This document shows, in pieces, positions 1 through 64,000 of a stretch of DNA of 64,000 nt; position 1 is the first letter of the stretch, and every line of letters begins with the position of its first letter. The notes beneath the pieces are model-generated. The model was not told where the DNA came from, did not search any database, and was given only the letters and a program-made list of their open reading frames with translations. The position numbers were made by a program, and so were the translations under genes. The DNA comes from Anolis carolinensis. Taxonomy: Eukaryota. The DNA is taken from assembly GCF_035594765.1 (NCBI RefSeq), contig NW_026943823.1:1550001-1614000 (forward strand), in the 5' to 3' direction.

Positions 1-938
1 AACTCAATGCAACAGAGTCCTGGGTGCCTATGTTTACAATGTATTGACAAACACTGGAGAGTAACTAGACTGGTTTTCCAAATGCATTATCTTTGGATCT
101 GCAAAAATATACAGTTACAGCTGCAAGCGTTATGGTGTTGCATTGTAGAATGAATGCCTCTTGACACCATAACTCAATGCAACAGAGTCCTGGGTGCCTA
201 TGTTTACAATGTATTGACAAACACTGGAGAGCAACTGGACTGGTTTTCCAAATGCATTGTCTTTGAATCTGCAAAAATATACAGTTACAGCTGCAAGTGT
301 TACGACGTTGCATTGCAGAACGAATGCATCTTGACACCATAACTCAATGCAACAGAGTCCTGGGTTCCTATGTTTACGAAGTATTGGCAAACACTGGAGA
401 CTGGTTTTCCAAATGCATTGTCTTTCGATCTGCAAAAATATACAGTTTCAGCTGCAAGTGTTACGACGTTGCATTGCAGAACGGATGCATCTTGACACCA
501 TAACTCAATCCAACAGAGTCCTGGGTGCCTATGTTTACGATGTATTGACAAACACTGGAGAGTAACTAGACTGGTTTTCCAAATGCATTGTCTTTGGATC
601 TGCAAAAATATTCAGTTACGGCTGCAAGCGTTACGGTGCTGCATTGCAGAACGAATGCATCTTGACACCATAACTCAATCCAACAGAGTCCTGAGTGCTT
701 ATGTTTACAATCTATTGACAAACACTGGACATCTTGACACCATGGCTCAATGCAACAGAGTCCTGGGTTCCTATGTTTACGTTATATTGACAAACACTGG
801 AGAGCAACTGGACTGGTTTTCCAAATGCATTGTCTTTGGATCTGCAAAAATATACAGTTACGGCTGCAAGTGTTACGGTGCTGCATTGCAGAACGAATGC
901 ATCTTGACACCATAACTCAATGCAACAGAGTCCTGGGA
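1..938. repeat. Tandem array, ~170-bp unit, ~5.5 copies visible (runs off the window start)
   Basis: Unit start aactcaatgcaacagagtcctggg (or a near variant) recurs at 1, 171, 341, 502, 672, 744 (after a ~72-bp partial unit) and 914. Confidence 0.95.
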
Positions 939-974
939 GTTGCAATTGTGCATGAATCCAAACAGCCACCGTAG

Positions 975-1272
975 CCAAGTTTCCACGGCAATTAAAGCGG
1001 AACCATTCTGCAGTCAGTGTAGATGCAAAGAGAGGAACGGCACGAGAGAAGAGCCTAGCAACGGGGAGAGCAAAGGTCACATTGCCGTGGCTGCCGGCTT
1101 TTGTGCCGGCTGAGCGGCGAAACTCTGCGAATGGCAAACTGTGCACAAAGGCAAACTGTGCAAAGAGACACGGAAGGAGAAGGAGGAGCCCTCGGGGACG
1201 GACAGGCGCAACGAGGGGAACGGCAGCCGGAACAACACGGCGACACACGGCCGGACAGGTGTTTTCGGACAG
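975..1272 (+). promoter_or_regulatory. Candidate CpG-rich promoter / non-coding first exon upstream of SOWAHD
   Basis: CpG-rich patch with RFX X-box-like motifs (gtttccacggcaat ~979, cctagcaac ~1054) ending at a donor-like cag|gtaaaa at 1272/1273. Confidence 0.3.
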
Positions 1273-1665
1273 GTAAAAAGTCCTTGTCTTTCATGTGCAT
1301 GAATGCAGAGAACTTGGCGGTGTTTACATGTTAAGCAGTAAAGCAGAAAGGAGAAACCAACCGTTCGGGTGTTGTGGAAGTGACCCGAAACTATCACTGT
1401 GCCTCTATTGTCATACGTTGTCGGTCAGTTGCTTTCGCTTTTGGAACATTGTGGCTTTAAAGAAATTCCCATTATGCTTTGTAACAAGGGAATATTGCAA
1501 TATGAGACCTTGCAATTGTGCATCGGGAAGGACATTTGGGTGCATTGCCGTCCCCAAGTTATGGGCGAGATAAATTCTACAGGTTTGTTCTTAAGTTTGA
1601 TTGTGTATGTAAGTCAGTCGGAACAGGTGCATTTTTAAGTGCAACTCAGGCCAAATGTGTATATA

Positions 1666-1925
1666 GTAAAGGTCAAGGTTTCCCCTAACATTAAATCCAG
1701 CCGTGTTTGGTCTGTTTGGTCAGTGCTTATCTCCATTTCTAAGCCGAAAAGCCTGTGTTGTCCGTAGACACCTGCATGGAGCGCCGTTACCTTCCCGCCG
1801 GAGCAGTACCTATTGATCTACTCACCTTTGCATGTTTTCGAACTGCTAGGTTGGTCTTTACTAGATTGGCAGAAGCTGGGGCTAACAGCAGGAGCTCACC
1901 TCGCACCCCAGATTCGAACCACCGG
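1666..1925 (-). mobile_element. Sauria SINE (partial)
   Basis: gtaaaggt tail and the core ttaccttcccgccggagcagtacctattgatctactcac; a second copy lies at 33281-33507. Confidence 0.75.
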
Positions 1926-2037
1926 AATGGTGGGAGCTGAAGTCCAAAACACCTGGACAAAGAGGGCCAAAGTTTGCCCATGCCTGTACTAGCCATTACA
2001 AAGCCCCGATTAGTTTATTCTGTCTCTTCCTCTTCAG

Positions 2038-2169
2038 GGTTTTTCCACTCCTATCATCTCAGTCCAGGAAGCAGAAAATGAAAGCCCGGCACTTTCACCA
2101 AAGAATGAAGAAGCAGCTGCATTTCGATGGGGAAAAACCATTTCCAGACTAAGTCAGGAGACGGAAAGG
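2038..2169 (+). other. Candidate internal 5'-UTR exon (132 nt) of SOWAHD
   Basis: Strong acceptor tgtctcttcctcttcag|2038 and consensus donor agg|gtaagt at 2169/2170; a further acceptor ttcctctttgttttcag|3900 precedes the SOWAHD ORF. Confidence 0.35.
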
Positions 2170-2359
2170 GTAAGTCATCCCATCAAGTAGAAGTTGGGCT
2201 TGTTTGGGATAGAATTGCCACTGTTTTTAACACGTCGGAGATGTTGTTATTTCTGAAAGAAGTCTCATTTAATATTTGAAGCCAGCTTTGGAATAATTAG
2301 TTCTTCTAAGCAGCTATTCCTTCCAAAACAGCTTCTCCGAGCCTCTTCTTTCAGGCTTA

Positions 2360-2612
2360 GCACTGGGTTAAACTCTTGTGCCGGCTGGACTGCTGACCTG
2401 AAGGTTGGGTTCACTGACTTGAAGGTTGCCGGTTCAAATCGGCAAGACAGGGCGAGCTCCCGCCTGTCAGCTCTAGCTTGCAGGGACTTGAGAGAAGCCA
2501 CCCAGCAACACATCTGGGCGTCCCCTGGGCAACGTCTCTGTAGACGGCCAATTCTCTCACACCAGAAGCAACTTGCATTATGTTCTCAAGTCACTTCTGA
2601 CGTGATAAAAAT
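2360..2612 (+). mobile_element. tRNA-head SINE with A-rich tail
   Basis: B-box-like ggttcaaatc, Sauria-like head (tgctgacctgaaggttg), tail ttctcaagtcacttctgac followed by A-rich run. Confidence 0.55.
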
Positions 2613-2697
2613 AAAGCATTGAGCTGAGAAAACATAGTAGAGAGGTTGTGTATGTGTGTGTGTATATATAGTACGTATACATGTACATATACATATA

Positions 2698-3248
2698 CAG
2701 TAGAGTCTCACTTATCCAACATAAACGGGCCGGCAGAACATTAGATAAGCAGAAATGTTGGATAATAAGGAAGAATTAAGGAAAAGCCTATTAAACATCA
2801 AATTAGATTATGATTTTACAAATTAAGCACCAAAACATGTTTTACAACAATTTTGACAGAAAAAGTAGTTCAATAATATAATATAATAATAATAACTTTA
2901 TTTTTATACTCCGCCCCATCTCCCCGAAGGGACTTGGGGCGGCTTACATGGGACCTGGCCCGATAAAACAAACAAATAACAGTAACAAAGCAATAAAACA
3001 ATTATCCCAGTAAAAAACACCAACATCAATAAAAACAATCATTAAAATCAACAAGCAGGATACAGTGTTAAAAACAGTTCAATACGCAGTAACGCTACGT
3101 AGTAATTACTGTATTTATGAATTTAGCACCAAATCATCACAATGTATTGAAAACATTGACTACAAAAATATTGACTACTAAAAGGCAGACTGCATTGGAT
3201 AATCTAGAACGTTGGATCAGCGAATGTTGGATAAGTGAGACTCTACTG
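2698..3248. mobile_element. Tc1/mariner-superfamily MITE (~323-bp family), here carrying an inserted LINE-tail fragment
   Basis: TIR CAGTAGAGTCTCACTTATCCAA ... TTGGATAAGTGAGACTCTACTG flanked by TA at both ends. Confidence 0.85.
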
Positions 3249-3998
3249 TACATATATGGAATGGAAAATGTCCAAGTCTTGTATGTCGCACCTGTACAAG
3301 CCATTTTCTACTTATGGTGACACTGTCAATTTCATAGCTCCTTCCTCTGAAATACAACCTGTAATATATTTTGTATTTCTTAATGGCCTCCCATCCAAGA
3401 GCCGACCGGGTATGACCCTGCTTAGCATGCAAATTCAGAAGGGACCTGGTGCCGCCGGCCTCTGAACCAAAGGCATTTGGAAAACAGTTCCTAAGGAATT
3501 CAGGAGTGCTAATGAAACGGGTTCGGACAAATGTCTGCGAAGGCCACAAACTCATGAAATAACTCAAATTCTCCCCCTCCTTCACCAGTAAGCTGAATCA
3601 TACACACCCCATAAGAGCAAAGCTGCTCTTAACCTAATTGGGAAGAAAGAAAATAAGTAAGAAAGAAAAAAAAGAGGACGGACAAGTGTGAGCGAAATGA
3701 ATGGCATGTATTGTTTTTAGAAGCGGAGTATTGCAAACTTTGTGGGGAGGAGGACGGGAATAGAACATATATATTTCTTCCAAGGGCCAATGTCTTTCGC
3801 CTTCTTCTGGAAGGACAGCTGTTGCCCGAAGCCTCTTTCACAACCGCGGTCTATTTTCTTCCTCTTGAGTGACAAGAGTTTGTTCCTCTTTGTTTTCAGG
3901 CAGAACCAGGAAGCACGGCCTTGCGGAGACTCGAAATGCGACTCTGCGCGGAAGAAAACGGGCCATAAATGATCAAGACTTGGAAGCATTGCTGCACC

Positions 3999-4988
3999 AT
4001 GGCGGAGAAGCCACAAGAAGACACCTCGCAGGGGCTGAAGATGCCCGAGGACGTGTCACCACGTGCCCGAGAAGAAGCCGTCAAGGCTCCGGCTGTCGGA
4101 AGCCAGTCTCCAAGTCTTAGCATCCGAGGCGGGACCCCGACTCTCCGCCACAGGCAGCCGTCCAGTTTCAACCGGAGCCTGGGCCGGTCCAGCAGGCGTT
4201 CCGGCCACTGGACGTCGTCGGGGACGGACACGGCGAGGCTCTCGATGGGCTGGGGCAGCACCAGGAGGAAAGGGCTGAAGGAGATCCTCCTGCAGAGCAG
4301 CCAAGCCAAGCCCGCGTGGTTGTCGGCTTCTCGAAACGAGAGCGGCGATGACGTCGATTCCGAGGAGCTCAACCCCGAGGACCTCTCCTTGGCGCTGGAC
4401 CCCTTGGAGCACGAGTGGATGCTCACGGCGGCCCACGGGGACGTCGAGAACGCCCTCCGCTTGCTGGAGAAAGACCCCAGTTTGCTCGTGAGGAGGGACT
4501 TTGTGACGGGCTTCACCGTCCTGCACTGGCTGGCCAAACACGGTCAGCACGAGGCCTTGATCCAAGTGGTGGCCTTCGCGCAGAGGAATTGCTTCCCGGT
4601 CGACGTCAATGTCTTGACGGCCGGCGGGAGGCTCACCCCGTTGCACTTGGCCGCGCTGCAGGGCCGCGAGATGGTCATGAAGGTGCTGGTGGGGGCCTTC
4701 GGGGCCGACGTGGGCCTCCGGGACCACAACGGGCGCAAGGCCTGGCAGTGCCTCCGGGCCGACGCTTCCCGGGAGCTGAAGGAGCTCTTGGGCGCCAGCG
4801 AGGAAGACCTGGCTGCCCAGGCCGGAGGCAACGCCAACAACAACAACTGCGCCCCGTCCAGGCGAGGTGGCCTCGGGAACGTGGTGAAAGCGGGCAGCAA
4901 GGAGCCACAAAGCCAGAGAGCGGCTCCCAGGCTCTCTTATTTCCGGAACATGTTCAAGCAAGCGGTCGCATTCTTCCAGGAGCTTTAG
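3999..4988 (+). CDS. SOWAHD: Ankyrin-repeat protein sosondowah D (single coding exon, ~329 aa)
   Basis: ORF 3969-4988; ATG 3999 has a strong Kozak context (gcaccATGG). SOWAH signature LDPLEHEWML, ankyrin repeats TGFTVLHWLAKHG and GRLTPLHLAALQG, then DHNGRKAWQ. Adjacent to RPL39 as in human Xq24. Confidence 0.9.
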   Translation: MAEKPQEDTSQGLKMPEDVSPRAREEAVKAPAVGSQSPSLSIRGGTPTLRHRQPSSFNRSLGRSSRRSGHWTSSGTDTARLSMGWGSTRRKGLKEILLQSSQAKPAWLSASRNESGDDVDSEELNPEDLSLALDPLEHEWMLTAAHGDVENALRLLEKDPSLLVRRDFVTGFTVLHWLAKHGQHEALIQVVAFAQRNCFPVDVNVLTAGGRLTPLHLAALQGREMVMKVLVGAFGADVGLRDHNGRKAWQCLRADASRELKELLGASEEDLAAQAGGNANNNNCAPSRRGGLGNVVKAGSKEPQSQRAAPRLSYFRNMFKQAVAFFQEL

Positions 4989-5139
4989 ACATCGGTTCAG
5001 CGACCTGTGTTACCTGTGAGCGGATTCCAATACTATCCATCATCATACAGTGGGATGGAAGTGGTTGGAAACCGGTTGTTCAATGGGACCTTGAAATTGC
5101 CTCCAAACATTGCTCTGTCATACAGCTGCTATCATAAAC

Positions 5140-5935
5140 TCGGAAGTTGCTTAACGGGATCGATATTGCCTCCAAACATTACTCGGACGTACGGATACTA
5201 TCGGGAACTCGGAAGTTGCTTAACGGGATCGATATTTCCTCCAAACATCGCTCCGCCGTACAACTATTTTCGGAAACTCGGAAGCTGCTAAACGGGATCG
5301 ATATTGCCTCCAAACATTGCTCCACTGTACGGCTACTATCGGGAACTCGGAAGTTGCTTAACAGGATCGATATTGCCTCCAAATATCGCTCCACCTTACG
5401 TATATCGGAAACTCGGAAGTTGCTTAACGGGATCGATATTGCATCCAAACATTGCTCCACCGTACGGCTACTATCGGAAACTCAGAAGTTGCTTAACGGG
5501 ATCGACATTGCCTCCAAACATCGCTCCATCTTACGTCTATCGGAAACTCGGAAGTTGCTTAACAGGATCGATATTGCCTCCAAACATCGCTCTGCCGTAC
5601 GGGTATTTTCGGAAACTTGGAAGTTGCTTAACGGGATCGATATTGCCTCCAAACATCGCTCCACTGTACGGATACTATCAGAAACTCGGAAGTTGCTTAA
5701 CGGGATCGATATTGCCTCCAAACATCGCTCCGCTGTACGGATACTATCGGAAACGCGGAAGTTGCTTAATGGGATCGATATTGCCTCCAAACACTACTTC
5801 ACCCTATGACAACTATCAGAAACTCGGAAGCTGCTTAACGGGATATTTCCTCCAAACATCGCTCCACCGTACGGATACTATCGGGAACTTGGAAGTTGCT
5901 TAACGGGATCGATATTGCCTCCAAACATCGCTCGG
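5140..5935. repeat. Minisatellite, 69-bp unit (66-bp variants), ~11-12 copies
   Basis: aacgggatcgatattgcctccaaacatcgctcc...cggaagttgctt repeats; ORF track shows a 23-aa periodicity. Confidence 0.95.
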
Positions 5936-6208
5936 AAGACCTTCTATTGGCCAGATCCTTCATTTCCAAGGAAACAATATTTAGGATTGGCATGACTTAA
6001 GTCTGCAAACTGGAATAAGTCTTCCATCTCTCTTTGCTTCCTACTAGGAAGTGTGTAAGTAGGATTCTCAGGGATGTTTCGGTGGGGTGGGATTGTAATT
6101 CAAAGCAGAGGCGGATTCCATGTTGCAGTCGGTTGACGAATTGTCACGATGGGCGAAGAGATAAATCACCAAATCTTGGGTGGACCAAGCACTTATTTGT
6201 AACTAGAA

Positions 6209-6408
6209 CAGGCATGGGCAAACTTGGGCCCTCCCTGCAAGTATTTTGGACTGCAACTCCCACCATTCCTAACAGCCTCAGGCCCTTCCTTTTCCCCCTC
6301 AGCCGCTTAAGCGGCTGAGGGGGAAAAGGAAGGGCCTGAGGCTGTTAGGAATGGTGGGAGTTGCAGTCCAAAACACTTGCAGGGAGGGCCCAAGTTTGCC
6401 CATATCTG
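6209..6408. mobile_element. hAT-type non-autonomous MITE, 200-bp near-perfect palindrome
   Basis: TIR CAGGCATGGGCAAAC...GTTTGCCCATATCTG; 8-bp TSD aactagaa/tactagaa (7 of 8 match); centre gccgcttaagcggc. Confidence 0.85.
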
Positions 6409-7277
6409 TACTAGAAGATAGCCCATACTCTTCTTTCTTTTTTCCCCTGGGTGCAATTGAGAAAATACAAATTATTCTGGGCTATGGAAATTAAAATGAT
6501 TTCAGCACTCCTTTCTTAATGCCGTAAGAACCTTTGCAGTTTCAAATAAAAACAAAGCCTTGATGGCGGAAAAGCAAAGCTGTGTCTCCTTGATAATTCC
6601 CATATCATTATTATTATTATTATTATCATTAATTCATTTCTATTCCGCTTTTCTCCTGTGGGTGGGATTCATAAAATTCATACAAATACACTGAACAGCA
6701 ATACATAATCAATTAAAACATCCTATCCCAATTAAAACCCAACTGAAATATCAAATAAAACAATTTTATGACAAGAAGTGACGTTTCTGGAGGGGAAAGC
6801 GGGAGCTCCGGCATAACAAAAGAGCTAGTGTCTTGTAACATTTAATATGAGATGTATTAATATTAATATAACCTTACTCCATCCATTAATCCTCTAGCAT
6901 TGCAATTACACAATTGTTACCTTCCATAGAAACCTGGGAACGATTGCATTGTTCCAAACAGTATGATCTTATTTACCGAGCTTAATAACGCGGCCAGATA
7001 GGTCTCGCAATTCCTCCCTCCGGTTCAGCCAATGGCAGATCTTTCCTTTTTGATCGAGTGCCAAGCCCGAAACACAAAAGAAGCCGGGCAAGAACTGCTT
7101 CGGGTAGAAATGGAAAGGGAGATTATAGTAGCTCATAGTTTTACACACCAAAGATCAAAGTAAACATTGAGGAGCCAACGCTCCGAAGAGTAAATAGTTT
7201 CTTGCCTTTGTTTCTTGCGCCCATGACAACTCTTTACAAACTTGGTAAGAATAACCTAGCAAAACGTTCCTGTAGAC

Positions 7278-7550
7278 TGGGTTGCTGTGAGTTTTTTGGG
7301 CTGCCTGGCCATGTTCCAGAAGCATTCTCTCCTGACGCTTCACCCACATCTATGGCAGGCATCCACAGGTTGTGAGGTCTGTTGGAAACTAGGCAAGTGG
7401 GGTTATATATATCTGTGGAATCTCCAGGGTGAAAGAACTTTATAGTCTGTTGGAGGCAAGTGTGAATGTTAAAATTCATTAGCACTGAATGGCATTGCAG
7501 CTTCAAAGCTTGGCTGCTTCCTGTCTGGAGGAATCCTGGGTTGGGAGGCA
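7278..7550 (-). mobile_element. Penelope-like element 3'/pLTR fragment with a degenerate hammerhead
   Basis: Reverse complement of the ...ggatgcctgccatagatgtggg...ggaacatggcc...cacagcaaccc family also seen at 9830, 45340 and 61150. Confidence 0.7.
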
Positions 7551-8705
7551 CTTTTTGAAAGGAGCCATTGTATAGATTTCAAAATGTTAATGTTAGTTCT
7601 GTGCAAATATTGAAGGATTAAAACAAGACCCACAGATTAACTTCTGTGCAAGTCTCAATCGAGGAAACGTTGCATGTCAATAAATGTAATAATAGTAATA
7701 ATTAATAAATATAATTATTATCGCCGATACATCACAGAGTCCTAGACACTTGGGAAGTGTCCGATGTGTGAGTGTCTGCTGTGGACTCGTCTTGTTGGGT
7801 TTCTAATAATAATAATGATGATGTAGTTCAGTGATAGAGCTCATATTTTGCATGTAAACAATCCCTTTTGTCTCTTGTTTAAAAAGTCCCACTAATTGGT
7901 TTCTGGGAAAGAAAGCTTTGCAGAGATCCTGGAGGGAAAATTTCCAACTACAATATCTGGACTGCACTTGTGAGAACTTTAGTGTAAGGCATGTTTGTCA
8001 TATTTTCTATTTATTTATTTATTTTGTGTCAAAAGCATTGCATAACAAATATATTTTCTATTAGTAGCCGAGTTTGCAACCCAGGAACAAAAATCATGTT
8101 GCATACTGTTATTTACTCTGCATCATTTTTAAAGGGAAGCGAAACCACACTTCCTCCTTTCACAATGTGATCATACACAAATGCACAGCAAAGCTATCTC
8201 CCTTTTTCACCATTGTGTTACTTTATTTCTTATTGCTCCTTATTTCTCCCTTACTTCACCCTCACCTCTGCAGACTTTTCCTCTCTACCTGTGCTTTCCC
8301 AGCTCATTCCAAGCCATTCGCCCACAAAAGCAGATGGGAGCCCCAGCTTTGCAGGGAATCGGTGTCGAATTCGCAGCCTTTGTCTGGCTGCCAACCCTCT
8401 CTGCTCAGCCGCGTAAGCAGGAAACCCAAGCAGAAGCCGCTCATTTGCACATGAGAGTGCGCTTCATCTCATGTTTATTAATGAGCCTCTTTTCTTCACG
8501 GGGGTATGGATGGGCTTGGGAACCGAAGGACAGAAAACGCCAAACACAAAGGTCCCCATTATTCGGTTTTAATTCTTGGGGGAAAAAATAAAAAAATTCA
8601 GGAGAGAAAGGAAAACTGCACAATATGTTGACGGCGTTCAGTCCTGAAAAACAAGAGTGGCGGCAGATTGGTCGGAAGGGGCCATTCCTGGGGCTTGGGG
8701 GCTCC

Positions 8706-12913
<4,208 letters not shown>

Positions 12914-12948
12914 GTCCGCCGCTCTGCCTCCAACGCCAATGGCCGAAC

Positions 12949-12962
12949 GGAAAAGGAAGAGA
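12949..12962 (-). promoter_or_regulatory. 5' TOP / TCT initiator tract of RPL39
   Basis: Minus strand ctcttccttttcc about 35 nt upstream of the ATG; typical of ribosomal protein genes. Confidence 0.8.
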
Positions 12963-13094
12963 TGAGGCAGAAGGAAGCGGAGGCAGGAAGAGGCGAGGCT
13001 AGACGCTCCCTCAGAAGGCTATCGAGTGGGAGAGTGCAGCGCCCCCTCGCACCTCCAGCAGGCACTGCAGCGCCACAGCACTCTGGTTCATTAG

Positions 13095-14064
13095 ACCATA
13101 AAGCAAGCTGGGAAAGTTTGTCTTTCCAGGCATTTTGAGGACCATACACACACACATTATAATGTTATAATACTGATCATGATAATAATAAATTATAATA
13201 CTGATGACAATAATAATAATATAATATAGTAGGATGATAATAATATAGTATAGTGGGGAGATGGTGGCAGGGTATAAATAAAGTTTTATTATTATTATAA
13301 TATAATAATAATAATACCCAGCAAACTTAGGTTTGTTTATTAGCCCATCAAGCAAGCAGGGAAAGTTTCCAAAGTTTGTCTTTCCTGGCATTTTGAGGAC
13401 CATACACACACACATTATAATGTTATAATACTGATCATGATAATAATAAATTATAATACTGATGACAATAATAATATAATATAGTATAGTGGGGAGATGG
13501 TGGCAGGGTATAAATAAAGTTTTATTATTATATTATAATTATTATTTATTTTTTATTATTATTATTTTATTATTATATTATAATAATAATAATAATACCC
13601 AGCACACTTAGGTTTGTTTATTAGCCCATCAAGCAAGCAGGAAAAGTTTCCAAAGTTTGTCTTTCCAGGCATTTTGAGGACCATACACACACATATTATA
13701 ATGTTATAATACTGATCATGATAATAATATAATACTGATGACAATAATAATACAATATAGTAGGATGATAATAATAATAATAATAATAATATAGTATAGT
13801 GGGAAGATAGTGGCAGGGTATAAATAAAGTTTTATTATTATTATAATATAATAATAATAATACCCAGCACACTTAGGTTTGTTTATTAGCCCATCAAGCA
13901 AGCAGGGAAAGTTTCCAGTTTGTCTTTCCAGGCATTTTGAGGACCATACACACACATATTATAATGTTATAATACTGATCATGAAAATAATATATTATAA
14001 TACTGATGACAATAATAATATAATATAGTATAGTGGGGAGATGGTGGCAGGGTATAAATAAAGC

Positions 14065-14130
<66 letters not shown>

Positions 14131-14333
14131 GTACCCAGCATGCTTAGGTTTGTTTATTAGCCCATAAAGCAAGCAGGGGAAGTTTCCAAAGTTTGTCTTT
14201 CCAGGCATTTTGAGGACCATACACACACACATTATAATGTTATAATACTGATCATGATAATAATAAATTATAATACTGATGACAATAATAATATAATATA
14301 GTATAGTGGGGAGATAGTGGCAGGGTATAAATA

Positions 14334-14381
<48 letters not shown>

Positions 14382-14730
14382 ATACCCAGCACGCTTAGGT
14401 TTGTTTATTAGCCCATCAAGCAAGCAGGGAAAGTTTCCAAAGTTTGTCTTTCCAGGCATTTTGATGACCATACACACACACATTATGATGTTATAATACT
14501 GATCATGATAATAATATAATACTGATGACAATAATAATATAATATAGTAGGATGATAAAAATAATAATAATATAGTATAGTGGGGAGATAGTGGCAGGGT
14601 ATAAATAAAGTTTTTTAATTATTATTATTATTATTATTATATAATCATACCCAGCACGCTTACGTTTGTTTATTAGCCCATAAAGCAAGCAGGGAAAGTT
14701 TCCAAAGCTTGTCCTTCCAGGTTTTTTGAG
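13095..14730. repeat. Tandem array, ~250-280-bp unit, ~6 copies with embedded (TAA)n/(ATT)n tracts
   Basis: aagcaagcagggaaagtttccaaagtttgtctttccaggcattttgaggacc recurs near 13101, 13350, 13631, 13897, 14167, 14418 and 14683. Confidence 0.9.
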
Positions 14731-15129
14731 GAATACGTAATAATAATAGTTATACTTTATAATAATAATAACTTTATTTTTGTATCCCACCTCCATCTCC
14801 CTGAAGGGACTCAGGTAGGTTCGTAAGGAAGAATGCGATCGCAGAGATATTTATTTATTTATCTATTTATTTACTATATTTATATCCCGCTCTTCTCACC
14901 CCGAAGGAGACTCAGAGCAGCTTACAAATCAAATGAACATACAATATATTATTAGCATAGCACAATATGAGCATTAAATTACTATATTGTACTATATCAT
15001 TGTATGGTAATATTATTAGTAATACTACATTTAATATATAATATATAATTAATATTATTATGTATTATTAGTAGTATAATATTGTATTCCATTATATTAT
15101 TATCAATATTATATGTATATACAATTATT

Positions 15130-15176
<47 letters not shown>

Positions 15177-16564
15177 TATATAGTAAATAAATAAATAAGG
15201 ATAGATTCACAAAAGCTAGAATGAACTGAGGATACTTGACACTTGAAAAAGTAGTGTATTAAATAACTGTAATAATAATCTGATAGCTTTGTAATATGTC
15301 ATTTTGTATTCGGTGTTTATATAAAATGGTATTAATATGGAGACGCAGCTGTCTCAGGTCCTGAAAGTCAGTGTAGCGCAAGGCAGCCTTTGCTTTGAAA
15401 TGCACGTAATATACTGATTTTTTTTAAATGTACAACAGTTACAAAGCAACTGTATTCAGTGTTTAATTAATGTGCTTAAGTAATGAGCCCAAATGATGGA
15501 GTGGCTGGTCCATTTGGGGAGGAGGAGCCCCTCTTCACATGATCTCGGATACGATCGACACAAAAAACAGGATTTATTTTCTTTCTCACCCAACAACAAC
15601 TTTCAAAATAAGCTTTTTAAATGGCATCTCAAGTTTTATTTAGTACAAAATAGCTGTTGTATTAACAGGAAGAGCCACAATACTTCTTTCTGGATGTTCT
15701 AGTAACACAAGGGTAAGAATCATACAGCTGTCCACACAACTCCCAGCATCCCCACCAATGATTGCTGGGAGTTTTAATGTCCGATAACAAAGGAAAGGGA
15801 AGGCTGCATCATTCCTGCCTGTTCTGCTGTCACTTTCCTCAGATGTTCTGGACTACAATGCCTATCATCCTGGTCAGTAGCTCTATCCTATATGCAAAGA
15901 TAAGGGGGTGGGCATTAGAGTCTGCTACACCCGAGGGCCTGAGCTGGGAAGGCTGCTCTAATGCATCAAGGAATGCAATGCACAACAGAAGAAGAGCATT
16001 AGGAAAAGAATAAGAGAAAAACAAGCAGGGACAACAATCGGCTATAGAGATTTCCTTGAAAATAAATGTCATATCCGGATGTTACATGAGATGTTGCTTG
16101 AAACACCCTCTCTTTATATCCAACTTAAAGCTTAGCTATTTCATTCCAGCCTCACCAATGTTTAATGGAAAAACAAAACACAGGTGTCCCCCACACTTGC
16201 ATAGCAAACTGTCTCAACTCAACAAAACTGTTGCGCCTCCCCTCGGCATACAACGCACTGCCAACCAATGAGGCTCAAAAGTGGCTGTATTTTAAGTGCA
16301 AATACCACCCTGAGCCTCCTGAACTCAAAGCCTTTCACAAAAGGGGGGGGGGGTCTCCTTCACCTTGTCCTTTTGCTGCCCCCCACTCCTCCATTCGACA
16401 GACAAGACAAGCATTGGGGTGTGACTCTGAATTGGGACTCTGAAGCCGGAAAGATGGCACCCGTCAAGGCTCCCCGTATTCCTTCCTTCCTTCTCTTCCA
16501 AGGCACTTCTGGGCTGCATGGTTCATGCTCTTTGGCTTGCAGGCGGGCGTGCGGGCGGGGGATG

Positions 16565-16833
16565 TCACTCGGCCTCCTTCGCGTTGCCGGCCTCGCACTC
16601 GGGCTTCTTCTCGGCTCCTTGGTCGGGGGACTTCGCGGGGCTTTCGTCGTACGCCGACAGCCGGCTCCGGCTCCGTGCTCCGGGCTGATAGAGTTGCATA
16701 GCTGGCCGATCCTGAAACGACGAGAATGAAAATCGAGTGGTAAATTTCCATATTTCATTCAGATATAGTATTTGGAGTACTGGTCGCATGGCAATAGGTG
16801 TTAGAACTCAACCACATCCTGCACAGGTTCTTT

Positions 16834-16893
<60 letters not shown>

Positions 16894-17608
16894 GACTGAC
16901 AAAATTCTGGAACACAACACACCAGACATCACAGTTGTGGAAAAGAAAAAGGTTTGGATCATTAATATTGCCATCCCAGGTGACAGTCGCATTGACGAAA
17001 AACAACAGGAAAAACTCAGCCGCTATCAGGACCTCAAGATTGAACTTCAAAGACTCTGGCAGAAACCAGTGCAGGTGGTCCCGGTGGTGATGGGCACACT
17101 GGGTGCCGTGCTGAAAGATCTCATCCGGCATTTGGAAACAATAGACATTGACAAAATTATGATCTGCCAACTGCAAAAGGCCACCCTTCTGGGATTTGCG
17201 CGCATCATCCAAAAATACATCACACAGTCCTAGACACTTGGGAAGTGTTCGACTTGTGATTTTGTGAAGCAAAATCCAGCATATTTATCTTGTTTGCTGT
17301 GTCATACAATAATAATACTTTATTTATACCCCGCCACCATCTCCCCGCGAGGACTCGGGGCGGCTCACACGGGGCAAAGCCCGATCAGCATAATTTACAA
17401 AAACAACAGCATAAATACATTGCACAATATAAAAAAATAAAAGACAATAAGGCAATAAAACAAGAGTTAATACAGCAGTAATAATATAAATCTATCAATT
17501 TTTATTTTTGTAGTCACATCTTTTATTTTATTGTATACAAGTGACAAACGAAAACAAATATTACAATAACTAGCAGAACAAATATATTACAGATGCTGGT
17601 CATTGATC

Positions 17609-17639
<31 letters not shown>

Positions 17640-20600
17640 TTATTTCTAACCCACCCTCTCTCCCCAGGGAACTCAGGGCAACTTGCAGAAGGAAAATGGC
17701 AAACATTCAATGCCATGTGCAGCATCAAAATAAGCAAATTAAGCAAAAATAGGCAAGCAAAACAAACAAAATTAAGAGTTAGAATAAATAGATTAAAATG
17801 AACAAATAAAAACAACCTTAGGAGAATATAATCAGTCAGGCCTCATAAGGAACACATTAAGCAGTTAAAACCTGTATAGAATATAAAAATGTAGCTATTC
17901 CAATAAGTTAAGGTGATTATTATCAGCACCGTCAGTCAAGGTAGAGTTAGTGTTAAATTAATCAACATATAGCAAGAAAAATATCCAATGCTGTATAAAA
18001 ACACAAAATAACATAAACCAAAAAGATAAAATCCAATTTCATTGAACATATTTTTTAAAAATAGTTTAAAAGATTAAATTAAAAGCACTTAAAAAGCCAA
18101 ATCCCTATTCCACTTCTTCTTGTCCATTTGTGCAAAGTGTTTCAAGTATAAAGCGGGATATCAATAAATAAATAAGCATACGATAGAACTGGTACCTTGT
18201 TTCGAATGCGGTCCCTCTTGGCCATCTCTTCCTTCTTGTCCTCTTTGGAGGCCTTCTCTGCATTGCCCATGTAGTCGGACAATTCGGCCCTTTTCCCTTT
18301 CTCTCGCAAGGAGTCTCTCTCCTTTTTCACCTCGTCGTCTTTTCTCCTGAAAACCCTCTCTTTCTCAAAGCGGTCTTTCTGCCTCCGCCGCTCGTCGTCT
18401 TGCCGCCGAAATTTATCTCGCTGGATCCGCTCGTACTCTCTGTCCCGGTCGTATTCTCTCTCCCTGTAGTCTTTCCCATAGTCGTCCTCCAACCTGTGTC
18501 CAAAAACGTTGTGAGGTGCAATTTAAGAAGATGCGGAGAAGCGAAAGGGAATGATATTTAACAGTGCCCTGATGACGGAGGATTGGGGCCACTTGATATA
18601 AGATTCAAACAAATTCCTGTCTAGATGCAAATATCAATTCTAAAAACTCACAAATAATTGAAAAACAAGCCTCTCTGTTGTCTTACAAGTCTTAATTCCC
18701 AAAGCCAGCTCTGCACATTGCAGAGCAATGAACCACTATTTGTAAGTCTACATTGCATCCAGCTGACTGCTGCAACCAATCCCAGTTTCCTACCATAAGG
18801 AATAATAATAATAATAATAATAATAATGTTTATTTATTTATTAGCGATATTTATATCCCACCCTTCTCACCCCAAAGGGGACTCAGGGCGAATTACAAGT
18901 TATATGTACATACAACATATTATATTATTAGCATAGCACAATATAAGCATTATATATTACTATATTATACTATACCACTATACTAAAATATTATTAGTAA
19001 TATTACATGTAATATAAATATACCATTATAATAGTGTATTATTATTATGTTGTATTACATTATATTATTATTATTATTATATGTATATACAATATATCAT
19101 ATTATTAGCATAGCACAATATAAGCATTATATATTACTATATTGTACTATACCACTATATTGCAATATTATTAGTAATATTACATGTAATATAAATATAT
19201 ACAATTATAATAGTGTATTATTATTATTATTATATTGTATTACATTATAATATTATCAATATTACAATATATTATATTAGCATAGCACAATATAAGCATT
19301 ATATATTACTATATTGTACTATACCACTATATTGCAATATTATTAGTAATATTACATGTAATATAAATATACCATTATAATAGAGTATTATTATTATATT
19401 GTATTACATTATAATATTATTATCTATATGTATATACAATATATTATATTATTAGTATAGCATAATATGAGTATTATATATTATTATATTGTTATATTGA
19501 CACAGGAGACATGGTGGAATGGTGTCTTCCTGGCCCCCTTTGTCAATCACATTTGTCTATTTTAAATTGTGTGGTAATACTTTTAATGTAAGCCACTTTG
19601 AGTCTCCTTAGGGAGAGATAAAGCAGGGTATAAATAATAATAAACATAATAAATGTAATAATAATAATGCACAGAACAGTCACAACTCAGAAAACGATAG
19701 GCAAGCAGAATTCACTATTCATTCTAAGATCAGGCAGTCAATTAACAATATGTTCTGAGAAACAAGGATACGTACTGGGAAGAAAACACCAATTTCTTGG
19801 CCTTTTCCTCTTTGGCCTCGCCATCGGTGCGCTTGGCCTGGACGCTGCCAACGCTTGGGCTGGCCGCCTTGTCCTCTCGCAGGCTCTCTCTCTCCAGCCT
19901 CTTGGCCTTTTCCTTTTTGTCAAAGTCTCTTTCATCTTTTTCCGGCTTCTTAAGTAGCTAAGAAGAGAACAAATTTAGTTTTCCTTACTAAGTTAGTTCT
20001 AATGCTAAGCTGCTAGAAGGTTGCTCTGCCCCTAAAAATGGAAGGGATAATAATGGTAGAAAGGACAAAACCAGGGATATTTGGCATGTAGTTGTTTTTG
20101 GAATTCATTATTAATGACATAAATTTCACTTCAAGCAGCCTAGACGCATATTCAACAAGAGGCTATGGAATTTTGGGAGTTGTAGCATTGAGCCATGGCA
20201 GCCAAAATTGTGTCAAACCACATTTATTCTACAGTGTAGATGCAAATACTGGTAGTTTTTCAAGCTATACATCAAGAGGTTTGTGTTCCACTACTTTTAC
20301 TTTCATTTCTCTCCTCATCTTACAATTAAATCCATCCTCCAAACCCCTGCACGATTTGTCTAATAGTATTTCTAAGAATGTTATGAGAGAGCAAGATATG
20401 TGCCCCATGTATCCTACGGGAACGAAGCGATACCTTAATTTTCGGCTCGTCCTTGGATCTGTCCCTTTCTTTCTCTGGACACCTCTCCACTTTTTTGGTT
20501 TTTTCCGCTTCTTTCCTTTTCCTCCTCTCCTCTTCCTTCCATTTCCTTCGTTCTTCTTCCCTTTGTCGTTTCCTCTCTATTTCTCTCCTCCTCCTCTCCT

Positions 20601-23600
20601 CTCGTTTTTCTTCTCTAATCCTCTGTTTCAAAGTAAGAAGGACAACTTAAAGAAGGGACTCCACCAAGAGACTTCCTATTGTATACCCTTGGTTGTAATT
20701 AAGTGCCTATAGTGGATTAATTGAGAAAAGGCACTGGCACACAGATACATGGCTTTATTCCCAAACAAATGTGCATTTATATTCATTACTCTCTCCCAAG
20801 AAAAAAGTGAAGACACCTATATGGGGTGGAATAACATTAAAAAGCCCGGCATTGTATCTTCTCTATATGGTTATGGAAAAGGTAATGCTGGACGCCACAA
20901 ATGCATATGCTGAAACACAGACAACACTGAAAAGAATTTCAGTTACCTGTTTATTCTTCAAGAAGTTCAGCAGAGGAGTTGTCTTTTTGGCTAGAGAAGG
21001 AAAACAGTGTTTATTACAATGAGATAACCATTCATGTCTCTTGCACAAGAAACAAAAAATAATGTTCACATATGTCCTGTTTATTTAATCAGATTTAAAA
21101 GCCTTTGACCACTACTGTCAAGAACTCTTCCATCTACGTTTTAGAATCCATTCATTTGGGATTCTCAGTGAATTCACCCAAGTAAAAGGATGTGTGTGAA
21201 ACTATTAGAACCATTACCGGAAATAATAGTAAGTTAAAAGCATCTGTGAACTTATTTGAATAATAAAAATATGTACCGATTAGAAACAATCTATTACGAC
21301 ACTTGGGGATAGGTTAATACAAACATTTCCTGTATCAGCTTTCAGATAAGCGGACTGATTGTCAGCTATGCTCTCTTTTCCCTTCATTTCTATGGGCAAA
21401 AGAGCTGCTTGGTTTCACATTAAACAAGATAGAGTTTAGATACAAACAGAACAACTTTTATTTATTTATTTATTTATTTATTACAATACTTATATTCCGC
21501 CCTTCTCACCCATAGGGGACTCAGGGCGGCTTACAATAAAACACAATATAAAAATATTACAGACAATTCAATCAATTAAAATTGAATATATTAAACATTG
21601 ATAAAAATATACATATAAATACACAATTGGCACATTTCGAGTCTGATAACTGGTCTGTCATTGAATTCTAGGATGGTAATAATTGATGCTGCTGTTATTG
21701 ATTGAAGGCCTGGTCCCACAACCAGAATAGAATAAATTCTCAACACCTTACAAGTATTAACCAGCATTCAGAAAGCATGAAATAGTAAGACAAAAAGATA
21801 TTTCATATAAATCAACAGTGGATTATATGTTCTCAATAGACATAAACATATAAGAACTGCAACAATGACTGCTATACCTATTAATTCTTTGTTTTTTGCC
21901 TCTATTTCTTCTAGTAACGTCTCAGGGGTGGATGTTAATTTCTCATCGTCGGCACTGTAGCTTTCTAAGAACTTCTTGTACTCTGGATCTAACAAAGAAC
22001 CAATGAAAAGAAGATATAAAAGATGTGACCACACTGATACAAACAAAAAAGCTCATAGTAAAACCCAATCAAAGCCATGTTAAATAAATAGTAAAATAAG
22101 TAATGATAATATCACCACCATATTATCATTATTCATTTTGAAGTAAAGCCACCTGTATTCCATCCAATCCTCTTAATTTGTATGTTGAAATTAGTTTCGT
22201 TAGGTAACAAGCAACCACCCCTACTAACCATCGTCAATGGTCCCGGCTTTGGCGTCCTTTTTCTTACTCTTTTTTTTGGCAGCCTTTTGAAATGGTGCAA
22301 ATTCCACTATGGCAGGATATTCCAGACCTGGATGGGTGATAAGTATTTGTTATAACACAACAAAAAGCTGTGTTAGTGGTTTTAGAGATTAAGTTTCCAC
22401 ACAAAACGGAAGTCCTGCTTTTCTGCCCAGGCCTCCCAAACTAGCAGCTGGGGAGAAATCCCGCAAAAAAAGCTTGGACGATTGCAGGAAATACTGGAAC
22501 CAGTAGCCAAGACTGTCTGGCTCACATACTATTATTATTATTTGAGTCTCTCCAACAAGGAGACTCAAAGTGGCTTACACTCAAAGCCTTTCAGTACAGT
22601 ATTATAATGAGCCACCCAAGTGTATACCGAGGTCTTCTCCTCATGTGAGCAAGAATTATACTAAGTGAACTAATTTTAAATCGCAAGACTGTATTGCAAT
22701 GCTTTAGGAGCAGTGATGCTTTTAAGGAGGATTTTATATTAAGTTGAAGCTACTGCTTTGGTCAACATCTCCCTTGGGTAGAGATGGGAAGGTCTGGGAA
22801 AAAAACCCAGAAAAATTGGGGAAAAACTGGGTTTTTTTTCCGCAAAGCCATTTTTTCCCCTGGAAAAACTAAAAGTGTGTAGAATATGTTCTTTCCCAAT
22901 GATAAATCATATATCAAAGGCATGGTATTCAAGCTATATAACATGAAGACCTTAGTGAAGGATTTCTAAGACTTTTTTTTCTACACACCTTTTTCCTCAT
23001 TTTTTCTGGGGGGAAATGGTTTTTTCCCCTCAATTTTTCCATTTTTCCCCAAGCCGTTGCATCTCTACTCTTAGGGTTTTGCTTATTATATTATTTTTGA
23101 ACAAAAAAGAGACTAATCCTGAGATAAATGGCTGCAGAAAGCAAATTTGGCTACATGAAAAATGGCAAAGAAGCAAAATAACATAAGCAACATGATCCTT
23201 CTTCAGCAGTTGATGGTCAAAGCATTGATTGCTTAAGAAGCAGCTGTTTCAAGCAAGGCTTGATGTTCATTGTATGGGGCAGAAGTCATTCCCACTCTGC
23301 CTTATTAATTTCCTAAAACCAGATGTTGCTATACCACACGATGGACCACACATCTGTATGGATCCTTTGAGGAGAAGCTGGCAGCGTTTCCTCCCCACCC
23401 AAAGCCCTTTGCATGCGATCCTGGATGAGCAATAATCGGAATTTTCAAAATAAATTTTGGATGGCACTGGCTCGGCACAGACCATGCAGGTAATTCTACC
23501 CGGTTTCTGAGTCAGCTGAATTATTTTTACAAATTTACGCCAATATATATTTGGACAAAACAGAGATATGATATACATAGCCAAGTTTCAGGCATACTTG

Positions 23601-25389
23601 CCTTTGTGATCAACAAAAACATAACCATCAAAGCGATCCCTGAACAGAACTATGTCTTCTTGGTTTTTAAAGTTGATGTATGCTCTGGAAAACATGTGAG
23701 GGTACAAACTGCAGAAGGACAGAAAATGGCAATGTATAAGGAAACGTCGCTGAGTGATGACTGTAAATATACAAAAACACAAGACGGGTGTAAAACTGAA
23801 AGACATAAATGACATGCCACCGTTACATGCAATACAACTAAAGGTTGAAAGGTCCTCTCACCTGGTGTCGTTAGCAAAGAACTCAAAATAGTCGTGTTCT
23901 GGCAAAGGCTGGAGATGTTCTTCAAGCTGCTCCTTAGTTAAGCTGGGAGGGAGGCGTCGAATCACCACCTGCAAGAGGAAGTGTCCATTTTTACAAACAT
24001 CTGCACCTGTCAAATACATTGTTGCAAATACAGTAGAGTCTCACTTATCCAAGCTAAACGGGCCGGCAGAACCTTGGATAAGCGAATATCTTGGATAATA
24101 AAGAGGGATTAAAGAAACGCCTAGAATCATAGAATAGTAGAGTTGGAAGAGGCCTATTAAACATCAAATTAGGTTATGATTTTGCAAATTAAGCACCAAA
24201 ACATCATGTTATGGACAGAAAAAGTAGTTCAATACGCAGTAATGTTATGTTGTAATTACTGTATTTACGAATTTAGCACCAAAAGATCACAATGTATTGA
24301 AAACATTGAGTAAAAAAATGCGTTGGATAATCCAGAATGTTGGATATATGAGACTCTACTGTATATTGCAATATTATTAGTAATATTACATGTAATATTA
24401 TCTATATATATATAAGAGTGATGGCATCAGGGCAGCGGACAAAACAACAAAACTACAGGCCCCCCAACCTCGAAATTTGACAACACAACCCATCATTCAT
24501 GGCTCTAGGTTGATACAACAACAAAAAAAAGAAAAATAAAGTCCTAATTACAGGAAGAGGAATAATAGTTTTTATCCAATTGCTGCCAGTTTGAAGGCTA
24601 AGCTCCGCCCACTTGGTCTCCTAGCAACCTCCTCAGCCCAGGGGACAGGCACAGTTAGGCCTCTTTCACAGATTATCTGATTTTAACTGGATTATATGGC
24701 TGTCTAGACTCAAGGCCCTTCCACACAGCTATATAACCCATTTAGAATCTTATATTATCTGCTTTGAACTGGATTATCTTGACTCCACACTGCCATATAA
24801 TCCACTTCAGTGTGCATACTAAACATAAAGATAACCATACAACAGACATTTAATACCAGCACTACCTCAACAATTTCTCACCACCACCAGACAACGCCAC
24901 AGCAACGCGTGGCCGGGCACAGCTAGTATAATATATAATTAACATTATATGCATATACGTATGTATTGACAACATTGAGTACAAAAGTGCATTGGATAAT
25001 CCAGAACCTTGGATAAGCGAGTCTTGGATAAGTGAGACTCTACTGTAGTAATGTAATGCTTATATTGTGCTATGCTCATAATATATTGTATGTACATTTG
25101 ATTTGTAAGCCGCTCTGAGTCCCCTCCGGGGTGAGAAGAGCGGGATATAAATGTAGTAAATAAATAAATCACATTCAAAGCACCCCTGACAGATGGCCAG
25201 CCCGCCTCTGCTTACACGCCTCTCCTCTTCCCCATCTCCCCGCTGCGCCCTGACCTTGCTGAGGAGCTCCTTCTTGTCGCGGGGCCTGTCTCCGGGCCTG
25301 TCGGGCTCTCCTCCGGCCTTGGCGTCCGCGCCGCCGCCCACCGCCATCCGCTTCTCCTTGGGCCTCGCGTTCTCCTTGCCTTCCTTCAT
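16565..25389 (-). CDS. UPF3B: Regulator of nonsense transcripts 3B (~472 aa); exons 25255-25389, 23862-23968, 23602-23708, 22229-22327, 21878-21988, 20947-20990, 20434-20622, 19776-19957, 18196-18493, 16565-16711
   Basis: RRM-like VVIRRLPPSLTKEQL, RAYINFKNQEDIVLFRDRFDGYVF, IVEFAPFQK, KKTTPLL and the EJC-binding DRIRNKDRPAMQLYQPGARSR. Exons sum to 1419 nt in frame. Intron 3 needs a GC donor; the exon-8 donor is the least certain boundary. Confidence 0.96.
16894..17307 (+). mobile_element. R4/Dong-clade non-LTR retrotransposon 3' fragment (restriction-like endonuclease), in (TAA)n
   Basis: Translates HNTPDITVV..IINIAIPGD..EKLSRYQDLKIELQRLW..VVPVVMGTLGA; flanked by TAA repeats. Confidence 0.8.
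24031..24361. mobile_element. Tc1/mariner MITE
   Basis: TIRs and TA flanks. Confidence 0.8.
24401..24926 (+). mobile_element. Non-autonomous Helitron
   Basis: A|TCTATATATA ... GCCACagcaacgcGTGGC cgggcacagCTAG|T. Confidence 0.8.
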
Positions 25390-25786
25390 CCTCGACGCAG
25401 CAGCCAGGCCCAACAACAACAAGGCCGCGCCGCCCGCCTTCCTCTCGCGAGAGCCTGCTCCCTCATCCCCATAGCAACACCTACGGAAGTGACGTAGGCC
25501 CCTCTCTCGGTCTCCGCGGTTTTTCGATCGCTATAGCAACAGCAGCGGAAGTGACGTCACAGCGGGTGGGAAAGTCACAACGAGTCCGGCTTTTCATCCC
25601 CATAGCAACAGCTGCGGAAGTGACGCCACGACGGGGAAAGAGAGGGCGGAGAGGAAGTTTGCGTAAGTAAACAAGGTCCTCCTTCCGCCTCCTGCCCGCT
25701 CCTCTCGCGAGACTTGTCTAGGCCGCAACGGTTGGAAGTTGGCGCCTGCGCAGTGCTGCCCTTGGCTGAGGGAAGGAGAAGGCGAG
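25390..25786. promoter_or_regulatory. Bidirectional CpG-island promoter of UPF3B and NDUFA1
   Basis: The two ATGs are ~400 bp apart. TCTCGCGAGA at 25443 and 25703; three atagcaac..CGGAAGTGACG modules; NRF1-like gcgcctgcgca at 25742. Confidence 0.85.
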
Positions 25787-27538
25787 ATGTGGTACGAGAT
25801 CCTTCCGAGCCTGGGCGTGATGTACGTCTGCCTCAACATCCCGGGCATCTCCACCATGATCATCCAGAAGTACACCAACGGAAACAAGGTCAGCCCGGCT
25901 CCCTGGGTCGCCCCGGCAACCCTGAGGCAATTCTGGGGCGGTTGGGTTGAGGGAGGGAGGTAGGCCCAGGGCATCAGCATAATCCTAGTGGTAGTCATAA
26001 TCAGGGATAGAAATAAATACATAATAATAATAATAATAATAGGATACTAACACATCTATATATATATAAAAGGGTAATGAAATTTCGGCCTAGGACAAAA
26101 CAACAAAACTACACATCCCAGAAACACTAAACTTGGCAGCACAACCCCTCATCCATGCCTCTACGTTCATACAACAAAAAGAAAAGAAATATAAAGTCCT
26201 AATTACAGGGAGATAAATAATTGTTTTTATCCAATTGCTGCCAGTTAGAAGGCTAAGCTCTGCCCACTTGGTCTCCTAGCAACCCACTCAGCCCTGGGGA
26301 CAGGCAGAGTTAGACCTCCCTTAGGCCTCTTCCACACTGCCTATAAAATTCGGATTATCAGATTTTAACTGGATTATATGGCAGTGTAGACTCAAGGCCC
26401 TTCCACACAGCTATATAACCCGTTTATAATCTTATATTATCTGCTTTGAACTGGATTATCTTGACTCCGCACTGCCATATAATCTACTTCAGTGTGCATT
26501 TTATCCAGCTGTGTAGAAGGGGCCTCATATAATCCAGTTCTAAGCAGATAATAAAGGATTATAAATATACAGTACAGTCTCACTTATCCAACATAAACAC
26601 CCCGGCAGAACGTTGGATAAGTGAATATGTTGGATAATAAGAAGGGATTCAGGAAAAGCCGATTAAACATCAAATTAGGTAATAATTATACAAATTAAGC
26701 ACCAAAACATCGTGTTATACAACAAATTTGACAGAAAAAGTAGTTGCATGCACAGTAATATTATGTAGTAATTACTGTATTTACGAATTTAGCACCCAAA
26801 TATCACGATATATAGAAAACATTGACTACAAAAATGGCTTGGATAATCCAGAAGCTTGGATAAGCGAGTCTTGGATAAGTGAGACTCTACTGTATGTGTT
26901 ATCCCTTGACACGTTTTCCCTACTCATTTCTGTGGCCCAGGAGAAGCGCATTGCCCGGACCACCTACCAGTGGCACCTGATGGAAAGAGACAGGCGGGTT
27001 TCTGGAACTGACCGCTACTTCGAGTCCAAGGTAAGTAATGAAAAGATTAAAATGCCACATGTTTGCCTTGGTCACAGAGAGGAGTTCCTGATTTGAAATG
27101 GCTATTTCCTGTTTAATTGTACAGTCTTTACTTTGAAAGGAGTTGTGTTGCCAATTATGTTTGTTTGGGACTCTATGAGATTCATTGAAAAACTAGAGCG
27201 AAACGTGCTGCAGGACGTCCCTTCTGCAAAGACAACTTTTTCTGCACTTTAATATACTTTTCCCATGTTTTTATGATAGAACCAATTAGGAAATGACATT
27301 TATAACCCAGGAACAAAAATTGCATTGCATAGTGTTATAGAATGCCTTGCTGTTTGATTGTAAAATCAGAATGTTACTCTAGGAGTGAGATTAAGGAACG
27401 TAATATCTTGGAAGATTTCAGTTGCTAAACCTGGTTGTATAATTTCACTTGAGAGTAGCAGCGTTATGAATGTTGTAACAGACTGGCATATTTTGTCATA
27501 TTTTTTTTATTTTTCAGGGCTTGGAGAATATTGATTAA
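25787..27538 (+). CDS. NDUFA1: NADH:ubiquinone oxidoreductase subunit A1 (70 aa); exons 25787-25888, 26941-27030, 27518-27538
   Basis: [34 protein letters not shown]|[30 protein letters not shown]|GLENID*; GT-AG introns. Confidence 0.97.
26055..26892 (+). mobile_element. Helitron 5' portion (26055-26569) followed by a Tc1/mariner MITE (26570-26892)
   Basis: TC start and body shared with the other Helitron copies; MITE TIRs. Confidence 0.75.
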
Positions 27539-27685
27539 AAACTATGGATCTTGGACTATTATTGATCAAATCAGCCTGATAAACATGGATGTTACTGAAG
27601 TATATCAACCATGCACTTGAGGAATGGAAGATAAAGGGAGGCTGCTAATGATCAACATTGAAATGTATCATAATAAATATTAATA

Positions 27686-27716
<31 letters not shown>

Positions 27717-28253
27717 GAGAGTACTTGTCTCTGTCTGTGGTGTCCATAACTCATGGGACATTACCTAAAAAATGTAACCATGCTTTTGGTTGTTTTCCAA
27801 GTTGCAGCGCTGACATTCAAATGCAAATGAATGCATAGTATGGAAACAAGCCATCTTTTGTGTAAAATGTGAAAGACTTCATTCAGAGATCGATCTAAAT
27901 AATTAAGATGGTGAAAATTATATTTATTTAGCTTCAAAACATGGCCGGGAGAAATAAAGGAGGAGGCAGCAATCCATCATTACCAAACAACGAACCCGTG
28001 ATGTTGTTCATTCCATCTTTTGAAGGCCGTAGATGCAGTGTGGCAATTATATATTAGTTTCCCCTTTTGCGGTATAGTTAAATATGCATAATTCTATAGC
28101 AATAGACCTGGTTACAGCAGGAAGCATAGCTGAGGATGTATGCTAATTGTAATGACATGCGGCAACAAAGCTTTGGGGGTATTGGGGGTATGTCTTCTGC
28201 TTGATTGACTAATATTAATAATGTATATAGTATAGATCTCAATGCACTGGTTT

Positions 28254-28810
28254 CTAATTGTATCCCAGCAAACTCAGGAACAGAGAGAAGACCATGACTC
28301 CATTGATGGCTCTTGCAAAGGACATTCCTCCACATGTTGCATCTTTGTCTGTCATATTGGAAAGGAAAGGAAATGTTATTTATCAGAGGTAAACATTACG
28401 GAGAATAATAATACATATATTTTAAAAGCGTCCCAGATCCTCCAGAGTTGCCCAAGGTTAAAGCATCAGACCAAACAAAAGCAAATAATAATAAAACCCT
28501 ATATTGGGTTAATAATAATAAATAATATTATTAATAAATAATAATAAAACCCTAGCATTGCAACGGGACTACTGTCTTGGCTACCTACCTCCCCCTAATT
28601 ATAGGTCGCACTACTCGCACTTTTGGCCCAGTTTGTTTTAGGTTCTTTTCAGGATTTTATCAATGTATGATTTTTGTATATGGGATCTTATTTGTTTTTA
28701 TTGATCTGTTTTTGTATTGTGAGTTTTATATTGTCTGTTTCGTCTGGGCGTGGCCCCATGTAAGCCGCCCTGAGTCCCTTCGGGGAGATGGGGCAGAGTG
28801 TAAAAATAAA

Positions 28811-28863
<53 letters not shown>

Positions 28864-31800
28864 CTGCCCTATCTCCCAAAATAATTCTCCCAAACAGAGC
28901 TTGGAAGCAAAATGGTGTAAATAACAGAGAGAGTCCTTGTGGAGAAAAAAAGGGAGCATGCTTGTTCCATCAATGTTTAACATTTACACAAACAACTAGC
29001 CACTACCAGAAGGGACAGAAAGTTTATTTATTATTATTTATTTATTTACTACATTTATATCCCGCTCTTCTCACCCCGAAGGGGACTCAGAGCGGCTTAC
29101 AAATCAAATGAACATACAATATATTATTAGCATAGCACAATATGAGCATTAAATTACTATATTGTATTATATCATTATATGGTAATATTATTAGTGATAT
29201 TACATTTAATATATAATATATAATTAATATTATTATATTGTACTAGCTGTGCCCGGCCACGCGTTGCTGTGGCAAAGTGGTGGTGGTATTGGTTAAAAAT
29301 TGTTGTGTAATTTTTATTTGATGTTATTTGCAATTTTTTTATTAATTTTATTGTAAGTTATATTTTTATTTATTATATTTTATTATTTTCTTGTATTATT
29401 TTTAGTTATTTTATGTTATTATAGTATTTTATTGTATTAATTTTTAGTGTTTTTTATTTATTTATTTTTTTGAGGTTGCTAGGAGACCAAGTTGGAGGAG
29501 CTTAACCTTCTAACTGGCAGCAATTGGATAAAACCAATTATTCCTCTCTCTCTAATTAGGACTTTGTTTTTCTTTTCTTTTTGTTGTATCAACCTAGAGG
29601 CGTGGATGACGGGTTGTGTTGTCAAATTTCGAGGTTGGGGGGCCTGTAGTTTTGTTGTTTTGTCGGTCGCCGTGATGCCATCACTCTTTTATGGATATAG
29701 ATTATTAGAAGTATAATATTGTATTCCATTATCAATATTATTGTATCTATATATATATAAAAGAGTGATGGCATCACGGCGACCCACAAAACAACAAAAC
29801 TACAGACCCCCCAACCTCGAAATTTGACAACACAACCCATCATCCACGCCTCTAGGTTGATACAACAAAAAGAAAAGAAAAATAAAGTCCTAATTAGAGG
29901 GAGAGCAATGATTGTTTTTATCCTATTGCTGCCAGTTTAGAGGGCTAATCTCTGCCCACTTGGTCTCCTAGCAACCAACTCAGCCCAGGGGACAGGCAGA
30001 CTTAGGCCTCACTTAGGCTTCTTCCACAGATTATCTAATTTGCACTGGATTATATGGCAGTGTAGACTCAAGGCCTTTCCACACAGCTATATAACCCATT
30101 TATAATCTTATATTATCTGCTTTGCACTGGATTATCTTGACTCCACACTACCATATAATCCACTTCAGTGTGCATTTTATCCAGCTGGGAAGAAGGGCCT
30201 CATATAATCCAGTTCTAAGCAGATAATATAAGATTATCAATATACAATATACAATTCCTCAATACTTTATTTCCCATACCACCATACTTCGCCACAGCAA
30301 CGCGTGGCCGGGCACAGCTAGTATACATATAATATTATCAATATTATATGTATATACAATATATATTTCATCTATGCTGACGATCGTGCCATCACCACTC
30401 AAGCAGGAAGCTTTGAAATGGTTGAGGAGAAGCTCTTCGAAGCTTTAGGTGCTCTTACTGCCTATTACAGGAGAAACCAGCCAATTCCTAATCCATCTAA
30501 AACGCAGACGTGTGCTTTTCATTGTAAGAACAGACAAGAAGCACAGGAAGCAAACCTTAAGGAGCACTACGACCAAAATGCAGCAAAAGGTAACAGTGCA
30601 AGCTCTTATATTTGCAAATGGGACCATGGTTTCAAACCGTAAAACGGGGATTCACTCACTTTTCCAAACCACTTTGGACTTCACGTCGGTCCAGTAGACG
30701 TCGTAAGACTGGGCCACGGTTGCTCTGGATCAATAGGAAAAGGGAAAGCATGTTGGCAAAGCATTCTATCAATGCAAATGGTATTGTAAAATAAAACTCT
30801 GATGCAGAAATATCGATCCTCTAATGACTCCCTGAACAACAAATCCCACGATTCCGTAGCATTGAGCCATGATAGCCAAAGTAGGCTTAAACTGCATTAA
30901 TTCTGTAATGTAGATGCATCCCATGAGGTCTGTAATAAGCATGGAATTGGAAAAGGTGCAAATGAATTTTTGGTCAATTTGCCTTTTGTTCATAATTGGG
31001 AAGTATGAAAGTACAGAAGAGTCTCACTTATCCAACACTCGCTTATCCAACGTTCTGGATTATCCAACGCATTTTTGTAGTCAATGTTTTCAATACATCG
31101 TGATATTTTGGTGCTAAATTCGTAAATACAGTAATTACTACATAGCATTACTGCGTATCGAACTACTTTTTCTGTCAAATTTGTTGTCTAACATGATGTT
31201 TTGGTGCTTAATTTGTAAAATCATAACCTAATTTGATGTTTAATAGGCTTTTCCTTAATCTCTCCTTATTATCCAACATATTCGCTTATCCAACGTTCAG
31301 CCGGCCCGTTTACGTTGGATAAGTGAGACTCTACTGCAGGGGTCCCCAAACTTTTTAAGCAGGGGGCCGGTCCACAATCCTTAAGACTCTTGAGGGGCCG
31401 AATTATCATTTGAAAAAAAATACAAACAAATTCCTATGCATACTGCACATGTCTTATTTGTAGTGCAACAACAACAACAACAACGAAAGAACAATACAAT
31501 ATTTAAAAATGAAAACAATTTTAACCAACATAAACCTATTAGGATTTCAACGGAAAGTGTGGGCCTGCTACTGGCCAATGAGATACTCAAGTTAATTAGG
31601 ATTGTTGTTGTTGTTGTTGTGTGCCTTCAAGTCATGTCAGATTTTGGCCGAGCCTAAGTCTAAAATTAATTATTTATTTACTGCATTTATTTACTACATT
31701 TATATCCCACCCTTCTCACCCCGAAGGGGACTCAGAGCAGCTGTATGTAAATACAATATATTATGGGAAAGTAATGAACTAGCCAAATAGCGAGAGAACC

Positions 31801-32548
31801 TTTTGTAACACCAGAATTTACACTAAAGTGTAAACAATTTCCCAATAAACCCATTACAAAGCTTCAACACGTAACTTACACAAACAGCACTACTTTAGGG
31901 CAGTCTTTGTCGGGCGGAAGCCATGTATAATTCGCCTCTTTGGTTTTCAAGTTGGTGTTGGAATGAGTGACTGCGACATCCGGTCGTCCAAAACACTGCA
32001 AAAGGGGAAACACCCATTGAGTTCTTGTGTCTTTTAAAACAAGGTTCAGATCTGTCGCTTTTCTTGGGTCGGGCAGAAATATTGGCCAATGATAGCACTG
32101 AGCCATACCGATTTAATTAACCGGTATATCATCTCTTAATTGAATCAATCGTATTTACAGAGGTTATGCTCGGATCCTTTTGCTTTAAGCTCAGGTGGTT
32201 GGAGGCAACCGTCAGATCAGGATGAAGATATTCAGGGACTTGGACTATAATGGCTCTTACCTCTAATAGTCTGGTGTTGTTGGGAGGAGTTTGCCATGAA
32301 CCCAATGCAACCGGGGAACCAAATGTCCGGGCCTCCAGCAGCACGCCTCTGTATTCGGACCCGGTGATCTGAACTGGAGAAAGATGATGATAATGATGAT
32401 GATGATAATAATAATAATAATAATAATACATAATAATAATAATACATCACACAGTCCTAGACACTTGGGAAGTGTTCGACTTGTGGTTTTGTGAAACGAA
32501 ATCCAGCATGACTATCTTGTGTGCTGTGTCATACAACATCGTTGTGTC

Positions 32549-32591
<43 letters not shown>

Positions 32592-32920
32592 TTACTGTAT
32601 TGGAATATGTATGTGTGTGTGTGTGTGTATGTTTCATGGAAAGGCAGGAAATTAAAGTTTGATTGAAAAGCTGTGGACATATCAAGAATCATTTCATCCC
32701 TAACTATACATATATAAGTATGTGTATACACACACACACATACTGTATTGGATATATATATATACACACACACACACACATATATACACACATATGTATG
32801 GAAGAGGGAGTGTCAATGTTTGAACAACTGTCGACATATCAAGAATAACTTCATTGTGTCCCTAACCATACACACACTATTTTCTCTCTTTCTTTCTCTC
32901 TATGTGTATGTGTGTGTGTG

Positions 32921-32952
<32 letters not shown>

Positions 32953-33844
32953 TATACATACATACACACACTCTATTCTCTCTGTCTTTCTATACATACA
33001 CATATGTATATACATATATATATACATATGCATATATACACACAAACTATATCCTCTGTGTGTGTATACACACACACTNNNNNNNNNNNNNNNNNNNNNN
33101 NNNNNNNNNNNNNNNNNNNNNNNNNNNNNNNNNNNNNNNNNNNNNNNNNNNNNNNNNNNNNNNNNNNNNNNNNNNNNNNNNNNNNNNNNNNNNNNNNNNN
33201 NNNNNNNNNNNNNNNNNNNNNNNNNNNNNNNNNNNNNNNNNNNNNNNNNNNNNNNNNNNNNNNNNNNNTGTGTGTGAATAGAAAAGGTAAAGGTTTCTCC
33301 TGACGTTAAGTCCAGTCGTGACCGACTCTGGGGGTTGGTGCTCATCTCCATTTCTAAGCCGAAGAGCCGGCGTTGTCCGTAGACATCTTCAAGGTCATGT
33401 GGCCATTGGCATGACTGCATGGAGCGCCGTTACCTTCCCGCTGGAGCAGTACCTATTGATCTACTCACATTGGCATGTTTTTGAACTGCTAAGTTGGCAG
33501 GAGCTGGAAATTTGGTTAATAAATTTCATGGAAGGGCAAGGAGTCAACGTTTGATCGAACAGCTGTGGACATACCAAGAATAACTTTATTTCATTGCTCT
33601 AAGAATAACAACAACGGCAAGGCAAGGAACACTTACCACTGATGGGCTGACCCTTTGAGAAAGAGGGTGCGCTGGCCAGGATCTGGAAAGGGGCCGGAGA
33701 GGTCTGGGGCTGGGTCCCCGGGTGCAAAGGCAACATGTTTCCGCAGGCCGAGGAAGGTGCGCCGTCGGGAAAGGCGTGATGCGAACCGAGTCTGGTCCAA
33801 AGGACCGAGAATCCAAAAAGAAGGGAGAGATTCCGCAGAGACAT
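28254..33844 (-). CDS. Stand-alone reeler-domain protein (198 aa) with signal peptide and GPI-type C-terminus; exons 33637-33844, 32261-32373, 31880-31995, 30660-30724, 28254-28348
   Basis: All introns GT-AG, phases consistent, 597 nt in total. Reeler motifs FPDGAPSSACGNMLPLH, YRGVLLEART, LGSW, C..VAVTHS..K, YTWLPP, FVATVAQSYDVYW; hydrophobic tail GVMVFSLFLSLLG. Confidence 0.88.
29243..29701 (-). mobile_element. Non-autonomous Helitron
   Basis: CTAG plus hairpin at 29243, TC at 29701 on the minus strand. Confidence 0.8.
29746..30321 (+). mobile_element. Non-autonomous Helitron
   Basis: A|TC ... GC hairpin ... CTAG|T. Confidence 0.8.
30367..30545 (+). mobile_element. LINE reverse-transcriptase fragment (probably Vingi/Ingi-like)
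   Basis: FIYADDRAITTQ...NPSKTQTCAFH: YADD catalytic motif and NPSKT motif. Confidence 0.7.
31014..31336. mobile_element. Tc1/mariner MITE, 323 bp
   Basis: TIRs of the same family. Confidence 0.8.
31337..31600 (+). mobile_element. hAT (Charlie / OposCharlie1-like) non-autonomous fragment
   Basis: CAGGGGTCCCCAAACTTTTTAAGCAGGGGGCC ... aacaaattcctatgcatactgcacatgtcttattt; right boundary approximate. Confidence 0.6.
33079..33268. other. Assembly gap (N run) inside (CA/TA)n microsatellite
   Basis: Run of N. Confidence 1.
33281..33507 (-). mobile_element. Sauria SINE (partial)
   Basis: aaaaggtaaaggttt tail and the conserved core, as at 1666. Confidence 0.8.
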
Positions 33845-34183
33845 GATCCCCAGAGAAGAGCTCAGAAGCCAGAATGAATCCCGTGAGTTTGGAGAGAAAA
33901 CTTTGAAACAAAAGGGTTCACAGACCCGTAACAGAAGCATTTCCAGCCCACATCACATGTCCTTTACGCCGGAGATTGTGGTTATTCTTATAGTTTCAAC
34001 ATAAGTGAAATAAATGGATTTTTGGGGAATAAACCAAGCTTGCAGGACTTTCTCTGCTTCAAAAGATACCTTTTTCCAAACTTACATGTTTGTTATCTTG
34101 CTACGGTACTCCCCCCACAATGATTTATAGTTCACCAAGAGACTTCAAGCAAATAATATGATTTTATGAATACTTCACAACCT

Positions 34184-35124
34184 CTGAGGTGCCTGACGTG
34201 GATGTGGGTGAAACGTCAGGAAAGAATGCTGCTGGAACATGGCCATACACTGAGGATGCCTGCCATAGATGTGGGTGAAATGTCAGGAGAAAATGCTTCT
34301 GGAACATGGTCATACACTGAGGATGCCTGTCATAGATGTGGGCGAAACGTCAGGAGAGAATGCTTCTGGAACATGGCCATACGCTGAGGATGCCTGCCAT
34401 AGATGTGGGTGAAACGTCAGAAGAGAATGCTTCTGGAACATGGCTATACACTGAGGATGCCTGCCATAGATGTGGGTGAAACGTCAGGAGAGAATGCTGC
34501 TGGAACATGGCTGTACACTGAGGATGCCTGCCATAGATGTGGCTGAAACGTCAGGAGAGAATGCTGCTGGAACATGGCCATACACTGAGGATGCCTGCCA
34601 TAGATGTGGGTGAAACGTCAGGAGAAAATGCCGCTGGAACATGGCTGTACACTGAGGATGCCTGCCATAGATGTGGGTGAAAAGTCAGGAGAGAATGCTG
34701 CTGGAACATGGCCATACACTGAGGATGCCTGCCATAGGTGTGGCCGAAACGTCAGGAAAGGATGCTGCTGGAGCATGGCCATACACTGAGGATGCCTGCC
34801 ATAGATGTGGGTGAAATATCAGGAGAGAATGCTGCTGGAACATGGCCATACACTGAGGATGCCTGCCATAGATGTGGGTGAAACGTCAGGAGAAAATGCC
34901 GCTGGAACATGGCTGTACACTGAGGATGCCTGCCATAGATGTGGGTGAAAAGTCAGGAGAGAATGCTGCTGGAACATGGCCATACACTGAGGATGCCTGC
35001 CATAGGTGTGGCCGAAACGTCAGGAAAGGATGCTGCTGGAGCATGGCCATACACTGAGGATGCCTGCCATAGATGTGGGTGAAATATCAGGAGAGAATGC
35101 TGCTGGAACATGGCCATACACTGA
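34184..35124 (+). repeat. Tandem array of 14 x 67 bp derived from a Penelope-like element; each unit carries hammerhead core boxes
   Basis: ctgagg(a) starts at 34184, 34250, 34317, 34384, 34451, 34518, 34585, 34652, 34719, 34786, 34853, 34920, 34987 and 35054; the last eight units are two copies of a 268-bp block. Confidence 0.95.
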
Positions 35125-35158
35125 TTCCTTATCCAAAGTGTATAAACTTTTTCTAATA

Positions 35159-35466
35159 CAGTAGAGTCTCACTTATCCAAGCTAAACGGGCCGGCAGAAG
35201 CTTGGATAAGTGAATATCTTGGATAATAAGGAGGGATTAAGGAAAAGCCTATTAAACATCAAATTAGGTTATGATTTTACAAATGAAGCACCAAAACATC
35301 ATGTTATACAACAAATTTGACAGAAAAAGTAGTTCAATATGCAGTAATGTTATGTTGTAATTACTGTATTTACGAATTTAGCACCAAAATATCACGATAC
35401 ATTGAAAACATTGACTACAAAAATGGCTTGGATAATCCAGAAGCTTGGATGAGTGAGACTCTACTG
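35159..35466. mobile_element. Tc1/mariner MITE
   Basis: TIRs and TA flanks. Confidence 0.8.
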
Positions 35467-35854
35467 TATATGCATCAAAATGTAACTTGAAGACAGCTAC
35501 CTCTCTATGTCCCGGGTTGCATAATCCATTAGGAAAGGGAACCATGGCCAAGATCCCTCCAGCCATTTCCCAAGACAGATAACTCCCTGAACCATTGCGT
35601 ATATATGCAGATAAATCAGGCATGGTCAAACTTTGGCCCTTGATTTCAAGTGTATACTGAGAGTGCAGTGTATATCTTTTGTTTAGGAACCGAAGCAGTA
35701 ATAATTCTCTTAAAAAAAGAAGAGCGTGCCCTCTTTCGCTCTTTCTGCAAGACAATCCACCACGAAAGAACTAGATTTAGCGTGGAAATGGATTGGAGCA
35801 GAAAGCCAGATTTCCTGTCACAAGCAGCAGAAGGAAAAGAGAGGAGATGAAATA

Positions 35855-36730
35855 TTGAGGGGAAAACCCAAACCAAATTCATGGAAACATACTAGGATAA
35901 TATTGATACCTAAACCTGGTAAGGATAAACTACAGTAGAGTCTCGCTTATCCAACGTAAAGAGGCCGGCAGAATGTTGGATAAGCGAATATGTTGGATAA
36001 TAAGGAGAGATTAAGGAAAAGCCTATTAAACATCAAATTAGGTTATGATTTTACAAATTAAGCACCAAAACATCATGTTATACAACAAATTTGACAGAAA
36101 AAATAGTTCAATACGCAGTAATGTTATGTTGTAATTACTGTATTTATGAATTTAGCACCAAAATATCACGATATATTGAAAACATTGACTACAAAAATGC
36201 GTTGGATAATCCAGAACGTTGGATAAGCGAGTCTTGGATAAGTGAGACTCTACTGTACTGTATTTACGAATTTAGCACCAAGATACAGTAGAGTCTCACT
36301 TATCCAACACTCGATTATCCAACGTTCTAGATTATCCAACGCATTTTTGTAGTCAATGTTTTCAATATATCGTGATATTTTGGTGCTAAAGTCGTAAATA
36401 CAGTAATTACTACATAGCATTACTGCGTATTGAACTACTTTTTCTGTCAAATTTGTTGTATAACATGATGTTTTGGTGCTTAATTTGTAACATCATAACC
36501 TAATTTGATGTTTAATAGGCTTTTCCTTAATCTCTCATTATCCAACATATTTGCTTATCCAATGTTCAGCCGGCCCGTTTACGTTGGATAAGTGAGACTC
36601 TACTGTATCAAGATATATTGAAAACATTGACTACAAAAATGCGTTGGATAATCCAGAACGTTGGATAAGCGAGTGTTGGATAAGTGAGACTCTACTGTAA
36701 GATTAGACTCATATCGCCCTATTTCTCTGC
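35855..36730 (+). mobile_element. L1/Tx1-like RT fragment split by nested MITEs (35933-36255; partial copy 36256-36697 containing 36286-36605)
   Basis: Removing the MITEs and one TA rejoins SWKHTRIILIPKPGKDKL|RLDSYRPISL. Confidence 0.8.
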
Positions 36731-36813
36731 AAAAATAAGGAAGGGCTGAAAAACTAGGCTTATACTCGAGTATATACAGTACTTCCCAGGCCTCAAAGAT
36801 GTTTTAGAAGTTA

Positions 36814-37136
36814 CAGTAGAGTCTCACTTATCCAACACTCGCTTATCCAACGTTCTGGATTATCCAACGCATTTTTGTAGTCAATGTTTTCAATACATCG
36901 TGATATTTTGGTGCTAAATTTGTAAATACAGTAATGACTATATAGTATTACTGCGTATTGAATTACTTATTCTGTCAAATTTGTTGTATAACATGATGTT
37001 TTGGTGCTTAATTTGTAAAATCATAACCTAATTTGATGTTTAATAGGCTTTTCCTTAATGCCTCCTTATTATCCAACATATTCGCTTATCCAACGTTCAG
37101 CTGGCCCGTTTACGTTGGATAAGTGAGACTCTACTG
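36814..37136. mobile_element. Tc1/mariner MITE, 323 bp
   Basis: TIRs and TA flanks. Confidence 0.85.
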
Positions 37137-37369
37137 TACTTCTATAGACTAATTGATTGAAAGTTCTAGTTGTTAAAAGTTCTACGTTGTTAAAGAGTGG
37201 GTTGTTGCATTGCTCATCGCGATTGTTGCTTTTCATTGATTGCTCAAAAGTCAAATTTTGGGGTAAATTTTCAACCCCTCCCAGCTTGTGCTTCTGGTTA
37301 TGGGCCCGGCTGGCTGTGCCACAAAGCGCCACGGTTTTTCTCCTTTAAGAGCATTGGGGCTGCCGTTCT

Positions 37370-37500
37370 GTTGGCGGAACAGCCGTTGCCGCGGTGATGA
37401 TTGTGACCCAACACTTGAGTCGCGGAAGCCGTCCAGTCAATGGCTTAATGTGGGAACCAGCGGATATCGGAAAGGAGTCGGCGGAGAGAGCTTTGCACAG
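37370..37500 (+). promoter_or_regulatory. Candidate AKAP14 promoter and non-coding exon 1
   Basis: CpG-rich patch, X-box-like gttgccgcggtgat (~37385), cggaag, donor cag|gtaatt at 37500/37501; an acceptor lies at 39853, just before the AKAP14 ATG. Confidence 0.4.
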
Positions 37501-38024
37501 GTAATTCCGTTGCCAGGAGCAGAGGGAAGGCTTGGCATCCATCCCGTGTTCCTTGATGAAACAATTGGGCATCCACTTCGTGTTATGTATTATGATTGGC
37601 ATCTATGGCGGAGAGGGTCCTGGGAACGGGAGACGTGAATGCAAACGAAAGAGCCTTTCACCCGTGACATTTTAGACATCGTTTCTGCAAATGCATGCCT
37701 TAAATGCCTCGAAGCATCCACTGGGTGAATCAGGCAGGAGTGCATTTGCAAGCACAGATATCAACCAGGCAGACTAAAACACACTTGGCATGCAAAAGGC
37801 CTTGCTCAATCCACAGCAGGTAGAAATTTTCTTCGATTAGTATCCCAACAGCATCAGGTAGAATGAAAGAAAATGGTTAAAACATGCCTCTGTTAACAAA
37901 GCCTCCATCAGTGACATTGCTTTCCAGAAAGTCTCTAACCCCTAACCCCAATCTCACCTTTTGCTCTGCATCCTATGTCTACCTGGAGGGTTTTTTCCAG
38001 CAGCATCTACTTAGTTGCATGATG

Positions 38025-39741
38025 AGGTCTAGAGGAACTCAGACGTTCATGTTAGGTCCCACCAACCTCTCTGCAAGGTCTGCAGAAACTCAGACGTTCA
38101 TGTTAGGTCCCATCAACTTGTCTGCAAGCTCTAAAGAAACTTAGATTTTCATGTTAGGTCCCATCAACGTGTCTGCAAGGTCTAGAGAAACTCAGACGTT
38201 CATGTTCAGTCCCAGCAATCTCTTTGCAAGGTCTAGAGAAACTCAGACGTTCATGTTAGGTCCTATCAACTTGTCTGCAAGCTCTAAAGAAACTTAGATT
38301 TTCATGTTAGGTCCCATCAACGTGTCTGCAAGGTCTAGAGAAACTCAGACGTTCATGTTCAGTCCCAGCAATCTCTTTGCAAGCTCTAGAGAAACTCAGA
38401 CATTCATGTTAGGTCCCATCAACCTGTCTGCAAGGTTGGAGAAACTTAGATGTTCATGTTAGGTCTCATCAACGTGTCTGCAAGGTCTAGAGAAACTCAG
38501 ACGTTCATGTTCAGTCCCAGCAATCTCTTTGCAAGGTCTGGAGAAACTCAGACATTCATGTTAGGTCCCACCAACCTGTCTGCAAGGTCTAGAGAAACTC
38601 AGACATTCATGTTAGGTCCCATCAACGTGTCTGCAAGGTCTAGAGAAACTTAGATGTTCATGTTAGGTCCCACCAACCTGTCTGCAAGGTCTAGAGAAAC
38701 TCGGACGTTCATGTTAGGTCCCATCAACGTGTCTGCAAGGTCTAGAGAAACTTAGATGTTCATGTTAGGTCCCACCAACCTGTTTGCAAGGTCTAGAGAA
38801 ACTCGGACGTTCATGTTAGGTCCCACCAACCTGTCTGCAAGGTCTAGAGAAACTCAGACATTCATGTTAGGTCCCATCAACGTGTCTGCAAGGTCTAGAG
38901 AAACTTAGATGTTCATGTTAGGTCCCACCAACCTGTCTGCAAGGTCTAGAGAAACTCGGACGTTCATGTTAGGTCCTATCAATGTGTCTACAAGGTCTAG
39001 AGAAACTCGGACGTTCATGTTAGGTCCCATCAACGTGTCTGCAAGGTCTAGAGAAACTTAGATTTTCATGTTAGGTCCCACCAACCTGTCTGCAAGGTCT
39101 AGAGAAACTCAGACGTTCATTTCAGGTCCCATCAACCTGTCTTCAAGGTCTAGAGAAACCCAGACGTTCATGTTAGGTCCCATCAACGTGTCTGCAAGGT
39201 CTAGAGAAACTCAGACGTTCATGTTCAGTCCCAGCAATCTCTTTGCAAGCTCTAGAGAAACTCAGACATTCATGTTAGGTCCCATCAACCTGTCTGCAAG
39301 GTTGGAGAAACTTAGATGTTCATGTTAGGTCTCATCAACGTGTCTGCAAGGTCTAGAGAAACTCAGACGTTCATGTTCAGTCCCAGCAATCTCTTTGCAA
39401 GGTCTGGAGAAACTCAGACATTCATGTTAGGTCCCATCAACATGTCTTCAAGGTCTAGAGAAACTCAGACGTTCATGTTAGGTCCCTCCAACTTGTCTGC
39501 AAGGTCTGGAGAAACTCAGATGTTCATGTCAGGTCCCATCAACCTGTCTTCAAGGTCTAGAGAAACCCAGACGTTCATGTTCAGTCCCACCAACTTGTCT
39601 GCAAGGTCTAGAGAAACTCGGACGTTCACGTTAGGTCTCACCAACTTGTCTGCAAGCTCTAGAGAAACTCAGATGTTCATGTTAGGTCCCATCAACCTAT
39701 CTTCAAGGTCTGGAGAAACTCAGACGTTCATGTTAGGTCCC
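38025..39741. repeat. Minisatellite, 51-bp unit, ~33 copies
   Basis: aggtctagagaaactcagacgttcatgttaggtcccatcaacctgtctgca repeats; 17-aa periodicity in the ORF track. Confidence 0.95.
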
Positions 39742-39863
39742 AGGAACACATCTGCTTCATGAACCAAAGTATACCTGTACATCTAAATTACTTAGCCGTC
39801 AGATTTCCCCGGTGCTTCTGATGCCATGTAATGTATTTTTTCCTCTTTCTAAGAGCGTGAACA

Positions 39864-42800
39864 ATGGACTTGGACAATGAAGACCAAGATGTGGAGGACA
39901 CGAACGAAGAGCTGGAGGCCCTCAAGGAGGAAGCTCTCCTCCTCGTTGACAAAGTGATTAAAGGGGCAACGGACACCGTTAGAGACCTGAAGAAGAAAGA
40001 AGAAGGTGCGGCAAGACAATCTTTGCTGTGTTTCTGGAGCCTTTTTGTTGAGTGTGCTGATATTTACGCTATGGATTTCTCTCCTCAGCTGCAGCTGCCA
40101 AATACAAAATACCCAACATCCAGTGGATGGAGTGCAGAGACTTCACTGTAGGAAAAGGGCTGCTGCAGATCGAGGAATATATGAGAGTAAGGTATCTTTA
40201 GCTATCAATTGGTATAATTAGGACAAAAACGGAGTCCGGATGTACACAAATGACACCGAGTCCTTGATGGAGTACTTCCTCATTCTTCCACACACTGCTG
40301 GAAGGTTTTGTGGTGTCGTAAATTAGTTAAATTAGCCTCCCTGAATAAAGCGGTACCTAAATTTCCTACTCGACAGATGCAACTGTCTTTCGGGCTGCAT
40401 AGTTCAACAGCAAGCTAGACTATTAATGGTCGGGAGCTTACTCCAACCTAGGCTTGCCTTGAACTCATGACCTCTCGGTCAGTAGTGATTTATTACAGCT
40501 GGCTACTAACCAGCTGCGCCCCAGCCTGGTCCTAATGTTTGCTTCTCATGGACTTGGCACAGGGATTTGGTTAACCCAGTGGTTCCCAAACTTATTTGGA
40601 CTGCCGCCCCCTTTCCAGAAAAAATATGACTCAGCACCCCCTGGAATGGAGGTGTGGCTTAGAGGGGTGGGCGTGGCTCCTGCTCAAGAGGGCGGGGCTG
40701 AGCCTCTCCCCAGTCCAAGACGGGAGGGGGAGGGGGAGGTGGGCGGGGCCACAAATGGGCGGCCAGGACTGGGATGGGCGGAGTTACGAGCTCTGAGGCA
40801 GGGCTGAGCTTCTATCCCTGTCCTGGATGCAGGGGGCGGGGCTAGAGGAGAGGGTGGGGCCTCTAGACCCCACGTCCGTGTTCTAACAATTGCCTCAGGG
40901 GAGGTATACAGAGGCTCTTGGGAAGAGGCCCCGCCTCTAGCCCCGCCTTTTAGTCCTCTCCTCTCAGGAGAGTTATAGAGGCTCAGCCCTGTCTCAGGCT
41001 CTTGGAAGGAGGCCCCGCCCCCTGTGTCCCAACAAGCGCCTCAGGAGAGGTATAGACTCTCAGCCCTGTCTCGGGCTCTTGGGAAGAAGCCACACCCACT
41101 CCTCTAGCCCCGCCCTTTAGTCCTAAAAGGCCTCTCAGGAGAGATATAGAGGCTCAGCCCTATCTCAGGCTCTTGGAAGGAGGCCCCACCCCCTTCCCTA
41201 GCTCCGCCCTGTGTCCCAACAAGTGCCTCAGGAGAGGTATAGACTCTCAGCCCTGTCATGGGTTCTTGGGAAGAAGCCACACCCACTCCTCTAGCCCCAC
41301 CCTTTAGTCCTAAAAGGCCTATCAGGAGAAGTATAGAGGCTCAGCCCTGTCTCGTGCTCTTAGGAGGAGGCCCCGCCCCCTTCCCTAGCTCCGCCCTGTG
41401 TCTCAACAAGCGCCTCAGGAGAGGTATAGATGCTCAGCCCTGTCTCAGATTCTTGGGAAGAAGCCACGCCCACTCCTCTAGCCCCGCCCTTTAGTCCTAA
41501 AAGGCCTCTCAGGGGAGATATAGAGGCTCAGCCCTATCTCAGGTTCTTGGAAGGAGGCCCCGCCCCCTTCCCTAGCCCCGCCCTCTGTGTCCCAACAAGA
41601 GCCTCAGGAGAGGTATAGATGCTCAGCCCTGTCTCGGGCTCTTGGGAAGAAGCCACGCCCACTCTAGCCCTGCCCTTTAGTCCTAAAAGGCCTCTCAGGG
41701 GAGATATAGAGGCTCAGCCCTATCTCAGGCTCTTGGAAGGAGGCCCCGCCCCCTTCCCTAGCTCCGCCCTCTGTGTCCTAACAAGGGGAGGTATAGATGC
41801 TCAGCCCTGTCTCAGGCTCTTGGGAAGAAGCCACGCCCACTCCTCTAGCCCCGCCCTTTAGTCCTAAAAGGCCTCTCAGGGGAGATATAGAGGCTCAGCC
41901 CTATCTCAGGTTCTTGGAAGGAGGCCCCGCCCCCTTCCCTAGCCCCGCCCTCTGTGTCCCAACAAGAGCCTCAGGAGAGGTATAGATGCTCAGCCCTGTC
42001 TCGGGCTCTTGGGAAGAAGCCACGCCCACTCTAGCCCTGCCCTTTAGTCCTAAAAGGCCTCTCAGGGGAGATATAGAGGCTCAGCCCTATCTCAGGCTCT
42101 TGGAAGGAGGCCCCGCCCCCTTCCCTAGCTCCGCCCTCTGTGTCCTAACAAGGGGAGGTATAGATGCTCAGCCCTGTCTCAGGCTCTTGGGAAGAAGCCA
42201 CGCCCACTCCTCTAGCCCCGCCCTTTAGTCCTAAAAGGCCTCTCAGGGGAGATATAGAGGCTCAGCCCTATCTCAGGTTCTTGGAAGGAGGCCCCGCCCC
42301 CTTCCCTAGCCCCGCCCTCTGTGTCCCAACAAGAGCCTCAGGAGAGGTATAGATGCTCAGCCCTGTCTCGGGCTCTTGGGAAGAAGCCACGCCCACTCTA
42401 GCCCTGCCCTTTAGTCCTAAAAGGCCTCTCAGGGGAGATATAGAGGCTCAGCCCTATCTCAGGCTCTTGGAAGGAGGCCCCGCCCCCTTCCCTAGCTCCG
42501 CCCTCTGTGTCCTAACAAGGGGAGGTATAGATGCTCAGCCCTGTCTCAGGCTCTTGGGAAGAAGCCACGCCCACTCCTCTAGCCCCGCCCTTTAGTCCTA
42601 AAAGGCCTCTCAGGGGAGATATAGAGGCTCAGCCCTATCTCAGGCTCTTGGAAGGAGGCCCCGCCCCCTTCCCTAGCTCCGCCCTCTGTGTCCTAACAAG
42701 GGGAGGTATAGATGCTCAGCCCTGTCTCAGGCTCTTGGGAAGAAGCCACGCCCACTCCTCTAGCCCCGCCCTTTAGTCCTAAAAGGCCTCTTAGGGGAGA

Positions 42801-44555
42801 TGTAGAGGCTCAGCCCTGTCTCCGGCACTTGGTTTCTTCACTCCACAGACGTGGGAGCTCCACGAAAGCTGGCTGCACTGGATCAACTACCTCAGCGAGG
42901 AAGAGCTCGAGTACAGCACGCGGTACCACTACCGGGTGCGGTGGAGCATCCCCACGTGCCGCAAGCCCATCCCGCGAGCCACGGCCTGCGTCTTCTTCAT
43001 CCTCGAGATTTCCAAAGTCAGGCCTGATGTAAGTGTTCCGCTTCCCAGAGTCACATCCCTTTCGTTCTTTACGGCACAGCATTTAACGACGTCTTCTTTT
43101 CCATTTGCAACAGACTTTGCCCATCGAAGTATACTTTGTGGTGGAGACAAACAAGCTCATTCACAGGTATGTTCACAGGTATTGTGGGAGTTGGGAGTCC
43201 AAAACACCTGGAGGGTCGAAGTTTGACCATGCCAGCGTTAGACGGCCAGCTCTCTCTATCTCTCAGTGCCGATATCTGAATATTTCGAATTCCAAATTCC
43301 AGTTCTGAATATTTCAAATTCCATGAAATACTTACCGTATATACTTGAGTATAAGCTGACCCGAATATAAGCCGAGGCTCCTAATATTACCGCAAAAAAA
43401 CTGGGAAAACATTGACTCCAGTATAAGCTGAGATACCAATAAAATTACCGTATATACTTGAGTATAAGCCGACCCGAATATAAGCCGAGGCACCTAATTT
43501 TACCACAAAAAAACTGGGAAAACATTGACTCCAGTATAAGCCGAGAATGGTAAATTTCAGAAATAAAAATAGATACCAATAAAATTACATGAATTGAGGC
43601 ATTGGTAGGTTCAATGTTTTTGAATATTTACAGAAAGCTCAAATTTAAGATAAGACTGTCCAACTCTAATCAAATCATTATTCTCATCTTCTTCAATGTA
43701 AATGGGCTTATGTATCCTTTTTAATAATAATAAAGTAAAACAATACATGTAATAATAATAATAATAATAATAAATAATACAGGAAAATAATACATGGATA
43801 ATAAATAGAGTAAAATAATAAATATAATAATAATATCAGAGTGAAATAATAAATGTATGAATAATAATAAGATCAAAGTGAAATAATAAATGTATTAATA
43901 ATAATAATAAAAATAGAGTAAAATAAATGTAACAGTAGCAACAATAGAGAAAAATAATAAATGTAATAATACCAATAATAATAGAGAAAAATAATACATG
44001 TAATAACAAAAATAATAAATAATATGGGAAAATAATACATGTAGTAATAAATAGAGTAAAATAATAAATATAATAATAATTAGATCAGAGTGAAATAATA
44101 AATGTATAATAAGATCAGAGTGAAATAATAAATGAATGAATAATAATATGATCAGAGTGAAATAATAAATGTATGAATAATAATAAGATCAAAGTGAAAT
44201 AATAAATGTATTAATAATAGAGTAAAATAAATGTAATAGTAGCAACAATAATAGAGAAAAATAATAAATATAATAATACCAATAATAATAGAGAAAAATA
44301 ATAAATGTACCATATAATCTCGAGTATAAACTGACCCAAATATAAGCCAACCAGGACCCTCATCCGAGTATAAGCTGAGGGGGGCTTTTTCAGTCTTATA
44401 AAAAAGGGCTGAAAAACTAGGCTTATACTCGAGTATATACAGTATTCTCTCTGCTATTTGTCCTTTACAGGCCGGTAGAATCTCGATTTAAAGAAAAATG
44501 GCTCAAAGACGTCATTGAGAGCAAAACTTGCCTGATGGAGATGATCAACTTTTAG
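39864..44555 (+). CDS. AKAP14: A-kinase anchoring protein 14 (~185 aa); exons 39864-40005, 40089-40186, 42849-43028, 43114-43166, 44471-44555
   Basis: Amphipathic helix EALLLVDKVIKGA, NIQWMECRDFTVGKGLLQIEEY, VRWSIPT, LIHRP..RFKEKWLK; GT-AG introns, 558 nt; sits between NDUFA1 and NKAP as in human. An alternative acceptor at 40095 would keep the frame. Confidence 0.92.
40310..40532 (-). mobile_element. tRNA-derived SINE
   Basis: Minus-strand head ggcgcagctggttagtag (A-box-like) ... gagttcaag (B-box-like). Confidence 0.6.
40577..42822. repeat. hAT-type 5' end (CAGTGGTTCCCAAAC at 40577) followed by a GC-rich array of ~92-bp monomers with a 367-bp higher-order repeat
   Basis: Identical ORFs recur at 41430/41797/42164 and 41619/41986/42353 (367-bp spacing). 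Confidence 0.9.
43335..44442. mobile_element. Tc2/pogo-like MITE with a duplicated 5' end and expanded AT-rich interior
   Basis: TA|CCGTATATACTTGAGTATAAGC ... GCTTATACTCGAGTATATACAG|TA; second 5' end near 43448. Confidence 0.75.
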
Positions 44556-44924
44556 TACCGTTGGAACTGCAGTTAGTTAAAAGCTCGTATGCATATTTTC
44601 CTGCTTTTCCTATTTGGAAATAAACATTTCATTCCTCTGTAAGCCAGAGTATGCTGTTTGATTTGCGGATAGTAAAATAAACATAACCTGAAGGTGGTGA
44701 ACCTTGCACTTGGTCAGGGATGGGAGATCGCAGAGGTCAGATCTCCATAGACTGCAACAACATTTGAGTCCACAAAACTGCAATTCTCTGAAATAATTAT
44801 TATTATGCTTATTTGTACCCTGCTTTTTCTTCTCCACAAAGGAGACACATTGGTTATAGTGGATAAGGCTGATGGGAACCATAGTTCACTGTCATCTATA
44901 TGGATAAGTTGCTGAACACTTTCA

Positions 44925-45768
44925 ACAGAAAGAAGAAAATCAGGAAAATGAACAAAATCTGGTCACAAGTATTTAAAAAAACCAAAAATCAGGATAGTAA
45001 ATAAAGAACACCACTAAGAAAACAGGCAAATTCAAGACAGAAAGAAAGAAGAAAATCAGGAAAATGAACAAAATCTGGTCATAAGTATTTAAAAAAAACC
45101 AAAAATCAGGATAGTAAATAAAGAACACCACTAAGAAAACAGGCAAATTCAAGACAGGAAACAATCAGGGCTAGGTAACACCTCCCAACAAAGGATTCCC
45201 CCCCAGACAAGAAGCAGCCAGGCTTTGAAGCTGAAAGGCTATTCAATGCTAATCAAGGTGGCCAATTGCAATTCACACTTGCCTCAAACAGACAAGAGTT
45301 CTCTTTCCCACCCTACAGATATATAAACCCCACTTGCCTAGTTTCCAACAGACTCACAACCTCTGAGGATGCCTGCCATAGATGTGGACGAAACATCAGG
45401 AGAGAATGCTTCTGGAACATGGCCAGACAGCCCGGAAAACTCACAACAACCCAAAGGTCAGAAATATATACATTACTGTCCTAGTTTCCAACAGACTCAC
45501 AACCTCTGAGGATGCCTGCCATAGATGTGGGCGAAACGTCAGGAGAGAATGCTTCTGGAACATGGCCAGACAGCCCGGAAAACTCACAGCAACCCAAAGG
45601 TCAGAAATATATACATTACTGTCCTAGTTTCCAACAGACTCACAACCTCTGAGGATGCCTGCCACAGATGTGGGCAAAACGTCAGAAGAGAATGCTTCTG
45701 GAACATGGCCAGACAGCTCAGAAAACTCACAGCAACCTAGTGATTCTGGCCATGAAAGCCTTCGACGA
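44925..45768 (+). mobile_element. Penelope-like fragment with three tandem 143-bp pLTR units; intact hammerhead motif at 45503-45543
   Basis: cct-ctgagga...gaaacgtc-agg is intact in the middle unit; units 1 and 3 are mutated; 3' end ggccatgaaagccttcgac. Confidence 0.75.
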
Positions 45769-46750
45769 TGGATTAAGTTTTCATAAAGCAAGTGGTAAAT
45801 GTAAAGATTGGTACCAATAGCTCTCCAAAATAATATAATATAATAATCAGGCGTACTTGGAATCAGCAATTTATTTAAACGTTCTCAGAAATAATACAAA
45901 TATTGAGAACTGTGCAAAGAGAGGTACTTAGATAAAACCCACTCCACCCTCTATATATATACATCCTGCCTTGGGAAGAAGGGGCATTTCCTATGGCACC
46001 TTCGCAAGCTTTTTGTGTAGTGCGTTCCGTTTACTACACAATGGTCCAAGGTTTTACCTAAAATATGGCTGACTTTGAGTAAATAGCAGATTAAAAAAAC
46101 TCCTGATTCCGACCCAAATATTGGTTGTGTTCCCCCCACAGAAATTCTACTTATAAATCCAACTGGATATTCTTCAAACAGTTCTCTCTTTCGTTAAGAT
46201 GGGGTCAGGTTCTTCCACCTCCTTCAATGTACAATATTCCAAAAAGGAAGGAATAAAATCTGTCTTATTTACAACGGTTTAAAGCTGCTTTTGATGCATT
46301 AAAATAAAGAAACGATTTAAAACAACCGAAATATTTTACATCTATTCTGTGAAGTAATCAGCATGAGGCGGCATCCCCTTGTTAAGGATGTTTTTGCCTC
46401 ATTTGGATCCAGTTAATTGTTTTTGGTTTCATACCATGGGCTCAAATACAAATGCAAACAACCTGAATAGAACCCTCAGATTTCGTTCCTGTTTATATGC
46501 TCAGAATTTTTTTTTTTTAAATGCTGTTTTCCAAGATTACCGAGCTGGTTCCCAACAACGTGTTTGCATAAATCTTCAGGATTGCTGTTTTCTCTATTTC
46601 TGACTCCATGTGTTGTGTTTTTGTATTCCGCAATGTCCTCGAAAGCATTGCAAACGACCCCGGAAAGGGCTCTTTGTCTGATATCCATATCCTTGCAAGT
46701 ACACGCATTTGCAAATCTCTACGGACAGGCGATACAAAGCAGCACGCCGT

Positions 46751-52889
<6,139 letters not shown>

Positions 52890-53240
52890 CGCTGCCTTCC
52901 CAAAACACAGGCCGCACTTCCGGGTCCTGACGTCACTTCCGCCGGTGCCGCCACCAAAACAAACAGGCAGCCGAGGCTCCGCTCGCCATAACGAAGACGT
53001 CACTTCCGGCCTTGTGCTCGTTCGCTCTTATTTCTCCCTATCTCCAGGTGCAACACGAATCTCCCTCCGCCGGAGCCTCCAACGGGTGCATCCCTTATTA
53101 GCGCCCGTGCAGCTAGCGGGCCGCTCCTTAACGTTCCGTGCGGCCGTCCCTTTGTGAAAAAGCGGGAAGCGCGAGGATGGATCCCGGCGCCATGAAGGAG
53201 GCGGGGAGCGAGGCTCCGGGTGAGAGAACCTTTCCCTAGC
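52890..53240. promoter_or_regulatory. NKAP CpG-island promoter with two ETS-CRE composite sites
   Basis: tgacgtcacttccg at 52928-52941 and gacgtcacttccgg at 52996-53009. Confidence 0.8.
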
Positions 53241-53709
53241 TTCCTTTGGATGCATCTGCACCGTGGAATGAATCTAGTTCGATGCCGCTTTAACTGCTAG
53301 GGCTCAATCCTGCGGGGGTCCTGGGATTTGTAGCCTGTTCAGGCCTCGGGCCCCTTCCCATCTGCACCGCCATAGACAGTCCAGATGATCTGCTTTGAAC
53401 TGGGTTATCTGGCAGTGTAGACTCATATAATCCAGTCCAAAGAAGATAATCTGGATTGTCTGCTTTGATAATCGGGATTGTATGGCCGTGTAGAAGGGGT
53501 CTCTCTTGATTCCGTAGCATCGAGCCAGGACAATTCAAGTGGTGTCAAACTGCATTAATTCTTCAGTGTAGATTCATTTGTTCATTTGTCACAGCCTCAT
53601 TTGTTTTATGATCTGTTTTATTGCTATGTTTTTGTCTGTTGCCTGGTCTTGGCCCCATGTAAACCGCCCCGAGTTCTTTCAGGGAGATGTGGCGGGGTTT
53701 AAAAATAAA

Positions 53710-53745
<36 letters not shown>

Positions 53746-53747
<2 letters not shown>

Positions 53748-54010
53748 GACACAGCAAACAAGATAGATATGCTGGATTTCATATCACAAAACCACAAGTC
53801 GAACACTTCCCAAGTGTCTAGGACTGTGTGATGTATTTTTGGATGATGTGTGCAGAACCCAGTTGGGTGGCCTTTTGCAGTTGGCAGATCGTAATTTTGT
53901 CAATGTCTATTGTTTCCAAATGCCGGCTGAGATCTTTTGGCACAGCACCCAATGTGCCCATCACCACCGGGACCACCTGCACTGGTTTCTGCCAGAGTCT
54001 TTGAAGTTCA
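53746..54010 (-). mobile_element. R4/Dong-clade 3' fragment in (ATT)n
   Basis: Reverse complement of the 16894 element; flanked by (ATT)n. Confidence 0.8.
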
Positions 54011-54029
54011 ATTATTCATTAATTAATTC

Positions 54030-54069
<40 letters not shown>

Positions 54070-54367
54070 GATGCCCAGTTTCTGACACTGTAAGCTTTTC
54101 ATCAAAGGTGCCTTCTACACTGCCATATAATCCAGATTATCAGAGCAGATAATCCACATTAACTGCTTGGAACTGGATGATATGAGTCTACACTGCCATA
54201 CAATCCAGTTCAAAGCAGATACTCTCGATTCTTTGCTTTTATCATCTGGATTATATGGCACTGTAGAAGGGGCTTCATATAATACAATTCATAGCAGACC
54301 ATTTGGATTATATGGCACTGTAAAAGGGGCCTCATATAATCCAGTTCAAAGCAGATACTCTGGATTA

Positions 54368-54628
54368 AACCAGTACAGGTGGTCCCGGTGGTGATGGGCA
54401 CACTGGGTGCTGTGCCAAAAGATCTCAGCCGGCATTTGGAAACAATAGACATTGACAAAATCACCATCTGCCAACTGCAAAAGGCCACCCTACTGGGATC
54501 TGCACACATCATCAGAAAATACATCACACCATCCTAGACACTTGGGAAGTGTTCGACTTGTGGTTTTGCGAAACGAAATCCAGCATCTCTATCTTGTTTG
54601 CTGTGCCATACAACGTTGTTGTGTTGAT
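54368..54628 (+). mobile_element. R4/Dong-clade 3' fragment
   Basis: Same 3' sequence, ending in (TAA)n. Confidence 0.8.
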
Positions 54629-56263
54629 AATAATAATAACTTTATTTTTATACCCCGCCCCATCTCCCCAAAAGGACTCGGGGCGGCTTACATGGGGCCT
54701 TGCCCGATAAAACAATCAAATATCAAAACACAGCAATAAAACAGTTATCCAATAAAAACATCAGCAGTTATCCAATAAAAACATATAGCAGTGTAGAAGG
54801 GGCATCATATAATCCAGTTCAAATAAGATAATGTGGATTTTATATGTCAAAGTACAAGCAAGTGTTGTCTTGCTTTTGTTATTATTTCCCCCAAAATCTG
54901 GTGTGATGTAGGCTGGATTTACACTGCCAAATAATTCAGATTATCAAATCAGATAATCCAGTTCATCTGATTTGAACAGGATTATATGAGTCTACACTCT
55001 GATGAGGCTAATAGAGGAGTTGTGGACCAAAACACTGGAGGATCAGTGAAGCTCAGGCCCCTTCCACACAGCTGAATAAAATCCCACAATATCGATTTTG
55101 AACTGGAATATGTGGCAGTGTGGACTCAGATAACCCAGTTCAAAACCGATATTGTGGGATTTTCTGCCTTGATATTCTGGGTTATATGGCTGTGTGGATG
55201 GCACTGGATTAGTCATACTCTTCTTGAATTAATTCATAAAGTCTTGGGAATAATAAAAGGTGCAAAAAAAAGATCTACAGATACCTCACACTGCATTATT
55301 GGAAGGCCTATGCAAACTTCCTACAGGGTTCTTGCAGTGTGTATTCGAGTTGTTGATTCTTTTTGAGTTGTTAATGCTCTTTCAGGGAAAGCTGGGAAAG
55401 TACAAGAGCAATTGTTGCCATTTCAGATGAATGGGCTGCTGATTCCATATGAAAGGGAAATGGCAATTGCTGTCATTTCAGGCTGATAGGTCTTTAGCTG
55501 CCTAACTCAACATGCTATTCTAATTTTACATACATACATATATATAAAATATACAATAATTTATAAATATATAATATATTGTATATACTTATAATATTGA
55601 TAATAATATTATTATAATGTAATACAATATTATATTAATTTATAATATAATATTAATTATATATTAAATGTAATATTACTAATAATATTAGCATAAAATT
55701 ATATAGTACAATATAGTAATTTAATTGCTTATATTGTGCTGTGCTAATAATATATTGTATGTACATTTGATTTGTAAGCCGCTCTGAGTCCCCTTTGGGG
55801 TGAGAAGAGCGGCATATAAATGCAGCAAATAAATAAATAAATGTATCATGTATTATCATGCATTTATTATTATTATTCACGTATTATGTTAATATTATTA
55901 TTATTAATAACATAATACATTAATAATAATAATACATGCATAATACATAATACATAACTAACAATAAATAAATATATATTATTATTAATAATACTATTAA
56001 TATATATTTATTTATTCATTTATTTATTGTTAGTTATGTATTATGTATTATGCATTTATTATTATTATTAATGTATTGTTATTATTATTAATAATAATAT
56101 ATTATTATATATTTATTATTCATCCATTTATTATTATTTATGTATTATGTATCATCATGCATTTATTATTAATATTCATGTATTATGTTGTTATTATTAT
56201 TATTATTATTGACACAACGACGTTGTATGACACAGCAAACAAGATAGATATGCTGGATTTCGT

Positions 56264-56411
56264 NNNNNNNNNNNNNNNNNNNNNNNNNNNNNNNNNNNNN
56301 NNNNNNNNNNNNNNNNNNNNNNNNNNNNNNNNNNNNNNNNNNNNNNNNNNNNNNNNNNNNNNNNNNNNNNNNNNNNNNNNNNNNNNNNNNNNNNNNNNNN
56401 NNNNNNNNNNN
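56264..56411. other. Assembly gap (N run)
   Basis: Run of N immediately before the ZBTB33 CpG island. Confidence 1.
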
Positions 56412-56900
56412 NTTTCCCGGGCCCTGGCTGCACGTGGCTCGCCTTTCCAGCTGCCGGGTGGTTCATCCAAGGCGGAAAAGCCCGAACCCGGCAGCCGGAA
56501 AGCCCCGAAGCGCCTTCGCTTGCTTGAGCGGCTTCCGAAGCCTCCCGATCATTGATTTTCCGGAAGCAACCGAGCGCCTTCCCCCCCTCCGCCGTCTCCG
56601 GAGGTTGCCGAGCGCGTCCCGGGAAGGGCTGAGCGCCCGTGTAGCCTCCTCCCCCGCCCCTCAAGGGAGGGCGAAGGCTTCCGGAGACTGCCGAGCGGCG
56701 TCCGAGCGTGCGAAGGGACGCGGCGGCGTCGGGCCTGGTCGTTTTCGGGCGGAAAGGAAGGAAGAAAGGGAGGAAAGCGAGAGGTAGGGCGGGCCTCCGA
56801 AGGGGGGGTCCCGGGGGTCCCATCCCCGCCTTCCTTTGTTCCAGGAGCCCCCCCCCCCCCACGCCCTCCCCTTTTGTGACCCCAGCTGTCAATCAAGCCT
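56412..56900 (+). promoter_or_regulatory. CpG island; probable ZBTB33 promoter and non-coding exon 1 (donor gag|gtaggg at 56783/56784)
   Basis: GC-rich, several CCGGAA ETS cores; the coding exon has an acceptor at 58172. Confidence 0.6.
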
Positions 56901-56949
56901 CCCCTCCCGCCCCCTTTCCTCCATGTTTTCCTCTCTTTGAATCAACCCC

Positions 56950-57700
56950 TTCCAGTTCAAGGCAGGCAACCCGGATTATATGGTAGTGTAGACTCAGATC
57001 ATCCAGTTCAAGGTGGATAATCTGGATTATATGGCAGTGTAGATTCATATCGCCAAATTCATGGCAGGTAATCTGGATTATATAGCAGTGCAGACTCATA
57101 TCATCCAGTTCAAGGAAACTAATCTGGATTATATGGAAGTGTAGATTCATATAATTCAGTTCAAGGCAGGCAACCCGGATTATATGGTAGTGTAGACTCA
57201 GATCATCCAGTTCAAGGAGGATAATCTGGGTTATATGGCAGTGTAGACTCATATTATCCAGTTCAAAGCAGGCAATCTGGATTATATGGCAGTGTAGACT
57301 CTTATAATCTAGTTCAAAGCAAATAATCAGGATTATATGGCAGTGTAGACTCATATTGTCCAGTTCAAGGCACGTAGTCTGGATTATATGGTAGTGTAAA
57401 CTCAGGGCCTTTCTACACTGTCATATGAACTGGATTACTAACTCAGATCATCCACATTATCTGCTTTGATCTGGGTTATATGAGTCTGCACTGCCATCTC
57501 ATCCAGTTCAAAGCAGATCATCTGTATTACATGGCATTGTAGACCCAGGGCCCTTCTACTCTGCCATATAATCCAGATTATCAAAGCAGATTATCCATAT
57601 GCTGTGCTTTGAACTAGATTATATGAGTCTACACTGTCATCCCATCCAGTTCAAAGCTGATCATCTGGGTTTTTATTCAGCAGTCAAAGGGATCTCATAA
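56950..57700. repeat. 51-bp tandem units and MITE fragments of the ggattatatggcagtgtaga family (probably PIF/Harbinger-derived)
   Basis: atccagttcaa...ggattatatggcagtgtagactc repeats ~9 times; the same motif occurs near 51250, 53350, 54110 and 55050 and inside Helitron copies. Confidence 0.7.
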
Positions 57701-58174
57701 TAATAATAATAATCCAGCATGTCTATCTTGTTTGCTGTGTCATACAATAAAATAATAATAATAATAAGTTTATTTGTATCCCGCCACCATCTCCCCCGGA
57801 GGGGACTCGGGCTGGCTCACAGAAATATCAGATGCAAAACAATAACAATGTATCGTAGCAAATGAGGTGAATCCGATAAACAATAACATGTACCAGTTAT
57901 AATATTTAAACATTGACCAGAAAATGACACATACTTACTAAAAAACATAGAATTAAAAACAGTGAGGTTCAATGACAGATTAACAAAGTGCACATTATAA
58001 GTTGCGATAAATAATAATAAAGTATAATATGATCCGGTTCAAAGCAGGCAGTGTGGACGATCTGCTTTAATACTCTAGATTTTATAGCCGTGTTGATCTA
58101 TTTTAAGGCCCTTCAAGATGAACCGTTCTATCGTAGGGAGAATAAATTGGACGTGCTTCTTTGTTGTTATAGGT

Positions 58175-60229
58175 ATGGAGACCAGAAAGCTAATTACCGC
58201 AACAGACAACCAGTACTCTGGTATGCTCTTAAAGGCCTTGGACGAGCAGCGTGGCCATGGACTTTTCTGTGACGTCACCGTCATTGTGGAGGACCGGAAA
58301 TTCCGAGCCCACCGAAACGTCCTCTCGGCCTCAAGCACTTACTTCCAGCAGCTCTTCTCGGTGGCCGGGCAAGTGGTGGAGCTGAACTTTGTCAGGGCGG
58401 AGATTTTTGCGGAGATCCTCAACTACATCTACAGCTCCAAAATAGTCCGAGTGAGGTCGGACTTGCTTGATGAGTTGATCAAATCGGGGCAGCTGCTGGG
58501 GGTCAAGTTTCTGGCCGACCTGGGGGCCCCTCTGCAGCAGGTGAAGAACATGTCCGGCGGGATGGGGCCCGGCGCTTCGGACATCCCCAACCCGGATGCA
58601 AACAGCCTCGAAGCGCAGAACCCTCCGGCCCAGCCCAAGACGCGGAATCTCATCGATGAGAGACCGGTGATAATGGAGACGTTTTCTCTGTGCGACAAGG
58701 AGTGCGACAACACGAAAATCACCATTAGCGATTCCGACGATGATGACGACGACGTCATTTTCTGTTCGGAGCTCGTGGCACCAAAGGAGCCCAAAGCGGC
58801 GACCCCAGGCCAGGCTTGCTCAAGCTCAGTGGGGGCCTCTGAGCAAACAAATTGTAGCAACAACACCTCTCCTCAATCTGTTGCGGCTTCGAGGCTGGAC
58901 TCCTCCGCCGTTCAGCCAAACCCAAGCGAAAGCCAAGCACCGGCTGAACCGTCTGCGCCTTCTGCTCCGAAGGCAGCAGCTCCTAACATCCTGACATCGC
59001 CGGATGTTAGTTCGTCGCACGAAATAGAGGTGTCTCCTATCCCTGAGGAGAATCAGCCGCCGTGCCACAATGATTCTTTGACAGACATGGAAACCAACGC
59101 CGTTGACGAGGAGGAAGATGAGGACGAGGATGTGGAAGATGACGACGACATCCTTGGCGCGTCCAGCCCGGGCTCGGCGAGCAGTAGCTCCTTGGTCCAG
59201 CAGCCCACTACTCCCAAGCCTACTATTGCTGCTGCTGCTACTACTAGTACTACTACTGATGTTACTACTGCTGCTGTTGTGTCTACGACCGAGAACACGG
59301 GGCTTCAGAAGACGCAAGCGACCTCCCTCCTGCAGAAGCCGGTCCCACAATCGAACGAGTTCAACATAAAGATTTCGAACGTTATTTCTGCGAGTAAAAA
59401 GGAGGCTCCGCCGGGCGTTGGACCGAAGCACATAACCGAAGGCCAGAAGACGATCACTTTGGACACAGCCACGGAGATTGACAGCTTGTCGACGGGTTGC
59501 AAGGTGTACGCGAACATCGGCGAAGACACCTACGACGTGGTCATTCCGGTGAAGGACGAGGCCGACGGGGAGGTCCGGCTGGACGACGTGCCCAGGACGT
59601 CGGGGGACGATGCCACCGACAGGAAGCGGCTGAAGGTCAAGCACGACGACCATTATGAACTCATCATGGACGGGAAAGTTTATTATATCTGTATCGTGTG
59701 CAGGAGGTCCTACGTTTGCCTGACCAGTTTGCGGAGACATTTTAACGTCCACTCCTGGGAGAAGAAATACCCCTGCCGCTACTGCGAGAAGGTTTTCCCT
59801 CTCGCCGAGTACCGCACCAAGCACGAGATCCACCACACCGGGGAGAGAAGGTACCAGTGCTTGGCGTGCGGTCAGTGCTTCATCAACTATCAGGTCATGG
59901 CGACACACCTGCGGTCCGTGCACAGCCAGGATCCTTCCGGGGAGTCCAAGCACTATCGCCTGCACCCGTGTCGCTCTCTGCAGATCCGAAATTACGCATA
60001 TATTTCAGGTAGTTCTAGCAATAATATTCCGATGGCGAATGACAATGCTCTCGTTTATCCCGTTGCTCCTGCAAAAGATGCTTCTTCTCAGGAACCGGCC
60101 CCGAACCCTCCGACAAAGCCAATGACATGGGATGATATCTTTGTTCCGCAGGGGAACGAATCCCTCTTTAAACAAAACCCATCCGACGGCAGTACTGAGT
60201 TTGAGTTTGTGATACCCGAATCTTATTGA
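58175..60229 (+). CDS. ZBTB33: Transcriptional regulator Kaiso (BTB/POZ plus three C2H2 zinc fingers, 684 aa, single coding exon)
   Basis: METRKLITATDNQYSG..GLFCDVTVIVEDRKFRAH BTB domain; CIVCRRSYVCLTSLRRHFNVH, CRYCEKVFPLAEYRTKHEIHH, CLACGQCF; ends EFEFVIPESY. The acceptor tag|GTATG at 58172 places the start at 58175. Confidence 0.97.
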   Translation: METRKLITATDNQYSGMLLKALDEQRGHGLFCDVTVIVEDRKFRAHRNVLSASSTYFQQLFSVAGQVVELNFVRAEIFAEILNYIYSSKIVRVRSDLLDELIKSGQLLGVKFLADLGAPLQQVKNMSGGMGPGASDIPNPDANSLEAQNPPAQPKTRNLIDERPVIMETFSLCDKECDNTKITISDSDDDDDDVIFCSELVAPKEPKAATPGQACSSSVGASEQTNCSNNTSPQSVAASRLDSSAVQPNPSESQAPAEPSAPSAPKAAAPNILTSPDVSSSHEIEVSPIPEENQPPCHNDSLTDMETNAVDEEEDEDEDVEDDDDILGASSPGSASSSSLVQQPTTPKPTIAAAATTSTTTDVTTAAVVSTTENTGLQKTQATSLLQKPVPQSNEFNIKISNVISASKKEAPPGVGPKHITEGQKTITLDTATEIDSLSTGCKVYANIGEDTYDVVIPVKDEADGEVRLDDVPRTSGDDATDRKRLKVKHDDHYELIMDGKVYYICIVCRRSYVCLTSLRRHFNVHSWEKKYPCRYCEKVFPLAEYRTKHEIHHTGERRYQCLACGQCFINYQVMATHLRSVHSQDPSGESKHYRLHPCRSLQIRNYAYISGSSSNNIPMANDNALVYPVAPAKDASSQEPAPNPPTKPMTWDDIFVPQGNESLFKQNPSDGSTEFEFVIPESY

Positions 60230-60753
60230 AACGATCAGAAATGGAAATGTGTCTTTTTAAAATATACATAAAAAAGCAAAGTTAAAAAAAAATATCCCCA
60301 CAACTCCTTAAATGGGCTGCTCGGAAAAAAAAGTTGTAGAACATCTCATGTTATGTAACAAAGTCTGTGTGTTTTATACCTAGCCAGCAAAAAGGTAGTG
60401 TTTTAAAAGTAGAATACCTGTGATGTTTTGGGTGACCTTGTGAAAGATGCTTGGACGGAAGGGAAACACCTTTATTTGAGTACAGGCAAAGTTGTTTAGG
60501 AAATTACACACTCGGAGCACTTAGCTCATCGGTATCAATCCGGATCTGGAACGTTTTTGTTTGGAAAAGCATTGTTTCTTCCCAACCACAACAAAATGTA
60601 GAATAATGGGAATATTGCCACCTGAAACACTTACTATGTATTCCCTTCTTTCATATTAGCACTTTAAAGCAGAAAGTCCTTTCATCATTAAGGCTTGAGA
60701 CTGCAAAAGGGCAGTCGGGATAGGTTTTTAAAAAATATAAATCAATACGGTAT

Positions 60754-61470
60754 TTGGGTTGCTGTGAATTTTCCGGGCTGTATGGCCATGTTCCAGAAGC
60801 ATTCTTTCCAGACGTTTCACCCACATCTATGGTAGGCATCTTCAGAGATTGTGGGGTCTGTTGGAAACTAGGCAAGAGGGGTTTATTATATATCTGTGGG
60901 AGAAAGTTGCAATTAGTCACCTTGATTAGCATTGGATAGCCTTGCAGCTGCAAGCCTGGCTGCTTCCTACTTGGGGAAATCCTTTGTTAGCTGGTCCTGA
61001 TTGTTTCCTGTCTGGAATTCCCCTGTTTTCAGAGTGTTGTTCTTTATTTACTGACCTGATTTTAGTTTTTAAAAAAAATACTGGTAGCCAGATTTTGTTC
61101 ATTTTCATGGTTTCCTCCTTAATGTTGAAATTGTGGATTTCAATGGAATATGAAACAATCAGGGCCAGCTAACAGCAACAGAGGATTCCCCCAGGCTGGA
61201 AGCAGCCAGGTCTTGAAGCTGCAAGGCATTTCAATGCCAATCAGAGTGATTAATTGCAACATTCACACCTGCCTCGAACAGACAAGAGTTCTTTCTCCCA
61301 CCCTGGACATTATTCCAGATATATAAATTCCACTTGCCTAGTTTCCAATATACCTCTGAGGTTGCCTGCCATAGAAACATCAGGAGAGAATGCTTCTGGA
61401 ACAAGGCCATACAGCTCAGAAAACTCACAGCAACCCAGTGATTCTGGCCACGAAAGCCTTCGACAACACA
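60754..61470. mobile_element. Inverted pair of Penelope-like fragments (60754-61130 minus, 61153-61470 plus)
   Basis: Mutually complementary segments, e.g. gggttgctgtgaatttt and aaaactcacagcaaccc. Confidence 0.75.
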
Positions 61471-64000
61471 ATAAGGTAGCTTAGCTCAGTGCGGGTCCAA
61501 CAGTCTTATTCACAAATCCCATTATTTTTTGGGGAACGCACCCTAATTCCATTTTTTTCTGCCTAAAAACACTCAAGGTGAATGTGAGCCATCCTGGGGA
61601 AGAAGTGAGATCCTCTGAATGGGGGGAACTCGGAAGTTTTATTTATATTTGGTCTTGAAATTTATCCGGTGGCTGGACCATCTTTTGACGTTCTGTCAGT
61701 CGAAAGTCCAAGTGATGCTGATGGAAGAACAACCTTTTGTTTTTTCTGATACTGAGGAATTATGTTGGACCTTCTTTTCTACTGAAAATACCTTGATGTC
61801 TTGGATTAAGTAGCTGTTTTGCCTTTTTTTTCTTGTTGCTTCTTATGGGGAAAAGTGGTGACAGATAGAGTTGTGCAGGTTCTTAAGGACATAGAAGCTG
61901 CTTCAGAAATGATGTTTTTGGTTTCAGAACCTATTTCAGGAATCAAGTTCACACACTTGAACATCTTTTGGTCAGTTTATGGCATCCACATTTCATTCCT
62001 TCGGTGGTCTGCTTCCCTTGCAGATTGATACACATGTTATATAATGTTTGGGTAAAAGCACGAGCAAGAAATACTCACCCTGAACATTCAATTATCATGT
62101 AGTCTTGTTGCTTTGTCAAGTATTCCCAATTGTGTAAGTTATAATACAGGGAATATTGAAGCAAACCCTCTAAGGACTCTCACGATTAGATCACATCAGT
62201 GGCATGTAATTACATTTTTTCCCCATATTTTGGGAATATTTTTAGTTTTCATTGCTGTTTTCCCAAGTAAGCCTCTGTTTCATATTGAAAAGAATAATCC
62301 CTGGACCTTTTTAAAAGTCAGTTCAAAAGTCAATGTTTTGTTGGAGTAAACGACTGATCTGTATCAAGCCGTGGGAATCAGTGCGTGTAATAACAAGACG
62401 AAGAAAAATGACGTGATGTTGATGTAAAACACAGCTCTTCTTGTTCTTTAGGCCGAGACTAAACTTGTTTAGAGGTGGAGTTTATGAAAGTAGTTTTGTA
62501 AACCATGTTTTGAAACGGGCACTTCGTATTTAAGTGCATGGTTGGTGATTTTATTTTGGTCATGCAGTCGGGTACAAGAGGCATCCTTCACTCACGTTTT
62601 AGGAGTTTGGATCTTTACAAAAAGAACATTGGATTGAAAAAGCTGCTTTGTGCACAATGGAAACTTGCCTCTTATTGTGATCCGTGATACCTTTTGAGAT
62701 GTTAAACCAGTGCCTATTGAGACTGAATATTGCAAAGGAAGGCTGGAAGATTAGGGTTCGGAGCGGTGCAGTTTTGCACTTCCCATTCCTCTCAGGTTCC
62801 TCGTTTTGCTGAGGAAGATAGCTTCCCATATCCAAAGTTGGAAGAGTTCATATAAAGTGCATGTTTTTATGTTTTCATGAAATCCTTGCTTCCAAAATAT
62901 TCTGGGGCTGGAAAGAAGCTGGGTCCCCTTTGCATCCCGCCATTGCAAACCCATTGCGTGCTGTTCCTTTTTATTATGAGGATTTCTCCAAACCATAATA
63001 ATGTCAAGCTCACCTTTCCATAGATATGAAAATATTGCCTCCTGGAAGACCATATTCTCAGGATGCTGCTCTGACTAAAATGTACTTTGGAGAGAAATGT
63101 TGCTTATTGCAATTTTTGCAAATTTGCACCAACCCAGAACTCAAGTGTGTTCTGCAGCGTTCGTTTTGGTATCCATTGCAGTCCTTCCACCTGGAAGAAC
63201 TTCTTTCCTGCTTGTAATGCTCTTTTTTTGTGCTGGTTTCCTTCATATTGGGAGAGAAAAGCCTCTTTTGCGACTGCAGACTAAAGGGATTACAGTCCAG
63301 AATGGTCTCACTTCATATTGTATCACGTTTGCAAACAGCGCTTATAGTCCTAAAGCCAACGTCTTGGGGAAGGAGTCTTGTTCAACTTCTCTTTAATTCC
63401 TTTCTTTTTAAAGAATTCACATCACGGCATTCCATTGTATGGCTATAAAACACAACAAAACCCCGATGCATTGCGTATTTATTTCCTATCGAAGCATATT
63501 AACAAAAAAGATGCAAAGGTGGTTTTGTAGCTCAGTGGGTTTTACTGAGCTGTATTTTTTTGGAGGAGGAGGAGGAAAAAGAAATCCAAACAGTACTGTA
63601 ATGTATATATATATAACTTGTACAGTCTTTTCCTTAACCTACGTTTTTGGGAATTGTGTTTCCTTTTAACTAATACTTGACCTATAGTTCTTAGAGCTTT
63701 GTATGGCGAAAATAAAACAAGCTTTTAATTCTACCAAAGTGACGTTGGTTATTTTGAGAAACAAATGGTGCCTCTTCTGCTTGGGATTTTATCAGATATG
63801 GATCTGGCTTATAGTCTTGCACATATGCATCTTCTGCCTTCTGTAAAGAGGCAATTACTCTGAGTGGTAAACAAGACTCTGTTCTAATATGTATACGCAT
63901 TGAAGCGTATAGGGGTGATTGCGTGGTGCTAAGACACCCAAGCCTTGGAACAATTTTTTTAAAAGTAACTTGCAGCATTTTTGTCATAGTTCTTACTGTT

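What the first reader, a model, noticed from the sequence alone, without database searches (positions are those of the whole stretch)
28254..33844. Intact reeler-domain-only gene with a predicted GPI anchor, between NDUFA1 and AKAP14
Seen: five GT-AG exons, scattered across unrelated-looking ORF calls, splice into 198 aa: MSLRNLSLLFGFSVLWTRLGSHHA-FPDGAPSSACGNMLPLH...YRGVLLEART...CFGRPDVAVTHSNTNLK...YTWLPPDKDCPKVVLFVATVAQSYDVYWTDVKSKVVWKNKDATCGGMSFARAINGVMVFSLFLSLLGYN. It has a signal-peptide-like N-terminus, one reeler domain, sequons NNT and NYT, four Cys, then small residues (CGG), a spacer and a terminal hydrophobic run. Known: reeler domains occur in reelin, F-spondin and FRRS1, and as stand-alone insect defence proteins (Hdd11/Noduler type); I know of no such gene at this position in human Xq24. 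It lacks the DOMON and cytochrome b561 parts of FRRS1. Inference: a cell-surface protein, possibly with an innate-immune or matrix role, retained in sauropsids and lost from this locus in mammals.
Basis: partly seen in the sequence, partly recalled or inferred. Interest (0 to 1): 0.85.

Follow-up and report, generated by a model that had tools for sequence, protein, structure and literature searches.

The report
Yellow pigment cell reeler protein gene
This intact lizard gene makes a small protein, probably lipid-anchored to the cell surface, that databases mislabel as an insect-type defence protein; its zebrafish counterpart marks yellow pigment cells, and it was not found in birds or mammals, which lack such skin cells.

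Summary
The gene is real: five GT-AG exons on the minus strand (33844-28254), 198 aa, no stops. The assembly gap lies inside intron 1 and does not affect the frame. It has a signal peptide, one reeler domain (Pfam; the fold matches F-spondin) and a GPI-type tail, with dN/dS 0.16-0.24. It is already auto-annotated (UniProt A0A803T7F1; RefSeq orthologues 'putative defense protein 3/Hdd11') but uncharacterised. It is not sauropsid-specific. The AKAP14-reeler-NDUFA1 order holds in lizards, alligator, frog, sturgeon and chimaera, and intron phases are conserved to shark. Protein searches found no mammal and no bird copy; this was not tested in DNA. New reading: the zebrafish orthologue si:dkey-251i10.2 is a published xanthophore marker (89% of cells). 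A same-named goldfish gene tracks yellow skin, and one appears among frog chromatophore genes. Best explanation: a GPI-anchored xanthophore surface protein that binds matrix or neighbouring cells, lost with dermal xanthophores in birds and mammals. The immune reading rests mainly on the transferred name. Untested: RNA splicing, lizard expression and the anchor itself. The scan had not noted this gene on other DNA.

The parts
33637..33844 (-). Exon 1: start codon, signal peptide (aa 1-24), start of reeler domain with Cys34; phase-1 donor
   Evidence: 65/69 identical to P0155; orthologues start at the same ATG
33079..33268 (.). Assembly gap inside intron 1 (32374-33636); not filled; no effect on reading frame
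   Evidence: both sides collinear with Sceloporus
32261..32373 (-). Exon 2 (113 nt): reeler core, sequon N101
   Evidence: same length from shark to lizard and in teleosts
31880..31995 (-). Exon 3 (116 nt): Cys108 (invariant), sequon N129 (not conserved), Cys139
30660..30724 (-). Exon 4 (65 nt): last reeler strands
28254..28348 (-). Exon 5 (95 nt): Cys173 as predicted omega site, polar spacer, hydrophobic tail, stop
   Evidence: anchor inferred, not tested
33845..34090 (-). Conserved upstream non-coding region. Holds an aligned E-box (33954-33959) and an in-frame upstream ATG (33940) not conserved in orthologues. The AP-1/ARE-type element that many orthologues carry is absent here, its place being an alignment gap
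27904..28253 (-). Putative 3' UTR with blocks conserved in Sceloporus; candidate AATAAA at 27923-27928 (not conserved)
25783..27032 (+). Neighbour NDUFA1, coding exons 1-2 (convergent with the reeler gene)
39744..44641 (+). Neighbour AKAP14 (divergent from the reeler gene)
   Evidence: against the AKAP28-family gene of locus L010

Best explanation
An ancient vertebrate single-reeler-domain protein. The signal peptide takes it into the ER; the tail after about Cys173 is cut off and replaced by a GPI anchor. This leaves a roughly 150-residue, glycosylated, disulfide-bonded beta-sandwich on the outer membrane face. It is made mainly by xanthophores (yellow pigment cells), where it binds matrix glycans or a partner on neighbouring cells, as the F-spondin reeler domain does, and helps place, shape or maintain these cells. 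It was lost separately in birds and mammals, the two lineages that lost dermal xanthophores. Shown: gene, fold, selection, synteny, tail architecture, zebrafish expression (published). Inferred: the anchor, expression in lizard xanthophores, the binding role, and the two losses.
For: Gene and selection: (mature region dN/dS 0.19 vs Sceloporus, 0.16 vs Podarcis, 0.24 vs alligator; bootstrap upper bounds at most 0.40). Fold: AlphaFold pLDDT 86, ordered to about Cys173 then a disordered spacer and a terminal helix; Foldseek top 8 hits are F-spondin reeler, E 1e-7 to 4e-6. Tail: all 43 complete orthologues end in a hydrophobic run, none has two or more K/R in the last 6 residues, tail conservation 0.44 vs 0.74 for the domain, omega-type triplet in 38/43 vs 58% background. 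Orthology to si:dkey-251i10.2: several hits carry that UniRef name; one of them, the arowana gene, lies beside AKAP14 and a ZBTB33-like gene and is 47% identical, against 29% for FRRS1; the family forms one group in the tree, 90/91. Expression: zebrafish xanthophore marker, specificity 0.69, 89% of cells, clustered with thy1, gch1, plin6, pax7b, scarb1 (PMC6588384 suppl. file 2). Goldfish 'putative defense protein 3' FPKM 0 in white, 23 in yellow, 9.5 in brown skin (PMC9854719). DFP1 among tree-frog chromatophore featured genes (PMC11640764). No bird or mammal among the hits, nor among the 30 exhaustive-search hits whose names were looked up.
Against: The zebrafish protein was not fetched, so orthology goes through database names. 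The goldfish and frog genes match by name only, and the frog legend does not say which chromatophore. A cichlid hdd11-like gene is under-expressed in egg-spots. The zebrafish data cover neural-crest cells only, and three other zebrafish supplements had no mention. Both homologue lists stop at 70 and also lack salamanders, lungfish and coelacanth, so absence from them is not proof. No binding data exist for any vertebrate member.
Confidence: 0.45

Rival explanations
1. Surface-tethered innate-immune protein of skin, gill or gut that binds microbial polysaccharides and limits biofilms, like arthropod reeler-only proteins.
For: PcReeler binds polysaccharides and bacteria and blocks biofilm (PMC10149183). 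Tick PIXR and shrimp LvReelers act similarly. Salmon fin hdd11 falls about 25-fold with sea lice (PMC7177938). A stress-type AP-1/ARE element lies 86-121 nt upstream in 5 of 12 loci vs 1.8% background.
Against: The name is transferred from insects by similarity. No vertebrate antimicrobial assay was found. Cell-level data point to xanthophores. Birds and mammals keep barrier immunity yet seem to lack the gene.
Confidence: 0.25
2. The protein works inside the xanthophore rather than on it: it is sorted to the lumen of the pterinosome (a lysosome-related organelle) as a matrix scaffold or as a free reeler partner of a cytochrome b561, mirroring the reeler-DOMON-b561 fusion of FRRS1.
For: Very abundant in xanthophores, mean expression 3.07, second highest of the 20 marker rows read; cyb561a3b is in the same expression cluster. 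Vertebrate FRRS1 reeler is a related domain.
Against: No cytosolic tail for sorting signals, and GPI proteins go mostly to the surface (general knowledge). No localisation data.
Confidence: 0.15
3. The tail is a short membrane span, or the protein is simply secreted, rather than GPI-anchored.
For: Median uncharged C-terminal stretch is 19 residues; the omega triplet rule has a high background (58%); lacertid, alligator and tuatara tails fit Cys173 less well. No dedicated GPI predictor could be run.
Against: No basic stop-transfer residues or cytosolic tail in any of 43 orthologues; low tail conservation; modest 19-residue hydropathy (1.66 here).
Confidence: 0.13
4. A pseudogene, a chance splice of unrelated ORFs, or a broken piece of FRRS1.
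For: Single-exon Pfam scores are below the cut-off; a gap interrupts intron 1; the Anolis branch is long.
Against: Exon lengths and phases conserved to shark, dN/dS about 0.2, synteny in seven genomes, separate tree position, no DOMON or b561 nearby.
Confidence: 0.02

Closest known systems
Vertebrate 'putative defense protein 3/Hdd11' orthogroup (zebrafish si:dkey-251i10.2; Anolis UniProt A0A803T7F1)
   Same: Same gene: exons 2-5 identical to the Anolis entry, same neighbours, same intron phases.
   Different: The database entry starts 32 codons upstream, at an ATG not conserved in orthologues, and differs at 4 residues of exon 1; at positions 26, 28 and 33 the window has the family-typical residues. 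No functional study found.
Arthropod reeler-only defence proteins (Noduler/Hdd11, BmReeler1, PIXR, PcReeler, LvReelers)
   Same: Signal peptide plus a single reeler domain.
   Different: Noduler and PIXR are described as short or secreted proteins; this family has a conserved hydrophobic C-terminal tail. Orthology not shown; microbe binding not tested.
FRRS1 (SDR2) ferric-chelate reductase
   Same: Related N-terminal reeler domain, 29% identical to a newt FRRS1.
   Different: No DOMON or cytochrome b561, so no redox activity of its own; separate locus and separate tree group.
F-spondin and reelin N-terminal reeler domains
   Same: Same fold (Foldseek probability 1.0, TM about 0.55-0.68).
   Different: 17-19% identity; those are parts of large secreted matrix proteins.
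Thy-1 (mode of anchoring only)
   Same: Small one-domain GPI protein; from my own knowledge, its anchor sits on a disulfide-bonded Cys, as proposed here for Cys173. Co-expressed in zebrafish xanthophores.
   Different: Ig fold, no homology claimed.

Membership tests
Reeler domain (PF02014) | Pfam score above gathering threshold over the whole profile | tested here: met
   P0155 93.5 bits vs 21, profile 1-131; window exons collinear on the profile
Reeler domain (PF02014) | F-spondin-like beta-sandwich fold | tested here: met
   (model of P0155 residues 57-230)
si:dkey-251i10.2 / vertebrate DFP3 orthogroup | Position beside AKAP14 and/or NDUFA1 | tested here: met
   not kept in Cottoperca or a cyprinid
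si:dkey-251i10.2 / vertebrate DFP3 orthogroup | Five exons, phases 1,0,2,1 | tested here: met
si:dkey-251i10.2 / vertebrate DFP3 orthogroup | One group in a tree, apart from FRRS1 | tested here: met
   support 90/91 (below the starred level), one side of a branch in 100% of bootstrap trees; midpoint root only
si:dkey-251i10.2 / vertebrate DFP3 orthogroup | Direct comparison with the zebrafish protein | not tested
   zebrafish sequence not returned; link through UniRef names
GPI-anchored proteins | N-terminal signal peptide | tested here: met
   hydropathy and alignment of the cleavage region; no SignalP available
GPI-anchored proteins | Omega triplet, spacer, terminal hydrophobic run, no cytosolic tail | tested here: met
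   rule-based only; the triplet alone is weak evidence
GPI-anchored proteins | Anchor attached (PI-PLC release) | not testable with these tools
   bench test
FRRS1 | DOMON and cytochrome b561 domains | tested here: not met
Noduler/Hdd11 insect defence proteins | Soluble protein ending with the reeler domain | tested here: not met
   conserved hydrophobic tail
Noduler/Hdd11 insect defence proteins | Infection-induced, binds microbes | not testable with these tools
   no vertebrate data found
Xanthophore genes | Enriched in xanthophores of this species | not testable with these tools
   shown for zebrafish only
Xanthophore genes | Absent from birds and mammals | tested here: inconclusive
   no hit; genome-level synteny not testable

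The most novel reading that the evidence does not exclude
A xanthophore-specific surface or pterinosome protein, kept for over 400 million years and lost twice with dermal xanthophores, that is a missing component of yellow-cell patterning or of the pigment organelle (a PMEL-like role for pterinosomes).
Probability: 0.25. Interest if true: 0.75.

Novelty: new variant of a known kind. Interest (0 to 1): 0.52.

Why it matters
The surface and organelle proteins that are special to xanthophores are poorly known compared with those of melanocytes. An abundant xanthophore marker with a predicted anchor, a known fold and a distribution that matches the cell type is directly testable by a zebrafish knockout. 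It would give reptile, amphibian and fish colour studies a candidate they now pass over as an immune gene. A double loss in birds and mammals would be a clean case of gene loss following loss of a cell type. The gene model itself is not new.

Tried and rejected
Word-index search with exon 1 in its open frame: blank. The joined protein was built only in scripts, to check the frame and for dN/dS; it was not searched. Searches went exon by exon, then with tool-returned proteins. The gap was not filled. The upstream ATG at 33940 was rejected as the main start because it is not conserved. FRRS1 fragment and pseudogene readings were rejected. E-box and M-box motifs upstream were not above background. 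Supplements of anole, gecko and three zebrafish papers held no mention. A paper search for convergent loss found nothing on this gene. No turtle locus was on record.
Full report
Observation. The five exons are present as described, on the minus strand: 33637-33844, 32261-32373, 31880-31995, 30660-30724 and 28254-28348. All introns are GT-AG, with phases 1, 0, 2, 1, and the 597 nt give 198 aa without internal stops. The gap at 33079-33268 is inside intron 1, so it cannot affect the frame; I did not fill it. Exons 1, 2 and 3, searched apart, hit only Pfam Reeler at consecutive profile positions. Both sides of the gap are collinear with the Sceloporus locus, and a 60-nt local repeat has copies on both sides. 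Splicing is therefore supported by comparison, not by RNA.

Identity. An exhaustive search with exon 1 gave squamate and turtle proteins on top. Searches with these returned a family named 'putative defense protein 3/Hdd11' or 'Si:dkey-251i10.2' in lizards, snakes, tuatara, turtles, alligator, frogs, sharks, rays, chimaera, sturgeon and teleosts, with a lamprey relative. P0155, Anolis carolinensis UniProt A0A803T7F1, is identical in exons 2-5 and 65/69 in exon 1. So the window is that species or a very close one, and the gene is already auto-annotated. The order AKAP14, reeler, NDUFA1 is kept in Podarcis, Sceloporus, alligator, Pelobates, sturgeon and Callorhinchus (which has a tandem pair). 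A horn shark keeps the NDUFA1 side and arowana the AKAP14 side. Internal exons of 113, 116 and 65 nt recur from shark to lizard. The mature region has dN/dS 0.16-0.24 against three reptiles. In a tree of reeler domains the family is one group (90/91), roughly follows the species tree and lies apart from vertebrate FRRS1. There is no DOMON or b561 in the protein or the window.

Anatomy. AlphaFold on the database protein gives pLDDT 86: a beta-sandwich ordered up to about Cys173, a disordered spacer and one terminal helix. The best structural matches are F-spondin reeler domains. Cys34 and Cys108 are invariant or nearly so. Cys139 and Cys173 are both present in 23 sequences, both absent in 36 and unpaired in 8, which suggests a second disulfide, though kin share such traits. 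All 43 complete orthologues end in a hydrophobic run with no basic cytosolic tail, and the tail is far less conserved than the domain. This is the pattern of a cleaved GPI signal, with Cys173 the best omega site. The triplet rule alone is weak (58% background) and no predictor was available; I put the anchor at about 0.8.

Distribution. Neither list of 70 proteins holds a bird or a mammal, although far more distant teleosts are found and both groups have very many annotated proteomes (my own knowledge). None of the 30 exhaustive-search hits that I had named was a bird or mammal either. The lists may be capped and also lack salamanders, lungfish and coelacanth, so loss is likely but unproven: about 0.9 for mammals and 0.8 for birds. 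If true, these are two separate losses, since alligator keeps the gene.

Function. The name comes from arthropod proteins that bind microbes and block biofilms (PMC10149183, PMC5543126, PMC12113285). I found no such test for a vertebrate member. Vertebrate expression points elsewhere. In zebrafish neural-crest single-cell data si:dkey-251i10.2 is a xanthophore marker: specificity 0.69, 89% of cells, grouped with thy1, gch1, plin6, pax7b and scarb1 (PMC6588384). A goldfish 'putative defense protein 3' is at 0 FPKM in white, 23 in yellow and 9.5 in brown skin, beside perilipin, slc2a11 and GCH genes (PMC9854719). DFP1 is among the featured chromatophore genes in tree-frog skin (PMC11640764). Birds and mammals are the vertebrates without dermal xanthophores (own knowledge), which fits the distribution. 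Against this, a cichlid hdd11-like gene is lower in egg-spots, the goldfish and frog links are by name only, and fish have other reeler-only genes. The 25-fold drop in louse-infested salmon fin fits either reading.

Upstream region. A TGA(C/G)TCAGC element lies 86-121 nt before the start codon in Podarcis, alligator, horn shark, sturgeon and a cyprinid: 5 of 12 loci against 1.8% of random windows, noticed after the fact. It resembles an AP-1 or NRF2-MAF site. It is degenerate in Sceloporus and absent in this window, and the Anolis protein branch is long, so regulation may have shifted in anoles.

Verdict. A real, conserved, database-annotated but unstudied gene. The most likely mechanism (0.45) is a GPI-anchored xanthophore surface protein binding matrix or neighbouring cells. 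Rivals are a barrier-immunity role (0.25), a role inside the pigment organelle (0.15) and a non-GPI tail (0.13). It works like the F-spondin reeler domain in fold. It is not an FRRS1, and it fails the soluble-protein feature of the Noduler type. I found no paper describing a GPI-anchored reeler-only vertebrate protein or this loss pattern, within a library that lacks most subscription journals. Interest 0.52.

Noticed in passing
window 34184-35124: 14 x 67-bp tandem array about 340 bp upstream of the start codon. Units hold hammerhead core words on the + strand, opposite to the reeler transcript. Probably derived from an Anolis Penelope-like element, a family known to carry hammerheads (PMC11167929); no direct comparison made. 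No Rfam hit at gathering score; folding not better than shuffles.
   Followed up: partly
L008 10001-24904: Callorhinchus has two tandem reeler genes (236 and 205 aa) between AKAP14 and NDUFA1.
   Followed up: no
window 33746-33835: Database protein P0155 differs from the window at residues 4, 26, 28 and 33. The window keeps the family-typical residues at 26, 28 and 33, so the older reference may hold errors or another allele.
   Followed up: partly
window 29250-30314: About 1.1-kb inverted-repeat element in intron 4, with nested arms (188 nt at 94%, outer 29 nt at 97%); looks like a non-autonomous DNA transposon.
   Followed up: partly
window 38025-39742 and 41015-42000+: Long tandem arrays (51 bp x 34 just before AKAP14; 94/187-bp units inside it).
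   Followed up: no
window 25250-25900: UPF3B and NDUFA1 start head to head about 400 bp apart; no RNF113A-like motif was seen in the window, whereas from memory human has RNF113A between them.
   Followed up: partly
proteins P0083, P0075, P0074, P0141, P0049, P0086: Other reeler-only proteins, several with hydrophobic tails: an FRRS1-like group in fish, a Denticeps/Erpetoichthys group and a mollusc group. The architecture may have arisen or been kept several times.
   Followed up: partly
window 35765-35832 and 37352-37557: Non-coding blocks conserved with Sceloporus and Podarcis between the reeler gene and AKAP14; candidate regulatory elements.
   Followed up: no

Follow-up and report, generated by a model that had tools for sequence, protein, structure and literature searches.

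A tandem array of hammerhead-bearing units upstream of a reeler gene in Anolis carolinensis is very probably a dead minisatellite derived from a Penelope-like element

The 67-bp tandem array upstream of a reeler gene in Anolis carolinensis is very probably a catalytically dead, transposon-derived minisatellite, likely expanded by slippage or unequal exchange. It lies in a window of 64,000 nucleotides (assembly GCF_035594765.1, contig NW_026943823.1, positions 1,550,001 to 1,614,000), to which all coordinates below refer. Judged by its letters, the array unit corresponds to nt -6 to +61 of Poseidon_Ac (PAc), a Penelope-like retroelement (PLE) of this lizard, and the hammerhead boxes owe their presence to the fragment that was copied rather than to any use by the array. 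The preliminary description had left a choice between a very small retrozyme-like array and a satellite born from a ribozyme; the second part of that choice stands, as a minisatellite from the PAc pLTR-ORF junction, and the first is not supported.

TRF places the array at 34184-35124 with a period of 67, 14.1 copies, 91% matches, 0% indels and a score of 1567. Split at the start of the core, the array consists of 14 head-to-tail units, the first of 66 nt and the other 13 of 67 nt each, which bears out the array of 14 x 67 bp first described. The order within units 2-14 is CUGAGGA box, PAc start codon at A9, stem II, GAAA box, GUC site and a 32-nt spacer. The four-unit duplication of 268 bp across the last eight units was likewise found as described: units 7-10 and 11-14 have a distance of 0, and at period 268 exact identity extends over up to 306 nt, compared with 36-54 nt at five other periods tested. 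The stem III tetramers (after GAA) counted on the 14 units were the same as before (ACGU nine, AUAU two, AAGU two, AUGU one), and the replacement of CCU before the core is also seen, by ACA in 12 and ACG in one of units 2-14, as is the missing A9 in unit 1, which keeps CCU. Searched with a 38-nt core pattern, the window yields 20 matches, against zero for every one of 100 shuffles. The array and its edges comprise the following features.

34170..34183, plus strand: left remnant of the PAc pLTR, nt -20 to -7 from the ATG; 13 of 14 letters equal the consensus (by eye)
34184..34249, plus strand: unit 1 (66 nt), the sole unit with stem I; A9 missing, C>U at 11.1 and a disrupted outer pair in stem II
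34250..35120, plus strand: units 2-14 (13 x 67 nt), PAc nt -6 to +61; 5' strand of stem I changed to ACA/ACG
34585..35120, plus strand: 268-bp four-unit block, exact duplication (units 7-10 = 11-14)
35121..35128, plus strand: right end of the array, CTGA (where a 15th unit begins), then TTCC

Tandem expansion is frequent in the window, and TRF reports further minisatellites at 5096-5933 (69 bp x 12.3), 38025-39742 (51 bp x 33.7), 41015-42832 (181 bp x 9.9) and 56951-57404 (51 bp x 8.9). The hammerhead pattern occurs in none of these four.

The majority unit of the array agrees with the PAc consensus, as printed in the accessible part of Frangieh et al. 2024 (PMC11167929), in 64 of 67 letters (compared by eye, nt -6 to +61), and the majority of seven dispersed copies in the window agrees with it in 66 of 67 (by eye). 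The geometry is also as published: PAc's ORF starts from the base of stem II, the ATG lies at A9, and the cut falls 26 nt past the start codon (PMC11167929). The PAc hammerhead is itself published, and the earlier reading of the core as a Penelope-like minimal type I hammerhead was right. The array differs from PAc in that its repetition is confined to nt -6 to +61; stem I is absent, as are the RT start sites and the sequence that continues to +172. The left remnant finishes in the CCU strand of stem I and is surrounded by AT-rich DNA; its left edge would be the 5'-truncation point of a PAc insertion, and AT-rich insertion sites are reported to be preferred by PAc (PMC11167929). On the right, the array does not finish at the PAc tail or RT start site, as it ends with +61 plus CTGA, compared with about +85 or +113 to +118 in copies elsewhere. 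The TGATTC of this right end recurs in the PAc tail near +87, and this likeness of 6-7 letters suggests that the end may be a deletion joint with the tail. An autonomous PLE, that is, an RT plus GIY-YIG ORF between pLTRs, was not found as a frame at the array or beside five other copies, no ORF exceeds 20 codons per array unit, and a protein search with a 41-aa N-terminal piece of PAc, a weak test, returned nothing.

Beyond what the preliminary description contained, the window carries eight further copies of the source element, with cores at 7368 (minus), 9238 (minus), 9955 (plus), 45363 (plus), 45506 (plus), 45649 (plus), 60845 (minus) and 61356 (plus). The longer repeat around these cores reaches up to about 400 bp upstream.

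7278..7548, minus strand: PAc fragment, core decayed (core 7368)
9119..9279, minus strand: PAc fragment ending at +118, core decayed (core 9238)
9826..10046, plus strand: PAc pLTR fragment, core intact, 4-bp stem I (core 9955)
45158..45766, plus strand: PAc pLTR fragment with three cores 143 bp apart (45363, 45506, 45649), CCU kept in each
60753..61134, minus strand: PAc fragment ending at +85 (core 60845)
61152..61472, plus strand: PAc fragment that reaches +118, stem II with a 9-nt deletion (core 61356)

The copies end near +85 in five cases (a position read off the window copies) and at +113 to +118 in three, which fits the published PAc tail and RT initiation at 111-118, with an optional 30-40 bp tail between two start sites (PMC11167929). 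The joint of +61 to -6 that separates the array units is found in none of these eight copies. The last two fragments listed lie back to back in opposite orientation. In the 143-bp triplet (45337-45737) the unit comprises PAc sequence as far as +85 and a further 26 nt or so of different DNA. Of its cores, the middle one (45506) forms a flawless minimal hammerhead; the first carries ACAU and has a mismatch in stem II, and G12 is missing from the third. From its letters, this triplet is a better candidate for a cis-dimer than the 67-bp array.

We predict that the array hammerheads are dead, since units 2-14 have lost stem I at the repeat joint and unit 1 lacks A9, which belongs to the conserved hammerhead core. 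Even a double hammerhead requires pairing between the bases directly ahead of CUGA and those directly past the cut. The CUGANGA and GAAA boxes and the NUH site are together present in 13 of the 14 units, the exception being unit 1. In cores 2-14, helix I has one of three pairs, with the closing pair absent, in all 169 core/cut pairings; core 1 forms three of three stem I pairs with 12 of 13 partners, but this is the core without A9. No core/cut pairing in the array combines an intact core with stem I. Beside the cut, A stands opposite A in cores 2-14, except for unit 4, where G stands opposite A, and a mismatch at the base after the cut is given in a review, as far as accessible, as an activity loss of at least 500-fold (PMC3138052). 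The pair G10.1-C11.1 has become G-U in 11 of 14 units through a U at 11.1, a CpG position, which had escaped the preliminary description. The second stem II pair is broken in three of 14 units, and unit 3 alone has G10.1-C11.1 together with an unbroken helix II base. A palindromic helix III, with ACGU or AUAU, is retained by 11 of the 14.

Minimal type I PLE hammerheads, as characterized in the accessible text of Cervera and de la Pena 2014 (PMC4209133), have no helix III of their own, are palindromic at 15.2-16.2, conserve G10.1-C11.1, are thought to work as dimers, and show low activity even then. The array shares with them the CUGANGA and GAAA boxes, the extra base between 9 and 10.1, the long stem II and the palindromic 15.2-16.2 (PMC4209133). 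However, whereas theirs have a helix I of 4-5 bp and the conserved G10.1-C11.1, 13 of the 14 array units are without helix I and 11 have G-U. The PAc hammerhead has already been assayed and cleaved only with PAc protein; the accessible part of the same study reports no RNA-seq reads starting or ending at the PAc cut site, and there PAc insertion required ORF nt +20 to +172 (PMC11167929). Since the array unit stops at +61, both help from the PAc protein and re-insertion of units by the known route appear unlikely.

Folding did not discriminate between the array and the dispersed copies: the stem I probability was below 0.001 in all 14 array cores and also at most 0.009 in four dispersed cores, and forcing a double-hammerhead fold required 12.5-32.8 kcal/mol in 14 array pairs and 13.7-27.6 kcal/mol in the 143-bp pairs. 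Rfam named no hammerhead family in the whole window at the gathering score (one match, SNORA69) and no hammerhead in 33900-35300 at E up to 10 (one match, a hairpin of the neighbouring element). Minimal hammerheads are evidently outside the coverage of Rfam, so this blank is no evidence either way. A reading in which the units act in trans, as enzyme strands, gave scattered short target matches with no long arms and was rejected, for the window only.

Alternatively, the array could be a very small retrozyme-like system, whose transcripts double hammerheads would split into monomers or circles of 67 nt for re-insertion through PAc. The intact boxes of the 13 units and the palindromic ACGU of nine would suit such a system, tandem copies can provide the dimer partner for PLE hammerheads (PMC4209133), and the joint probably occurs at further loci while the core positions give a weak hint of conservation (see below). 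However, this explanation is extremely unlikely, as an intact core and stem I never come together in one pairing, the parent ribozyme is inactive without PAc protein, the unit lacks +62 to +172, and the ends of the array are not at the cut site. Nor does the unit length fit: although non-LTR retrozymes and newt satellite 2 share with the array the head-to-tail arrangement and the single core per unit, the accessible text of Cervera and de la Pena 2020 (PMC7229834) gives animal retrozyme repeats as 150-450 bp with complete canonical hammerheads that cleave to linear and circular monomers, whereas the array has a 67-bp unit that is a fragment of an autonomous element and holds no complete ribozyme.

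The reading as a dead minisatellite places the array beside the transposon-derived minisatellites, of which a review describes thousands in human (PMC9659126). The array is, as these are, a head-to-tail repetition of a 10-100 bp internal piece of a dispersed element. With the Alu-, MaLR- and B1-derived examples in the accessible part of that review it shares the amplification of a short internal piece of an abundant element, the unit variants and the block duplication; it differs in that its donor is a Penelope-like element and that the piece happens to carry ribozyme boxes (PMC9659126). The word Penelope is absent from the accessible text of the review, and our literature search, with subscription papers and Repbase outside its scope, found no published report of the array or of PAc-derived minisatellites. 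Penelope insertions are abundant in the species, 16,208 being tabulated in green anole populations in the accessible part of PMC7561263.

The variation among the array units fits neutral decay. Units 2-10 hold 19 distinct variants, four of them on the four CpG positions (P 0.024), and both C11.1 and the middle of ACGU are CpGs. The tetramer AUAU arises by a double CpG transition, so selection is not required; we considered it as a compensatory change and rejected this, as both substitutions are transitions of one CpG. Against neutrality, none of the 15 non-CpG variants of units 2-10 falls in the roughly 12 core positions (P 0.042), or one of 19 with unit 1 counted (P 0.10), which is a weak hint of core conservation from a post hoc test on units that are not independent.

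Contigs from sequencing runs allow the array to be compared with other sequence data. The stretch or part of it is contained in 20 of 24 listed runs (eight studies), none of the listed runs being recorded as RNA, and we aligned the contigs of four runs, X1, X3, X15 and X19. Two of the runs, X15 and X19, were taken as possible RNA, but a single X15 contig extends from the intron across the upstream sequence to the array, which looks like DNA. The A9 deletion appears in gap-free contigs that reach unit 1 from the flank, both in X3 (record 27) and in X15 (record 9), and is therefore not an assembly error. Contigs span the +61/-6 joint in all four runs and, together with those that link flank and unit 1, they show that the array is not an artefact. 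One could still assume that the array, real in itself, has ten units and that the exact 268-bp duplication was created in assembly. The 306-nt exact run at period 268 and the 339 N in assembly gaps within the window would be consistent with this, and the contigs are short and do not span the array, which puts unit number and duplication beyond their reach. However, flank, unit 1 and joints were found in four independent runs, and recent block duplications are normal in minisatellites. An assembly error of this kind is thus rather unlikely.

The same contigs suggest that the +61/-6 joint probably occurs at further loci. Contigs that match the 48-nt joint number 98 in X1, 158 in X3, 17 in X15 and 46 in X19; of 105 joint rows, the 12 listed are all ordinary element contigs aligned as two pieces. 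Among the 32 listed of 464 joint-crossing pieces, 16 of the 24 from X1, X3 and X19 have 4-5 deviating letters or a gap, compared with none of the eight from X15, and the window's own 13 junctions show 0-3 differences and no gap. The ratio of summed depth at the joint to that of the flank is 177 in X1, 229 in X3, 123 in X19 and 19 in X15, values that are too high because contigs overlap and because ordinary element contigs were placed in two pieces; joint depth amounts to 0.1-0.3% of element depth in X1, X3 and X19. For the unit itself, the summed contig depth relative to the flank is about 1e5 in these three runs, a rough figure that is not a copy number, and the loose ends of the contigs over the unit are normal PAc neighbours. 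The uniqueness of the junction to this locus, named in the preliminary description as one mark of an ordinary slippage minisatellite, did not give a clean answer, and the contigs more divergent than any window unit in three of four runs point to the joint being present elsewhere too. In metagenome contigs the junction pattern has no match, which is uninformative for a lizard. Loose ends of run contigs at 34200-34211 belong to a second abundant hammerhead-bearing repeat with the same boxes and another stem II, which is not in the array as such.

These observations allow for a dispersed origin, in which the joint arose once, as an internal 67-nt duplication of a longer PAc copy, was spread by retrotransposition or gene conversion, and then expanded at some loci, this array among them. 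Such a history, compatible with a dead local array, has in our judgment slightly less than an even chance. In its favour are the divergent pieces in three runs, and their absence among the listed pieces of X15, a run that shares six flank variants with X3; in X3 as well as X19, a junction contig runs on into one unit variant that the window does not have; and the joint has no microhomology, which would make exact independent recurrence unlikely. However, only 32 of the 464 pieces are listed and the divergent ones could come from other alleles or a longer array, the joint has a small share of the element's depth and is missing from the eight other window copies, and the array stops on its right at neither of the PAc ends (+85 or +118), which means that this copy is not an insertion left unaltered.

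For the dead minisatellite we propose the following course. The unit and the 14 nt to its left are PAc sequence. A 5'-truncated PAc pLTR fragment, from -20 onward, would have inserted into AT-rich DNA, and +61 would then have been rejoined to -6 by rearrangement, either here or in a donor copy; a local and an imported joint seem about equally likely to us. The PAc consensus has no short repeat at -6 and +61 to explain the first slip, and the CTGA at the right end is a 4-letter repeat of the unit start. The pattern among the units would reflect single-unit gains and point decay, followed by the four-unit duplication, recent enough to be exact. No cleavage would take part at any stage, as cores 2-14 are mismatched beside the cut and core 1 is without A9.

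As a dead minisatellite the array is of little importance, since its ribozyme has been described before and there are many minisatellites made of transposon scraps. It does call for caution in ribozyme scans of lizards, where PAc pieces scatter hammerhead boxes widely, tandem arrays included. If the joint were a dispersed PAc variant, it would offer a route from a PLE ribozyme to tandem repeats, perhaps the beginning of a path to retrozyme-like satellites, and a naturally occurring cis-dimer that bears on the in vivo role of PLE hammerheads. We also considered a PAc sub-lineage with a 67-nt internal duplication of the hammerhead that seeds core minisatellites at many loci, the present array being one that expanded and whose otherwise competent core is without A9. 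This is improbable; in such elements the first core would keep stem I and the second unit would give the palindromic helix III partner and the GUC in cis, so that cleavage within a single molecule might become possible for a ribozyme which otherwise requires a dimer and protein. The sole lead worth a genome search is a two-unit PAc variant with an intact first core elsewhere.

The neighbouring reeler gene is read from three minus-strand exons that match Pfam PF02014 in order, of which only the third passes the cut-off alone.

33637..33844, minus strand: reeler exon 1 (ATG 33844, donor GT 33636); PF02014 1-34, E 0.024
32261..32371, minus strand: reeler exon 2 (limits approximate); PF02014 45-78, E 0.036
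31879..32004, minus strand: reeler exon 3 (limits approximate); PF02014 81-118, E 0.00015, 22.8 bits, cut-off 21

The distance of about 340 bp given earlier is correct, as the ATG at 33844 lies 340 bp from the array, on the opposite strand. This position raises a further possibility, that the ribozyme is dead while the number of units tunes the reeler gene, Penelope pLTRs being able to carry promoter parts. Promoters are typical of pLTRs in the accessible text of PMC6765202, and unit 1 with the left flank is seen in X3 and X15 and the joint in all four runs. However, position is the only argument for such a role and for the promoter zone assumed in the preliminary description; the unit is the start of the ORF, downstream of most of the pLTR; PAc is so dense, with nine sites per 64 kb including the array, that one near a gene start is expected; and the unit variation is consistent with neutral decay. 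We regard a regulatory tandem repeat as quite improbable.

The reeler gene (31879-33844, minus) lies just beyond NDUFA1 (exon at 25787, plus; PF15879) and a UPF3-family gene (23861-25389, minus; PF03467), and the SNORA69 match is to its left at 10535-10670 (minus). The human RPL39-UPF3B-NDUFA1 block is not known to contain a reeler gene at this place. At 33640-34152, the flank deviates from the window at the same six points in X3 and X15 and at three in X1, two of these shared; the allelic divergence of the reeler 5' region is about 1% (X1, X3 and X15 against the window). Between the gene and the array, the short piece at 34113-34165 is moderately repeated (depth 147-212, compared with 10.8, in X1) and contains TATAAA at 34129-34124 (minus strand), a putative TATA motif; a further TATA-like hexamer lies at 33992-33987. 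A repeat in reeler intron 1 (33280-33510, plus), which we take to resemble a Sauria SINE, contains 11 letters complementary to the helix III arm, seemingly a coincidence. On the other side, 36 bp right of the array, 35157-35468 is a high-copy element with terminal inverted repeats and more than 20 occurrences in the window, presumably a MITE. Pfam named no family for an acidic coding exon of a plus-strand gene at 39861-40151 (best DUF4715, E 0.15), for which 35919 is a possible donor; if the first exon of that gene ends there, the array would lie between two divergent gene starts.
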